Assembly (NCBI GenBank): GCA_907165135.1
Contig: OU015566.1
Location: 7,626,001-7,690,000 of the forward strand
DNA from: Oikopleura dioica
Lineage: Eukaryota; Animalia; Chordata
DNA: 64,000 bases
Reading direction: 5' to 3'
The first letter of the stretch is position 1. Every line of letters starts with the position of its first letter. This document shows, one piece after another, positions 1-64,000 of this stretch. The notes under the pieces are model-generated. The model was not told where the DNA came from, did no database searches, and saw only the letters and a program-made list of their open reading frames with translations. The position numbers and the translations under genes are program-made.

Positions 1-1647
1 ATTTGATAAAAACCTTGCAATACGATCTTTTCGGTTTCTGACGCTTTTGAGTCCTCGTTGATTGCATCAGTGGCCGCTGATCAGCAAGCATGTGATAGCG
101 AGTAGCTTCTTCAAGCAGCTGCTGGCATTCACTGAAAAATTAAATGAATAACGCAGGCATTAAAGGATATGCTGAGCGGGGATTTGGCGCGCCGCCAATA
201 TTTATCTCGGAAGCTTGGCAAAGTGGCGAGCTCTTACAGTAATCAGGTGGTCTATTCGCCTCTTTCTGCTGATTTTATGCCTTTGGCGCGGCGCCAGATC
301 ATCAGAACACTACGTGATTTAGCAGGTAATTTGTGAGGTGAGACTTTTTACAGTGAAACCCCTTTAAGTTCAAGGTTTAACCCTGAGTAAAACAACTTGA
401 GCTATCGATAAAATAATTCCTAAATCCGTGATGCCAGCGAATGCGAAGAAGATCCTTTAAATTTTCAACGACTCACCTGCTTTGTTTAATAAGCGGCTCC
501 TTTTGAACCACGTCCAGTAAAAACTGCGGCTTGGCAAGTGGCAATCTGACATGCTGCAGCAACCGGTAGAGAAGAGCGCCATCCACTCCGCGTTCTGGGT
601 CGGCCTTTACCCATTTTATCGCGGCTTCGTAGACCTCTTCCTCGCTTTCAATACTGAGCAAATTACTGGAAATCAGATGCTCTACTTCTTTGACGGGCAG
701 GGTTAGAAATTCCGGATCAGAGGTGATTTCGGTAAATCGTGAAAAGGCAAAAGCCCTTGCTTCGTCAAGAAGAACGGTGCTTGTTGCGCCACGGGAGCGC
801 TTAAAAATGGTCACGTCTCTATCGTTATAAAACATTGTTGTTGAGTTTAAGCTTGCTAGTGGTCACATGCTCAGTTCAAATAGAACAATGGCTACTACCT
901 TGAGCGTTTGCAGCACGATGGGTACGGTAAGTCTGAGCTTGAGAAAATTTTCAACAGCTTGCTGAGCTGATGCCAGCTCCAAACGCACCGCGGTCGAGAG
1001 TAATTCCTTTGCGCCTTCGGCCGTAATTGATAGCCTAGAAGTGTAAAGAAATCCAATTAGGTCGCGCACAGCTTGACCCGGGCAATCTGTCAAGTCCAGA
1101 CTCTTAATTTCCGGGCTTTCTTCAATTCGTCGTCGGAAAAAGGAAGAACTGGCGGAGAGAATTGCCTTGTGAGCTGGAATACTCGAACCATCGGGAGTTC
1201 GTAAATCAATGTCGGAAAGAAGCTCTCCGCCTTCAAGACCAGAGAGGATTTTAGAAGCGTTGCCAGCTTCGTAATGGACGATTTTGGAGGGCAACTCGGG
1301 CTGGATTGCCTCTGGGCTGAGTCTATCACTACTTGAACTAGCGCCATCTCTAGAATGATAACATAAATTCAAGGCAATTAATAGCTGTTCGGCAATTCTG
1401 GGGTGGGGCAGATTGGTTGATTTCTAAATGTGGGGTTCTTTGGGGACATTTTAGCCAATCAGAACCTATTATTCTGAGCCAATCATCATTGATCTTGCCC
1501 AATAAAACCCCACCAAACCCACAACAAATGCCTACCCCAGGTTAAAAGATAAACTGCTTACGTAATTATTTCATTTTCGCATGTTTCCGATTTGATACAG
1601 CGCACCGGGCTTGCCATTTTTCTCTTTCTAGCCTCTGGCATTTTCAT
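1..1647 (-). CDS. Kelch-like BTB-BACK protein, 5' part (continues beyond the window start)
   Basis: Spliced exons: about 1647-1561 (MKMPEARKRK...), BTB exon (...DIDLRTPDGSSIPAHKAILSASSSFF...), BACK exon (...EFLTLPVKEVEHLISSNLLSIESEEEVYEAAIKWV...HVRLPL) and 134-11 (ECQQLLEEATRYHML...RTQKR). GT-AG boundaries were seen. The paralog is not assignable. Confidence 0.85.
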
Positions 1648-2341
1648 ATCACAAATTTAGCCAGATCTCTCAAAAGCGCTTATCAAAGTTCTATTCCAAC
1701 ATGATCACGATCGGGGTCGAGTTGGCAATTGCTCTGTTGATTCCTCTGAACCAGGAGCTCTGAGAGAGAGCGGCTCGTGGGCAGGAGCGGCGCCTTTTCT
1801 GACTTGGCACTGGGCCAACTGCTGAGCCATCGTCCAACATTCAGAGTGCGACGGGCCAACTACCGCACGCTCCGCGCCAACCAAGACATCACCACTACCA
1901 GCTACCAACACCACACGCTCCCTTTTTTGCCGACGCCAGGAGAAAAAATAACGCGTGCAAAAACGAACGAACGAAAGAACGGACTACCACACAACGAGAG
2001 TGCGCTTTTCAAAAAAGGAAAAAATAGATAATAGCTGAATTCACTTTCAGTCAAGTTTTTTCAGAAGAAGGGAAGTGTCTTTAGGGAATTAAAAACTACA
2101 GTAAGTCTGTTAAGACAAAGATAGCTTACTTATTTCTAAAGTTTTAGACCTCGAATTGGAATTTTAGTAAACCAAGATCTGCAAACAAAAGAAAAAGAAC
2201 AAATACTAGCATTTTAAAAATGCGATACAGCAGTTGCTTTGATATATTGGGCGCGGTTATATATGTACAGTAGAAAAATACTTGAAAATTGAAAAAGATT
2301 GGAGGTGAAAAAGGGTTGTATTTTTGACGGAACAATTCCGT

Positions 2342-3035
2342 TCATGGAACTATTGCTGGAGTTCTGTCTTTGTTCATGGTGAAGCAGTAGGCGAAGAAGA
2401 TCGCGATCATAACAGTGATCAGCGCTTGGTAAAGCCATGCGGGCTGGCCGAATGCTTCAGGTCGATCAACATGAGCAGACTGAATTTTTAGATTGAGAAA
2501 AAATGATGGCATAATGAGCAAGACTTACAGGAATGGGGAGAGGTTGGTCAGAGTGGCTCAGAGCTTGGATGGGATCATAAATCCGCGTGCTGAACTTCAG
2601 AGTGGTCTCGGTTGGCTCGCTATTGGCATCTTCCCAAGTCAACTTAATTGAAAATTATTTGCTGCTCTGAAGAATGGGAACAAAGGTCAGCTACTAATTT
2701 GAAGTCGCTCGAGAGGTTGTTAATCGAGGGATAAATTCTTCCATTTTTACCTGAGCCGAGAACTTGTGTCCATCCATGTGATAGGTGCCCGGAAGGAGCG
2801 TAATGTAAAATTTGCAACTCGCTCCGGGCATGAGTGTGATGCCATTTGGTTTCACTGAAATTTGAAGTTTGAAACTTTAGAAGATGTTTTTCCTACCTAA
2901 GTAAGATTTAGGAGCAGTAGTGCGGATCTTGACGAATGCATCAGACTCCTTCGTGTTCGTAATGAGAATCGATGACTCCCTCGGTGTTGACGGCTTTCCA
3001 TGGAATTCTATGAAGTGTGTTGGATGAAGCGACAT
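2342..3035 (-). CDS. VAP-like protein (MSP domain plus C-terminal transmembrane anchor)
   Basis: Spliced translation ...FVKIRTTAPKSYLVKPNGITLMPG...HKFSAQ matches the VAP MSP motif (FKVKTTAP.Y.V.PN.G...HKF.VQ). Ends WLYQALITVMIAIFFAYCFTMNKDRTPAIVP*. A TTTCAG acceptor lies about 8 nt before the ATG. Confidence 0.8.
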
Positions 3036-3097
3036 TTCCAGTCTGAAAATTATTTCTTCACTCTCTCGACCCTTTTTAAAAAGGAAATTTGAGCGGT

Positions 3098-4270
3098 TCA
3101 GCTTGACGGTTTATTCTCTTCGTTTTCTTCTTTTTCTTCCTCTTCCTTTGACCCTTGATAATCATCTTGATCTTTGGCAGAAGCATTCGCCCTCGATGGT
3201 AGCACAGATAACAGTGCCTCAGTCCAACTTTTGCCATTTCGAAAAGCGAGAAGGATTTCGAAGACGTGGACGATCGTCAAAACTGTTCTTTTTGAAAACT
3301 TTAAAAAATCAGGATGAAGAGGTTTCAATTCAACAAAGATGACTTACGTTGATGTTTTCTGTTATCGGCAATCGCTTTTGCACAATCCCAAGTTTCTTTG
3401 CTCGCTCAGCACAGACTCCTGGCAGTCGGTTTCGGTCGACAACACCGCCGATAATGTACATCGTTCCTGGTTCGATAGTTTCTAGCGTTTCTTCTGCCTC
3501 TGCTGTAAGATAAACACCTAAAATTCATAAGTCAAGAGGATAATGGTGGGAATAACTTACAGTTACTCATGTAATCTTCCACCTTTTTCGTTGGATCTTT
3601 GTGAACATCCCAGTTTTTCCAACCATTGGATCCATTTTCTCCTCCTGCGTGAGCATCCAAAAGCTTGCCAAGCTTTCCTGAAGTACTCTCAAAAGCTTCG
3701 TCGAATCCTAACAAGTGGAATTGCACCTTCTTTTCCGCTCGCCGATACTTTTGGTAGCAAAAACGCGTCTGCTTTGCTGAAGAAAATCGCCTTATCGCAA
3801 AACTGATAAAAATACAAAACAAAATGGTACTTACCGAGATCTAGAAGCTCGTGGTCTGTCATCTCTGCCTCTGTCGCGTAATCGATTCCGAGGTGGAAAT
3901 TTTCATTGAAATTTTCCAGCGTCGTAATTTTGGGACCGCGAATCTTCGATGACTTTATTTGGCCGTTTTTACGCTTTTCTCTTCGTGCTTTAGCGCGCTC
4001 TGGTTGCTTCTCGAGCTAAATAAAAATCATGATTTCCGAGCAAAGAGGACGAAAATTCATGCTTACCCATATTTGCCTCTTCAGAATCTTCTTTCGCTGA
4101 TTTTTGGACAGTTTTTCCACCGTCAAAAGCCTGTCAATCTCCTGCTTGCTCAACGTCAGTAAATTCAGAGCATTTCCAGGGGTGATTTCACCGGTTTTTT
4201 CTTCGATTTTCTTTACGAATTCGATTTCATCCTCTGCTCTGCTCAATTTTTGTTTTTCACCCTCTTGCAT
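3098..4270 (-). CDS. TRMT10A: tRNA (guanine-N1)-methyltransferase TRM10 family
   Basis: N-terminal LSKNQRKKILKRQIW, then exons with YIIGGVVDRNRLPG, RLPI and VLTIVHVFEILL...SWTEALLSVLPSR, which are the TRM10 SPOUT motifs. Confidence 0.85.
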
Positions 4271-4510
4271 TCTAGAGATTATCCTGCATGAAAAAAAATG
4301 ATTGAGAATATAAATATGATATTTATTACTATTATTGCACGTGTACAGAAAAATAGACCTCGTTGGATCGAGCTTTGAGCCGTCAAGAGTCAAAGACCGT
4401 TTCAAAAAGCGCCCAAAATGAAGGAAGGAGATACAGAAAATTCGAGAAGATTAGAAATAAATGAATGCTGAACTGAATTCTGTAGATGATTCAAAAGAAA
4501 GCGGCTTTAT

Positions 4511-7154
4511 TCACTCTTTGCCCATGAAAAAACCACCGAATTTGGAAAAGACTTGCGTAGTGATTCCCTCCTCGACTTTGATAGCACGCTGTTTTTGGCT
4601 GGAGGTCTTTTTTGAAAGATTTCTCATGGTCGGCTTAATTTTTATTTGAGATTGAGAATTGTGATGAGTAGGTACCTTGGGGAGGGATGGAACTGGAAGG
4701 GATGAAAATCGAGTCGTCACTTGCGTTACTTTGAGGATGTTGTGCTGTTCGGATGCGGTGGACGTGGCAGAGTTTCTCATATTGCCGCTCATTCCAACCA
4801 AGCCGCCGTGGATGACAGACGACTGAAATCAAAGATGAGTACGTTTTCTAAAACATCCTAATTTTACCTTTACAAGAGCCTTGGCAGCGTTCTTCGTGAT
4901 ATTTGGTGCTAATACAGCAAGATCAAATGGATCGATCTGAATATATAATGAATTTCGCTTGTTCAAATATTTTTGATTTACCAATTGCTCGAGAGTATTT
5001 TGCAACTCTTGAATTTCAGCATCGATGATCGAATCTGTCGCTGCAGAAAGGTATCTGGAGTCGAAAAGAAGTTGAAGAGCGACAGGCTGATTCACGGAGA
5101 ACCCTTTGGCTGTCCATTGATTGACAATTTTAGCCATCGCGATCGCTAATTTTTGAGAGGTGAGCTTGACAAGCTGACGATGCTGAGATTTTCGAAGCGA
5201 GTGCATTCCGTTTTTCATTATTTGATTGGACTGATAGTGAAGAGCGCACATCAGAGGATAGCTACAGATCATTTTAGTCGATCAAAATAACTGCTGAAAA
5301 GTACCTGAGATACTGTGGGACTTCTATCTTTGATTCAACGCTAGATCCACTCTCATTCTCTTCTGAAACAACTTGAGTCGCCAAAGAGGGCAACAAACGC
5401 AACAGTAAATTGTCAGGTTCTTCTGGAAACTGCTCGTGATAGACTTGAGCAGTTTGGTCAGCAACCGATTCCATCCATTTCAAGATCCCCTCGTCTCCAG
5501 TGACAATCAAATTTTCTTTGACTGTCGGCCACGCTTCCGCCAAACTAGCCGGAAGCGGCGAGCAGAGCTCAGTAAGAGTGTAGCACGAGCGGGCGATGAA
5601 AACGGCTAACGCGGGCGAAGAAGACACAATCAACTCCTTCGCGAAAGAATTGTAAGACTCGACAAAATCCTCACAGTACTTCTTGAGCACGTATCTGTCG
5701 TTTGTGAATTGGCGCGCGTCTTCGGACAGACGATCAAACTCTTGAGCGCAGTTCTTAACCAGTCCCGCAACGAAGGGATCAAACGATTTCGCTCGCAAAG
5801 AAACGTTCTTTTTGGCCCATTCGGAGTCCTTCAAATCATCCTGGTTGTTTTCATCGTTCCAGATGAATTCTTCGATTCCACCTTCAAATTTTTGAACATC
5901 GCCTGACAGAATTTCCTTGATACTTTGCTGCAAATTCTGCTGAATTTCCTTGACTCCGTTTTCGATGATGCTCTCAAGACGCTTGACAAAAACACTTGTC
6001 AGAGTTCCAAATAGGACCTTTTGAATTTGATCATCTGATTCAAAAACTCTCGCTACGATGTTTCCCCAGTCCGAAGCAAAAGCATCTTTAGCGTTGAGCG
6101 AAATCGAGTTATTGATGCTATCGCGGTAGACAGCTAGAGTTTGAGCGCTAGAAACTCGGTCGAGAAGAACTGGAAGCTGCTCTGATAGTCGCTCGGTGAT
6201 CGAGTTTATCAGAGTGTTTGCTGCGGCGCTGAGCTTGTCAGAAGTTGGGATTCGATACTTGTTGTCCATCGGTGTTTCCGTCATTTTGTAGACTTCTTGA
6301 GGGAGGAAACGAGGCCAGAGCTCGGCTTTTGCGCCGATTAATTCCGAAAATGTTGTTTGCTGAGAGAGGAACAGCGGTGAATTGGACCCGTGAAGAAATA
6401 GCGTGTCATAAAGCTTGATCGAGTTATGAATGTTTCTCCCCAAGCTCTCAAGCTCATCAGAATCAACATGAGCGCCTTTTAGAAGCTGTGAGAGTCCGTT
6501 GACGCGACAGTTGACGAACTCGGAAAGAAAATCAAATTCTTGCTTCTCATTTTTCATGAAGGAAATGGTCAAGAGAGCTGTAGCGGCTTCATCGGGCGAT
6601 AAATCAGCAGCTTTTAGGGACCCCTTCGCCGCGGCGATGATATTTGTTCGGAGATCTTCGAGTTTTGCGAGTTTTGACTTGAGAATAGGGACCATGACGA
6701 GAATCCCACTCGCGCCAGATTCTTGGATCAAGGATTGTTTGACTTTGGAGCCGATTATAAAGCACTGCCCAGCAAGAAGAACATTGTTCTCTTCCAAGAG
6801 CTGAGTGATTCTTTCTGGTAAAGAGGTAAGAAATCGGATTGTAGCCGCTGTAGCTCTGTAGCGAATATCAACATTCGCCTCGCTCTGCTTCTTCGAGACA
6901 TCTGCCGCTTTTGCTTTCTTCTGCAGCTCCCGAAGATTGGCGATAGAGTCCTTTATCGAGCGAGAATGATGCTTCATCATTGTTATTGTATCAGCAGCTT
7001 CGATGAGATCGCGATATCTTTCACCGACCATTTGGCGGAGGTCTTCCTTCTTCCGTTCAATATCATTTCGGAGTTTCTTCTCAATCTGTCCGATTTCTTC
7101 GACGGTCTTTCCGGTAAACAAGTCATTAGGATTATTTGGCGCCGCTTCGACCAT
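4511..7154 (-). CDS. COG1: Conserved oligomeric Golgi complex subunit 1
   Basis: N-terminal Vps51/COG1 motif IERKKEDLRQMVGERYRDLIEAADTI. A 626-codon main ORF plus two 3' exons including FDPFDL and ending GGFFMGKE*. Confidence 0.88.
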
Positions 7155-7441
7155 CTTTTGACCGTCTGAAATGATCGATTCTTGATTTCAGTAGATACGA
7201 ATATAGTCATGCATGTATACAAATGGTAGCAGAAACGCAAACGTAAGAGAAGATAAAAAATATTTCCTGTTGGCGAAACTGAAACTATCTTGAACCTGGG
7301 GAATTCTCACATAATACTAATAAAAACTTGCAAATATAAACTTTTTGAGCTTTTTACATCTTGATATTGAATTCAGAGAAGGATGGGATGTGGTAAGCAG
7401 TACGGCTAAAAATTGATTAGGGTTAATAAAGCGGGGGTTTT

Positions 7442-7775
7442 TCACCTGGTTTGGGGGCGATTTTGATGCCTTTGTTGGTGAGGACGATTATGCTGATGCC
7501 GATGTTGGTGAAAATGAGGCTGGATAGTAGGTCTGGTGTAATCCATTGATGATGGGCGATCTCGACGCTGAACACGCGGCGATGCTCTTGGCGAATTTGG
7601 GCCGACAATAAATTGAAATTCAGGGAATTTTGGCTTCGTGCTGTTTTGCGTCGTGTTTCGGCGTTTTGCTCTTGGAGAAGCAGAAACTGGGGTCTGATGG
7701 ACTGTCATTTCGATCACTGGTGGCTTCGGGGAGTTGACCACTCGGGCTGATTGTGTCCGCATCGGAGCATGTTCA
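7442..7775 (-). CDS. Basic Pro/Arg/His-rich exon, candidate alternative last exon of DNAJB6
   Basis: Preceded by the acceptor TTTGTTCTCCAG (AG at 7777-7776). Open for 111 codons. The phase matches a GT donor at 9013 that overlaps the DNAJB6 stop codon. Confidence 0.5.
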
Positions 7776-7975
7776 CTGGAGAACAAAATATTTGAAAGAA
7801 AAACTCGGATGATGATGGAATAGTCGAGAAGTGTTTTTTTTCATGCATCAGGCAAAATCACCCCACTCTCGTTTGTTAGTAAATGGTTACTTTTAGGGAA
7901 AATAAACAAATTGATATTTTTGACAAAGAAACAGTTCAAAAAGTCAAAGATAATTCCAGTTCCATGCCAAAGGTT

Positions 7976-8949
7976 CTAGGTCTAGGATTTGGGGTGACCG
8001 GAGGTGATCTGAAATGAGTCCCCGAAAATGAATCACCAAAAGTTGTGATCGAGGTTCGCGGATCACCTAAACGAGGTGATCGTAGCCGATCACCCGCCTG
8101 AAACTTTTGGTGATTTTGGTGATCGAGATCACCTCTGAATGGTGATCCAAACATTTTCGATCACCAAATTCGTGTGATTATGGTCAGGGTGGGGGCTGAT
8201 ATTTTGATGTCAAATCACTTTTTCGACCACTTTTTATTTGAAATTTAAAGAGATAATCTCCATTTCACTTTCTACTATCATGAAAAGGGCTCGCTCCGGG
8301 ACCGACATACGCTTCAACGGTTGACGTTCAACCCCTTATCCGACTCAGTGATACTTTGCATTTAGTTACTTTATGAAATGAAATGAAAATGAAATGAACT
8401 TCTCAATACACGGGGTCGGTAAAACCGACCACGGTGACTTAGGCCCTCTTTTACTTCGAAGGTGGTAATCTATTTGACCTGATTTTTGCAATGTGCGAAT
8501 TTTCGTGAAGTTTCTTAAGAAAGATGGCGCTTTGCACCAGATTTCTCTCGCGGTCTCTATCAAAAAATCGGAAGGTTTTTTCCTTGAGAATAACATGAAT
8601 AGGTGAGTGTTTAAGCTTTCTAACAGTATTACCTCGACGGAAATATGAATAAGAGGACAATTATGAATAAAGGCTTTCTGATACTCGAAACGACTTTTTG
8701 TCGGAAGAAATAAAAAACTTGACGAAAAATGAATGAAAAAGTTAATTAAAGAACTTCATAAAGCGAAATTCGACAAAGGAGATCCGATCACCCGAATTTG
8801 GTGATCGAAGAACTCCCAGAAATTGATTTGGTGATCGGGACTCGATCACCTTTTTGAGGTGATCCGAGCAACCCGATCACATCTTTTGGTGATTCGTTTC
8901 TGGCGACTCATTTCAGATCACCTCCTGTCACCCCAGATCCTAGACCTAG
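7976..8949. mobile_element. Non-autonomous DNA transposon (974 bp, 8 bp TSD, modular degenerate TIRs)
   Basis: Ends are CTAGGTCTAGGAT(T/C)TGGGGTGAC...GTCACCCCAGATCCTAGACCTAG, with inverted similarity over about 120 bp or more. TSD CAAAGGTT at 7968-7975 and 8950-8957. Many GGTGATC/GATCACC subterminal motifs. No transposase ORF. Confidence 0.9.
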
Positions 8950-9009
8950 CAAAGGTTTAGAATGAATAGTTTTTATTAAAGTTGGTTTCAAGCGCAGTGG
9001 TTGTTGTTT

Positions 9010-9950
9010 TTACCGACGATGGGTAACGGAACGACGAGAAGAATGATGGCCCGCATCTTGGATTGCTTGGAGTTGTTCGACGCCATTTACTTTTTTGGAA
9101 ACGACTTTTCCGTTCTCGATTCTTTCAACAGTGGTTTGATTGCCGTCTTGAGTAGTTTTTGTGGTGACTTGTCTTCCGTTTATGTAAGTTGTCGACTGCG
9201 AGACGGATCGGAATCCTCCACCGCCGCCGCCGGAACTTGACATGGAGCTCATCATGTTCATGCCTCCCATGCCACCAAATGGTCCTCTAAAAGTTTCTGT
9301 TTAGAGAGAACGATAAATAGTGGCGCTTACCCGAAAGAAGACATAGTCATTGATTGATGACCCCCACCAAAAGGCGAACCAAAGGGATCACTAAAGAAAG
9401 GGTCGTTCGAAAAGCCTCCCATCATTCCTCCACCCATCATGCCGCCCTAAAATCGCTCGTATTTTTACCTCTAACAGGCTTGATCGACTTACGAAAGGAT
9501 CAAAAGGATCACGTCTTGAAGATCCTCTGCTAGAGTTGCGTCTCGGTCCTCCATGCATACCGCCCATCATTTCGTCCATAATGTCGAATATCGAGCTGCT
9601 GCCAAAAAACTGTCGGAAAAGCTCGTTTGGATCGGTGAAATGGAAGCTTTCGTGGCGACTACCCCGTCTTGAGCTTCCACCGCCAGACTTCAGTCCATCC
9701 ATTCCGTGCACATCGTAAATTTGTCGTTTTTTTGGATCGGAGAGGATTTCATATGCTTCGGCAATTTCTAAATAATCCCGGTAGTTATCCAGCAAAGTTC
9801 GACATTCGTACCTTTGAATTTCTTCTCTGCATGTTCTTTATTATCCACATTTTTGTCCGGATGCCATTTTAAAGCCGCTTTTCGATAAGCCTTCTTGATC
9901 TCATCTGGTGATGCATTCGAGCTGACTCCGAGGGTTTCATAGAGTCCCAT
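9010..9950 (-). CDS. DNAJB6: DnaJ family B member 6-like co-chaperone
   Basis: J domain with HPD (ALKWHPDKN), G/F-rich region (FRQFFG), and C-terminal [19 protein letters not shown]...VNG typical of DNAJB6/DNAJB2/DNAJB8. Confidence 0.85.
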
Positions 9951-10107
9951 TTTCTAATTTTTCTGAAGAAAAACGTCTCGAAAATACGAGAGATTGATTT
10001 TTTTTTCAAAATAAAGGAACTAGCTTGAGCGTTTCCAGCTGTCAGAAAATGGTAAATGGCAGAAAAATGATACGCTTGAACTCAGCAAATAAGAAATAAA
10101 AGAATTG

Positions 10108-10896
10108 CTAGTTCTGTGTTTGACTCTGAGTAAACTGGGACAGTGTACTCGCCGAGGAACCTGTAGGAAAACTGGAAGTGTTCGTTGTGTCATCGGCGAG
10201 CTGATGCGCCGCTGCCTTTTGCTCGATGTCAGTGATTTTGTTTGACATGACGAATGAGACGTTCAGTCCTTTGAGAAAGTTGGCGCGGATGAAGTTGACT
10301 TCCATTTGGGTGAAATTGTTCACTTTGAACACTCCACCATGGTCTGGAATTTCGTTTTGCCAGCGCTCCTTGAGCACATTTTTGCAGGACATCTTCAGCT
10401 TAGACACACGCACATTCCAAATATCCTTGAAATAAGTTGACTTAGTGAACTAATCAATTATTTTGTCGAAAGCATACCTCGATTAGTTGTTCTATTTCCG
10501 TAACGTCGCTCAAATTGTCTCGACAATTCTGCAGTATCTATTGAGAAAAGAATTAATTTGGACTTGAATTGTTTGAACTCAAAAACATACCATCCGTGAG
10601 ATCTCACGATAGTGATAATGAAGCGGAGCGATCGCGTTTGTGTTATCAGCGTTTTCACTGTCTAGCCATTCCTTCAATTTCTCAGCCGACATCCATCTCG
10701 GTTGGTGCACGATCACCAAGCCTCGACTCTTCAAGTTCATCGCCATCCAAATGGGAATCTTCAACGGCACGCCAGGAGCGAACGGTCCATAGTTGCCAGA
10801 TATCATTTGAAGTCGCGCTTCTCTGAATCGCGGGGTCACTTTAATGAGTTCGTCTTCAGCCAGGAACTCAATTTCGCATGGCAATATTGTCGCCAT
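10108..10896 (-). CDS. GINS2: GINS complex subunit 2 (Psf2)
   Basis: EIEFLAEDELIKVTPRF...GPFAPGVPLKIPIWMAMNLK...P.WM, and DIWNVRVSKL...NFTQMEVNFIR. Confidence 0.92.
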
Positions 10897-10981
10897 TCTA
10901 AGAAATAAGGGTTAAAAGAAGAGTTTTATTAGTATTGGGCAGTGCTACACTTTTGACAAGCAAATGAATGAGTGAAGATTT

Positions 10982-11725
10982 TCAATAAAAAAAAGTGTCA
11001 ATCGCTGTAAAAACTGAATAAAAGTGCCTGTCCTAGACGGCATTGATTCGAAACCATGTTGAATCCTTGTGTCCCGGCAAGTCGTCGAAAGTCTTGAATC
11101 GCAAGGATGGGCATGAAGATTTCACCATCCCCAGCGCCGAGTTTTCGACGGATAATGATATTTCTCATGATAATGACGTTTCCAACCAGGTATCGTGGGA
11201 TGTAGCCATAATCGTGTTGAGTTAGCTTCGGAACTGCTGATTTTAGGCTCTATTTTTAAAGCATTACTATTTAAAATCGCGAAATCAAAACCAATATTGA
11301 AAATATATTTAATTTTCTCAGAAAACTGAGCCCAAACTATAGGAATAATTCTCGCCTTTTTGTTGAAATGCTGAATCTCTTGCATGGTCTTTGGCTCTGT
11401 GTCGAAATCAACCATGCTCTTGCTATAAGTTGAGTCTGGATTTGACGCGTCGTAGAGCCAGAAGATAAAAAAGGAGGAAAGTTGCGAGACGCGGACAAGT
11501 AAACTCGGGCGGAGGTCAATTCTTTCTGAACTGTCTTCTAGGTCAGTTTCTTCGGACTCCTCATAGTCTTCGAATCGCACTTGAAGCTCTTTATGACTGT
11601 AAAAACGGCTTTTTTACTTTATTATTCAAGATGCTTTATTTTTGCTTGCCAACTGTTTATGCGATCAAAATTGATAACAATAATTTTCATCGAAAAAATG
11701 AAAACATGAACTCTAAGGACCCCAT
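10982..11725 (-). CDS. Small protein, possibly a single OB fold resembling POT1 OB2
   Basis: TTTTTCAG acceptor, then ATG GG|GT intron, then exon ...RIDLRPSLLVRVSQLSSFFIFWLYDAS..., and a 3' exon ...PRYLVGNVIIMRNIII.... The middle intron boundary is unresolved and the POT1 similarity was judged by eye only. Confidence 0.4.
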
Positions 11726-11899
11726 TTTCAAGCTGAAAAACTCTCTGAGTTTAGTTCGAGATGGCGACTCATTCGCCCATTTGAGATCTTTGTGACGACG
11801 GATTATATTTTACCCCGATTTTTATTGCCTTACTCTACAGTTAGGACGTATCGAGAAAGTTTTTCTCTCTGATTAACAAGAAGCGCTTTTAGATAGAAC

Positions 11900-12540
11900 A
11901 TGAACCGCATAAACGTTTTGAAGCGCAGAGAAAATCGGGAAAATCGACCACTTGCTGCATCCTCTCCAAGGCCTGGTCCTCCCTACGGAAGGCGAGTACT
12001 AGCGGATGTAAATGGCAGGAGCCCGGCGCTGAATATCAGGTAATATTTCAAAAGAAAATTTTGATCCATTGATGTCCATTTACTCGATCATTAGCTCGAT
12101 CCCGATGAGTGGAGAGGGTAGAGGGCGTCTTCAATCGGAAGATGTCCCGAGTATGGACACCTTCTCCGAGGACACGATCGACCATCAGACTCAGGTCCCG
12201 ACTGGTGACATCAGCCATTTTATTCGCAGCTTGAGGGACAAGAAAAACAAGTACAAACGAATGGTTAGTTCACCCTCTCATTATTCTCAATTCATTGTTA
12301 ATTCAGGCTCTCGAGGCGAGGAAAGCACTGCAGGATCTGTCAAACATTGTGACTGACAAGCTTCCGGTCATCGACGCCCTCGAGCTCGGCGTAAACAAGA
12401 TTCACAACACTGTTGAAGCGACGAAGCGACGCCAGAATGTCGTCTTCATCTTTTTGTCGCTTCTGGGGGCAATTATTTACGCTATGTTCTTAGAATGTAA
12501 AGAACTCACTGCGACAACTAACGGCAGTCCATACGTCTAA
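11900..12540 (+). CDS. Unknown tail-anchored protein (short coiled coil plus C-terminal transmembrane segment)
   Basis: TTTTAG acceptor before the ATG. Three exons joined by GT-AG introns stay in frame. Hydrophobic VVFIFLSLLGAIIYAMFL near the C-terminus. Confidence 0.65.
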
Positions 12541-12594
12541 GACAGGGCTTCCGCTAGTTGTGATCACATTTCACGCCTTTTTACCTTTCACAGT

Positions 12595-13389
12595 TCACGA
12601 AATACATTTTCTATTAAAATCCTTCTTTGCTTTTTGTCGCATTAATGAATCAATAAGAAAGCCGCACCTGAGAATATTCCTATCAAATGGAATAAATTTG
12701 TCAAAGGCGAATGGATTTTTAAATGTCTTATCTTCCTTCATTCGAAAATAAACGTCATAAATCGCCTTCAACTCTTGAACCAAGAAATCATCCGCCAATC
12801 TGGGCATGCTCCCGTGGATAATGGTCCCATGCTCCGCGATAAGTTCATTGTTTTCATCCCAAAAGTCGTCGAAGTTCTCGAAATCGCCAAATAAATGACT
12901 CGAAATCAGAATTATTGAAGCTTTCGCTGCATTTTGAGCATTATTGTGAACCGAGCGATCTATCCTTTCCTCGCCCTGTTTCGAGACAAAGCTGTTTTCA
13001 ACGACACTTAGAAAGAGATTAGAAATTGGATTGGATTCGAAATCCGATTCGAACCATGTGACCTCTAACTTGTCTAACCCTTTCCTAGAACAGTAATTTG
13101 CAACCAAAATCTGCCCAGCTGTCAACACCTTCGGCAGCTTCTTTTCCCAATCTTCATCAAACTCTCTGTTAATCGCTAACCATCCTCCATCCCCCGAGCC
13201 CTGAATCAACGGAATCTTCAAAACCCATCTGGTACTACTCTCGTTTCTATCTCTTTTCCCACGGTTGCCAAAGCTTGCGTTGAGCTTAGAAGGCAAAGAT
13301 GCTGATGCGACTATTCCAGCAACCCACGTTTTTCGTAGGGCTGGTACGTCCTTGTCCTCGCTAGAGAACCTGACGAATTTGTGATTCAT
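12595..13389 (-). CDS. Hypothetical protein, about 264 aa
   Basis: Long uninterrupted ORF with protein-like composition and a TTCAG acceptor immediately before the ATG. No recognised domain. Confidence 0.65.
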   Translation of the reverse strand: MNHKFVRFSSEDKDVPALRKTWVAGIVASASLPSKLNASFGNRGKRDRNESSTRWVLKIPLIQGSGDGGWLAINREFDEDWEKKLPKVLTAGQILVANYCSRKGLDKLEVTWFESDFESNPISNLFLSVVENSFVSKQGEERIDRSVHNNAQNAAKASIILISSHLFGDFENFDDFWDENNELIAEHGTIIHGSMPRLADDFLVQELKAIYDVYFRMKEDKTFKNPFAFDKFIPFDRNILRCGFLIDSLMRQKAKKDFNRKCIS

Positions 13390-13627
13390 TCTGAACTTCA
13401 ACCCTGTTAAAGACAAAGTCCCCTGTCTTCCCTACTGACTAGTCTACCCTTTCCAACAACTGTATCTACACGACCACCACGACGACTATTGATACTAACA
13501 TTGGTTTGTAAAAAGGAAAAATTTATTCAAAAATCGAAGAACTCAAAAAGTATTAAAAATAAAAATGAGAATATGTTGTGCTTTCGGAAGAGGCAGGTGA
13601 TATGCTGGAATGTGATGAAAACGATTT

Positions 13628-15549
13628 CTATTCTTTCGAGGTCTCCTCTCCGTCGATTTTGACTGAATCAATCTGCTTCTTCAAAATTTCATTGTCGAGT
13701 TTGCTTTCCATGTTGTACAACCGCTGCTCGAGAATTGCCACGGTTTGGGTGAGGACGTCCATTTGACGGACCATTTCTTGCATTACTTTTTCGACGTTAG
13801 GAGGTAGCTTTTGATCTTCGAGTGCATGTGCGATGTTTTCTTGTGTAGAATTTAACTGAAATATGATTGTATTCACGAGTAAATTTTGAAAACATGCTAA
13901 TAGTTTTAATAGACTGATTTTTATTGTCAAGGAAAATTTTATTGTTTTCGGGAAAGAGGGTCTTGATAAAGATCTATATTTTACGAAATAGGTCGATAAG
14001 AAATTTTGATAGAAGATCATTATCAATAGTCTTAACAGATGGTTACGGGCTATATTTAGTGGGTCTGTGTTGCTAGAACTCATTCGTTACGAAAATGTAG
14101 CACCAGTAGAACTAGCACCTGTGTCAAGTACACATTTATCTTGTGTTTGTTTTTTTTTCTTCAAAATAAATACCAATTTAATATAGTCATATAGTTTTTT
14201 TTAAAGATTCTCACCTGAGGATCAGGCAAACTGCCAGCTATCGGTGGCCCGAGAGTCCTAACTTCAGGTGTATTTGTCTGTTCGCTAAGAGCTTTTCTAC
14301 TTCGAAGACCAGTCGCTGTCGCAGGTCTACTACCAGGACGAGCAGAGCCAGGGCGCGCTGTACTCGGCCGACTGATGCTCTTTTTCTTTGGCTTTTTCTC
14401 AGGTTCCTCTTCTTCGGGAGAATCAAAATTTGTTTTCCAAACGATAACTTGCTCATCCTATAACCAACTTTTTTCTCAAGAAAATGAGACGAAATGGCTA
14501 CCTGTCCACCAGAGGCAAAACGAGTTCCATCTTGAGCAAACGCTACTGAATTTACTTGACCACTGTGTCCATGAAGAGTGTAACACATGCGGCCTTCCAT
14601 AATATCCAAAACTTTAAGTGTTCCGTCGTTTGAGCCTGTGAGAATCCAGCTTCCACTTGGATGAAATGCTAATTGATTGACTGGTCCTGAATGTACCTAG
14701 AAATAAAGACGATGAGTCCTAGTCGATTTCAAGAAGGGAATTTCTTACTGTGTAATGTTGAAGAAGCTTATTTGTTCTAATATCCCATATTCTCGTTGAT
14801 CTATCATCGCCACACGCGGCTATGCAATTTCCACTTGGATGAAATCTAAAATAGTCCGTGGTAAAGATTTTTTTGAGAATTTCAAGCAGACCTGACGCAA
14901 TTTATTTGACCAGCGCTTTCGAGAAATTCAGCAATATTGTTTTTGTTTCTCAGATCCCAGAGTTTTACGACTTTATCATCACCACCAGACACGGCTAGTC
15001 GGGAGTCCGGACTTAGCCTGACTGATCTGACCCAATTTGTGTGTCCTGTGAGGGAGAATTTGAATTGTTGTCTGTTAACTTCCCAGAGTTTTACTGTTTT
15101 ATCATCACTACAAAATCCTTAGAAAAAAAGTCTAAAAGAAGAGGCCTACCTGCAGGTAATAATTTGTGAACAATCATCAGAGAAATTGATTCCTCTAACA
15201 GCCGCCGTATGTGCCTTGAAGGGTGTCGATTCTCCTTTCACAGACGGTATCCAAAGTCTGACTGTTTTATCTGATGATGCTGTAGCGATAATCTGCCCTG
15301 TTGATGAAAATTCAACATCGTTGATTGCCTCTTTGTGGCCCAAAAATCTGTACGCACGAGCTGACTGTCTAAAATTCCACACCATGAGTTCTCCATCTGC
15401 CGATCCCGTTGCCGCCTAAAATCGAGTTATTCCTAATCAAGAAACTGTCCAATTACCTGTTTTAAATTTGGATTGAATGCGACGCATTTGACAGCATCTT
15501 TGTGCCCTTTATAGTGATGCTCCACAATCGGATCACCCCCTGCGCCCAT
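13628..15549 (-). CDS. POC1: POC1 centriolar WD40 protein
   Basis: [15 protein letters not shown]..., AYRFLGHK...[27 protein letters not shown]...[14 protein letters not shown], and the C-terminal Poc1 coiled coil ([16 protein letters not shown]). Confidence 0.93.
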
Positions 15550-15629
15550 TCTAAAATATTCCGTTTCAATTTTGTTTAGGGAGCAGTAGGTGCATTGAAA
15601 AGTAGTTATAGTTAGGTAAATTATCCTAT

Positions 15630-15846
15630 TTATTTGCCAGCAGCTTTCGCCGCCTTGGCCATTGCTAGTTTTTTCGCCTTCATGGCTTCTGCCAGCTCTT
15701 TGAATCGCAACATGCATTCTCTTTTTGATCTGGAGCCGACCTGCAAAGCGCAAGAGTAAAAATAATTCTAGAGACAAATTTTTCTTACCGCGGAGGCGAT
15801 TTTTTCCCATCTTTCTGGCTCCTTCGCTCCATATGTTCTCAGAGCT
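15630..15846 (-). CDS. DNAJC2: DNAJC2 3' remainder (second SANT domain) downstream of the transposon
   Basis: LRTYGAKEPERWEKIASA|VGSRSKRECMLRFKELAEAMKAKK...GK*, with a 48 nt GT-AG intron. It continues the sequence ...WAQDEQKRLEQALR that breaks at 22947. Confidence 0.92.
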
Positions 15847-15940
15847 GAGTAGGGCCCATTAGGTGTAAATACCCATTAGGTGTAAATTCCATTAGGTGTA
15901 ATTTTCTAGAAGGTGTAACACACCTAATGGATATTTACAC

Positions 15941-16819
15941 CTAATGGGAACTTACACCTATTGGGTGAAAATTCTTTGTTTTGGGACATTTGGTGTAAAT
16001 TGTTGCCGAATTCATTTCTTTCGATCGAAAAAACTCTGCGAAATCCGACTGCTGACGAGAAAATACAAAGAAAAACAAGAAAAAAAACCTTGATCTGCCT
16101 GAATATAAATAATACGAATAAAAGAGATTCTCAATAAAACCGGTCAAGAAGGAAGCTCTTTGATAATATCGTCCTTGAAGCCTCTTTATTTTTATAAAAT
16201 GAAACGACTTCTGCAGGAACCAAAGCATCGGACTTGAATTTACTTGCTCCATCAAAATCTTTTTCATCGAACTTTTTCTTTGGAAGCGAGCTCTGCGTTT
16301 GATTCGTTTATACAAGCCGATCATAATGCCTTTACACAGTTTTTGAATACTTCCCTCTAAATAATTGACAACAGAAGGAAATTCGTCACGAAGTAGGACA
16401 GTACCTGATTTGTACTTTTCGATGAAGAGACAAATCTCATGAATGAATCCTAACGAGCCAATAGTTGCAATCGACTTTTCCGAGTTAAGCTGCGACAGGA
16501 TAATCATCGACTCGTTAACGACATCTTTACATTTTGACGTGCGCACAATACTGTACAAAGGTCGTAGTAGTTCTGAAGTGACGCAGCCAAATTGGAGCAA
16601 TTTCAGGCACTAAATCACGATCGCGTCGTTTTCTTTGTGACTAAGCATGGTGAGCAGAAGTGGTCGGGAGTTCTGTGTCAGTTTCTCGCTCTTTGTGAAA
16701 AAAGAAATCGCTGTAGCTGCTGAGGAGGACTTGTAGTATTTCTCAAGATATGCCATCGAATCTTTGAGGTTGAGGTCTGCTTTCGGAGCTGGTACTTTCG
16801 TATTCATTGAGATCTTCAT
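15941..16819 (-). pseudogene. MULE-internal orphan ORF (helical, possibly ARM/HEAT-like) interrupted by one TAG
   Basis: ORFs 16610-16819 and 15941-16600 are in the same frame, separated only by TAG at 16612-16610. The frame runs into the left TIR. Confidence 0.5.
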
Positions 16820-16989
16820 CCATTTGCAGCTGCGTTGTCGTTTTGCTTAAAACACTGTTATACAATTATATTGACTATATGAATTTGAATTCTAGTGCTT
16901 CTAGAACTTAAGTCTACAGATATTTTCATAAAAATTGAACATTTACTTCTCGATTTTCTGCAGGAGTCTACTTATTATTAGAGATAAAA

Positions 16990-19790
16990 ATGAAGCGTAA
17001 AAAGGATGATGAAAAGAATGAGGATTTGGAATTAACAAAAGAAGTCAGCGACATGGTTAAGAAAGCGCCAAAAGCTAAACTTGAGCTCAAAGACTTGCTT
17101 ACGCCTGAACGTCCCCCAACGATGATTGAAACTCAAGAAATCATCGATGATTCTACCAGTACCGATCCAAAGGAAAAGTGCTCTTTATTAATAATTGAAT
17201 TACCTTGCAATTTGTCGTAAGGATAAACTTCCAAGTAGCCTCGGTCAGAAATGAGCAACCCTTTCGCGGAGAACTCTTCATCATCAAATTGAAATCTTGA
17301 GAGCACTAAATAGTTGATATCAGTTCAATTGGCAACAAGCATGGTCAATTTCATTTTCTTTATTTGCTTTGGACCTAATGAATTGTTCTCATATACTCCG
17401 CGCAATAAAGACGATTTTCAAGATCTTCCAAAAGAACTAGCAGCAAAATATCCAGGAGCAGGTCAAATAGAATGATTTACCCTTTAATATATACGGCATG
17501 CATCTTTAGGGCATTAACTTACCTAAAACGCTTCTCAATCGAGTAAATCATGTTGTGGACATCGCTTTGGCACTGTTGCTTGCCAAAATGCTGGAATTGT
17601 GACGGTTTTTTCGTGCGCTGAAATCAAAAATTATCATTTTGAGATCTGTTAAAAAGGATGGAAAAGAATGAATCTCAACTGTCAAAACCACCACGTTCGA
17701 AAGAATCTGGAAACATCTAACTGTAAAGCGAAAATATCGGTGCTTGTACGAAATTCTGATTACAAATCGAAAGAATTTTACGATGTTGAAAACTTTATAA
17801 TCTACGATCCAAGAAAATCTCATGTGGCGTTTGAAGTTTGTGGCTTTGGTGGTCATTTGAATGCACTGATTGATTGTTGGAAAAGATATGTGGTTTACAG
17901 ATTCCGTCGAAACGAGCTTGAATCACAGCCCCGGACTTCGAGAAAAATGCTTGAATTGTTGCAAGATGAAGTCGTTGACAGTGAAATTTCAAATCGAATT
18001 TTCGGTGGAAATGCCAAAAAGAATGCCAAAAAAGCGGCGCTTCGATTTAAAAACTCAAATGTCGCTGCCAAGGAAAAACAAATTGTGCCGACAAAATGCC
18101 ACTTCTTATATATGTTTCAACGATGGTGGGCGGATTCACGACTCCCTTCCCTTAGCAACGATTTCACGCGCCACAATATAGTGTTTTTTTTGGACCATGA
18201 CGCTCGCCGAAGTGAATATGCATCAAGTCTCAATATAGGAAGAGTTTTTTACCTTTATTGAGTACAGTTGAGTTGTTGTTATTGTAGATGAGACAGGTTG
18301 TTTGTGAGTTCGCTCGTGATCTGAAAAAAAATATGAAACTCGAAAAGATGGAATAATGAGTGTCGTGAGTGCCGTCAAAAAACAGTGGCCACAACTTGTG
18401 ATGGTAACCGAACCTTGCCGCGATCAATCGAACAAATTCAAGGTCGGGTTTTTTTTATTTAAGTCGCTTGGTGTCGCTTATTCGGGCTTTTGTTTTCGGG
18501 GTAATCATCAAAAATCGACGGTGCGTTAAAAAACCTGTCAAGGGTTATTGCGTTGACCGAATGACTTGTCTCCTCAAAGATCACAAAGCGGAAACATATG
18601 AAGCGTTATGGGCATTCTTCAAAAGCCAAACGAATGGGCTCCCTAATCTTCGCTATGTGTGCAGTGACTGGGAGAAATCCTTTATCTCTGCTCACAAAAC
18701 TGTCCTGCCCGGCGTTATTCATATAAAGTGTTCCTTCCACTTGTATCAATCCTGGAAACGCCGGGCAGGACAGGAAGGCCTCTTGAAGGCTTGGGAGGAA
18801 GAACGGACACAAGTCATCAGGAAGGTTTTATAAAATGAGATTGCTAACATTTGCTATTTTACCTTTGATCTTTTAGCATCAGCTGATTTGTAGATAAGTT
18901 TCCGCTCTCCGACTCGCTTGAGGTTTCGGTTGCCATTCGGGCAAATCTTCTGCGGAAGATGAATTTTTTCTGACTGAGCTTCAAAATGAAGAATACACAG
19001 GCGCTTTTGGTCTTCATTGGAGGTGTGTATTGATAACTGTGCGCTTAGAATGGGTATTATTTGAAATCAATTAAAAATCGTCCACAAAATCAAATTCTGA
19101 CGTATTTTCGTACCTTGGCAAATAGTATCGATGAACTTGATTTTTTTTGTTGCTAGTTTGCGCTCTTGGTTGACTTAATAAAGGACTTGTAGTTTTGCTC
19201 AGCTTTTTCTTTTCTCCGGCTTTGAGGACTTCCTCGATGTTCAGATTGACATCGAGAGCTCCTGTGCATTCGCCAGCGAAGATCTTTCTCGCTCCGTGAC
19301 GGATCATGTTCAACATTTCCTTTTGATTGAGCTTCTTGTTCTGATCTATTGATCATCGTTGAGGGTTTCTAAAAGGGGGATTAGTATTGTGAAAGTCAGT
19401 TAATTTCATTTTATAAAATCAATAAGGAATTGTCTGTATTCTGCGCCTTATTTCCCTGTTGGACAAGATGAATTTCGGGCTGTTTTCATCGAAATCATCA
19501 CAGAAGAGTGCCAAAAAAATCTTGAAATCGACGGTAATGCTGTTGAGTCGATGGATGTTGATGACGAAAACGCGAAAAAAGAGGTGGATGTTGATGATGA
19601 CGAAAACGCGAAAGAAAAGGTGGATGTTGATGACGGCGAAAAGAAGAAAAAGAAGAATGGATGGATCGCTTATCGCGACTACCTCCTCAAGAACTATTTC
19701 AACGAAGACGCCACATTCAAGCCTAGTGAATGGGCCGATAAATCATCCAATATGATCAAAACTGGGGAAATCGATAGCACTAATAACGCC
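16990..19790 (+). CDS. MULE (Mutator) DDE transposase, multi-exon
   Basis: Motifs in the expected order: C-x-C-H zinc-finger-like region (NCQ...NCKAKI...GGH), TCDGNRTLP..IEQI (first D), YVCSDWEKSF..A...LPG...KCSFHLYQSW (second D and CxxH), APYFP, YLLKNYF...W, and STNNA. Exon joins are only partly resolved. Confidence 0.8.
19190..19350 (-). pseudogene. Captured ISWI (SMARCA5/SMARCA1-like) gene fragment
   Basis: IDQNKKLNQKEMLNMIRHGARKIFAG...IEEVLKAGEKK, then (frameshift) AEQN. This resembles ISWI [27 protein letters not shown]...IDGILERGAKKTAEMN. Confidence 0.65.
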
Positions 19791-19827
19791 AGGCTTGGTT
19801 TGATCATTTTTACCTAAATTTTTCTCC

Positions 19828-21415
19828 ATGATTTCGACCACGGTCTCTCTATTTTTATTCGAATTGAGCAGCGCTTCTCATCAGCTTCATGACCAGCGAC
19901 AACAACAGCTTGACTCGTTTCTAAAATATCAATTAACTTTTGAAATCAACGATGAACCAAGATTTAGCGAGAGTGTAAATGCACGACTCTTGCGCGGTCT
20001 GCAGTCTAAGCCTGATGTTCAAGAGCTTTGCAAAGTGATCACAAATCGCAAGAAAACGACGTTTAACGATGAGTTGAGCTATCTTGAAGATGGAAAATGG
20101 CCAATAAAAACAACGCAAAAAACTGGTACAACATGGATGGTTAAATTTAACGCTATGCAACGATTCTATCGAAAGTTGGATCGACAGTCTTCTTCCATGC
20201 CTCTAAAAATAAGCCATGCTGAGCTGAAAAAGCTTGTAATATCGACTTCAAAAGATCTAAAAGGGGCGTCGACCGAGGCAAAAAGATTACTCTCTTCAAA
20301 AGACGCACTTGACAAGTTCCTTTGTGACCTGGATCGCAGAAATCCAGTGTTTGAGACTTTTCTCGCTGGAATGAATTTCAATTTGGTCGAAAAGAAAGAA
20401 GAAAACGCAAAAAAGAAAAAGGGCTCACCTGGTCATGAAATCAACGAAGAGAACCTTCCAGCAATGGGCGAGCATAGCGGCGCCTTTGTGAGGAAAACAG
20501 ATGAAATCAAGGAAGAAAAGCGTCGTATTGATGTCCTTGAAGAAGCCGCGGAATACACAGAAGTTAAGACAGCAACAAACAACGATGAATCGTCCAATTC
20601 CATTCTTCTTGAGGAATCTGAAAATGCAATGAAATACGAAAACGAGCTTGATAGAAAAATGTTCAAAACTCCAACTTTCAAGTTTGAAAAGTTTAATGGC
20701 TACAAGATGTCATTTGAAGCAGAAAATATCGCTAAAAATATACAAAAATGGCCTGAAGGACAGCTGGTCAATTTAATAGAAAAGGAGGAAGTTCGCGTCC
20801 GAGATCTGTTGCCACTTTACAAACTTCGAACAGAAACAAAAGACAAAATTCTGGACTTGTTTATCATCATTATGAGACATTACCAACAGCAACACCAAAC
20901 TAATGATATTATTCTTGAAGACACGAAATTCTCACAAATGGTCTTTCAAGGAAAAAATTTTGCTGGTACTGGTTATCATCCATCAGAAATAAAACGATTT
21001 GTTTGCCCTGTCTTTATCCCTGGTCGAGTTGGACACTGGATAATTGTCAAGGCGGATAGAGAGGAAAAAATATTTACAATTTACGACTCTTTGAATTTCG
21101 AAGATTATGGAGATGTCTATCAAGGCAAATTTCAAAAAATATTAGATTAATTAACCGTATCATAAGCGCAATTGGAAATTTAATTAAGTGTTTCTTGAAG
21201 TATTCGAAGAAGACGAAAAGGACTGGGCTCCTATATATCAAAAATGCCCAAAACAAAAATACATGGACTGCGGCATTAATGTGGCGTATGGATTATTTTT
21301 CATCGTGTGCCTAAATCTGGAGAACTATTCAACAAAACTCAAGGAGAGCTCCAAAAATTTACGACTAAATTTGGCAGCGTGCATATCCACTGGCGAATTA
21401 ATGATTGGTACCTGA
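19828..21415 (+). CDS. C-terminal part of the MULE gene with an Ulp1/SENP-like (C48) cysteine protease domain
   Basis: PVFIPGRVGHWIIV...TIYDSL (His, Asp) and CPKQKYMDCG (Gln, Cys), joined across a short intron, probably GC-AG at 21125-21188. Confidence 0.82.
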
Positions 21416-21495
21416 TGTTTGGCGAACCAGCTGTAAGATTTTACTTTCCAGTACTTCTTTTTCTTAAATAAACATAATCAGAAACAGAGATTTAT

Positions 21496-22348
21496 TCAGT
21501 TATTTACTTTCGAGTACAAAAGCGTATCGCTGAGCCCCTCAACCGCAACTGCGAGGCGTTGATTATGCCAGGACATTTGGAGGACGTCGCCTTCGAAGCC
21601 TTCGATTTCGCGAGCTTCTTCGTCCGGGCCCATGATTCCTTCGAAAGACGCGATGAAGATCTAAAATGAGGGTGAGAAATCGTAAACATGGACGGAGCAC
21701 TTGCCTTGTTTTTGATGGCGAAAATGATCTTTTGATCGTCATGTGACCAACAGACGTTCAAAGCAGGGCCTTCCAAATTGCACCAGGTTCCTTCATTTGT
21801 CCAGGTTACGCAGCTGAAAGAACAGTTTATTGGTCATAAATTGAGCGCAGTTTTACCTAAAAATGGCGATAGAATCGCTTTCAGAAACGACCAGTTTCTC
21901 TCCCGAGTTACTAAATCCGACGAAGGCAACACAACTTGTCCAACTTGTCGCTGAACGAGTTCTTCTCGATCCGAGTCCCAGATTTAGACAAAAGTCGCGT
22001 TCTTCGAACTCAGCGCCAGAAGCGAGCTGAACGGGTCCCAAGAAAGCGAGTGGATCGGCTTCAAAACTTTGCCAAAAAAGGTCGACATTTTCCGCGAAGG
22101 AAAGTTCTTCGTGACAGACGTTCGTGCTCTCGAGGAATTGGTCATCAGCGCCGCCTGGATTTCGCGTTCGACGCTAGAATTTTACAATTTATTTTCAAAA
22201 ATCCCTTCTAAAAGATTACCTCAAGTTCATGAGTCAGCGGTCGAGGGAGATTCTCAACGATTTGATGAACTGGTCTTCCTTTTTCTGCGAATATTAACTT
22301 TCCTCTTGATTCGGAGTAGCATCTCTCTTCTGCTCCTGGACTCATCAT
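21496..22348 (-). CDS. Captured, internally deleted Aladin (AAAS)-like WD40 gene
   Basis: Four exons (22348-22220, 22173-21857, 21813-21705, 21660-21496) with 43-46 nt introns give an open frame of 239 aa. VAFVGFSNSGEKLVV...WTNEGTWCNLEGPALNVCWSHDDQKIIF...QMSWHNQRLAVAVEG is collinear with Aladin WD repeats. AATAAA lies at the stop codon. Confidence 0.6.
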
Positions 22349-22946
22349 TTTTCAGCCGGGCTGTTTTCATTAAGCTTCAATTCTTCTTCTCTTTTGTGAA
22401 TATACATTTGATCATCTATCTGTAATCAAAAAAGGTACCATTAAAGGTCCTACGGGTTAGTTTTAAATATAAAAATTTATCAGAAAAAATTGCAGGAAAT
22501 AGATTAAACTTCAGCTAAATAAACGTCGGCAAGAAAACATATTTCGCAGAAAGATTTCTCGTTTGAAAAAAGAAAGAAAAATGATAATTCATTGAGCGCA
22601 AATGACGAAACGCTTCAGCTTGTCACGATTACTCATCGATAGCGCGCGATTTTCAAATTTTGACTTCGAAAATTGCTCGAAAAGATGTTTTTTGTTTCTT
22701 GAGTGCAATTTAGAAAGAATTAAAAAAAAATATTTTTCCAAAAAAAAATGCTCGTTGGGGGGTCGTCGAGAATGTGTGACAGCTTGTGTCGATCCCTTTT
22801 TTACAAAATAATTTTGAAAAATATTGAACAATTAGGTGTAAATACCCATTAGGTGTAAATATCTATTAGGTGTGTTACACCTTCTAGAAAATTACACTAA
22901 ATGGGTATTTACACCTAATGGGATTTACACCTAATGGGCCTCACCC

Positions 22947-24769
22947 TCTCAGAGCTTGCTCTAGTCGTTTCTGCTCGTCTTGAGCCCACTGAGCTGGGGC
23001 AGGCTGAAGAAAACATGAGTTCTAGAGATAAAATGGGATTCGTCTAAAACTCACCGCAGCGGCAGTACCAGCGTTTGAAGCAGCAGTGTTTTTCTTTCCA
23101 TCCATGTCGCCCGATTTCTTACTGATATCTTTCTGGAACTGCTTGAAAGCATCCTGTTGTCCTGGAGCTCTCATCGATTGTTTTTCGAGTTCTTTAGCCT
23201 TCTTGAGAATTTGCTTTTCGTCTCGCTCTTTGCTTGCGCCGTGGTCGTTCATCCAGACATTGATGACTCCCCAACGATTAAGCGTTCCAGCGGGGAAGGT
23301 TACCATTGCCTTTGTCAGCAATTGGATATCATCGGTGTTCCAGCCGCCGGAAACTACTGCCGCCTTGACCTTTTCCTGTGCTGATTTTTCAGTGGCGATG
23401 GCGTTTTTCTCCGCTTCAGCAGCTTTGAAATCGACAATTGAGGATCGAACAATGTCTGCTCGAGCACTGACATCTGCTTCGTTCATTTTCTTGTTCAAAT
23501 CCGCCAATTGGACGGCGTTAAACGCTGTGCAGAGATATTCAACATCTTCCATCATTTTCAGTTGCTCTTCGTCCGGGACCCAGTATTTGTCTGATTTCGC
23601 CAGGGCTCGGAACTTCTGTCGCTCTTTTTTGTTCGCTTTGACCTCCGCCTTCGCGATCGCTTTTTTCTCCTCTTCGATCTTTGCCAATCGCTCTTTCTCA
23701 GCATCTTCTTTCGCTTTCTTTTCCGCGGTGATTCTGGCCTGTTGAAGCTCTCTTTCTATCTTCGCTCGCCTAGCTTCTTCTTTTTTCTTTTGCTTCGCTT
23801 CGTCGCGGATTCGTTTTTCTTCGTCGACAAAGCGCTGGATTCGCGGATCGTTGGCGTACGCAAGATCGACGAGTTTCCGGATTCGGGACATTTCTTCCTT
23901 CTTCTTTTTCACACGACCCTGGCGGTTGTATTTTTCAATTGCTCGGCGCTCGTAACGATCTTGCGCTTGCTCTGGGTCTCCTTCGTCTTCCCAGTGGAAG
24001 TCTCGCCACGATTTGAAATCATACCAGTAGTTGTAGAAGCGATCTTTGGGAGGTTCTTTGTGAATAGATAAGAAAATTTGAACACTCGAGAAGCCGCTTG
24101 CGGCTTCGTTGAAGAATAATTAAAGCCGCACAATGCGCTGCTTTTTAGTTTTATACGGAAATTATCGAATCGAAGTGATCAGCGAACCAGGCCTACAGTC
24201 TTTCTATCGTCATCGTCATGTCCGATTGGAACAACTTTCGATCTCTGAAGAGCCCATCTTGCGTTTCTCTCGAAAACAGGGGCAAAAATCCCGTAAAAGT
24301 TTGTCTTCAAATTTGGATCATCCGCTTTTGGAATGGAATTGTTAAATTTGGGATCGACAGAATCAAATGCTCGACGCTTGACGGGGTCGGACAGAATTTC
24401 CGCGCTCTTCGTAATGATCGCGAAGTTTTCTTCGTCCTTTTTCGTCGCTGGGCGACCGAGTTTATCGGGGTGGAACTTGAGGACGAGGGCTTTGTGGACT
24501 TGCTTGATTTGCTTGGCAGTGGCCTTGTATCGGATGTCCTGGAGGCCGAGGATCGCGTAGTGATCGTTTTCCTTCCACTCAGAGGCCTTGACCTTTTCCA
24601 GCTTTACACCAGGCTCAAGTTTTTCAAAGTCGATCTCTTCAGTTTCCTCTTCCTCCTCGATAATTTCATCGGTGCTCTCTTCCTCGATTCCGAAGTTTTC
24701 CTGGAGCCAATTTTCGAAAGCCCAGCCGACCGGCTCGACTTCTTGAAAATCAAGTGGCGGTAATTTCAT
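22947..24769 (-). CDS. DNAJC2: DNAJC2 (MPP11/zuotin-related factor), 5' part
   Basis: EVEPVGWAFE, J domain (DHYAILGL...HPDK), FAPVFERNARW, YANDPRIQRF, first SANT (WNTDDIQLLTKAMVTFPAGTLNRW), and the start of the second SANT. Confidence 0.95.
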
Positions 24770-25235
24770 TCTGAAAAATATTTTCTTGATAAAAATCTGA
24801 TTAGCAGTTTGTTATCATGAGTGATCAAATTCCTCAATTAGATAAAAAAATAGAATATTTTATCTCTTTACTTGATGATTAGCAGGGATTAGTTTTTGAT
24901 AAAGTGACAAGTTCGTGAAATCCTCTCTGAAAAGTCGACTTTCCGAAGCCGCGGGGTACCGTGGGAATGAACCGTGGCAGACGGGGCCAATCGCGCTACG
25001 CGACTCAAAATTTACTTCAGTCGCTTGAAAAGAATAAATTCGCGAAGCGCACAACGGCGCGAATAACGCGCGCCAAAACGAAAAGGAAAAGACAAGACGC
25101 AAGAAATAAGAAAGACTGAAGAAAAAACAACTCAAGGTGATTTTGGCGTCTGTCGCCAAAAATTCATTTTGAGAAATAAGAAGAGGAAGGAAGAAAAATC
25201 GAAATTGAAATTTGGCGAAGAGGAAATTGATAAGA

Positions 25236-27019
25236 ATGTGGCGAAAATGGGTGGTTTTCGTGCAACTTTTGACGGGATTTATTGCTGCGGAAAAAGTAGA
25301 TATTGGAAAACTTCATCCGACTGTTTTCGGTAAAATTTTCTCATTGAAAAATGCCTGTAGCCGATTTAGTTCCTGGAATTCTCGGCTCTCGAGTTGAAGC
25401 AAAGCTGAACAGGACTTCTGTTCCACACTGGATTTGCTCGAAAAAGGCAGATTGGTTCAACATGTGGATGAACTACGAAATCATGGCTCCTCTTGGTGGA
25501 ACTTGTTGGGTTCAGAACATGTGGATGGAGTTCGATAACGTAACGAAGACGACGCATAATCCAGAGGGAGTTCAGTTGCGGCCAGAGTGCTGGGGAGATA
25601 CGGACTGCATTGAGTGGCTGGATCCACACCATTTGGTACCACCGGGCAGATATTTCCATGACATTATTCAGGTATTCATGCGGACCATTGTGAACGGATA
25701 CAGAGTATTTTAATATTAGTGGTTTATCAGTTCCTACTGTTGCCCAAATTAACCAAAAATTACTTTTTTGACGAGAAATATGGCTCTTTTTTGTAAACTC
25801 TGGAAAACATCGCTGAATTTTCATCTAAATAGATTCACTTCATAAAGAAAACTTTAGGCATTCGTACGAAATGGCTACGAAGTGAACAACACCCTAACCG
25901 CCGCTACATATGACTGGAGAAAGTCCGCTTCAGAATGGGAAGTCGACTACTTTCCGAAGTTACAGAAAATGATCGAAGACATGTTTGCCAAGTTCAACAA
26001 AAAAGGTGCGAATATAAACGCATCATATGTCAAAACGAAACATGTTTAGTTGTTATCGTCGCGCATTCGATGGGGAACCCCTGTTTGCTTTCTTTCTTCA
26101 ATAAAATGTCGCCAGCTTGGAAGAAGAAATATATCAAGCAGTATGCTGCCATCGCCCCTGTCTATCTTGGCGCTCCTAAATCCCTCAAAGGTAGATTTTC
26201 TCTAAAGTTTTGATGAAAATACTCTTGATTTTCTAGCCCTGATAAACGGCGAAAACGAAGGAATTCCAAGCATCCTAGTGGGGCTTATTCAGATGCGTAC
26301 AATGCTCAGAACTTTTCCTAGGTAAGTTTTTCTCTCTTAAAATTAAGCTATCCCTCTCTTTAGTACGTATTATTTGGTGCCAAACAACAAGGACGACAAC
26401 TGGCCAAATGAGCACGCAACGATCGTTTACACAGACGATCGAAACTACACTGCGACTGTTTCTGACATGGGTACAGTTATCCATCCTGTGGCTGTTTTAC
26501 CGATAAATTTCAGTCGATCTTTTCAAAGCCATGGAAAAGCCAGATTACGATTTCGGAGTTGACATGTACCACAAATTTGGCCAAGAGCGAGTTCTCAAGG
26601 ATCCCGGTGTTCCTGTTCATATCTTCTACGGTACAGGACTGGATACGACCTGTGCCATGGACTACAGAAACAAGCGTTTCCCTGATTACTCGCCTAAAGA
26701 ATGTGAGTCCCTCAATTTCAGAAAATCGAAATAAATTCCATTTTTAGATCAATGCTCTGGTGATAGTACTGTGCCAGAATGGTCGTCGACATTCGGCTAT
26801 TACCACTGGGCTAATGCTAAGAAAACGGAAGTGCCAAAAGCAGATCATAACGAGCTACTGCGCGATGAAGAAGTGATCAACACGATCTTGGGCTATGCGA
26901 TTGAAGACTTTGATCCACCACAGCTCAAGAAGAGCAAGAACAAGCTTTATTTCAAGCCTGATCTAACTCGTGGAAAGAAGATTTTCGAGCAGGCGTATTG
27001 GCGAATTCCTGAAGAATGA
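25236..27019 (+). CDS. PLA2G15: Lysosomal phospholipase A2 / LCAT family acyltransferase
   Basis: Signal peptide, FVPGILGSRVEAKL, ATYDWRKS, VVIVAHSMGN lipase motif, GDSTVP and ADHNELL. Confidence 0.82.
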
Positions 27020-27496
27020 TATCCTTTTCTTCCTTGATTTCAGAAATCGGGAATCTGTACTATTTTTTGATAAAACTTTACTCGTAGATCCACTTTCCTG
27101 GCCAACAAATCAGAATTAATCCCCATCCTTCCAAAAATCTTAGCAGGCCCTAAAAGTGGAAAATTTCAAATAATCAATTCAAGTTTCAAATGCCCACCCT
27201 TATCTGTTTGTAATGAATGCTCTTGTGCTACTAGTCTGTCTGTAATAATGCAACTACAGTTCCGTTCTTTTATTGATCATCATTTTCATCCCTGTTTTCT
27301 CAATTTCAACAATGCCGAAAAATCTTCAAAAATAAGCGTATTCTTTTCGATTTCTCAATTTTCAAATCTGAAAATCCGCGCCCGGAGGACTTTCGTTCCG
27401 CTTAAGCGCCCACCAACCAGACCGGTTGTTTCTTTTTTACAGAAAAAAGAGAACCGACTTCTTTGATTTAGATAACAGAATAAAAGACATGAGGAT

Positions 27497-30374
27497 ATGT
27501 CGTTGAACCAGGGTGATAAGCCACTGAGTAATCGGTGCACTAGAATCGAAGTCGAGCTAGAGAAGACTGACCAGCATAATTATCCGGAATTTTCTTTTCT
27601 GTCACTGAAAAATGAGCTTGAAAAAGCGACTGAGGTTGAGGGAACGGCTGCTGATCCTGCCAATAAAGATGGTAAATCATGAAATATTTTTCAGTTAACA
27701 TTTTTCTTCCAGAGGACGAGTGCGCAAGAATTGCCGCAATGCTCGAAGCGAAATACAGTAATTTTGGGAATACAGCGTCCTTCGACAAGAAAAAGCGCCG
27801 ACGACACGAAAGAATAGAAGATTTCATGGACATGGGCGAAGGATACGACCAGGACGATGATTTTATTGACGACTCTGAAGCGCATGAAATTTTTGTTCCG
27901 CAGCAATACGACACCTGGCACGGCGGGTTCTACGTTAATCAGGGCCTGTTGAGGTTGAAAATGGCGGATACGGCGGAAGATGAAGTTACGTTGACGGCGG
28001 GGACGAAGCAGCGGAATTTCGGGAAACCGGTTTCAGAATCTGGAGAAAGCGACTCGGAAAAATCTGACGATGAATCGAACTCTCAAGGTGACGGTAAAGA
28101 CGAAGTCGATAAGGGAAAGAAAGAGGATGAGGGTCCAAAGCGAGGTAGGCCGCCAAAGAGTCAAGAAGCAAAAGCAAAGCCTGTGGCCGAGGCAAGTACA
28201 AAAGGAACTCCTGGAAGGCCACCGAAGAATCCTGAAAGCAAAGCGACTCCTGGAAGACCGCCAAAGTCGCCATCAAAAACAGCTGAACCGAAAATCGCCG
28301 AACCACCTGTTTCGCTACCTGACGCGGATCTTCCAGAGAACATTCGGTATGCCCCCCTAAAAGGTTAAAAAAACCCACAACCTTTTTTTTCAGAACGAAA
28401 TGCAACACTCTTCGAAAAATCGCCGAAGCTTCAAAAGGCATGTCATCTCAAAAGTTCTTCTCTTCTTCTGTCCTCGACTTACTTGTCGAAATCGACAATC
28501 ATATTAAAGATGTTTCTCCGAAGATCCGAAACGCGACGCTTGAATACATCTCCGAACCGATGCCCTGCAAAAAAGACACCTTGATGTTGCGCCTGAAAAA
28601 GATGCGAAAGGATAAAGTCGAGTCAATCATCAAAGAACCGTTTGACAAGTTCACCGTTATGATCAAAAAGTGCGTTGATATTCAAACGATCAAATACGAA
28701 GGCCAACTTGAGAATTTTAACAAGCGCCTCGCCGAGTACAACGAAAAGTCCAAATCCGATCCAAATATGAAGAAGCCCCGGCAGCCGAGTAAAAACTTCA
28801 ACTGGACAGCCGATGCCAAAGCAGATCTCTTTGACTTGGTCAAAATCAAGGAAAGCCTTTATGCGATACAGAAGCCAAAAGATACAACGCTAGAAGCGTG
28901 GATCAAGGAATTCGTAAATGTGGAAGTCAAAAGTCTCTTTCCGCCGGGATGGGTTACCTATGAAAAGCTAGAAAAGGTGATTGGAATTGAGAAGAATAAA
29001 CGCGAAATGGAAGCGAATGGCGGGATCCAAACGAATGGAACGCCTAAAGTTGAGAAGAAAGTTGGAGAAAAACGAAAGCTAATGGACTCTCCTATCGATC
29101 AGCAGAAACTAAAAACAGCGAATTCCTCACAACCATCAAAAATATCAAAACCAAGTCCAGAAGCGAAGCCATCTCCTGTTCAAGCCGCCACAGCAGTCGT
29201 AAAACAGCTTCCAGTTCCAGTTACTCAAGTTAATCAGAATACAACTCTTTCGACAGAACAGCAACTCATAGCACAGAAAGTGATTCAGATCGCGATCGAA
29301 AAAAAACGAAAAGAACTCGAAGAAAAAGCCGCGGCGGAGAAAAATAAGAAAGCTCAAGAGCAGCACATGCAAAACTTGATGAAACAGCTGCAAAATAGCC
29401 AAAATGGAGGAACGCAGAATAAAATTGCGAAGGCGCCTCCAAAGTCGAAAAGATCTCCAAAAGAACTGAGAGAACAACTTGTTAAAATTCAGCAGCAAAA
29501 CGCGAAAGTGCAAAAAACGACGGTTGAAAGTCAAAAGATTAGCCCATCACCACCGAAGTCTTCGCCAAAACCGATTGCTCCATCTCCCAGTCCGTCTAAG
29601 TTGCCATCGATGTCCCTTCCAAGTATTCATCAAATCGCATCTTCGCCAACGAAAACGAGCGTAATCAAAGTCAGTCCTGTCAAAGTCCAGAATACTCAAC
29701 TTTTCCAACAACCGACTATCGCGAACTCGCCCCAACTGCAAGCTGCAACGCGTCGACTTTCTAATGAAAACTCAAATGTCGTTGTCTTCCCTCACACGAT
29801 GCAGCATCAAGTCTCTCCAGTATCAACAGGCGTCACCCAGCAACAGCAGCATGTATCGCCAGTGCTTATCCAGCAGCAAAAGTCTCCGAGCTCGTCGAGT
29901 TTTAGCATTAACAATTTGGTCTCACAGTCGAAAAGTACCTCTCAATCATTTATCGTTCCAGTGTCTCAGGTAACAGAAATTTTTCCGATCTCTTATCAGC
30001 CGCGTTTCAGGTTCAAAATATCAGCCGTCAGCAAGTTCAAAATATTCCAATTTCTCACAAAACTTCAACTATTTCAACAAATGCTCAGGTTTGACCTTAC
30101 CATCCTTTTCACAGCCGTCAACTGTTTTTTTCAGGAGTACTTCGTTCAAAAACAAGCAGTTCCTCAAAACATTGTTCAACAGCAGCAACAGCAGCAGCAT
30201 TCAATGACGACGCAAAATCAAGGGCTTATCCAAGCAAGACTTCAGCAAAACGGTCATCCGTCTGCTTATCAATACATGGAGACGACAAATGGAGTATTTT
30301 TGGGAACAAATCCTATTCAAAATTTGCCTACTGACCCACTAAAGTACCCATCTAATACTCTTATCATATCGTAA
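27497..30374 (+). CDS. UBN1: Ubinuclein / yemanuclein (HIRA complex)
   Basis: YPEFSF motif, HUN domain (DMGEGYDQDDDFIDDSEA...GGFYVNQG), ubinuclein middle domain (PCKKDTL...FNWT), and a Q/S/P-rich tail. UBN1 versus UBN2 is not resolvable. Confidence 0.85.
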
Positions 30375-30700
30375 CGGCTTTTAAGCTCTATTGAACCAAC
30401 ACTGCCAATCGATATGCCTTTCTTTAACGCTTCCAGGCAGCTTTCGGGGGACAAGGTATCCCGGTAGTAAATGTTTCGTGATAAGGAAACACTTTTCACA
30501 GTCTTGCATGTACGTGATCTCTTTTTTATCTTTCTAGTTACTAATAATTTCCTAGGTTCAAAGAACGACTCCGCAGAAAAGAATATATTACTATCCTTCT
30601 AATCACTTTTACTGACCACATGTTTCTGTTCATTCTTCTACCTCAATTCAGTATTAGAATTCGAATTGAAAATATCTCATGATAAAAATTCAGACAGAAA

Positions 30701-33700
30701 ATGGAAGGGAGTCAACCGCCAGGCGGTCCGCCTCAAGGTCAGCCAAATCCGGGAGGTGCTCCTTACGGGCACCATCCTCCAACTTCATATCCATCGCAGT
30801 ATCCTCCTCAGCAGCACCCTGGCGCTTCGGGTGGCCATATGAGCGGACCTCCAGGCGGCTATCCAGGATACGCCAGCCATGGAGGCCCTCCACCAGGACA
30901 TGGTGGTCCCCCAGGCGGCTATCATCCACAAATGCATCCAGGTCAGCACCCTGGCTATCCAGGTTTTCCTCGACACGCCGCCCCACCAGGTCACATGATG
31001 CATCCGCAACGACCTCCCGTAGCCGCACCTCAAGCCGCACCTGCGCAACCTCCAGCTCCACAACAGCCTGGTGCGCCCGTCACAACCGAAGCAGAAACCT
31101 ACGATAATCCTTACACACCGCAACCGTCAACTCCTGGAACTGCCGATAATACAGCTTCAGAAGCTCCATCTACTCCGCAGACAGCGACAACTGACCCTGC
31201 TGCGCAATCTCAGCCAGCGCAGGCAACTCCAACTCAGCCAACACCAACACAAGCACCTGCTCATCCATCACAGGCGCCGGGTGCTCCTCCGGCTCAGCAG
31301 GGAGCTCCTCAGCCTGGATTTCCTCCGCATGGTCAGCCCGGCCCATATCCTCCACACTACCAAGGCGGTCCTCACATGCAACGGCCACCAATGCCACGAC
31401 AGTACACGACTACTCCCCGTTACACTGCCGAAAATCTTACAGCTATGCAAAAAGCTCTGGCTGAGATGCAGCATCAAAATCTAACGAATGACCCGCGATA
31501 TCACCAGCTTGTAAATGCGATCCGAGATGCTGAGCTTCAATTGCGTCGACAAACGCACTCTACTTTTACGCCAACGCAGTTGAGTCAACTTAGAGCGCAA
31601 ATAATGGCATACAAGCAGCTTTCGCGAACTCAAAACATCGATCCACAGTTGCTTCTTCAAGTCAAAGGGCAACAAGGACAGAGAGGACCAACAGGAGCCG
31701 CTCAACCGCCTCAACCCTCGCAGGAAGCCGCTGCTACCGCACAGCCTCCTACTCCTTCAAATCCAGAAGATGGTGGATCTGAGGGAGATAAATCTTCAGT
31801 GGCAGCTGCAACTCCGAATGCTCCAGACTCAAGACCAAGCACTGCCGGTCCAGAGAAAGAAGAAGGCTCGGATAAAGAAAACGCAGAAAAGAAGGAACCG
31901 AAGCAAGAGCCAACCGATGAAGCCAAAACAAACGAACCCGATACTCCTAGAGCATTTTCCGAAGGACCGCCAGTTCAGAGAAACTCTGATTTATACGAGC
32001 TTCTTCGCGATAAGCGCCCAGGTTATGGGGCGAATAAATTGTGCCCAGTCCAGAAGCCGAAGGGAATCGACCCAGCCGTGATTTTGGAGGAAAACGAAAA
32101 AAGAATCAACGCTCGAGTGTTGAACAGAATCACAGAATTGGAAGGCCTACCAGCTAACTTGCCAGCAGAGCTGCGAATAAGAGCGCAAATCGAACTGAGA
32201 AGTCTTCGATTGCTCGGTTTTCAGAGGCAACTCAGACAGGAAGTTATTAGCGTTACAAAGCAAGATACAACTCTTGAAACGGCTCTCAACACAAATGCTT
32301 ATCGACGCAAGAAAAAACAAGGTCTCAAAGACGCTCGAATTACAGAGAAGATTGAGAAGCAGCACAAGACTGAAGCCGAGCGCAGAAAGAAGCGTCTTCA
32401 TCAAGATTTCCTCCTTCAGGTCATGAACCACCAGAAAGAGTTCTATGAGTACCACAAGAACAACCGGAGCAAGGTCATCAGGACGAACAAAGCTCTTATT
32501 GCTTATTACAGGTGAGCTTGCGTATTTCAATCCCGAGTTTTCATAAATGAATTCACGAATAATCGGTTCAGCTTTCTTGATTTTATTTTAGCAACTCGGA
32601 AGCGCGTCTCAAAAGAGAACAAGAACGTCGTGAAAAGGAACGTATGCGTCTGCTCAAGCAAGAAGATGAAGAAGGTTACCGAAAGCTTATTGATCGACAG
32701 AAAGATAAACGTCTTGCCCACTTGCTTGATCAGACCGATGCGTATATCAAGGAATTGACCTCCATGTTGAAGGGACACAAGGAAGAAACTGCCAAAAAGA
32801 AAAAAGTTGCTGCTGGAAGCTTCGAAGATCCCGATGACCCGAGAGTTCCGATGGTCAATACGATGAACGGAATGATTCTCAAGGGAGAAAACGCCCCGAA
32901 ACGATCGCAGCTCATCGCGTTTATGCAAGCTCATCCAGGTTGGAAGCCAGTAGAGGAGCCACCAAAGGAAGAAAAGAAAGAAGGCGAAGGGGAAGCCGAG
33001 GAAAGCAAGGAAGAAAAAGAAGCGAAGGAAAATAAGGATCCAGATCGTGATGTTGAAGACGAGGATCAGAAAGACGACAAGTCTTACTACATGACGGCTC
33101 ACGGAGTACAAGAAAAGATCGAAAAGCAACCGTCCATCCTTGTTGGTGGCACTTTGAAACCGTACCAAATGAAGGGTCTGGAGTGGCTGGTTTCTCTCTT
33201 CAACAATAACTTGAATGGAATTCTCGCCGATGAAATGGGTCTCGGTAAAACTATCCAAACGATTGCTATGATTACGCACTTGGTCGAATTCAAAGGCGAG
33301 ATGGGTCCTTATCTAGTCATTGTCCCTCTGTCAACGCTTTCTAACTGGGTTCTCGAGTTCCAAAAGTGGGCGCCGTCGATTTCCGTCATTGGTTACAAGG
33401 GATCTCCGAATACTCGACGACTCTTAGCAAATGCTATTCGTGGCTCTCGTTTCAATGTGCTTATTACGACTTATGAATACATCATCAAGGATAAGCCGGT
33501 CCTCTCCAAAGTCAAGTGGAAGTTCCAAATTGTTGATGAAGGTCACCGAATGAAAAATCAAAGCTGCAAGCTGACACAGGTTCTCAACACTCACTATCTC
33601 TCGCCTCATCGTCTCTTGCTGACCGGTACGCCGTTGCAGAATAAGCTTCCTGAACTGTGGGCATTGATGAACTTTTTGCTTCCGTCGATTTTCAAGTCCG

Positions 33701-35945
33701 TTGCAACTTTTGAACAGTGGTTCAATGCGCCGTTCCAAAACGCTGGTGAAAAAGTTGAATTGAACGAAGAAGAAAGTATTCTTATCATTCGACGTTTGCA
33801 CAAGGTCCTCCGTCCTTTCCTCCTTCGTCGATTGAAAAAAGAAGTCGAGACGCAACTGCCAGACAAAGTCGAGCATATCATTCGCTGCGAAATGTCTGCT
33901 CTACAGACGCAGCTTTACAAACACATGAAGCAGGGTTACATGCTCATGGATACGAACGACAAAAAGAACAAGACTGGCAACAAGGCGCTGATGAACACAA
34001 TCATGCAATTGCGAAAGATCTGTAACCATCCATTCATGTTCCGTCACGTGGAAGAAGCGATCGCAGAGAAGATGTACGGCCCAGGGAGCACGACTTGCGA
34101 GGGATCCCTGCTCGTCCGATCTGCTGGTAAATTTGAGCTGATGGAACGTATTCTTCCGAAATTGAAGGCTACTGGCCACAAAGTCCTAATTTTCACCCAA
34201 ATGACGCAAGTCATTCTTCTCATGGAAGATTATTTCAACCAGTACGGATACAAATATCTCCGTCTCGACGGCTCTACAAAAGCTGATGACCGAGGAGAAT
34301 TGCTAAAGATGTTCAATGCGCCAGACTCTGATTATGACGTATTTGTTCTGTCTACAAGAGCTGGTGGTCTTGGTTTGAACTTGCAGACGGCCGATACCGT
34401 CATCATCTTCGATTCTGATTGGAATCCTCATCAAGATATGCAGGCACAAGATCGAGCGCATCGTATTGGTCAGCAGAACGAAGTGCGCGTCTTGCGTTTC
34501 GTTACATCGCAGTCTGTCGAGGAACGAATTCTAGCAGCGGCGCGATACAAACTCACCGTCGACGAAAAAGTCATCCAAGCTGGTAAATTCGACAACAAAT
34601 CCAGCGGTTCTGAGCGACGACAAATGTTGATGGACATTATCGCTCAAGAAGGAATGGACGAAGAAGAAGACGAAATCCCAGATGACGAGACGATCAATAT
34701 GATGTTGCAGCGAAGTCAGGAGGAATTCGAACTCTTTCAGAAAATGGACTCGGAGCGAATCATGAACCAGAAGCCTGGACAAGCTCGATTAATGGAAGAA
34801 GATGAACTCCCGGAATTCTTGACCAAAACCGTCGAAGAGGCGAAGGAGGAGATGGAAGATTCCGATCGATCGAAAATGTACGGAAAAGGAAGTCGAAGTC
34901 GTCGAGAGGTAAACTTCCTCAACCCTTTTTTGTTTGTTTATAATCAACTCAGGTCAATTACGGCGAAGGGTTGACGGAAGAACAATGGCTAAGTGCGGTC
35001 GACAATGGCGACGATGTTAACGCGCTCGAGGAAGCGGCCAAGAAGAGCGGGTAAGCAACATTTGAAACATCCGGCGACGGTATAAATAAATTTTTAAGCG
35101 GCAGTGGAAAGCGAAAACGTGAGGAGTCACCTGAGCAAGAGTCTTCCTCAAAAGACAGCAGAAAGAAAAAGGTAATTATTTTTTCGCCTATCCCATGATC
35201 AAGATCTTTCAATTCTTAATCCTTTCTTCAGAAATCGCAGCCCGCCCAACCGCTAGACGATGAAACGATCAAGAAAATGAAGGCCCTTGTGGACTACATC
35301 GTCGAGTACGAGGACAGGTAATGCACCCTTTCTTTTTCCCTATTTTGCTGAAGTTTGAACAGTGAATTATTAATTTTAATTCAGTGAGGGTCGCCGCCTT
35401 AGTGATCCGTTTATCCACCTGCCGCCAAAGAGAGATCTTCCAGATTACTATGAGCAGATCAAGGCAAGAAAAAAACTCAGGAATCACTCCTTTCACAATT
35501 CTTTTCTAGCGACCCGTCGATGTCTCCAAGATCCGCAACAGAATCCGCGCAGAGAAATATCGAAGCTTGGAAGACCTAGAAAAGGATATCAATACAATGT
35601 GCAAGAATGCGCAACAGTATAATATCGAGGGTTCACTGGTTTGTAGATAAAATTATGCCCCGTTCTAGTGACTATTTTAGATCTTTGACGACTCTGTAAT
35701 CTTGCAGTCCGTCTTTACTTCGGCCAAGCAAATGCTCGAATCGACTGGAAAGCTCCCAACATCGCTCAAGCGAAAGCCAGAAGGTAATCAACGATATACA
35801 AATACAATCGATTATTCGAAATTCAGAGCCGCTGGACATCGATGAAGATTCAAAGAAATCTAAAAAATCGAAAAAGAAGAAGAAGCGCAAGAAAGACGAA
35901 AGCTCGGAAGAAGAAATGACTGATTCTGACGAGTATTCTGATTAA
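30701..35945 (+). CDS. SMARCA4: SWI/SNF ATPase BRG1/brahma
   Basis: QLQ ([10 protein letters not shown]), HSA, BRK, SNF2 ATPase ([16 protein letters not shown]), helicase C, SnAC, and bromodomain ([12 protein letters not shown]) exons. Probably the single SMARCA2/4 ortholog. Confidence 0.95.
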
Positions 35946-36315
35946 TTCTAGGCATCTTTTTAACCTACCTTTTAACACAGCCATTCGCCATTTGTTCACC
36001 TTTCTCTTGAACTTTTACATGTTTATTTCTTCCGTGTTATTTCGCCCGTTTAGCCCTTATCTTATTTAACACGATTGAAACATTCGTTAATTAGTTGTTA
36101 TTCATTCTTTCTTTTCGTCTCTCAAATAGTTGAAATTTCTTTCCGAAAATATCCTTCCCGCATTTCCTGCCATTACATTCTCGTCCCCTTTTTTAAATCG
36201 CGTTAAAATTGTTCCCTGTACATTTTCTTCCCCACAATTGAAAGCTCATAAGGATAACTTCTTTAGAGAAAATCCCATTTAGAAAGCAACCGTATTTAAA
36301 TACTAAATACAGGAA

Positions 36316-36791
36316 ATGTCTGACTCGGAATTCGAAGGATACACGCCCACGAAGCGTGCCAGACTTGAAGTGCCACTGGCAGCGCAAATATCGCCAAATT
36401 CGCGGATAAGGAAGCCAAAATCTGCACACAACCAAATTGCCATGATGAAAATCGATAACTCGGTGAAGGTTTGTGTTCGCTGTTGACATTTGACTAATTT
36501 GATGGGGGTTTAGAGGAGAAGAGAATCTTTTGTTGTTCGCCCAGATGACGTCTTAGCAGAGAAGATTAAGAAACTTGAGGAATTATACGACGATGCTTTT
36601 AGATCTGAAGCTCAGGTAAGAAAGAGCTTCTGAATATAAAACATCTCTTGTATTAGGAAAACCCAGAGTTGTCATTCAACGAGCTCAATCTTCGATCACT
36701 AGAAAGAATTACAAGCTCAGAAGAGTTTCTCAAAGCAGCTGACTTGTTAGACCTGCCGGTCTTACTTGGTTTGAAGACAAATAATAGTTGA
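36316..36791 (+). CDS. Hypothetical protein, three exons
   Basis: ACAG acceptor before the ATG. Two GT-AG introns join MSDSEFEGYTPTKRARL... to ...LLGLKTNNS* in frame. Confidence 0.65.
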
Positions 36792-36932
36792 TTATTTTTT
36801 AACATTGAACCTGTACAAGTGCCTTATATATTTTATTTTTTTTTTACTTTCTTGCCTTGATTTATTTTTCCACAACAGTTCCTACCTTTATAATTCTTTT
36901 GGTAATTTTTTAATCATTTTCAATGATAAGAG

Positions 36933-37407
36933 ATGAATTCGAAAAGCATACGTTTTTCACGAGCAGCCGGGATGGAAGTTCAAAAAAGAAATATCACAGA
37001 TACAGAAACGCCGGTTCTCGAAAAAGTGGCGCTAGAAGAACAGCTCAAAGAAATGAAACATGACTTAGAAGATAATGACAATGGTTCGTTAAATTTCTAT
37101 GTTGTTATCTCAACGAATTTTAGGCATCCCGATTCCAGACTTGAAGCTTCCAGAAGTCTTGGAAACATCAGATCATCTTCAACGCGCCTATCGTATTAAA
37201 CAGCTACCTCACGATTCCTCCATGCCTGTTGTCATCACTTTTGTGTTTCTTCTTTTAGGTAAGCGCCTTTTTCATTCTTATCGATTCTGATATCAATCTT
37301 CAGTGAGCGTTCTTGCATTCAATCATCGTCGAAAAATCGTCGCTTTTATCTTGGAAGGTGGCACTCGCCGCCGCAGCCAGCGCTACACTCGTCTTACTTC
37401 AACCTGA
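36933..37407 (+). CDS. TGN38/TGOLN2-like (or C5orf15/KCT2-like) membrane protein
   Basis: Spliced C-terminus PVVITFVFLLLVSVLAFNHRRKIVAFILEGGTRRRSQRYTRLTST* resembles TGN38 HHNKRKIIAFVLEG...DYQRL, including a YxxL motif. The start codon is uncertain. Confidence 0.7.
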
Positions 37408-37798
37408 AAACTCACCAAAAGAATCGTTGCCCTCATCCAATGTTCCAGACCTTTGTTCCAGTACTTCAACTATCCATACCCTGTATTATTTATTTCTCCC
37501 TTTCATCTCTTTTATATTTTCCCACTGTGTTCTCATTTTCAAACAGATGCCGAATTTCTTCAATAAAAAATCTTTCCTAAATTTCATAACATTTCCTTTT
37601 CCGGCCTAGAAATTCGATCGTGTCAAAGGTCCAGTATCAAACACAGCATGAATGTTGCAGAGAAAGAAGCAGCAGCCTTGTGGGTTAAATTGCAGAAAAT
37701 ACCGAGAATCGCCGGAGCAAGAATCTTGAAAATAAATGATAGTAAAGGGCAAAGAAATCATTTTATTTGCGAACATTGACCCATTTAAAACACTCAAT

Positions 37799-40700
37799 AT
37801 GTCAACGGAAAATAAAGTCAATACTCACAAAAGGGTTGGAGTCTCCATATTTGAGCCCTAAAAACAGCCCGCAGTATCAAATCAATTCAACCTGGTCGAT
37901 CAAAGATCCAAAAAAGCTTGATGAAAGTTCATTCCTCCGCACCCACATTTTTGATAGCGCAACGAAAAACGTCTCTGAATTGAAAAACTGCGGCGGGGTT
38001 CGAGCAACGTCAGTGGTGAAGATTTCTGAAGTTCGTGAAAATGGCGAGTTTTTCCAGATTGTTGAAATTGGTGAGAAGAAAGAGCTGTTCATTGAAAAAT
38101 GGAGCCAGGAACGCCGATTGCAGCGACTTGACTTGAACAAGACCATTACTTCTGTCCCTAAAGATCTTGAAATTAGTGGCGCACTTTCTGTAAGCCCTTG
38201 TGGACGATATGTTGTTTTCTCGGCAGAAACAAAGGGGCCCGATGAGAAATCTTTCTTTGATGAAGCAAAAAGCGACAGTGATAAGAAGGCAAATGATGAG
38301 ACAGAGAAAGATGAACCCGTTTTCGGTCAGAAATTTTTGTCAAAGAAACCTTGGGGTGAGCAAATGACGAAAACTGTATCTCCGAATTTGGTTCTTGTTG
38401 ATTTTGAAACAGAAAAGATCGAAAAACTCGCTTTCGAAAACTCCTCCCTTGGCCAGCCGCAGATTAATTCAACTGGAAATATCTTGTTTATGGCATTGGA
38501 CGAAAAGCCGTTCAAACTTGGGCGAATATATTGCACAAATCGACCGATTGCGATTTATCAAACATCCGTGGCCGATTTCTCAAAGTATGAGAAGCTTACA
38601 GAAGACGATTACTCCGCAAGAAGCCCTAGATGGATCCCAGGCAATGACAGTTCTTTTATCTTTTTGAAAAGATCAACTTACGGGCCGCATTTGGAATGCG
38701 ACGCGCTGTGTCAATTCACCGATGGCAAAATCCACGACATCGTTCCAGTGATAAAAGACTACCCGAAGAGCGATACTGAATTTGCTGGAATTTACTGTAC
38801 CGAGCTCAAGTCCTCTCCCTTCCTCATCCTACCATCCGGAGAACCGATAATTCTTCAATCAACAATCACTAAATCTTCCGTGATCGTCTTCGCCATTTCT
38901 CTGGATGGATCTATCCAGCGAATAACCGATCCGGGCAAATCCTCCTACGTTTCTTCAATTTGTGGCGATTCAGCCGCCATCATCAGCTGCTCAGAAAACA
39001 CAAGTGAAAGCGTTCACATTCTCCAAATGAAGAGCGCGACTGATTTCTCCCTCGAAGAAGTCGTCCCCGCTTCAGATTCCTTCGAACGAATTCAAGAGAA
39101 CTTTGAATTGACTTCGAAGAGTAAAAGAATTTTTGAGACTCACTTTACTGGTCGAGAAGGAAATAAGAACTTGGCGCTTTATCCTCATGGTGGACCGAAC
39201 TCAAATACGACCAAGAGTTTTTCGACGACGTTTATTGGGCTTGGAGAACTAGGGTAAGAATGGCCATTTATCTCACTATTAAAAATACTTTTTGGTAGTT
39301 ATCAGATAATAAGCGTATTTAAAATTATAATTTATAAACTGAGTAATAATAAAATATTTTTTTATAAAATATGGTTTCGTAAAAAAATCTTTTTCAATAC
39401 GGGTTCATTTGAATCTGCTGCTCAATCAATTTTAGATACGATATTCTGATGCCGAATTATACGGGCTCTGTCGGATATGGACAAGATAACGTCTACGCAC
39501 TCGGCGGAAATATTGGCGATTATGATATCGACGATTGCCTCGCCGCCTTAGATCATCATTTGGCGAAGAAAAGTTACGAAAACGTTTTCGTCTTTGGTGG
39601 TTCACACGGGGGTTTCTTAACTGCTCATCTCACTGCAGCCCGGCCTGATCAATTCAGAGCCGCAGTGATCAGGTACCTTCGCGGGTGAGATTAACCTGAA
39701 GCTTTCATTTTTTGTCTCTAGAAATCCTGTCATTGATTTAAACAGCATGCACCACGTGACGGACATTCCGGACTGGAACGAGTGGCAAGGGTTGAATATT
39801 CCGCCGCTTTTGGGAAAATCACCGATCGAGGAGCAAATTCTAGAGCTTAGGAAACGATCTCCGATCGCATACGCTCATAAAGTTAAAACACCAACGCTGA
39901 TGAATATTGGTCTCAAGGTCAGTCACTGATAAAATAGGTGGTGGTCTAAACTTTGAAGTTCTTACGTGCGATAAGAACTTCGTGTGGCCTAAACTTTGAT
40001 CGTTCCCATGTGCGATTCTTTGAGAAAGTAGCCTAAACTTTGACTCTTCCTATGTGTGAAAGTGGTCTAAACTTTGAATTTCCCCTGAGGCGCTCTGACT
40101 AGTTCTATGTGTGTCTTCACCTTGAATGAAAAACGTAAACCTTATTGGTCTGCATCAGGGCTCTAAATAGACTAGTCCGGGCTCCGACTTAGTCCGAAGT
40201 CCGTCCGGTCTAGTCCGGCCGGACGGACCAGACTTCTGATTTTTGGCTGAGAAAATTTTCGGACTAGACCAGACCAGACTTGCCTTTTTCGCCGGACTTA
40301 GTCGGAAAAAGTCCGAAAAGTCCGAAAAGCTGGACCACTTTCAGACTTATGTTTTAGTCCGAAAAGTCCGAGAAAGTCCGAGAAGACTTGACCACTTCCA
40401 GACATATTTTCAGACCAATTAAGTCCGAAAAAGTCCGAAAAGTCTTCATTTTTCTAAGTAAAACCTTAAGGTAACATCATACACTTGATGCGGTGCCCTT
40501 GAAAAGGGTCTAAGCTTAATTTTCATCATAAAAAAAATTGATCAGTTAAGGTGATCATAATGATATAAATGCTTGAAAAATATTTTCACTTTAACTTATC
40601 GTTGTGACACCCTTAAGAGGCCTGTGAGTTTGTTTTCCTTCTAGTGCCCTAGCAACTGTCGAGCTACGAAAGAATCAAAAAATATCTCAAAAATCTTAAG

Positions 40701-41428
40701 GGGATCAACTCGATATCCGTTTTTAAAAAGTCATTATCAAATGACGGAGGGGTCCTTAAGCGACAAAATTTCGAAATTTATTCGAATTTTTTATCGAAAA
40801 TTTTTCGAAAAATTTTCGGACTTTTTCGGACTAGACCGGACTAGACCGGATTTTTTGGCTTTTTTCTCGGACCAGACTTTTTCGGACTTTTTCGGACTTT
40901 TCCCGGACTAGACCAGACTTAAAGTCCGAGTTTTCCAATTCGGACCAGACCAGACCAGACTTGTAAATTTCGGCCAAGTGCCCGGACCTGGACAGACCGG
41001 ACTTTTGATTTTCGCCTCAGATTTAGAGCCCTGGTCTGCATAAAGCGTAGTGGCCTTAGCGGGCGGTGCTCTAGTCACCGATGGCAGAACCGCCTCCGGG
41101 GAAATTCAAAGTTTAGGCCACTTTCTCAAAGAATCGCACATGGGAACGATCAAAGTTTAGGCCACACGAAGTTCTTATCGCACGTAAGAACTTCAAAGTT
41201 TAGACCACCACCTATTTTAGTTGTTAAACGAATCCTCATTTTCGATAAATTCAGGATCTAAGAGTTCCACCACCACAGGGAGATCAATGGATCAAGGCCC
41301 TCAGAAGTTACGGAGTCACTTGCGAACAATATGATTACCCAGAAGATTGTCACCCGCTTGGGAGCACGGAAACTCTTGGCGACATCTTTGTCCATCTTCA
41401 TCGCTGGTTCAACATGCACAAACAATAG
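37799..41428 (+). CDS. APEH: Acylamino-acid-releasing enzyme (S9C peptidase)
   Basis: WGEQM, GRIYCTNR, PHGGP, NYTGSVGYG, GGSHGG nucleophile, and a last exon DLRVPPPQG...DCHPL carrying the catalytic Asp and His. Confidence 0.93.
39932..41217. mobile_element. MITE with long TIRs (about 400 bp without the nested insert), probable TA TSD
   Basis: 39930-40029 is a perfect 100 bp inverted match to 41120-41219. GG(T/C)CTAAACTTTGA units occur four times on the left and three times on the right. Located in the last APEH intron. Confidence 0.9.
40156..41033. mobile_element. Non-autonomous hAT-type element (878 bp) nested in the MITE
   Basis: 13 bp TIR CAGGGCTCTAAAT. 8 bp TSD GTCTGCAT at 40148-40155 and 41034-41041. 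Dense AGTCCG/CGGACT subterminal repeats. No ORF. Confidence 0.93.
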
Positions 41429-42179
41429 TTTTTATCAATCAAAAAGTTCACTGATGCAATTTTACATGTCCTTCGATTTTAAAAAGTTCAATTTATTCAA
41501 AACTTCAAGTTGAAAATCTTTAGATTGAAATCGGCTATTGACTTTTAAAATGGAGCCTTGGCATATTGTGAAGATAATTTCTGAAAAATGTTAAAATGAA
41601 AAACTGTTCTATCATATTTAAATATTGTGTTGCAGTATGCATTTAGTCTATAGTTTCGAAACAAATTATTAATGATATAAGTATTTCTTCCTTCATCCTT
41701 TCCAAAATAAGAGACGTTATCACATTAGTCTTAATGGAATTTCTGGAGAACCATAAGAAGAACCAAAAATGAAGAAACCGGTAAATTGAAAACCTCTTGT
41801 TAATTAGTGTAAGACCCGCTCGTAGTCTGTCTCGGAGGTTCTGCCCGTGATGTGTATGGATTTTTAGGGGTCAAAATTAACTGCCAGTGACTCGACTCCA
41901 GGCACGGTTAGTAGCGTCTTAATAACTACTACTCGATACTGGAAGCGCTCAATACGTGATTGTCTATTAGAATGAGTCTAAGCTCGCTTATCAAATGAAT
42001 TCGAGAATTCCAACACCTTTCAATTATTCACTATCTTTCGTAAATTTCTTTTTAAAAAATGAATCCAAATCGTGACCCAAAGCTTAATTTCAGAGCTGTT
42101 AATGAATATTCAATAATAATTATTATTAATATGCTAAAAATGTTACTTCCCGAAATCTCCCGAGCGTTATTATTTTCAG

Positions 42180-43027
42180 ATGAACAATAATGCGAATGTA
42201 AGAACGAAAAATATCCAACAGATCGACTCGATATGTTCTTGGTACGGGAGTTGGACGGAGAACGAGCGAAGGCGCTTCTTGGAAGGCCTGGCGAAACTCA
42301 TTCGGCCAAGTCTGGATGACATTATGAACTCCTTAGGGGGTATCAAAATGACCAAGTAAGAGAAGGAGCAATCTTATCAGCAGATAACGCTTATCAGTAA
42401 AAAGTGTGGAGATGCCGGGTATCGATCCCGGTACCTCTCGCATGCTAAGCGAGCGCTCTACCATTTGAGCTACACCCCCTGTGCCTATCTCTCTGCAGCA
42501 TGCATATATGAAGCGTTCTTCACCGGAAGTGCTAATATTTTGGTAATAATCGCTTCAAATGCATGCTAGAATGGCAATAAGGCAGAGGGGGTGTAGCTCA
42601 AATGGTAGAGCGCTCGCTTAGCATGCGAGAGGTACCGGGATCGATACCCGGCATCTCCACACCTTTTGCTTTTGCTGATAAGGGTTTTCTGCTGATAACT
42701 TATCAGTGATAAGTTAGCACCCGACAGCTGCTCAGAATAGGGTTAGGCTTCCTTCGTGTGACATTGGTTCTATGGGGTTTTCAGCAAATAAGAATTCAAT
42801 CTTCTTCCTCTGAGCCAATAATAAAGCCCTATTGATTGATCCATGTGCCCAAAGTATTTTCTAGCGAGTGGTCTGCGCCAGATGTCTTTACCTGCCAAAT
42901 GAAGCTCCTCCGCGACTGGTGGAACTTATGGGATCAGAACGAGCGGCAAGTGTTCGAGGAGCACTTGAATGAACTTCTCACCGACGAAGACAAACTCTAC
43001 TTTCGAAACTGTATCGAAACCAACTAA
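42180..43027 (+). CDS. C14orf119: C14orf119-like protein (DUF4508), two exons
   Basis: SWYGSWTENERRRFLEGL and PDVFTCQMKLLRDWWNLWDQNERQVF match the duplicated W..W...ER..F pattern. Intron 42356-42864. Confidence 0.8.
42407..42479 (-). tRNA. tRNA-Ala(AGC)
   Basis: 73 nt cloverleaf with anticodon AGC, G3:U70 alanine identity pair, and a T-run terminator downstream. Confidence 0.97.
42587..42659 (+). tRNA. tRNA-Ala(AGC)
   Basis: Identical 73 nt copy GGGGGTGTAGCTCAAATGGTAGAGCGCTCGCTTAGCATGCGAGAGG...CATCTCCA, followed by TTTT. Confidence 0.97.
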
Positions 43028-43383
43028 CAACATTTGAACCGAAATATTGAAAAAGAAATCTTTTCACTAACTAGACTTTTTGCCTTTTTAAGAATTCCCT
43101 TTTATAATAATGAAATATTCTGACATGCTATTATGTTTACGTAGACTTCTTTTGCTGTTAAGCACCAAGGTGATTTTTTGTAATAACAAGTATAAAAATA
43201 TTATTAAGTGACTCTTCTTGATATTGTTAACAGGAACTACGTTCTTATCATCATGAAAAAAAACGAAAACTAACAATCAGCCTCTCAAGCTTTTTTTCCT
43301 ACTTCCTTCTGTTCACGAATTCCCTATTCTTATGAGATAAATATAATAATTTCATTTTTTATATCGCTTGCTTATTTTAGAAA

Positions 43384-46300
43384 ATGGCGGCGATTCCGTC
43401 AGAGGGTGGAATCGCACTAGAGCCGCTTCCCCCGCCCGGGCCACGAAAGCGCCGCAAGAAACGAAAGCAGAAAGCGGAGGACGAGAAGGAAATCCAGATT
43501 AATGCCGATCAAACTATTCAGCAACCGCAAGGTATGATGCTCGTGGCTTTTCTATTGTATAATTTAACGTGAAATCCTTGTGGACATGTAACTGGCGGGT
43601 GTACTTGAGCGCTCTTTCTGTGGTGTAAACACGCTCTTCTGTAGGAGCATCGATTCGCCAAAAACTAAAGAAAGTTATCAAAGGAAAAACTTTCAGAAAA
43701 AACTTTTCAAAAGCGGGAACGCCCGTCATTCTTCCTATCCTCAATAGTTACCTTCTTTCCTAGACGACTTGCTGCGAATCGGATACGATAACGAAAGCTT
43801 CGTGGAAGCAGAAGCACCTTTACCGGCCGGTGCAGTAGCCGCTGGAACAGAATCCCCACAAGTAGTATCGCCACGTTCACCTCAAACTCCCAATCACCTC
43901 GACTTGTCCCATCCACCTCAGTTTGCCCTCGAAGAAGAGCAACAGGAAGAACCGCAGCCAGCTGACAATCGAATTCTAGGCGTCAATATTCATCGCACCG
44001 ACCATCTACTTTTCTCGATCAGAAAAATCGTCGTGAAACTTACTTTATTCAACGAGGCAACAGGCAGACTCATCCAAAAGTCCCTCACGGATAGAGCCGC
44101 TGTTTCATTTTACGAGAGCCAGCGGCAGATTAGCTTCATCATGCCAGTTCTAACTCAACCATTCCAAGTCGAAAAAGAACTGTCGCTTTTGCCGCGCTGG
44201 GACGAGTTGATAGAAATCAATGAACAATTCGAATTCATCCTCGGCCAGAATCCCGTTCTCTTGTTTGAAGTCCAGCAGTGCCTCCCAGAAAGCCTCGTTA
44301 CCTGTGCTTGGGCTTATTTGCGGCTTAGAGGAACCGCTCAAGCTACGGTAGATCAACAAATCAGACTGCAATTATTCTCTCCACCGAAACAACGCGATCC
44401 TACTAAAATGACGGAAAGCTGTTTTGGTCTTTTAAAAAGCCGCTCGCTCTCAAGTTCAAAGATCAACTCATCCCTCCACGTGACTGTTTGCCGCTTGACT
44501 CCCTTCGACGAGCGGGAAGGACTAGCTTCGTCGGTCAATCGGTCCATGAGAGCTGACCAGTCCGAAGCTCGCGATTTCGATGAATTGGGAGCGCTTACGA
44601 GAGAGCCATCGAGGTATTTTCAAACACGTGTTGAAAAGCATAACAGTAATGAATTCAGTATTTCGTACAAGAATTCAAAAACAGGCCTTGCCATTGAGAT
44701 CGACTGGGCCCGACCCGCCGGGAAACCGTGTCAAATTCCAAACAGCCGCTTTGATTTTGTAACGATCCCAGATTTCGGCGGTTTCTGCTGTCGCTATTCT
44801 CCAAATGGTCAGTGGGTTGCCTGGACGTCTGCGGCGCCGAATGAACATTGCATTGTTGTTCAATCTGCTATTGCGCCGCTTGATGGAGAGAGGATACAGA
44901 GAGTGCCTGCGCATGCAGGATTGATCTATGACTTGGACTGGAATCCCGAATCGAATAGAATTGTTGTTTGCTCGGCTGATAGAACTGCTACTGTTTGGGC
45001 TTTTGATCAGAAAGGTAAAATAAATGCTTTCTTACATACCATGGAGAAAATAGATTTTCTTCCGTAGATTGCAAGATGACCCATTTTTCGTAAAAGAACC
45101 TTTTTAGCGTGAGCACTTTTATGTAAATTTCGCATCAATATTTACTCGAAAATCTAAATTCCGCGTTCCAAAGGAACTAAATAAAGGTTTAAATATTTTC
45201 TTTCTTTTTGAAAGAAAGGTGCCAGAACAAGTCAGAGAGAAAATCAGCGGGATTGTTTATTTTGAACCCCTTAAAATCTCATGCCGAGCACCTGGTATGA
45301 TGATGCTAAAGCGTTTTTCTTTCAAGATTTATCCCCTGATCCGATTGCAGTTCTTCCAGCACCGTGTTATCTCTATACTGTTCGTTTCTTCCCACAGAAT
45401 CCGGATTTGGTATTTTTGGCTGGACAAAATGGCTTCATTTACGTATACTCTCTCGGCCAAGATCATCCCCAGCTTATACAAGAGCTCAATGTGGGTAAAA
45501 CGATCATCAACTCGATTTCTTTCAATTTAAACGCAACGGTGCTATACGCGACGGCAGATGATGGTTTCCTCTACTCCTTCCCGATCGAGCAGGTGAATTT
45601 ATTGCGGTCGGCCTTGTCAGAACCACACGTTTTTAAACCCAAAGGATTATTGTTAGTTTACAGAGGACCTACTGTATTTTTCTGTCAAACTCTTATATTT
45701 CTCGTGACAGTTTATTTACGGGTACATGTTTTGAATCCAAGGTGTCATTTTGGCCATTTTAAATGTCTGAAATTGCAGAGATTACAGTCAGAAAACTCCC
45801 TAAAAATTTATCGTGCATTTTAACAGTATTGGAATATTTTGAATTTGAGCTTATTAGCGATTCAAATATTTCTGCAAAAATCCATGTAACACGCCACGGA
45901 TCAGGACTGAAAAACACTTCCGACCAACTTGGTATGTTAGTTCCAAATATTTCAGTTATAAAGAAATATGCAAAAAACGTGTTGAAAAAGTATTGGAAAA
46001 CGCAGATGGAAGACGTTTCTGATTTTTTTTTCGTAATATTTTAAATTATGTAGGTCTTGCAATAAAAGTCACGTTGGTACTTGTTTCTAGGGCATAATTA
46101 TTACGGCTTCGATTTCGAAGCCACTTTTGAACTTCTCTGAATCATTTATTTGAGAGATTTCCGCTCACTTTCGCAAGAAATACTCAAACCACTAGCTAAA
46201 TCACCATCGCCCCGATAAATATCAAAATTAATTTGCTTCCGACCTACCTCGCAAGGTTAAAAACAAGAAGAAGCAAAATATCAAACTGGTTTATTTGAAA

Positions 46301-48241
46301 AATGGAACCAACAATTTGTTATTTAGGGCCTTTTGGATGGAAATCAAGTTGATAAAATAAAGATCTCTGATGAAGGAATGGAGTTTTTAATAGCTAGTCA
46401 GCTACTTATTGATTTGAAAGCCAGGAAGTTAAATACGTTCCGTCCATGTTAGTGGTTAGAATTTATTGTTAATCTCGTAACGAAATAATTTTGCACTTGC
46501 GAAACTCAAATCAGGATGTAACTGTGTGGCAGCTCATCCCAAGGCCACGAAAAAAGCCGCGATTCTGTCCCGCGACGGATGCGCGAGGATTGTGGACGTC
46601 AGGAATGTTTCTTTCGCAAGTGATTATAGATGCCTCCTTCTAAATGGGCCCCGCAATCGTGGTGCTTAGATTGAATTAAATCGGAAATAAGAAACTTTCA
46701 AACAGAGCAAATCGCATTCAGCCGCTCCCAGGTATCGAGCTGCGCAGTCAACTAACTCGACTTTGTTTTTCCGCCTGTGGAAGTCTCCTTTTCGCCGGCT
46801 CTGAGTCCGGCTCAATCGTTTGCTGGAGCACAGTAACAAATAAAAAAGGAAGCGGGTCAAATTGGAATAATTACTGTAGGAAAAAAACCCTGGAAATCAT
46901 CTGGTTTGAACTGAGTAGAACTAACTAACCGGCTGATTGCGGGTGATCCTCATGTGACCGGGAGATCGGATTGATCGACCAATCTAACTTATTTTGCGGT
47001 TTTCCTGATCCGCGTAAAAGTGGTGGAAATCTCCGCTTCTGACCTGCGCAACACCGCACCATGTCGCGATATTTCTTACCATCCGCATCACCATTCCCTC
47101 GCTTCTATTTGTTATCAGACGAAAAAGGTATCCGACGATTAAAAAAACATTCCTATTCTTATCTTTCATAGGGGCTGCAAATCTGGAAATATGACATGAC
47201 AAAGGCGCATTTGGAGCGATCAACACGCGTTGATATCCGACCATCGGAGACACTAAAACCTCTGCCGCGGCAAAGCGGACCTTTGGAACCACTGAGTCGG
47301 TCAGAAAACTCACTCCTCGGCAGCTCAAGTCGGCTGAGGAAGTCCGTCCTTCCTCCGATGAATACGACTAGCAATGGCACGGTGTTAAATGACGTTCGAG
47401 CGCAGTTTGAAGCTGCACTTACAAAAATTACTTCGGCAAATGCACGACACGACGACTCTTTTGTTGACAGGTTTGTTTCACAATAGTTTCTTCGAATATT
47501 TTAACAATTTTTAGGCCGATGGATCTGGCAGATCTTAACACAAGTTTTACCTCACGACTTGGTACCTCAAGTTTGACAAGATTCGGTCGCCAACGAGATG
47601 AAAACGTTGCCGAGCCCCAAGAGATCGAAAAAGTCCAAATAACCACCCATGCGCCCGTCCTGATGCGGTCACAACCTCCGCCCATGTCTGCTCAACCACC
47701 AGAGTTTAAGGCGCCGCTTCCTGTCGACGGTGAACCTAATCCGTTGAGCAACAGTCAAAACATGCGCATGGCAAGTCCAATTACAACACCGACAAAGAAG
47801 ACCCGAAAGAAGAAGAAAAAATCAACCTTGGAAACATCAGAAAATCAGAAAACAATGAATGAAAGCGAAAACTTACCACCTCGGCCGCCAACGATACCCA
47901 CAAATGCGACCGCAACGATTCCAAAATCTCCGTAAGTTGAATAAGTCTTGAACGTGACACTATTTTCACTCATGCATTTGTATCACTAGAAGCAAATAGG
48001 ATTGCGTTGTAACAGGAGGATTTATCAATGTTCATCAAATTTCGATCAAGAGTTTCTTATTTGTAAATCATTAACTGATTGATAATTAAGACCTTCGGTG
48101 AAAAAGCGCCAAGCTCCACCTCCACCAACTCCTCTAAAATCTCCCGAAATGATGATGCCATATCCTGCTCCAAAAGCAGAACGACCAAAACCTATGACGA
48201 CAAACCTCTTCGATCAGATCCGCAGTATGACGGAGCTGTAA
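43384..48241 (+). CDS. AHI1: Jouberin (AHI1), B9/C2-like region plus WD40 repeats
   Basis: ILGVNIHRTD, IMPVLTQPF, LPRWDE, CAWAYLRL, IRLQLF, AHAGLIYDLDW, YLYTVRF, FSACGSLLFAGSESG and CRDISYHP, collinear with vertebrate AHI1. Some internal exons are unresolved. Confidence 0.88.
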
Positions 48242-49139
48242 AATCATTCCTCTCATCTTTTTTTTCTTTTACTTTTTTACTTCCCTGATATTTTTATAAA
48301 TAAATTGATTATTTTTTGATACACCAACTTGTTGGAGATTCGATAATGAAGCTACCGCAAGAGGGGGTTATTTCGCACGCTGCAGAGTGTCGATTGATTT
48401 TTAAGTAGGAGCTGCATTTCATTACTGGAATCCCATAGAGCCAATCGCAAAGGGACTGGTATTCAGTCGATTAGTTGGATTGCTAGATCGGTTGATTGTA
48501 GGTCAGATTGGGTGCTTTTAGTAGTTCGATGTATTGAAATTCTAGGGCAAGTCATTTCAGTGAGCAACTGTGTTTGCTTTTCTCGCCGGAACTATTTGAA
48601 TAATTTATTCTAGCATTTCGTCTATCACCTAGTTTAAAATCGCTTATGAAGTTGAAATTGTATGTTGAGCCTGACTTCTTATCCATCTATCAGAGAAAAT
48701 TAGAGGTCCAGGTGTGAGAAAGATGAACAAGAATCGTGATGCCAAATCCGTTTACAAAATAAGAAAATAAAACAGAAAATACTGTTACGTGAATGGCTCG
48801 AGTCGTCATTTACCGTAGTTGGCGCTGGTGCGCTCCCGCTCCTCCGCCGCCGCGGAGGTCCTCCACCAATGTGGCGCTATGAGCTGGGACAACGTGTTTT
48901 CACGTTTTTGAATAAGTGAAGTACCTTCTCTTTTTTTCCGTTGACATTAATTACGAAAGACAGCTTTTTCGATTCGTATTGACTTTTTGTTAATTATGTT
49001 GATTCGCATAATCAGCCGCTTTGCTTTGATACGTAAGAGAAAACAAGAAACTCGCGTGTGGGAAATTATGTTTTCATTTAGAGAGAATTTATGCCGAAGA
49101 TGATGGTGAAAGACATTTTGCGGTGCAAGAGAAAATGGG

Positions 49140-49978
49140 ATTAGGCGTCGACCCGAGTCAGAATTGCCATTTTGATCAATTGCCGTATCTAGCAAATGGC
49201 CAGTACGCGTGTGAAGATAGAGGTACTTTTGCTCATGGATCTGTCTGTGATTTTCGGTAGGAGGAGCCTTTCATTTTTCAGCTTTTACAGAATGATTTAG
49301 TTGTCAAGCTAATATGGATTCATTCGAAGTAAAATGCCACTGTCTTGTCAAGCTTAGGTTCGAATTCCATTAGATCATCAATTCCTTTGTATAAATTGTT
49401 GAGGATGATTTTGAACACTGAAGTAGCGCGGAATTTTTACGTTCCAAGCCCGGACGGTTGTTTTTGGAAAATCCAAACAGATGAGGCGACTTGTCCCCGA
49501 CCCAGGTTTCGTGTCTCGAGTCCGATAGGAATGTTGTTACAATAATTTATGCAGGTACATTTGCTCGATAGACATTTGAAATTACGAAGAAGGGTTTATC
49601 AATTATTGTAACACGTGAAAAGCGAGATTAAAAGTAGCTCAACCTGGAGCTGAAAATTGGTCAGAAGATCAAGAAGAATCTTCTGGTGATTCAGAACAAA
49701 GTCGCGTTTCAACCCTCGAAGTGGAGCTAGAAGAAAGCTCGAGAAGCATCGATCTTCAAGGAGATAAGATCGACGAGCTCGCTGCAAAAATAGAACTGTT
49801 AGAGAATAAAGAGAAAGAACTAGAGATCGAAAACGAAAAGCTGAAAAGAGGATTCCACGACGTTGTGTTTGAAAATTCACTAGCGCGCGCGTTATTGCTC
49901 CAAAACGTGCACGCCGCGCAGGACAGGGTGAAAATTATTTTCTCGCGAAGTTCCATTCAGACGTGTATGGGAGAGTGA
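49140..49978 (+). CDS. Multi-exon gene with a Sushi/CCP-like module and a coiled coil (5' end not located)
   Basis: Exon NCHFDQLPYLANGQYACEDRGTFAHGSVCDF|C... shows the CCP pattern. Downstream heptad-rich ORF 49721-49978. Confidence 0.45.
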
Positions 49979-51229
49979 TAAGTACAATGTTCTGATTTTT
50001 CGGTACACTTTTGGTGCTTTGTTCAGCGCTTTTTTGATGCATCTTTTCTTGATAAAATTAGGCTTTAGTAACCTCGATTTTTTTTTCGGGAAACGGGCAA
50101 AAGGAGGCTTTTCAATTAGCGATTTTTATTCAAAACAATTGTTTATGTCACAAAAATTTAACATTAAGTTCTTTCCAGCACACCTTTATGTACGAACAAA
50201 GTGCTTTCTCATTACTAGTACATTGTTTTTCCTACTCAAGACAATTTTTACTTGTAGTTCACGTTTTCTCATCCCGTTTAAGTCATCACAAGTGGAGCAA
50301 AACCTGCGTTTCATGAAGAGCTTGGAAGGAACGGGTTGCATTAAGCCTCTTTGATCTTTGCTAATTAAAGGAAATGCAGTTGGGTAACCCGATTAGACCG
50401 TCTGAAGGCTTACGAGCACCAGCAGCGCGAACCAATTATTGAAATCAAACGAGGTGAGTCTTTTTCTGTGGAATGAATTCTGTTGCTCAGACTTTTCTCT
50501 TCAGACTTTATCAAATTGAAACAGGAGGTGACAGATAACCAGGTTCCACTAGAAGAGATTGTCGACCTCAAGGTAGGCCCTTATCACTTCTTTTGACTTC
50601 AATTAGCAAAATCCCACTGTGGTCGAGTTGGATGAATTTTCTTGATTGCCACATTCCAAAGCTGGAATTTTATATGCTCGAAATGATCTAACCAAGCAGA
50701 AATTTTATCATTTCGATGATTACTTATCTTTCTATCTATTCAGGAACTTGGAAATTTTATCCAACAACGTGTGCTATCATATTTGCTACGGTTTCAAAAA
50801 GTTAATTATTTGCGAATCGCGAATTTGCTGAGTTTTGTTTTTATTTCATTTTCATCTTTTGAAACCCATTACCAGCTTCAATCAACGCCGAAAATAGAAG
50901 AACTCAACGCAATAACTGAAAAATAACTGTACAAATAGCTTCAAAACCCCAGCTTTTTGAAATCAGCAAAACTGCCTCAACAAAATTGTACATGCAAAAT
51001 AATTCTGTAAATAACACGATCAATCAAGGTATTGTAATTTTCAAGTCCATTCTGACTGTCGCTCTCGAAGGTAGTTATTTGTAGTTGCGGTGGAGGGTGA
51101 CAAATGCCTTCCGTGGTTGAGAAAGGGCGAAAAGGGGATGAAATGATAGAAATTATCGTTTAGTAAACATGCGCTTGATGAGCAACTACCGTGATTGCTT
51201 TTCACAGGATCATTTATTTTTGCGTTTTT

Positions 51230-51850
51230 TCAAGATGCAGAGGAGTTAACAGAGCCTTGTGAGGAAATACTCGGTCGCGCACTGCGCTTGGAAAAATCGT
51301 CTTCGAACGTTGATCCGGAGGCCCCATCCATGTCAGTGACCATCAATCGCTGTAGGACGCCCTGCAGATTGCCAACGAAGCCCTATTTTTTTTATGAATT
51401 TCGAGACAGTTATTCGAGAATATCTTACTCGGAGGGATGAAAGTTCAGTCCGTAGTTGTTTGTTTTCTTCCTCAACAGCCATATCTTCCTAAATTAGGGA
51501 TATTCAATTTGAATGTTCTCTTCAACTTACAATTTTCTTGACTTCTTTCCTCAGTTTCTCGCCTTCTGGGTCTTTGATCTCCTTCAGCAGCTGCAATCCT
51601 CTTGCTCTTGCCATTGTATTCTTCATGTCATCCTGGATTTTTCGAATTTGCTAGAAAAATGTACTTGATTTCGCCATAGATTTACCTTCCTTACTCTTTT
51701 CTGTGAGTCAATGACTACGTCTTTCGCTTCACAGTTGTTTTTGAGGCTTTCGTTTGTTGCTTTCAGAGCATTTATTTCGATGTCTTTCTCTTGAAGAGCC
51801 TTTTCCATCTCATTTTTAAATTGTGTGAAGAAATCGTTCATTTTGTCCAT
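51230..51850 (-). CDS. Small-exon coiled-coil protein of unknown function
   Basis: Heptad-rich exons (FKNEMEKALQEKDIEINALK; GEKLRKEVKKI; EEENKQLRTELSSLR) bounded by GTAAG donors. Ends are approximate. Confidence 0.45.
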
Positions 51851-52349
51851 TTTGAAAAATCTTTTCGTTGAATTTCAGGGATACCTTGAGACTCAAGACT
51901 TGAGTTATGAAGAGAAGATTCAGATTCATTCGTTTTTATAGCGGGAAGAAGGGAAAGCTGAAGGTCATTGGAAGCAAATAAATTAGACAATAACGGGTTT
52001 TGTGGACATTACGTTCACCTTATCTCGATTCAAGATGCTTGAATGCCGTATAAAACTGTCACTTCTTCCATATAGGAGTGATTTGAGATTTTCTAGGAGC
52101 GTGGTAAACATACTATACACTGGTTTTACTGTCTTACAAAGCATAAACTGTATTGTTTTATTGACTCTCATCGAGAAAAGCAATCATGACGTCCATCCGT
52201 TCCACTTCCCTACACAGAGACATAGGAATTGAACTCACCACTTGCTACTAATTTGAACAAACATTCTTATCTTCATTTATTATATCCGAGCATCAACTGA
52301 TTAAAGATCAAAAAGGGAAAGAAATAACAGCAAGTTGTGCGTCTTTTCT

Positions 52350-53040
52350 TTACGGGATACTTTCAATAACGAGAGCAGCGCCAGAGGTTCCATTCATGGC
52401 AATGAGTTCTGATGGTCGCATACTCAATTTTCTCATATCTGTTTCATTGTTTGTATTTTGTCGATAAAAGTAGTAGACTGACCCTTACGAAAAAAATTGA
52501 GGAGGTATAAATTGAAGGATAAGTTTACCTAACAGACCGATTGAAGCAATTGCCACGAAGATAATAACTCCTGGTTGATTCATTAGGGTTTCTTCTTCTT
52601 CGCATACATCTCCTGCCAAGCAAGCTTCACAGTTCGATTCCGCTTCGATTATTTTACTGTTGAGACTTTTCATTTTCGTCTGAAGCTCTTGGTCGTCCTC
52701 TATGTCTCCAACAAAAACTCTGCCGTGCGATTTTGATTCAAGTTCCTCGAGAATTGATCTTTCGGACTGTTCATCAGATTTCAAGCAGCCTTTTTTTGAA
52801 GTGAACAATCCAAAATCACCGCCAACAAATTTTCCACAACATCCACGTTTTCTCAGAAGTTTTTCGCAGTTATCTGCCTTTTTGTTCAATAAAACTCTGA
52901 TTTCATAGCACTACTAATAGTTTTATCTCAGATCAAATAGAATTTATATTGCTTTCAAGGCAACTTACCGCGGTGCAGAAGTATCTCGTACATGAGCTTC
53001 CCAAAACGAATGGAAGCAGAAAAATAAAAGTCACTCTCAT
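52350..53040 (-). CDS. Orphan Cys-rich single-pass membrane protein, copy 1
   Basis: Signal peptide MRVTFIFLLPFVLGS, 10-Cys ectodomain, TM GVIIFVAIASIGLLVYYFY, and tail MRPSELIAMNG. Three exons in frame. Confidence 0.8.
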
Positions 53041-53429
53041 ATATCTCTATATATACTTTCTATATTTCGGAATATATTGTTCCCTCTCCTACTCTAACTT
53101 AGAGTTCGCTTCCTTTTTCACCATTTTAACGACAGCCCCGCTAGTGAACGATTATTATTTTGCTAAAAAGTGTCCTTTTTAATGCACGTTTGTTGTAACA
53201 AACTAATTTTGTCATAAAAAATCTCATCATCATAAAATCGTCATAAAATTATCTTTCTTTTTTTTTTGATGTGGTATTTTGAAAGTGTGAAATACCAAGA
53301 CCGCCGAAGACGATAGTTACCTATTCAACCTTTCACATCTACCGAAGGGCCGAAGTTCGGCCGCCGAACAATTACCTTTTATATCCTTCAGTAAATTTAA
53401 TAAAGATCAAGATGGGAAAGAATAAACAG

Positions 53430-54146
53430 CTATAAATGAAAAGATTTTTTTGGTATACTTTCGTTATCTTCTTTTCTAATATTCTCTATAATGACAGCGG
53501 CGCCAGAAATTCCATTCATGGCGATGAGCTCTGACGGTCTCATGCTCGATTTTCTCAATTTTCTTACATTCTGCATATATTTTCTATGAGTGTATAAGAC
53601 GGACGCTAACAAAAAGTCTTTTAGAAGATGAATGGAAGAATATATTTACCTAACAAACCAATGGAAACAAGAAGTCCAACGAAGATTAAAGCTTTTGGTT
53701 GTTTTGATAGCAAAAGATTCTTGCTTTTTCACAGACATCTTCCGCTGAGCAATCTTTACAGGTCGATTCTGCTTCCTTTATTTCTTCAGTGAGATATCTG
53801 ATTCTTGCCTGAAGGTCTTTGTTGTCTTCTATGTCTTCAATAAATACTCGGCCGCTCGATTTTGATTCTAGTTTCTGAATGATTTTCTCTGACTTCTGAT
53901 CGGATTTCAAGCAGCCTTGCTTCGATGAAAATAGACCAAAATCACTTCCAACAAATCTTCCACAGCATCCTCTCTTATTCAGAAGTTTTTCGCAGTTATC
54001 CGCTTTTTTGTTCAATAAAACTCGTATTTCATAGCACTTAATTTTATGGGAGATCAAATTTACAGCCAACTTACAGCGGTGCAAAAATATTTCGTACATG
54101 CGCTTGAAAAAACGGGGGAAACAAGAAAAATATAGAAAACTCTCAT
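53430..54146 (-). CDS. Orphan Cys-rich protein, copy 2 (frameshift before the TM segment)
   Basis: Same exon structure and cysteine pattern as copy 1. The spacer before the QP-TM segment is 29 nt versus 24 nt, giving a stop at 53686-53688. Confidence 0.75.
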
Positions 54147-54517
54147 CAGGATACTAGTGCTTGATTGTTTTCAATTTCCACGATGCTGCCTGAAATGAAT
54201 TTTTTATTCGCTCTTCAACTTTGACTTAGAGTACTCTGCTTCCTTTTCAACGTTTTCTCGATGGTAGAAATTGAAGAAGTTTGGTAGAAGTGCCTCTGTT
54301 GTGACTGATAGTAATCCGTTCTTGAAGGGCAACTAACTATTCTTCTCATAAAATGATCATGTCTGCTTTCCAATGCCGTATTTTCAAAATGTCACATACG
54401 GTATGTGACATACCAGAGATCAACGATCTTTGGCGTAAAATAGATGAAATACAAGTTCATTTCATAAAAAATGCTAACTTTCAGTGTTTTTTCGAAATTT
54501 AAATAAACAGAAAAGGA

Positions 54518-55237
54518 TTACATCGCAGATTCCAAAGTGTTCTTGCAAGCAGTAAGTGCGTTGGTAAGCCCACCAACGGAGTTCTTCGCGGCGCTGATGG
54601 CCTTCTTGTACTTGTCGTTCTCGGCGGTCTTGACAGAAACGTCAGCGTTGAGTTCATCTTCGATTTGTTGCTTCTCGGCGGCTAGAAAAGAATGGAAATC
54701 GAAAACGCTGGCGGAGATTTGGTCTTACTGAGCTCAGCAATCTCAGCATCGTATTTAGCCTGCTTGGTGTTTTTAATGTCGTTGAGCTCGTTGGTGGTCT
54801 TGGTCAAACGAGCAATTTTGTTGTCAAGCTACGTAGAAGGTATTTACTGTCTGCAAGCTCAGGGAACAGTGGTACAGGTAGACTCTACTTACGCATTCGC
54901 CATATTCAATGGCTTCATCCAAATCGTAATCAGTAGTCTTGATTGTCTTTTCATTTGTTGCTCGAGTTCGCTGAAGACCATCTCGCACATCGGCAACTTG
55001 TCTGTGCTGCTTTCGAAGAGATTCGATTTGGCATTTTTGCTACAATAAAGAGGAGTTTTCGCTAAAACTAGGTGTTCTGTGAACCTGGTACTCAAGGTCT
55101 TCCATTTCCCATTTCTCCTTGAAGAGCTGGATCATCTTGTTGGTGGCGTTGTAAGCTTTTTGAACCATCTCTCGATTGACACTAATTTCATCCTTTTGAA
55201 GATCTTCAAATAGCCCTGTCTTTATCATTCTTGCCAT
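54518..55237 (-). CDS. Coiled-coil protein of unknown function, about four exons
   Basis: MARMIKTGLFEDLQK...; LRKQHRQVADVRDGLQR...; LDNKIARLTKTTNEL...; ...NTLESAM*. Confidence 0.6.
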
Positions 55238-55642
55238 TTAAAAAAATCCGTGCCTTGAGCAGATACTTGTTGAGGCAATCCCGGAGTTCCAAGAGCTCGC
55301 GTGGCTGGAAAAATTTTTACCAATCATTGGTGTTTGTTTTTAAATCGAATTCTTTAAGCCTTTTATATGGAAAATATAATTGCTTTTTTTGCTCAAATAA
55401 TGGTTCTTTTTATTTGAGTCTGAGAATTTATCTTTTGATTTTGTAATTTGAAAAATTAAAGCTTAATTTTTCATAAAAAAAACTGGCTCCGGGCAAAGTT
55501 TCTTCAGTGTAATATCTACTCTGTCTCTCTCCAGTCCATGCAGATATTACTGTAATCATTACAGTCTGTAATGAGTAGCGTGCACATACCGTTTGTGGTT
55601 TCTTCTATAAATCATAGGGTTGATAATTTTAAATCAGTCGCG

Positions 55643-57800
55643 TCATGCAGTTAGTAGCGCAATAAGTAAGGGAAAAAATGAAATCCAAAAAAGAAGGTTC
55701 TCCTCCTTGATTTTTTGAGTACTCACGATGGAATTCGCATTAGCCTTAAGAATAAGAGGATGAAACATGAACAAATTCTTGATTTGGTCATCTTTAGACT
55801 CTCTCCCCAAAATGCCAAGGCGACAATATTGGGGAGAGATGATCATTTTGGTGGTATATGTACAGTAAGATTCTTACTGTATGAAAGTAGAATCGAGTCA
55901 GAATTTACTTCGAGGCATTCTTGGGCTATCCAAGAATAACGCTTTTTCAAGTCCTCCTGTTGAGTAAATAACAGTGGATGAATTCATCAACTACTATTTG
56001 ATGGAATAATAAAGTGCAATTATAGATGGAAGATAGTGTGCTTGAAAGGGCTTGAAATGCTTACCGTTGACGACATTTTTCTCTAGTGCTATTTTTAAAA
56101 CAAAGATGCTTCAAAGAAAAGCTTGAGTACCAAAGTTGAAGAGGTGAGAATGAGTCACACCAACTGACGTGTTTTTTTAGATCTGCATGCATTTGCTTAA
56201 ATGTTCTTTTTCTTATCGCTGAAGTTTTCAAGAACTAGTCGGCATAGAAGATCCGCAGCGAAAATATTTGAGGCGCATACTTGGGGCAACGAGTTTATCC
56301 AGTTCGGTTATTTAATTTTAGACTGCAATTAGATGTTTAATTTAGGTCAGTTTTTGCGTAAACGCACATGCGTTAACTGCTGATGTGAAATCCAGATGTG
56401 TTGAACTTTAATATATTATGGAAAAAGTCTCTTTTAGAGTTACTACAGAGCTCTTTTTGTGCTTCAACTTTTCTTAGAACAGCGTCGGGATAAATATATA
56501 CGGAGAGCCTACAGAAGATAAAGTTTATTTCTCAACGAGTTGGTACCTTGATTAGGAATAGCGTCGCGTTTTGTTTCTGGAAATCGTAATCGAATACGGC
56601 TTCGATAAACTCTACAAATTATAGAAAACTTGAAATCAAGGAAGAGTTTCGTACCGTTCTGCGAGGGTCGCTGCGAGCATCAAATTAGCTTTTTTAAAGG
56701 TCATTATCAATACAGATCCTTAGCTATTAGCTAACTAATCGAGTTTAGACAGCTCTAGAATTTTCTGTGTATTTTTTTGTGTTTGCTTCTGCTAAAAATC
56801 TCGTTGTTTCAATTTCTTTTTGGACCTCTTCCCTAAGATCTTCATAAGTGTTCGTTTTATTAACCGAAACAAATGAAGAGGACTTGGATAGCTTCTCAGC
56901 CTTTATACGCTGCTGGAGCTTAGGAGCACCCAATCTGTTCAAGTGAAGGAGATCTGTCCGATCGAGGACACGCGAGTCGCTCACGTACTGTCATTCTTAT
57001 CTAAAACCCATTAGCGTAGACTCCTCGAATGCCTTTAAGGTGATTAGCCGGCATAACTGTATCCACGCACATATGGACAATGTATTACTGTTTTACTTTG
57101 ATTGCCCACTGCCAAATCATCAATTAACTACATCCAACAACCGCTTAACGCGTTTGTTTAACCAAAAACTCAAACCTGCAAAGAAAAGACACAAAACAAG
57201 ATGATTTTTGAATGGAAATTGATTTTATTCAGGAGCTGATTGACAAGACAGGTTTTTCTTGGATTGTTTCTTCTTTCGTTCTGCTCCAAAAACCTCTTCA
57301 GGTTTTGGGCTTTTGAGCAATCCCTGAAACCCAGATCGCTTGTCTCCAGGGCCTTAAAAGTATAAAGTTTAGTTATGCAAATTATTTAGCAAATAGTATA
57401 GTCGATCTATTGCTCAAAGAAAAGCGGCTAACCTGTTTTTGTCGGATGACGGACTTTGAAAATCCAAAAGACTGCCGATGCCGACCACCAAAGCCACTGA
57501 CAACAACAGTTTTTCTAGAGAATTTTCGACCAAACTTAAAATCTTTGATTTTTCATTCCATGAGTTCTAGCGATGATCAGAAGGTTCAAATAGATAGGGA
57601 AAGCATCCAGTTTTCAATGTTATTCAATAAAATTGGCTTTATTCTCGAAAAAGTCTCGTAAATCCGCAGCCCTAATTGGATGTTCGCCTGAGTCTGGGAC
57701 ATCGGCATGAGGTTTCTCTTCATGTGGCCTACAATGTTGGGATTTTTCGCCGATTTCGCGGCGTCGTTGATCAATTATCGAAGGATGAGCCCTTCTAACT
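55643..57800 (-). CDS. One or more unresolved many-exon genes
   Basis: A series of short protein-like open segments flanked by GTAAG/TTAG signals (for example ORFs 56745-56984 and 55643-55846). A full model was not assembled. Confidence 0.35.
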
Positions 57801-60800
57801 CGGTTTAGGGCTGCAAATTCTAATCGGATTCCGGTTAGTTTCACTTTGGAGCCAGGCCCAAGCCAAGAATCTTATTTCCGGTTAATCAAATTTCCACAAT
57901 TGAACGATTTCCCCGGGAAAAACCAGAGTTTAGCAAAGGTAACATTATTTACAGTAGAGCCTCTGTACATTTGTGAATCGAATTAAGAAGAATAAACAGA
58001 TTCTTACTGTTCCTGAAAAGCCTCATCAAATCTGTAGGACATTTTGAAGCAGAGTCGACTGAGCTTTTGTTAATTTTTGGATGATGAACAAATAATCACC
58101 AATTTATAAACAATATAATAAGACAAACTCGCGAGTCAACTCGTAAATCAATCATTCGCCTAATTTAAATATTCCATCATAAGCTTGTTATTGCACGTTT
58201 TGCCCAATCATCAACCCCTATCTCTAAAAAAGGGATAGGCTTGGCTTCTATCTTCATGTTAAACTTGCAATTATCAATTTTTGGCGCAGCTGGTCAACTG
58301 ATGAACAAAACTCGCCGTGGAAGCCATTGTAGAAAAGTGGCCTGATAGCGATTTGCCATGGCAATGGAAAAAAACGAATCTACGGCTTTAGAAAAAGGAT
58401 TGTAAAACATTCAAAGAAGGATTCAATAAAGACAGATTTTCTTGACGATTAGATCAGGGCTTGGCGAGCTGTGTTGAAAACCTGACGTGGTAAGGGCTCA
58501 TTCTTCAGATTGGCTGAAAAAATATGACGAAGTTGCTGAACTTGAACCAACCCTATCTGTTTTGTGTATGGACTAAGGGGCAGTGTAATCGGGAATTATG
58601 AGATGGTATTACCATTATCGCTATTTACGTAAAACAAGCTTGTAAAGAAACGATTAGCGGATCCATTAGACAGTTTGTTTCCTAGTGCTTATTCATTTTA
58701 AAGTTTTTAAAAGGCGCCAAACAGTAAATGAGCTTTTCTAGGAATAATCTCTTTCGAGCACTTTTAAATCAAATGCTATAACTAACTAGCTAACCCACTT
58801 AAAACCGTAGAAAATGAAATTAACTGCTGATGGGCGCAAAAAAATGAAAAAATTAACAGAAATCAAGTGTTCTAATCAAACGCGCGTTGAGAGCCCAATT
58901 TTCACGTATAAATACGAGCCGAGAGACTTTTTCGATTTTTTATTTTTCGTTTCGTAATTTAGTAAAATAATGGAGCCAGTAATTTTTACGAGAGCTAGAA
59001 ATTAAGCTACTTAGAGGCTTCTCTCGCACTTTGGTGCAATAACACAATTGACGGCGGATAATTTCTTTTTTCCCAGTACGTTTTTGCCAAGAAATCATTT
59101 TCAACTCCAAATTTGAGGGATTTTATTTTTGCGAAAGAGACTTTCACCATTTCTTTCTCAAAAAATATGAAAAATTTTTTTGTTTTGCATTTTGTCTGTT
59201 GATGTTGGTAGAGAAGGAATTTAAAATATGAAACAATCAATTTCATTTCAACAAAATTGATTGCTTGTTCTTCTTATTTTTTGTTTCATTTCAAAATATG
59301 ATAGAATTTCCGCCTATTTTTCCGGTTATATCCTCTCTTCCATCTGCAGAACAGCCTCTTGAGAACAGCTGGGCCGACTTTATAATAATTTATTTTGAAT
59401 CTCCCTTGATTATTATCTTTTTATCCTTGATTACCGCCAGCTTTTACCATCGAGACTCAATTAGAGATTACTTCCCGTTCTATTCATTTCCCCACATGGT
59501 CCTGACATTATATCCAAAATAGCGAACCATCTTCTCTCTCCCAGGAAAATGACTATTTTTCAATTTGATAATCTCGAGTTCAAAAATAAATGAAGCTAAA
59601 CAGATAACAATTAGTCCCTTGTTTTCCTTCCCTTTTTTTGTTTGATTGATGAATTTATCGCTTAGCTAAGATTTGGAACAAACGTGTGTTTCTTTCATAA
59701 TTAACGCAAAAAGCTTATTTTAGATAAAAACTCACCGGAAATCAATTAAAACATCAGAGCCCTAAAATACTCGCTGTGAGTATCGGCTCCACTGAAAAAC
59801 AGATTAACGTGTATAAGCATCATAATTCGTCAAAAATGTGCAAAATTAAGGACCACGCCCAGCTCTTTAACCTTTCATTTAGCACGGGGAATAATTATTT
59901 CACGCTTGTTTTTTGACGCAGTTTTGAAAACACTGATTGACTAGTATTTTGATCAATTTATTTCGAATTTGAAGCGACTCGGCTAGTTAAAATAACCTAA
60001 CCCTAGTCCCTTGCTTTATCTTTATGACCACAGAAACTGATGCTAAGTAGACCAAGTTAAAAGAAAGAATCAAAAAATGATCAGCAATCACCCTAATTGG
60101 CCATTGCACAATCTCATTATGTCACAGGACTGACACGTTCTAAAGCAATAAAGCGAAAATTAAAAAGCCCCCCTATTCCCTTATTCCTGTCAAGCCAGGA
60201 ACGACACTAACTCGCCACAGACTGAGCTGTCATTTGAATTTTGGTCTTGAAAATTGGGAAGCGAAGCATAATTTCATGAATATTTTTTGGTAACGGCCAA
60301 TTTAAACACTCGTCATACTGTGGCCAACCGAGTTAACCTTTAAAAATATTGGGGGCATGTCTAAAGAGATTTGTGGTCTGATGACCAAATTGCACATCAA
60401 TTAATTAATTGTTGTCTGTGAACTTAATTTGTTTAAATTGCCGAATAAAATGATTTTTACTTGAAAGATTTGCCATTCATTTTTTATCAGCAACTGATTG
60501 ATTCCAAGGGCAAATCATCTAATAAATTATATAGTTTATATGATGAGGCTTAAATGCCATTTTACCGGATAATTGTCTAAAAATATCGAGGGCTCCATAT
60601 CTGACTCCAAGAATAAGGGGCTCACTTTGTAAATAACTCGACTAAAAGCTTATTTTTTGAAGCGCAAGACTTTTGAGGCTGGATAAATTTGGACAATCTG
60701 AAAAGAATTTAAGCCGACTTTGCGTTTCTTATCAAGCGATATCCTTGCTTGGAAAAAGTGAGAATGCGATAATGAATATTAAATTAGAACACCCAAAATT

Positions 60801-61674
60801 TGTTAACCTGATGACAAAATAAAGCTGACGAAGATAAATAATAGCCCCATTTGTAATTACCCCTGGTGACTTTAATCGAATTCACGGGGCTTGCTCCTGG
60901 TGTTTTTCGAAAGACTAAAACGTGATAAATTGAATTTATTTGCGATTATCTTATCAGCAAGAGGAGGCTTGTTGCTTATTTTGAATCACAATATAGAATA
61001 GAATGGAACTTGGAAATGAGATAATTGATTTTTCATAATTGAGCTTTATTTTCAAATTCAAATCTTAATTGTGTCAATAGAAGATTCTGAAGTGACTTTC
61101 GGACGTTCGCAAGAATTTGAGGGAATTTTGTATTTCCGCTATTTTGGTGGTTCACGTCCAGATATTTTGTAAAGAGAGAAGTTTTGATTTGATTTCGTAA
61201 AGATTCATTCGATTTATTAGCGATCTTCCGTCACTGCTCTTCCGAGAACTCGGGCTATTTTTAGTTCCACTTCTGAAATTATCGAATATCGGCCTCTATT
61301 TATGACATAACTTGTAACTGTCAAATCTAGGTCTTACAGTATGTTTTTCTTGTTTCAAAAAGGCGTTACGAAGAATTTCAAAAATTCATGAAGAAAATGT
61401 CATGTTAATCGTCATCATTTATATAACTTTTGTTTTAAGCCTTGATTAAGGAGGTGGTGGTCGAGAATTATGAAATGATTTTAAATTTTCGGCTTTAATT
61501 TATAGTTATTCAATGAAATAACATATATTGACTAAACTCCTATTTGTATACGGACCTGATAGACTTGCTTTTACTTCAACCTCTCAATTATTGAAGGCAT
61601 TAATATTTTGATATAAAAATTAACAAATACTGAAGAACGGAGAGCGGACTACAGTTTATTTCATCAAAACCTCC

Positions 61675-62341
61675 TCATTTATTCGGTTCTTCTCGTTTTT
61701 TGTAGAGAATATCAAGGAAATTTTCTGGGATTGCACCTTTTTTTTCCTCGCCTGTTTTATGATCTCTCCTTAATTATAAAGTTTTCTCATAAAAATGCTA
61801 TGTGATTTAAGATAAGTTAAAAATTCTTACATTTTCGCATTGCACCATCCGTCTTCCAGGGGTTTTAGATCATAAAAGAACTGGAAGGGCTCAAAACTAA
61901 GCTCGTCATCGTTTGCCGCTTTATAGTTGAATCTTGCAACTCCAAATCGTTCCGTTTTTTCCAGTTTAAGAGTTTTTAATTCCTTTAAAATCGTTATTTT
62001 CGATTAACTTGTATATTTTATACATCAAACTGATCTGACATCTCGTTGATCTTAACTTGTTGCTCCTCAACTATTTTCTTCAAACTTGTATTTTCATCCT
62101 CAATTGCTATGAATCTTTTTGCGAGCTTATCAATTTCATGCTTCATTTCGTATGTGATCTTCATTGATTCAAGACGCGCGTCGATCATCGCGCTTACATC
62201 TACCCTGTTAAGACCTAATGAAGGATAAGTTAGCTTTAAATGACTGTAGCAGCACCACAAACCATTTTGAGGTTGGTCGGTTGTGAATGAACTGATTTCA
62301 GAAAATTCAATACTTGATATAGACGGAAGATCGTCAGCCAT
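61675..62341 (-). CDS. Small coiled-coil plus SH3 domain protein
   Basis: Spliced translation has a heptad region, then VARFNYKAANDDELSF...LEDGWCNAK|MRDHKTGEEKKGAIPENFLDIL, a complete SH3 signature split over exons. Confidence 0.8.
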
Positions 62342-64000
62342 TTTCTCTCTTTACAAAAAACTACTCGACGCGCCTGGGAGCCACAGTACGCGAGAATCTG
62401 TTTTTTTTATTTGATTTTTGGCTGAATACTACTGTTACGAGGTTTTGAGTCATAAAATCAAGAGTGAACGAACAAATTAAGAATACAAAGGAAAGTATTA
62501 TAATCTTTCAGTAATAGATAAGCAGAAAAATCATCAATCCTGATTCAGAATAATTTCATGAAATACCAATCATTCGATACATATCGATTGAAGAAAATAA
62601 CATTGTTGAAGTGTTTTATGTAGAAATCACATTTTATTCGAAGTGCATAAAAATCAATATTGAAATGATCGGTTTCTCTTAATTTATGATTAATAATAAG
62701 ATGGTCTACCCAGAAAATGTAGACGTAGCATCTCCAGATATTTATAAAATTATTGTCTAATAAACATTCCCACAAGTTGCATTACACTTGCAGATGTCAC
62801 GTGACAATGACATAAGTTCCAGAAGTTAACGGCGACTCTGGGCAAGATAGAAAAATGTGTATCAACTCTCTAAATAATAAATCTCTTGTTTCGTTCTATT
62901 CTATGCTTCTGATAAGATGCCGGAGTTCTCTGAAACTTGGACAATAGCCACGTGGAGAAGCTTTCATGAGATCATGTCTTTTATCGTGGTTGTCATTCAC
63001 TGATTCGTTTTTATGTCTGGCTTTTTAGATTATGAGAATTTTCAATAACTCTTGATAGATTTTTTATGGACATTTGTAATCAAAACGAAGTTATCAGCCG
63101 CAAACTCATCTTAAGTACTCAAGATTTTATTGTCAAGATTTCTGCTATGCTTGAACCACTTCATTTTTCGTTATTTACAAACTGATTATTCAACTATATT
63201 TAGTAGTCCATATATTTCCTTATTGAGAATATATCATTGTGTAATGCTGAATAGACTATGAATTCTATCCTTTCAAGTCGATTTAAATCAGACTAGACGC
63301 CCCAAGAATACAGGCTTATTTCTCTATCCCTTCTCTGATTTCCCTCTCAAACCGGCTTCTTAGACCCCCTTGTTCTCTTGCTGCTAATAAAATTACATCT
63401 GGAAAACTCTGTTTTTCGCCATGATAGGATTCGACCCTATCGTATCCGTACAAACATCAAATTGCAAAGTTTACCCAAAACAGTCTTTAAGTTCAAGGAA
63501 AAAATCCAACAGAAAGCAGTTAGACGAAGTTTATTTCTGATGAAAAAGTTTCTAGCCCCTTTATTTGGACAGGTTTGATTTGAAACAACTCCCAGAAAAA
63601 ATAAAATTTGAACGTTTTTCTTCAATTTTGCATCTTGCTCTTGAGATGTAGCGAGGAATATCCAAGTGGCTACTTAGGAAGGCTAACTGGTCGGATTCTT
63701 TTCATTAATATGGATTTTTCTGGATACCGCCGAGGAGCCGTAAGAATACGTGTTCGTTGCGCGACAAAGTGCTCGCCGTCAGCTTCAGGTGCATTAATTC
63801 AGACCAGCTAAGTAATTTCCGTAATTGCTCCTCTAATTCACACTTGACAGTGTCAACACTCAAATGCCTCAAGATGGGAAGGATTCAAGACGACTTCAAG
63901 TCCGGATCAAGAAGAAAGTCGAAGCAGATTGCGTCAAATAAACGACTCTGGCCTTTAGAAACAGGATTGATATTTACAAAAATTGAGCAAGAGCAATATT

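What the first reader, a model, noticed from the sequence alone, without database searches (positions are those of the whole stretch)
15630..24769. A 7.1 kb Mutator-like element sits inside a coding exon of DNAJC2
Seen: removing 15847-22956 restores ...WAQDEQKRLEQALRTYGAKEPERWEKIASA..., the second SANT domain. With the element in place the frame reads ...EQALR-G-stop (TGA at 22943-22941). The TSD is perfect and the TIRs nearly identical. Established: DNAJC2/MPP11 is the ribosome-associated J-protein, and its SANT domains are linked to chromatin and developmental roles. Inference: this is a recent segregating allele, a tolerated SANT2 truncation, or an insertion rescued by splicing.
Basis: partly seen in the sequence, partly recalled or inferred. 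Interest (0 to 1): 0.75.

Follow-up and report, generated by a model that had tools for sequence, protein, structure and literature searches.

The report
Young Mutator transposon truncating tunicate DNAJC2
A very recently jumped 7.1-kb Mutator-type transposon sits inside a coding exon of the only DNAJC2 (ribosome chaperone) gene in the Okinawa reference genome of the tunicate Oikopleura dioica, cutting off the last 51 amino acids; it is a real but ordinary young insertion allele, and this assembly cannot show whether it is fixed.

Summary
Window 15847-22946 is a 7,100-bp Mutator-like element (MULE). It has a perfect 10-bp target-site duplication (TCTCAGAGCT) and about 120-bp terminal inverted repeats that are 92% alike, not "nearly identical".

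It lies in exon 3 of DNAJC2 (minus strand). With the element the frame reads ...EQALRG-stop. The two flanks tile exactly over the uninterrupted ...EQALRTYGAKEPERW... of relatives.

The genome is not human. It is Oikopleura dioica OKI2018_I69, chr1. The public annotation (CAG5105335.1, 542 aa) already ends at ...EQALRG. The Bergen ortholog (593 aa) keeps the SANT2/Myb domain.

DNAJC2 and both flanks occur once in the assembly. Two other copies of the element differ from this one by 0 and 1 substitutions in 7.1 kb, so the jump is very recent.

The assembly comes from one male with about 3.6% heterozygosity, and its haplotypes were merged with a tool that by default keeps the longer allele. The best reading is therefore a young, probably segregating allele. 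Its product keeps the chaperone domains and loses SANT2 helices 2-3.

Splicing rescue is possible but unproven. The terminal GTGAG is a good donor, but the first AG gives +10 nt; only the second gives +3 nt.

The parts
24193..24769 (-). DNAJC2 exon 1 (N-terminus, J domain, start of the zuotin homology domain)
   Evidence: ORF and Pfam DnaJ E=4e-14. Matches public protein P0087 residues 1-192. The junction was read.
24044..24192 (-). DNAJC2 intron 1, 149 nt, GC-AG
   Evidence: Sequence together with RKTVDRFY in P0087, P0068 and L005.
23055..24043 (-). DNAJC2 exon 2 (rest of the zuotin homology domain, RAC head, SANT1-like region)
   Evidence: Pfam ZUO1-like_ZHD, RAC_head and Myb_DNA-binding_2. 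tblastn of the L005 protein. Found once in the genome.
23004..23054 (-). DNAJC2 intron 2, 51 nt, GTGAGT...TTCAG
   Evidence: Sequence...TAAAPAPAQW in P0087.
22957..23003 (-). 5' part of DNAJC2 exon 3 (SANT2 helix 1: PAPAQWAQDEQKRLEQ..)
   Evidence: Translation.
22947..22956 (.). Target-site duplication, right copy (TCTCAGAGCT)
22941..22943 (-). Premature TGA stop, made by the element's terminal GGGTGAGG
   Evidence: P0087 ends ...EQALRG.
15847..22946 (+). 7,100-bp Mutator-like element; its transposase genes run antisense to DNAJC2
   Evidence: Ends fixed by three other copies at 99.5-99.9% identity.
15847..15970 (.). Left terminal inverted repeat, with internal 17-nt CCCATTAGGTGTAAATA subrepeats in both orientations
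22823..22946 (.). Right terminal inverted repeat
18408..18830 (+). Exon-like open frame holding the C-terminal two thirds of a MULE transposase domain
   Evidence: Pfam PF10551 E=1.5e-5, 25.8 bits against a cut-off of 27.6, profile positions 31-98 of 99.
19804..21412 (+). Long open frames whose end looks like an Ulp1/CE-clan cysteine protease (HW..D in 19804-21147; Q..DCG in 21188-21412)
   Evidence: Lead level only. Atlas score 0.93 to Peptidase_C48 clusters. Weak match to the CE-clan deubiquitinase ChlaDub2, E=0.3. No Pfam hit.
21507..21833 (-). Backward-facing Aladin-like WD-propeller fragment (probable captured host piece)
   Evidence: Pfam PF25460 E=5e-4, far below the cut-off.
15837..15846 (.). 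Target-site duplication, left copy (TCTCAGAGCT)
15789..15836 (-). 3' part of DNAJC2 exon 3 (TYGAKEPERWEKIASA), now cut off from the gene
15741..15788 (-). DNAJC2 intron 3, 48 nt, GTAAGA...TTGCAG
15630..15740 (-). DNAJC2 last exon (SANT2 helix 3 and basic tail, stop TAA 15632-15630), still intact
   Evidence: near-identical to P0068 and L005.
15457..15549 (-). First exon of the next gene (WD40 repeat protein), 80 nt after the DNAJC2 stop on the same strand
   Evidence: WD40 Pfam hits.

Best explanation
A member of a currently or very recently active Mutator-like transposon family of Oikopleura dioica inserted, with a 10-bp staggered cut, into exon 3 of the single-copy DNAJC2/zuotin gene, in the haplotype kept in the OKI2018_I69 reference.

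The element's terminal GGGTGAGG supplies Gly-stop right after ...EQALR. The locus therefore encodes a 542-aa protein. It keeps the J domain, the zuotin homology domain, the RAC head/middle region, SANT1 and helix 1 of SANT2. It lacks the last 51 residues, which are SANT2 helices 2-3 and the basic tail.

Inferred: the stop lies in what becomes the terminal exon, and AATAAA hexamers follow from 748 nt on, so a stable truncated mRNA is expected. The ribosome-chaperone role should be largely kept. Any SANT2-dependent role would be lost.

Inferred: the allele is young and most likely still segregating, quite possibly heterozygous in the sequenced male. It appears in the reference because the haplotype merge prefers the longer allele.
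For: Real transposition:
- A perfect 10-bp duplication flanks ends that match three other copies base for base.
- The flanks tile exactly over the uninterrupted coding sequence of relatives.

MULE features:
- Target-site duplications are 9 bp at the three other copies and 10 bp at this one.
- The inverted repeats are about 120 bp.
- A PF10551 match is present.

Youth:
- This copy differs from the copy 1.47 Mb away on the same chromosome by 0 substitutions, and from the C5 copy by 1.
- All other differences are 1-nt homopolymer lengths.
- The stranded downstream exons are intact.

Identity of genome and product:
- G000 statistics equal those of OKI2018_I69.
- CAG5105335.1, 'OKI2018_I69.chr1.g2038', 542 aa, lies on a 14,533,022-bp contig and ends ...EQALRG.
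- The Myb/SANT2 Pfam hit is present in the 593-aa Bergen ortholog and absent here.
- There is no second copy of any part of the gene or its flanks.

Segregating allele:
- The assembly comes from one male with about 3.6% heterozygosity, merged by HaploMerger2 into reference and allelic sets (PMC8008620).

Tolerance:
- Human Mpp11 lacking both SANT domains rescues yeast zuo1-delta nearly as well as the full-length protein, and fungi lost the SANT domains (PMC6519820).
Against: - No reads, RNA or second Okinawa-lineage assembly were available. Zygosity, population frequency and the real transcript are therefore untested.
- Polishing of near-identical 7-kb repeats could make copies look more alike than they are.
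- This copy could be the older donor of the others rather than a new daughter.
- The HaploMerger2 settings used for this assembly were not checked.
- The yeast complementation result says nothing about SANT2-dependent roles in an animal.
Confidence: 0.7

Rival explanations
1. Rescue by splicing, that is, a new giant intron. The spliceosome uses the GT at element positions 3-4 (exon ...AGAGG|GTGAGG) as donor and an AG in or beside the far target-site duplication as acceptor. That removes the 7.1-kb element from the DNAJC2 pre-mRNA. With the acceptor CTCTGAG|A the mRNA gains 3 nt and reads ...EQALR-G-TYGAKEPERW....
For: - The donor AGG|GTGAGG resembles the gene's own intron 2 donor GCG|GTGAGT and takes the TGA into the intron.
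- The far end, read on the minus strand, is a 66-nt AG-free stretch with CTAAT branch-like motifs and a CCCTACTC pyrimidine run just before the duplication.
- The gene's own intron 1 is GC-AG with a weak acceptor, so the local machinery tolerates poor sites.
- Long complementary ends could bring the two sites together.
- Transposon-derived introns are documented in larvaceans and other aquatic eukaryotes (PMC11282704, PMC9860276).
- Other notes of this scan report short transposon-made introns in this genome (not checked here).
Against: - The first AG after the AG-free stretch (CCCTACTCAG|C) gives +10 nt and a frameshift. The in-frame result needs the second AG, 7 nt further on.
- 7.1 kb is far above the roughly 50-150-nt introns of this gene.
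- The element carries backward-facing host exons and several AATAAA hexamers on the transcribed strand, which would compete.
- The three other copies show no long open frame running across the insertion site, so they give no sign of exon insertion. There is thus no pattern of intron-like behaviour in the family.
- The public gene model ends at the stop inside the element.
Confidence: 0.12
2. Fixed, tolerated truncation. The insertion is homozygous and common or fixed in the Okinawa lineage or its laboratory culture, and animals live with a DNAJC2 that lacks SANT2.
For: - No empty-site sequence exists anywhere in the assembly.
- SANT domains are dispensable for the ribosomal function in a yeast assay and were lost in fungi.
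- A laboratory culture founded from few animals can fix mildly harmful alleles.
Against: - Divergence between copies is below about 0.04% (95% bound for 0 of 7,100), against about 3.6% allelic divergence. That leaves far too little time for neutral fixation in a large wild population.
- SANT2 is conserved in every relative recovered: P0068, P0003, P0005, P0006, L005-L007.
- A merged haploid assembly cannot show the other allele.
Confidence: 0.15
3. Assembly artefact. The element was placed here by a mis-join at a repeat, and the real locus is uninterrupted.
For: The element is a multi-copy 7-kb repeat with near-identical copies, which assemblers can misplace. The median read length was only 840 bp.
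Against: - A mis-join does not create a perfect 10-bp duplication of unique host sequence at exactly the element's ends, nor an exact restoration of a conserved frame on removal.
- Both flanks are unique in the assembly.
Confidence: 0.03

Closest known systems
Mutator (MuDR/Mu) insertion alleles of maize and other MULE-induced mutations, including the Aedes Muta1 element shown to transpose (PMC5499845)
   Same: Long terminal inverted repeats, 9-10-bp target-site duplications, a MULE-type DDE transposase domain, insertion into a gene, and near-identical copies that indicate current activity.
   Different: The host is a chordate, where MULEs are said to be barely documented (PMC6446971). Transposition was not observed, only inferred from the copies.
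Plant MULEs carrying an Ulp1-like protease (KI-MULE/Kaonashi) and gene-capturing Pack-MULEs (PMC5861414; the Kaonashi comparison is from my own knowledge)
   Same: The element appears to encode an Ulp1/CE-clan protease-like region next to the transposase and carries backward-facing host gene fragments. One copy has 1.8 kb of different cargo at the same internal spot.
   Different: The protease assignment is lead level only: no Pfam hit and E=0.3 to a solved CE-clan enzyme. It is an animal host, and the element still looks autonomous, whereas most Pack-MULEs are not.
Introners and transposon-derived introns (Micromonas, Aureococcus and others; Fritillaria borealis MITE-derived introns; PMC11282704, PMC9860276)
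   Same: The terminal sequence offers a 5' splice site. A pyrimidine-rich far end abuts a target-site duplication that can supply the AG. Complementary ends are present. It is a larvacean host.
   Different: Introners are short non-autonomous elements present in many genes. This is one 7.1-kb gene-carrying copy, the favoured acceptor breaks the frame, and no RNA evidence exists.
Removal of Tc1 from C. elegans pre-mRNAs and of Mu/Ds from maize pre-mRNAs by cryptic splicing (from my own knowledge; papers not read here)
   Same: Exonic DNA-transposon insertions whose ends, together with the flanks, provide cryptic splice sites that can partly restore function.
   Different: Those cases were shown by cDNA; here it is only a sequence-based possibility.
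DNAJC2/MPP11/ZRF1/zuotin family (PMC6519820)
   Same: Domain order J - ZHD - RAC head/middle - SANT1 - SANT2 in the Bergen ortholog. The product of this locus has everything up to SANT2 helix 1.
   Different: This allele ends inside SANT2. It resembles neither the fungal SANT-less form nor a known splice isoform.

Membership tests
Mutator-like elements (MULE/MuDR superfamily) | Target-site duplication of 8-11 bp | tested here: met
   10 bp at this copy and 9 bp at the three other copies. The range is as given in PMC6446971.
Mutator-like elements (MULE/MuDR superfamily) | Long terminal inverted repeats (tens to hundreds of bp) | tested here: met
   About 120 nt, 92% identity, with internal subrepeats.
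Mutator-like elements (MULE/MuDR superfamily) | MURA-type DDE transposase (Pfam PF10551 MULE domain) | tested here: inconclusive
   E=1.5e-5, 25.8 bits against a gathering score of 27.6. Only profile positions 31-98 lie in this exon-like frame. The first third of the domain was not located.
Mutator-like elements (MULE/MuDR superfamily) | Mobility: several copies with the same ends at unrelated sites | tested here: met
   Four full copies on three chromosomes at 99.5-99.9% identity, each with its own duplication.
DNAJC2 / zuotin (MPP11, ZRF1) | J domain plus zuotin homology domain plus RAC head | tested here: met
   On P0087: PF00226 E=9e-14, PF21884 E=3e-36, PF16717 E=2e-6.
DNAJC2 / zuotin (MPP11, ZRF1) | Two C-terminal SANT/Myb domains (animal, plant and protist form) | tested here: not met
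   PF00249 at 527-572 in the Bergen ortholog (E=5.5e-11) and no such hit in the 542-aa product of this locus. The missing part lies intact beyond the element. The gene is a member; this allele's product is a truncated one.
Introner / transposon-derived intron | The element is removed from mRNA by the spliceosome | not testable with these tools
   No RNA data could be reached. Only splice-site likeness was judged by eye.
Introner / transposon-derived intron | Many copies sitting as introns in unrelated genes | tested here: not met
   None of the three other copies has a long open frame running across its insertion site, so none is evidently in coding sequence. The sample is very small.
Ulp1/SENP (peptidase C48, clan CE) domain in the element | Significant match to PF02902 or to a solved CE-clan protease, with the His-Asp-Cys triad | tested here: inconclusive
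   No Pfam hit at E<=5. PDB ChlaDub2 E=0.3 over the HW...D stretch. Atlas 0.93 to C48 clusters. The Q..DCG motif in the next open frame was seen by eye.

The most novel reading that the evidence does not exclude
The element's ends work as splice sites: GT at its third base, and a pyrimidine-rich far tip next to an AG in the target-site duplication. An autonomous, gene-carrying 7.1-kb Mutator transposon would then be removed from DNAJC2 mRNA as a new intron, leaving one extra glycine. That would be intron birth caught at the moment of insertion, in a chordate lineage known for massive intron turnover.
Probability: 0.1. Interest if true: 0.8.

Novelty: new member of a known kind. Interest (0 to 1): 0.4.

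Why it matters
1. It is a warning for users of the reference. The public OKI2018_I69 protein for DNAJC2 (542 aa, no SANT2) reflects a transposon insertion in the assembled haplotype, not the normal gene of the species.

2. It is direct evidence that a Mutator-type transposon has been mutagenic very recently in a chordate, a group in which such elements are said to be barely documented.

3. If carriers can be found in the Okinawa culture, the allele is a ready-made natural SANT2 truncation of the ribosome-associated J-protein. It could separate the chaperone role from SANT-dependent roles in an animal with a 4-day generation time.

4. The same carriers would show whether larvacean spliceosomes can remove a large new transposon.

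5. DNAJC2 may also head a two-gene operon, so the insertion could test polarity on the downstream WD40 gene.

Tried and rejected
- Looking for a called ORF that would span the empty site in another frame, using the 125-aa ORF 15433-15810: no hits. This is uninformative.
- Word search with exon 2: it found no full-length Okinawa-lineage protein other than the truncated public model.
- A home-made intron finder on the window, meant to build splice-site weight matrices: the output was dominated by false candidates. I dropped it and judged the splice sites only by eye against the gene's own three introns.
- Pfam and PDB searches for the Ulp1-like part: nothing significant.
- A nematode origin, my first guess from the short introns: rejected once the assembly statistics and the named protein pointed to Oikopleura.
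- A 9-bp duplication at this copy: rejected, because with the fixed element ends the 9-mers on the two sides differ; only 10 bp fits.
Exons were searched one by one by reference, and the public proteins P0087 and P0068 stood in for the whole protein. Flanks were joined only inside a script, to list open frames.
- The large representative protein search and structure prediction were not used, because nothing rested on them.
Full report
**What is in the sequence**

The left junction reads ...ccatatgt TCTCAGAGCT | GAGTAGGGCCCATTAGG.... The right junction reads ...CCTAATGGGCCTCACCC | TCTCAGAGCT tgctctag....

A search of the window's own assembly with the first 200 bases of the insert found three more full-length copies and one fragment. 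Alignment to those copies fixes the element at 15847-22946, exactly 7,100 bp. The identical 10-bp repeat lies at 15837-15846 and 22947-22956. The three other copies have 9-bp duplications: AAGATAATC, GATACGTTT and TTCTTTTTC. Here only 10 bp fits the fixed ends.

The two ends align over about 120 nt at 92% identity. They contain 17-nt CCCATTAGGTGTAAATA subrepeats in both orientations, so each end is itself partly palindromic. The tips differ at 3 of the first 6 bases (GAGTAGG against GGGTGAG). "TSD perfect" is right.

**The host gene**

On the minus strand, exon 1 (24769-24193) carries the J domain. Exon 2 (24043-23055) carries the rest of the zuotin homology domain, the RAC head and a SANT1-like stretch. 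Exon 3 starts at 23003.

- With the element in place the frame reads PAPAQWAQDEQKRLEQALRG-stop, with TGA at 22943-22941 inside the element's tip.
- Beyond the element, 15845-15789 reads ALRTYGAKEPERWEKIASA.
- After a 48-nt intron, 15740-15630 reads VGSRSKRECMLRFKELAEAMKAKKLAMAKAAKAAGK-stop.

The two flanks overlap by the 10-bp repeat. They tile exactly over the uninterrupted sequence of relatives:
- a degenerate pattern for EQALRTYGAKEP found three JGI metagenome contigs (L005, cDNA-like; L006, genomic; L007; 72-84% nucleotide identity) with one continuous exon;
- proteins P0003, P0005, P0006 and P0068 all read ...EQALRTYG....

I did not send a joined or repaired gene model to any search. Exons were searched one at a time by reference, and public proteins stood in for the whole. 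Flanks were joined only inside a script, to list open frames.

**Which genome**

It is not human. G000 has 64,281,565 bases in 19 contigs, with contigs of 17,092,476 and 16,158,756 bases. The paper on the Okinawa Oikopleura dioica assembly OKI2018_I69 reports 64.3 Mbp, 19 scaffolds, longest 17.1 Mbp, N50 16.2 Mbp and GC 41% (PMC8008620).

The cluster of the 99%-identical fragment P0001 contains CAG5105335.1, named Oidioi.mRNA.OKI2018_I69.chr1.g2038.t1.cds [Oikopleura dioica]. It is 542 aa and lies on a contig of 14,533,022 bases, which is the length of C4. Its sequence equals my exon model and ends ...EQALRG. The public annotation therefore already carries the truncated product, apparently without comment.

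The Bergen-lineage ortholog CBY13801.1 (P0068, 593 aa, 88% identical over exon 2) is intact. Pfam finds Myb_DNA-binding at 527-572 in it (E=5.5e-11) and nothing there in P0087. The intact protein of this lineage would also be 593 aa. The allele loses 51 residues and gains one glycine.

**What the element is**

- An exon-like frame at 18408-18830 matches the MULE transposase domain. The score is E=1.5e-5, 25.8 bits, just under the 27.6-bit cut-off, and covers profile positions 31-98. The genome-wide scan finds the same hit in all four copies and in nine other loci.
- With 9-10-bp duplications and long inverted repeats, this makes a Mutator-like element. The transposase test stays formally below threshold because the gene is split by introns.
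- The end of the long frame 19804-21147 (HWIIVKADREEKIFTIYDS) and the next frame (KQKYMDCGINV) look like an Ulp1/CE-clan protease. Support is weak: Atlas score 0.93 to Peptidase_C48 clusters, E=0.3 to the CE-clan enzyme ChlaDub2 over the His-Asp stretch, and no Pfam hit.
- A backward-facing frame at 21507-21833 weakly matches the Aladin propeller (E=5e-4).
- The C1 copy holds 1,821 extra bases with TPR-like frames at one internal spot, without repeats of its own.

These points agree with earlier notes of this scan, which describe the family elsewhere in this genome as a gene-carrying Mutator element. I used those notes as leads only.

**Age**

In a four-way alignment, this copy and the one 1.47 Mb away on the same chromosome differ by no substitution. 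This copy and the C5 copy differ by one, at 20569. Every other difference among the three is a 1-nt change in an A or T run of five or more, which is typical Nanopore residue. The C1 copy differs by about 24 substitutions.

Zero of 7,100 gives a 95% upper bound of about 0.04% divergence. The same animal's alleles differ by about 3.6%. The last shared template of these copies is thus roughly a hundred times younger than the average allelic coalescence. That is far too young for neutral fixation in a large wild population. The stranded last exons are undamaged.

Caveats: polishing can homogenise repeats, and this copy could be the donor rather than a daughter.

**Fixed or segregating**

All parts of DNAJC2 and both flanks occur once in the assembly. 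There is no second copy and no leftover haplotig with an empty site.

The assembly is a HaploMerger2 merge of the two haplotypes of one male into a "reference" and an "allelic" set. By default that tool puts the longer allele into the reference (PMC10236652). A heterozygous 7.1-kb insertion would thus be expected to end up in the reference.

Together with the age argument, I take a young, probably heterozygous or low-frequency allele as the best reading, at about 0.7.

**Consequence for the protein**

The stop lies 3 nt into the element. If the transcript ends in the element, the stop is in the terminal exon, so nonsense-mediated decay is not expected; this is inference. AATAAA hexamers on the transcribed strand start 748 nt after the stop.

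The product keeps everything needed for the ribosomal role. Human Mpp11 lacking both SANT domains rescues yeast zuo1-delta almost as well as the full-length protein, and fungi lost the SANT domains altogether (PMC6519820). SANT2 is conserved in every relative recovered here, so it is unlikely to be dispensable in the long run.

**Splicing rescue**

Read on the DNAJC2 strand, the junction is ...CTG AGA GG|GTGAGGCCC. This is a donor much like the gene's own GCG|GTGAGT, and it would take the TGA into the intron.

The far end reads ...CTAGAAAATTACACCTAATGGAATTTACACCTAATGGGTATTTACACCTAATGGGCCCTACTC|AGCTCTGAGA|ACATATGG. It has 66 nt without AG, CTAAT branch-like motifs and a short pyrimidine run. 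After these come AG at the first two bases of the duplication and a second AG 7 nt later.

- Donor plus the first AG adds 10 nt and shifts the frame.
- Donor plus the second AG adds 3 nt and gives ...EQALR-G-TYGAKEPERW....

The gene's intron 1 is GC-AG with a weak acceptor. Larvaceans are known for transposon-derived introns and a permissive spliceosome (PMC11282704, PMC13326754). The idea is therefore not absurd.

Several points argue against it:
- the favoured acceptor is out of frame;
- the would-be intron is 50-150 times longer than this gene's introns;
- competing sites and poly(A) signals lie inside;
- the three other copies show no long open frame across their insertion sites, so they are not evidently in coding sequence.

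I give it about 0.1. An earlier first-stage note raised the same idea. I had reached it from the sequence before reading that note, and it is not independent support.

**Other rivals**

An assembly chimera is very unlikely, because a mis-join does not make a perfect duplication of unique host sequence at the exact element ends. A fixed, tolerated truncation remains possible, about 0.15, especially in a bottlenecked culture.

**Side observation**

The DNAJC2 stop overlaps an AATAAA. It lies 80 nt before the ATG of a WD40-repeat gene on the same strand. Both genes have a TTT(T)(C)AG|A acceptor-like site one base before the ATG. In O. dioica a single spliced leader resolves operons with short intercistronic distances: median 31 bp, manual cut-off 60 bp (PMC7986045). 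If these two genes are co-transcribed, the insertion may also affect the downstream gene. This is untested.

**Verdict**

This is a real, very young Mutator-like insertion that truncates the only DNAJC2 gene in the assembled haplotype. It is an ordinary kind of event: a transposon insertion allele. It has three points of interest. It corrects the reading of a public gene model. It documents mutagenic MULE activity in a chordate, where a survey found almost none (PMC6446971). And it offers a natural allele for testing SANT2 function and transposon splicing. The element family itself had already been found by this scan on other DNA of this genome.

Noticed in passing
window 24044-24192 (minus strand): DNAJC2 intron 1 is a 149-nt GC-AG intron with a purine-rich acceptor (CTCCCAAAG|A). 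It is an example of the non-canonical introns reported for this species.
   Followed up: partly
window 15547-15632 and 24767-24790 (minus strand): The DNAJC2 stop (with AATAAA overlapping it) lies 80 nt upstream of the ATG of a WD40-repeat gene on the same strand. Both ATGs are preceded by a TTTTAG|A or TTTTTCAG|A acceptor-like site. This may be a spliced-leader operon that the 7.1-kb element now splits.
   Followed up: partly
L002:4239-6059 (G000 C1, about 16.973-16.975 Mb): The C1 copy of the element has 1,821 extra bases at the position matching window 19204. They have no inverted repeats or duplication and contain TPR-like open frames, so different cargo sits at the same internal spot.
   Followed up: partly
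G000 contig C3 (2.9 Mb): 1606193, 1941751, 2065052, 2192297; also L004: Four of the 13 MULE-domain hits in the genome, plus a fragment of this element's inverted repeat, lie on the small 2.9-Mb contig C3. That is an over-representation for 4.5% of the genome.
   Followed up: no
window 18527, 20117, 21064 and other A/T runs inside the element: The copies differ by 1-nt homopolymer lengths that open or close reading frames; for example the MULE-domain frame is 141 aa in two copies and 109 aa in two others. These are probably residual Nanopore errors, so coding intactness of single copies cannot be judged from this assembly.
   Followed up: partly
G000 C4:9114597-9121697 (L001) against window 15847-22946: The two copies with no substitution between them lie 1.47 Mb apart on the same chromosome, which suggests a local hop.
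   Followed up: no
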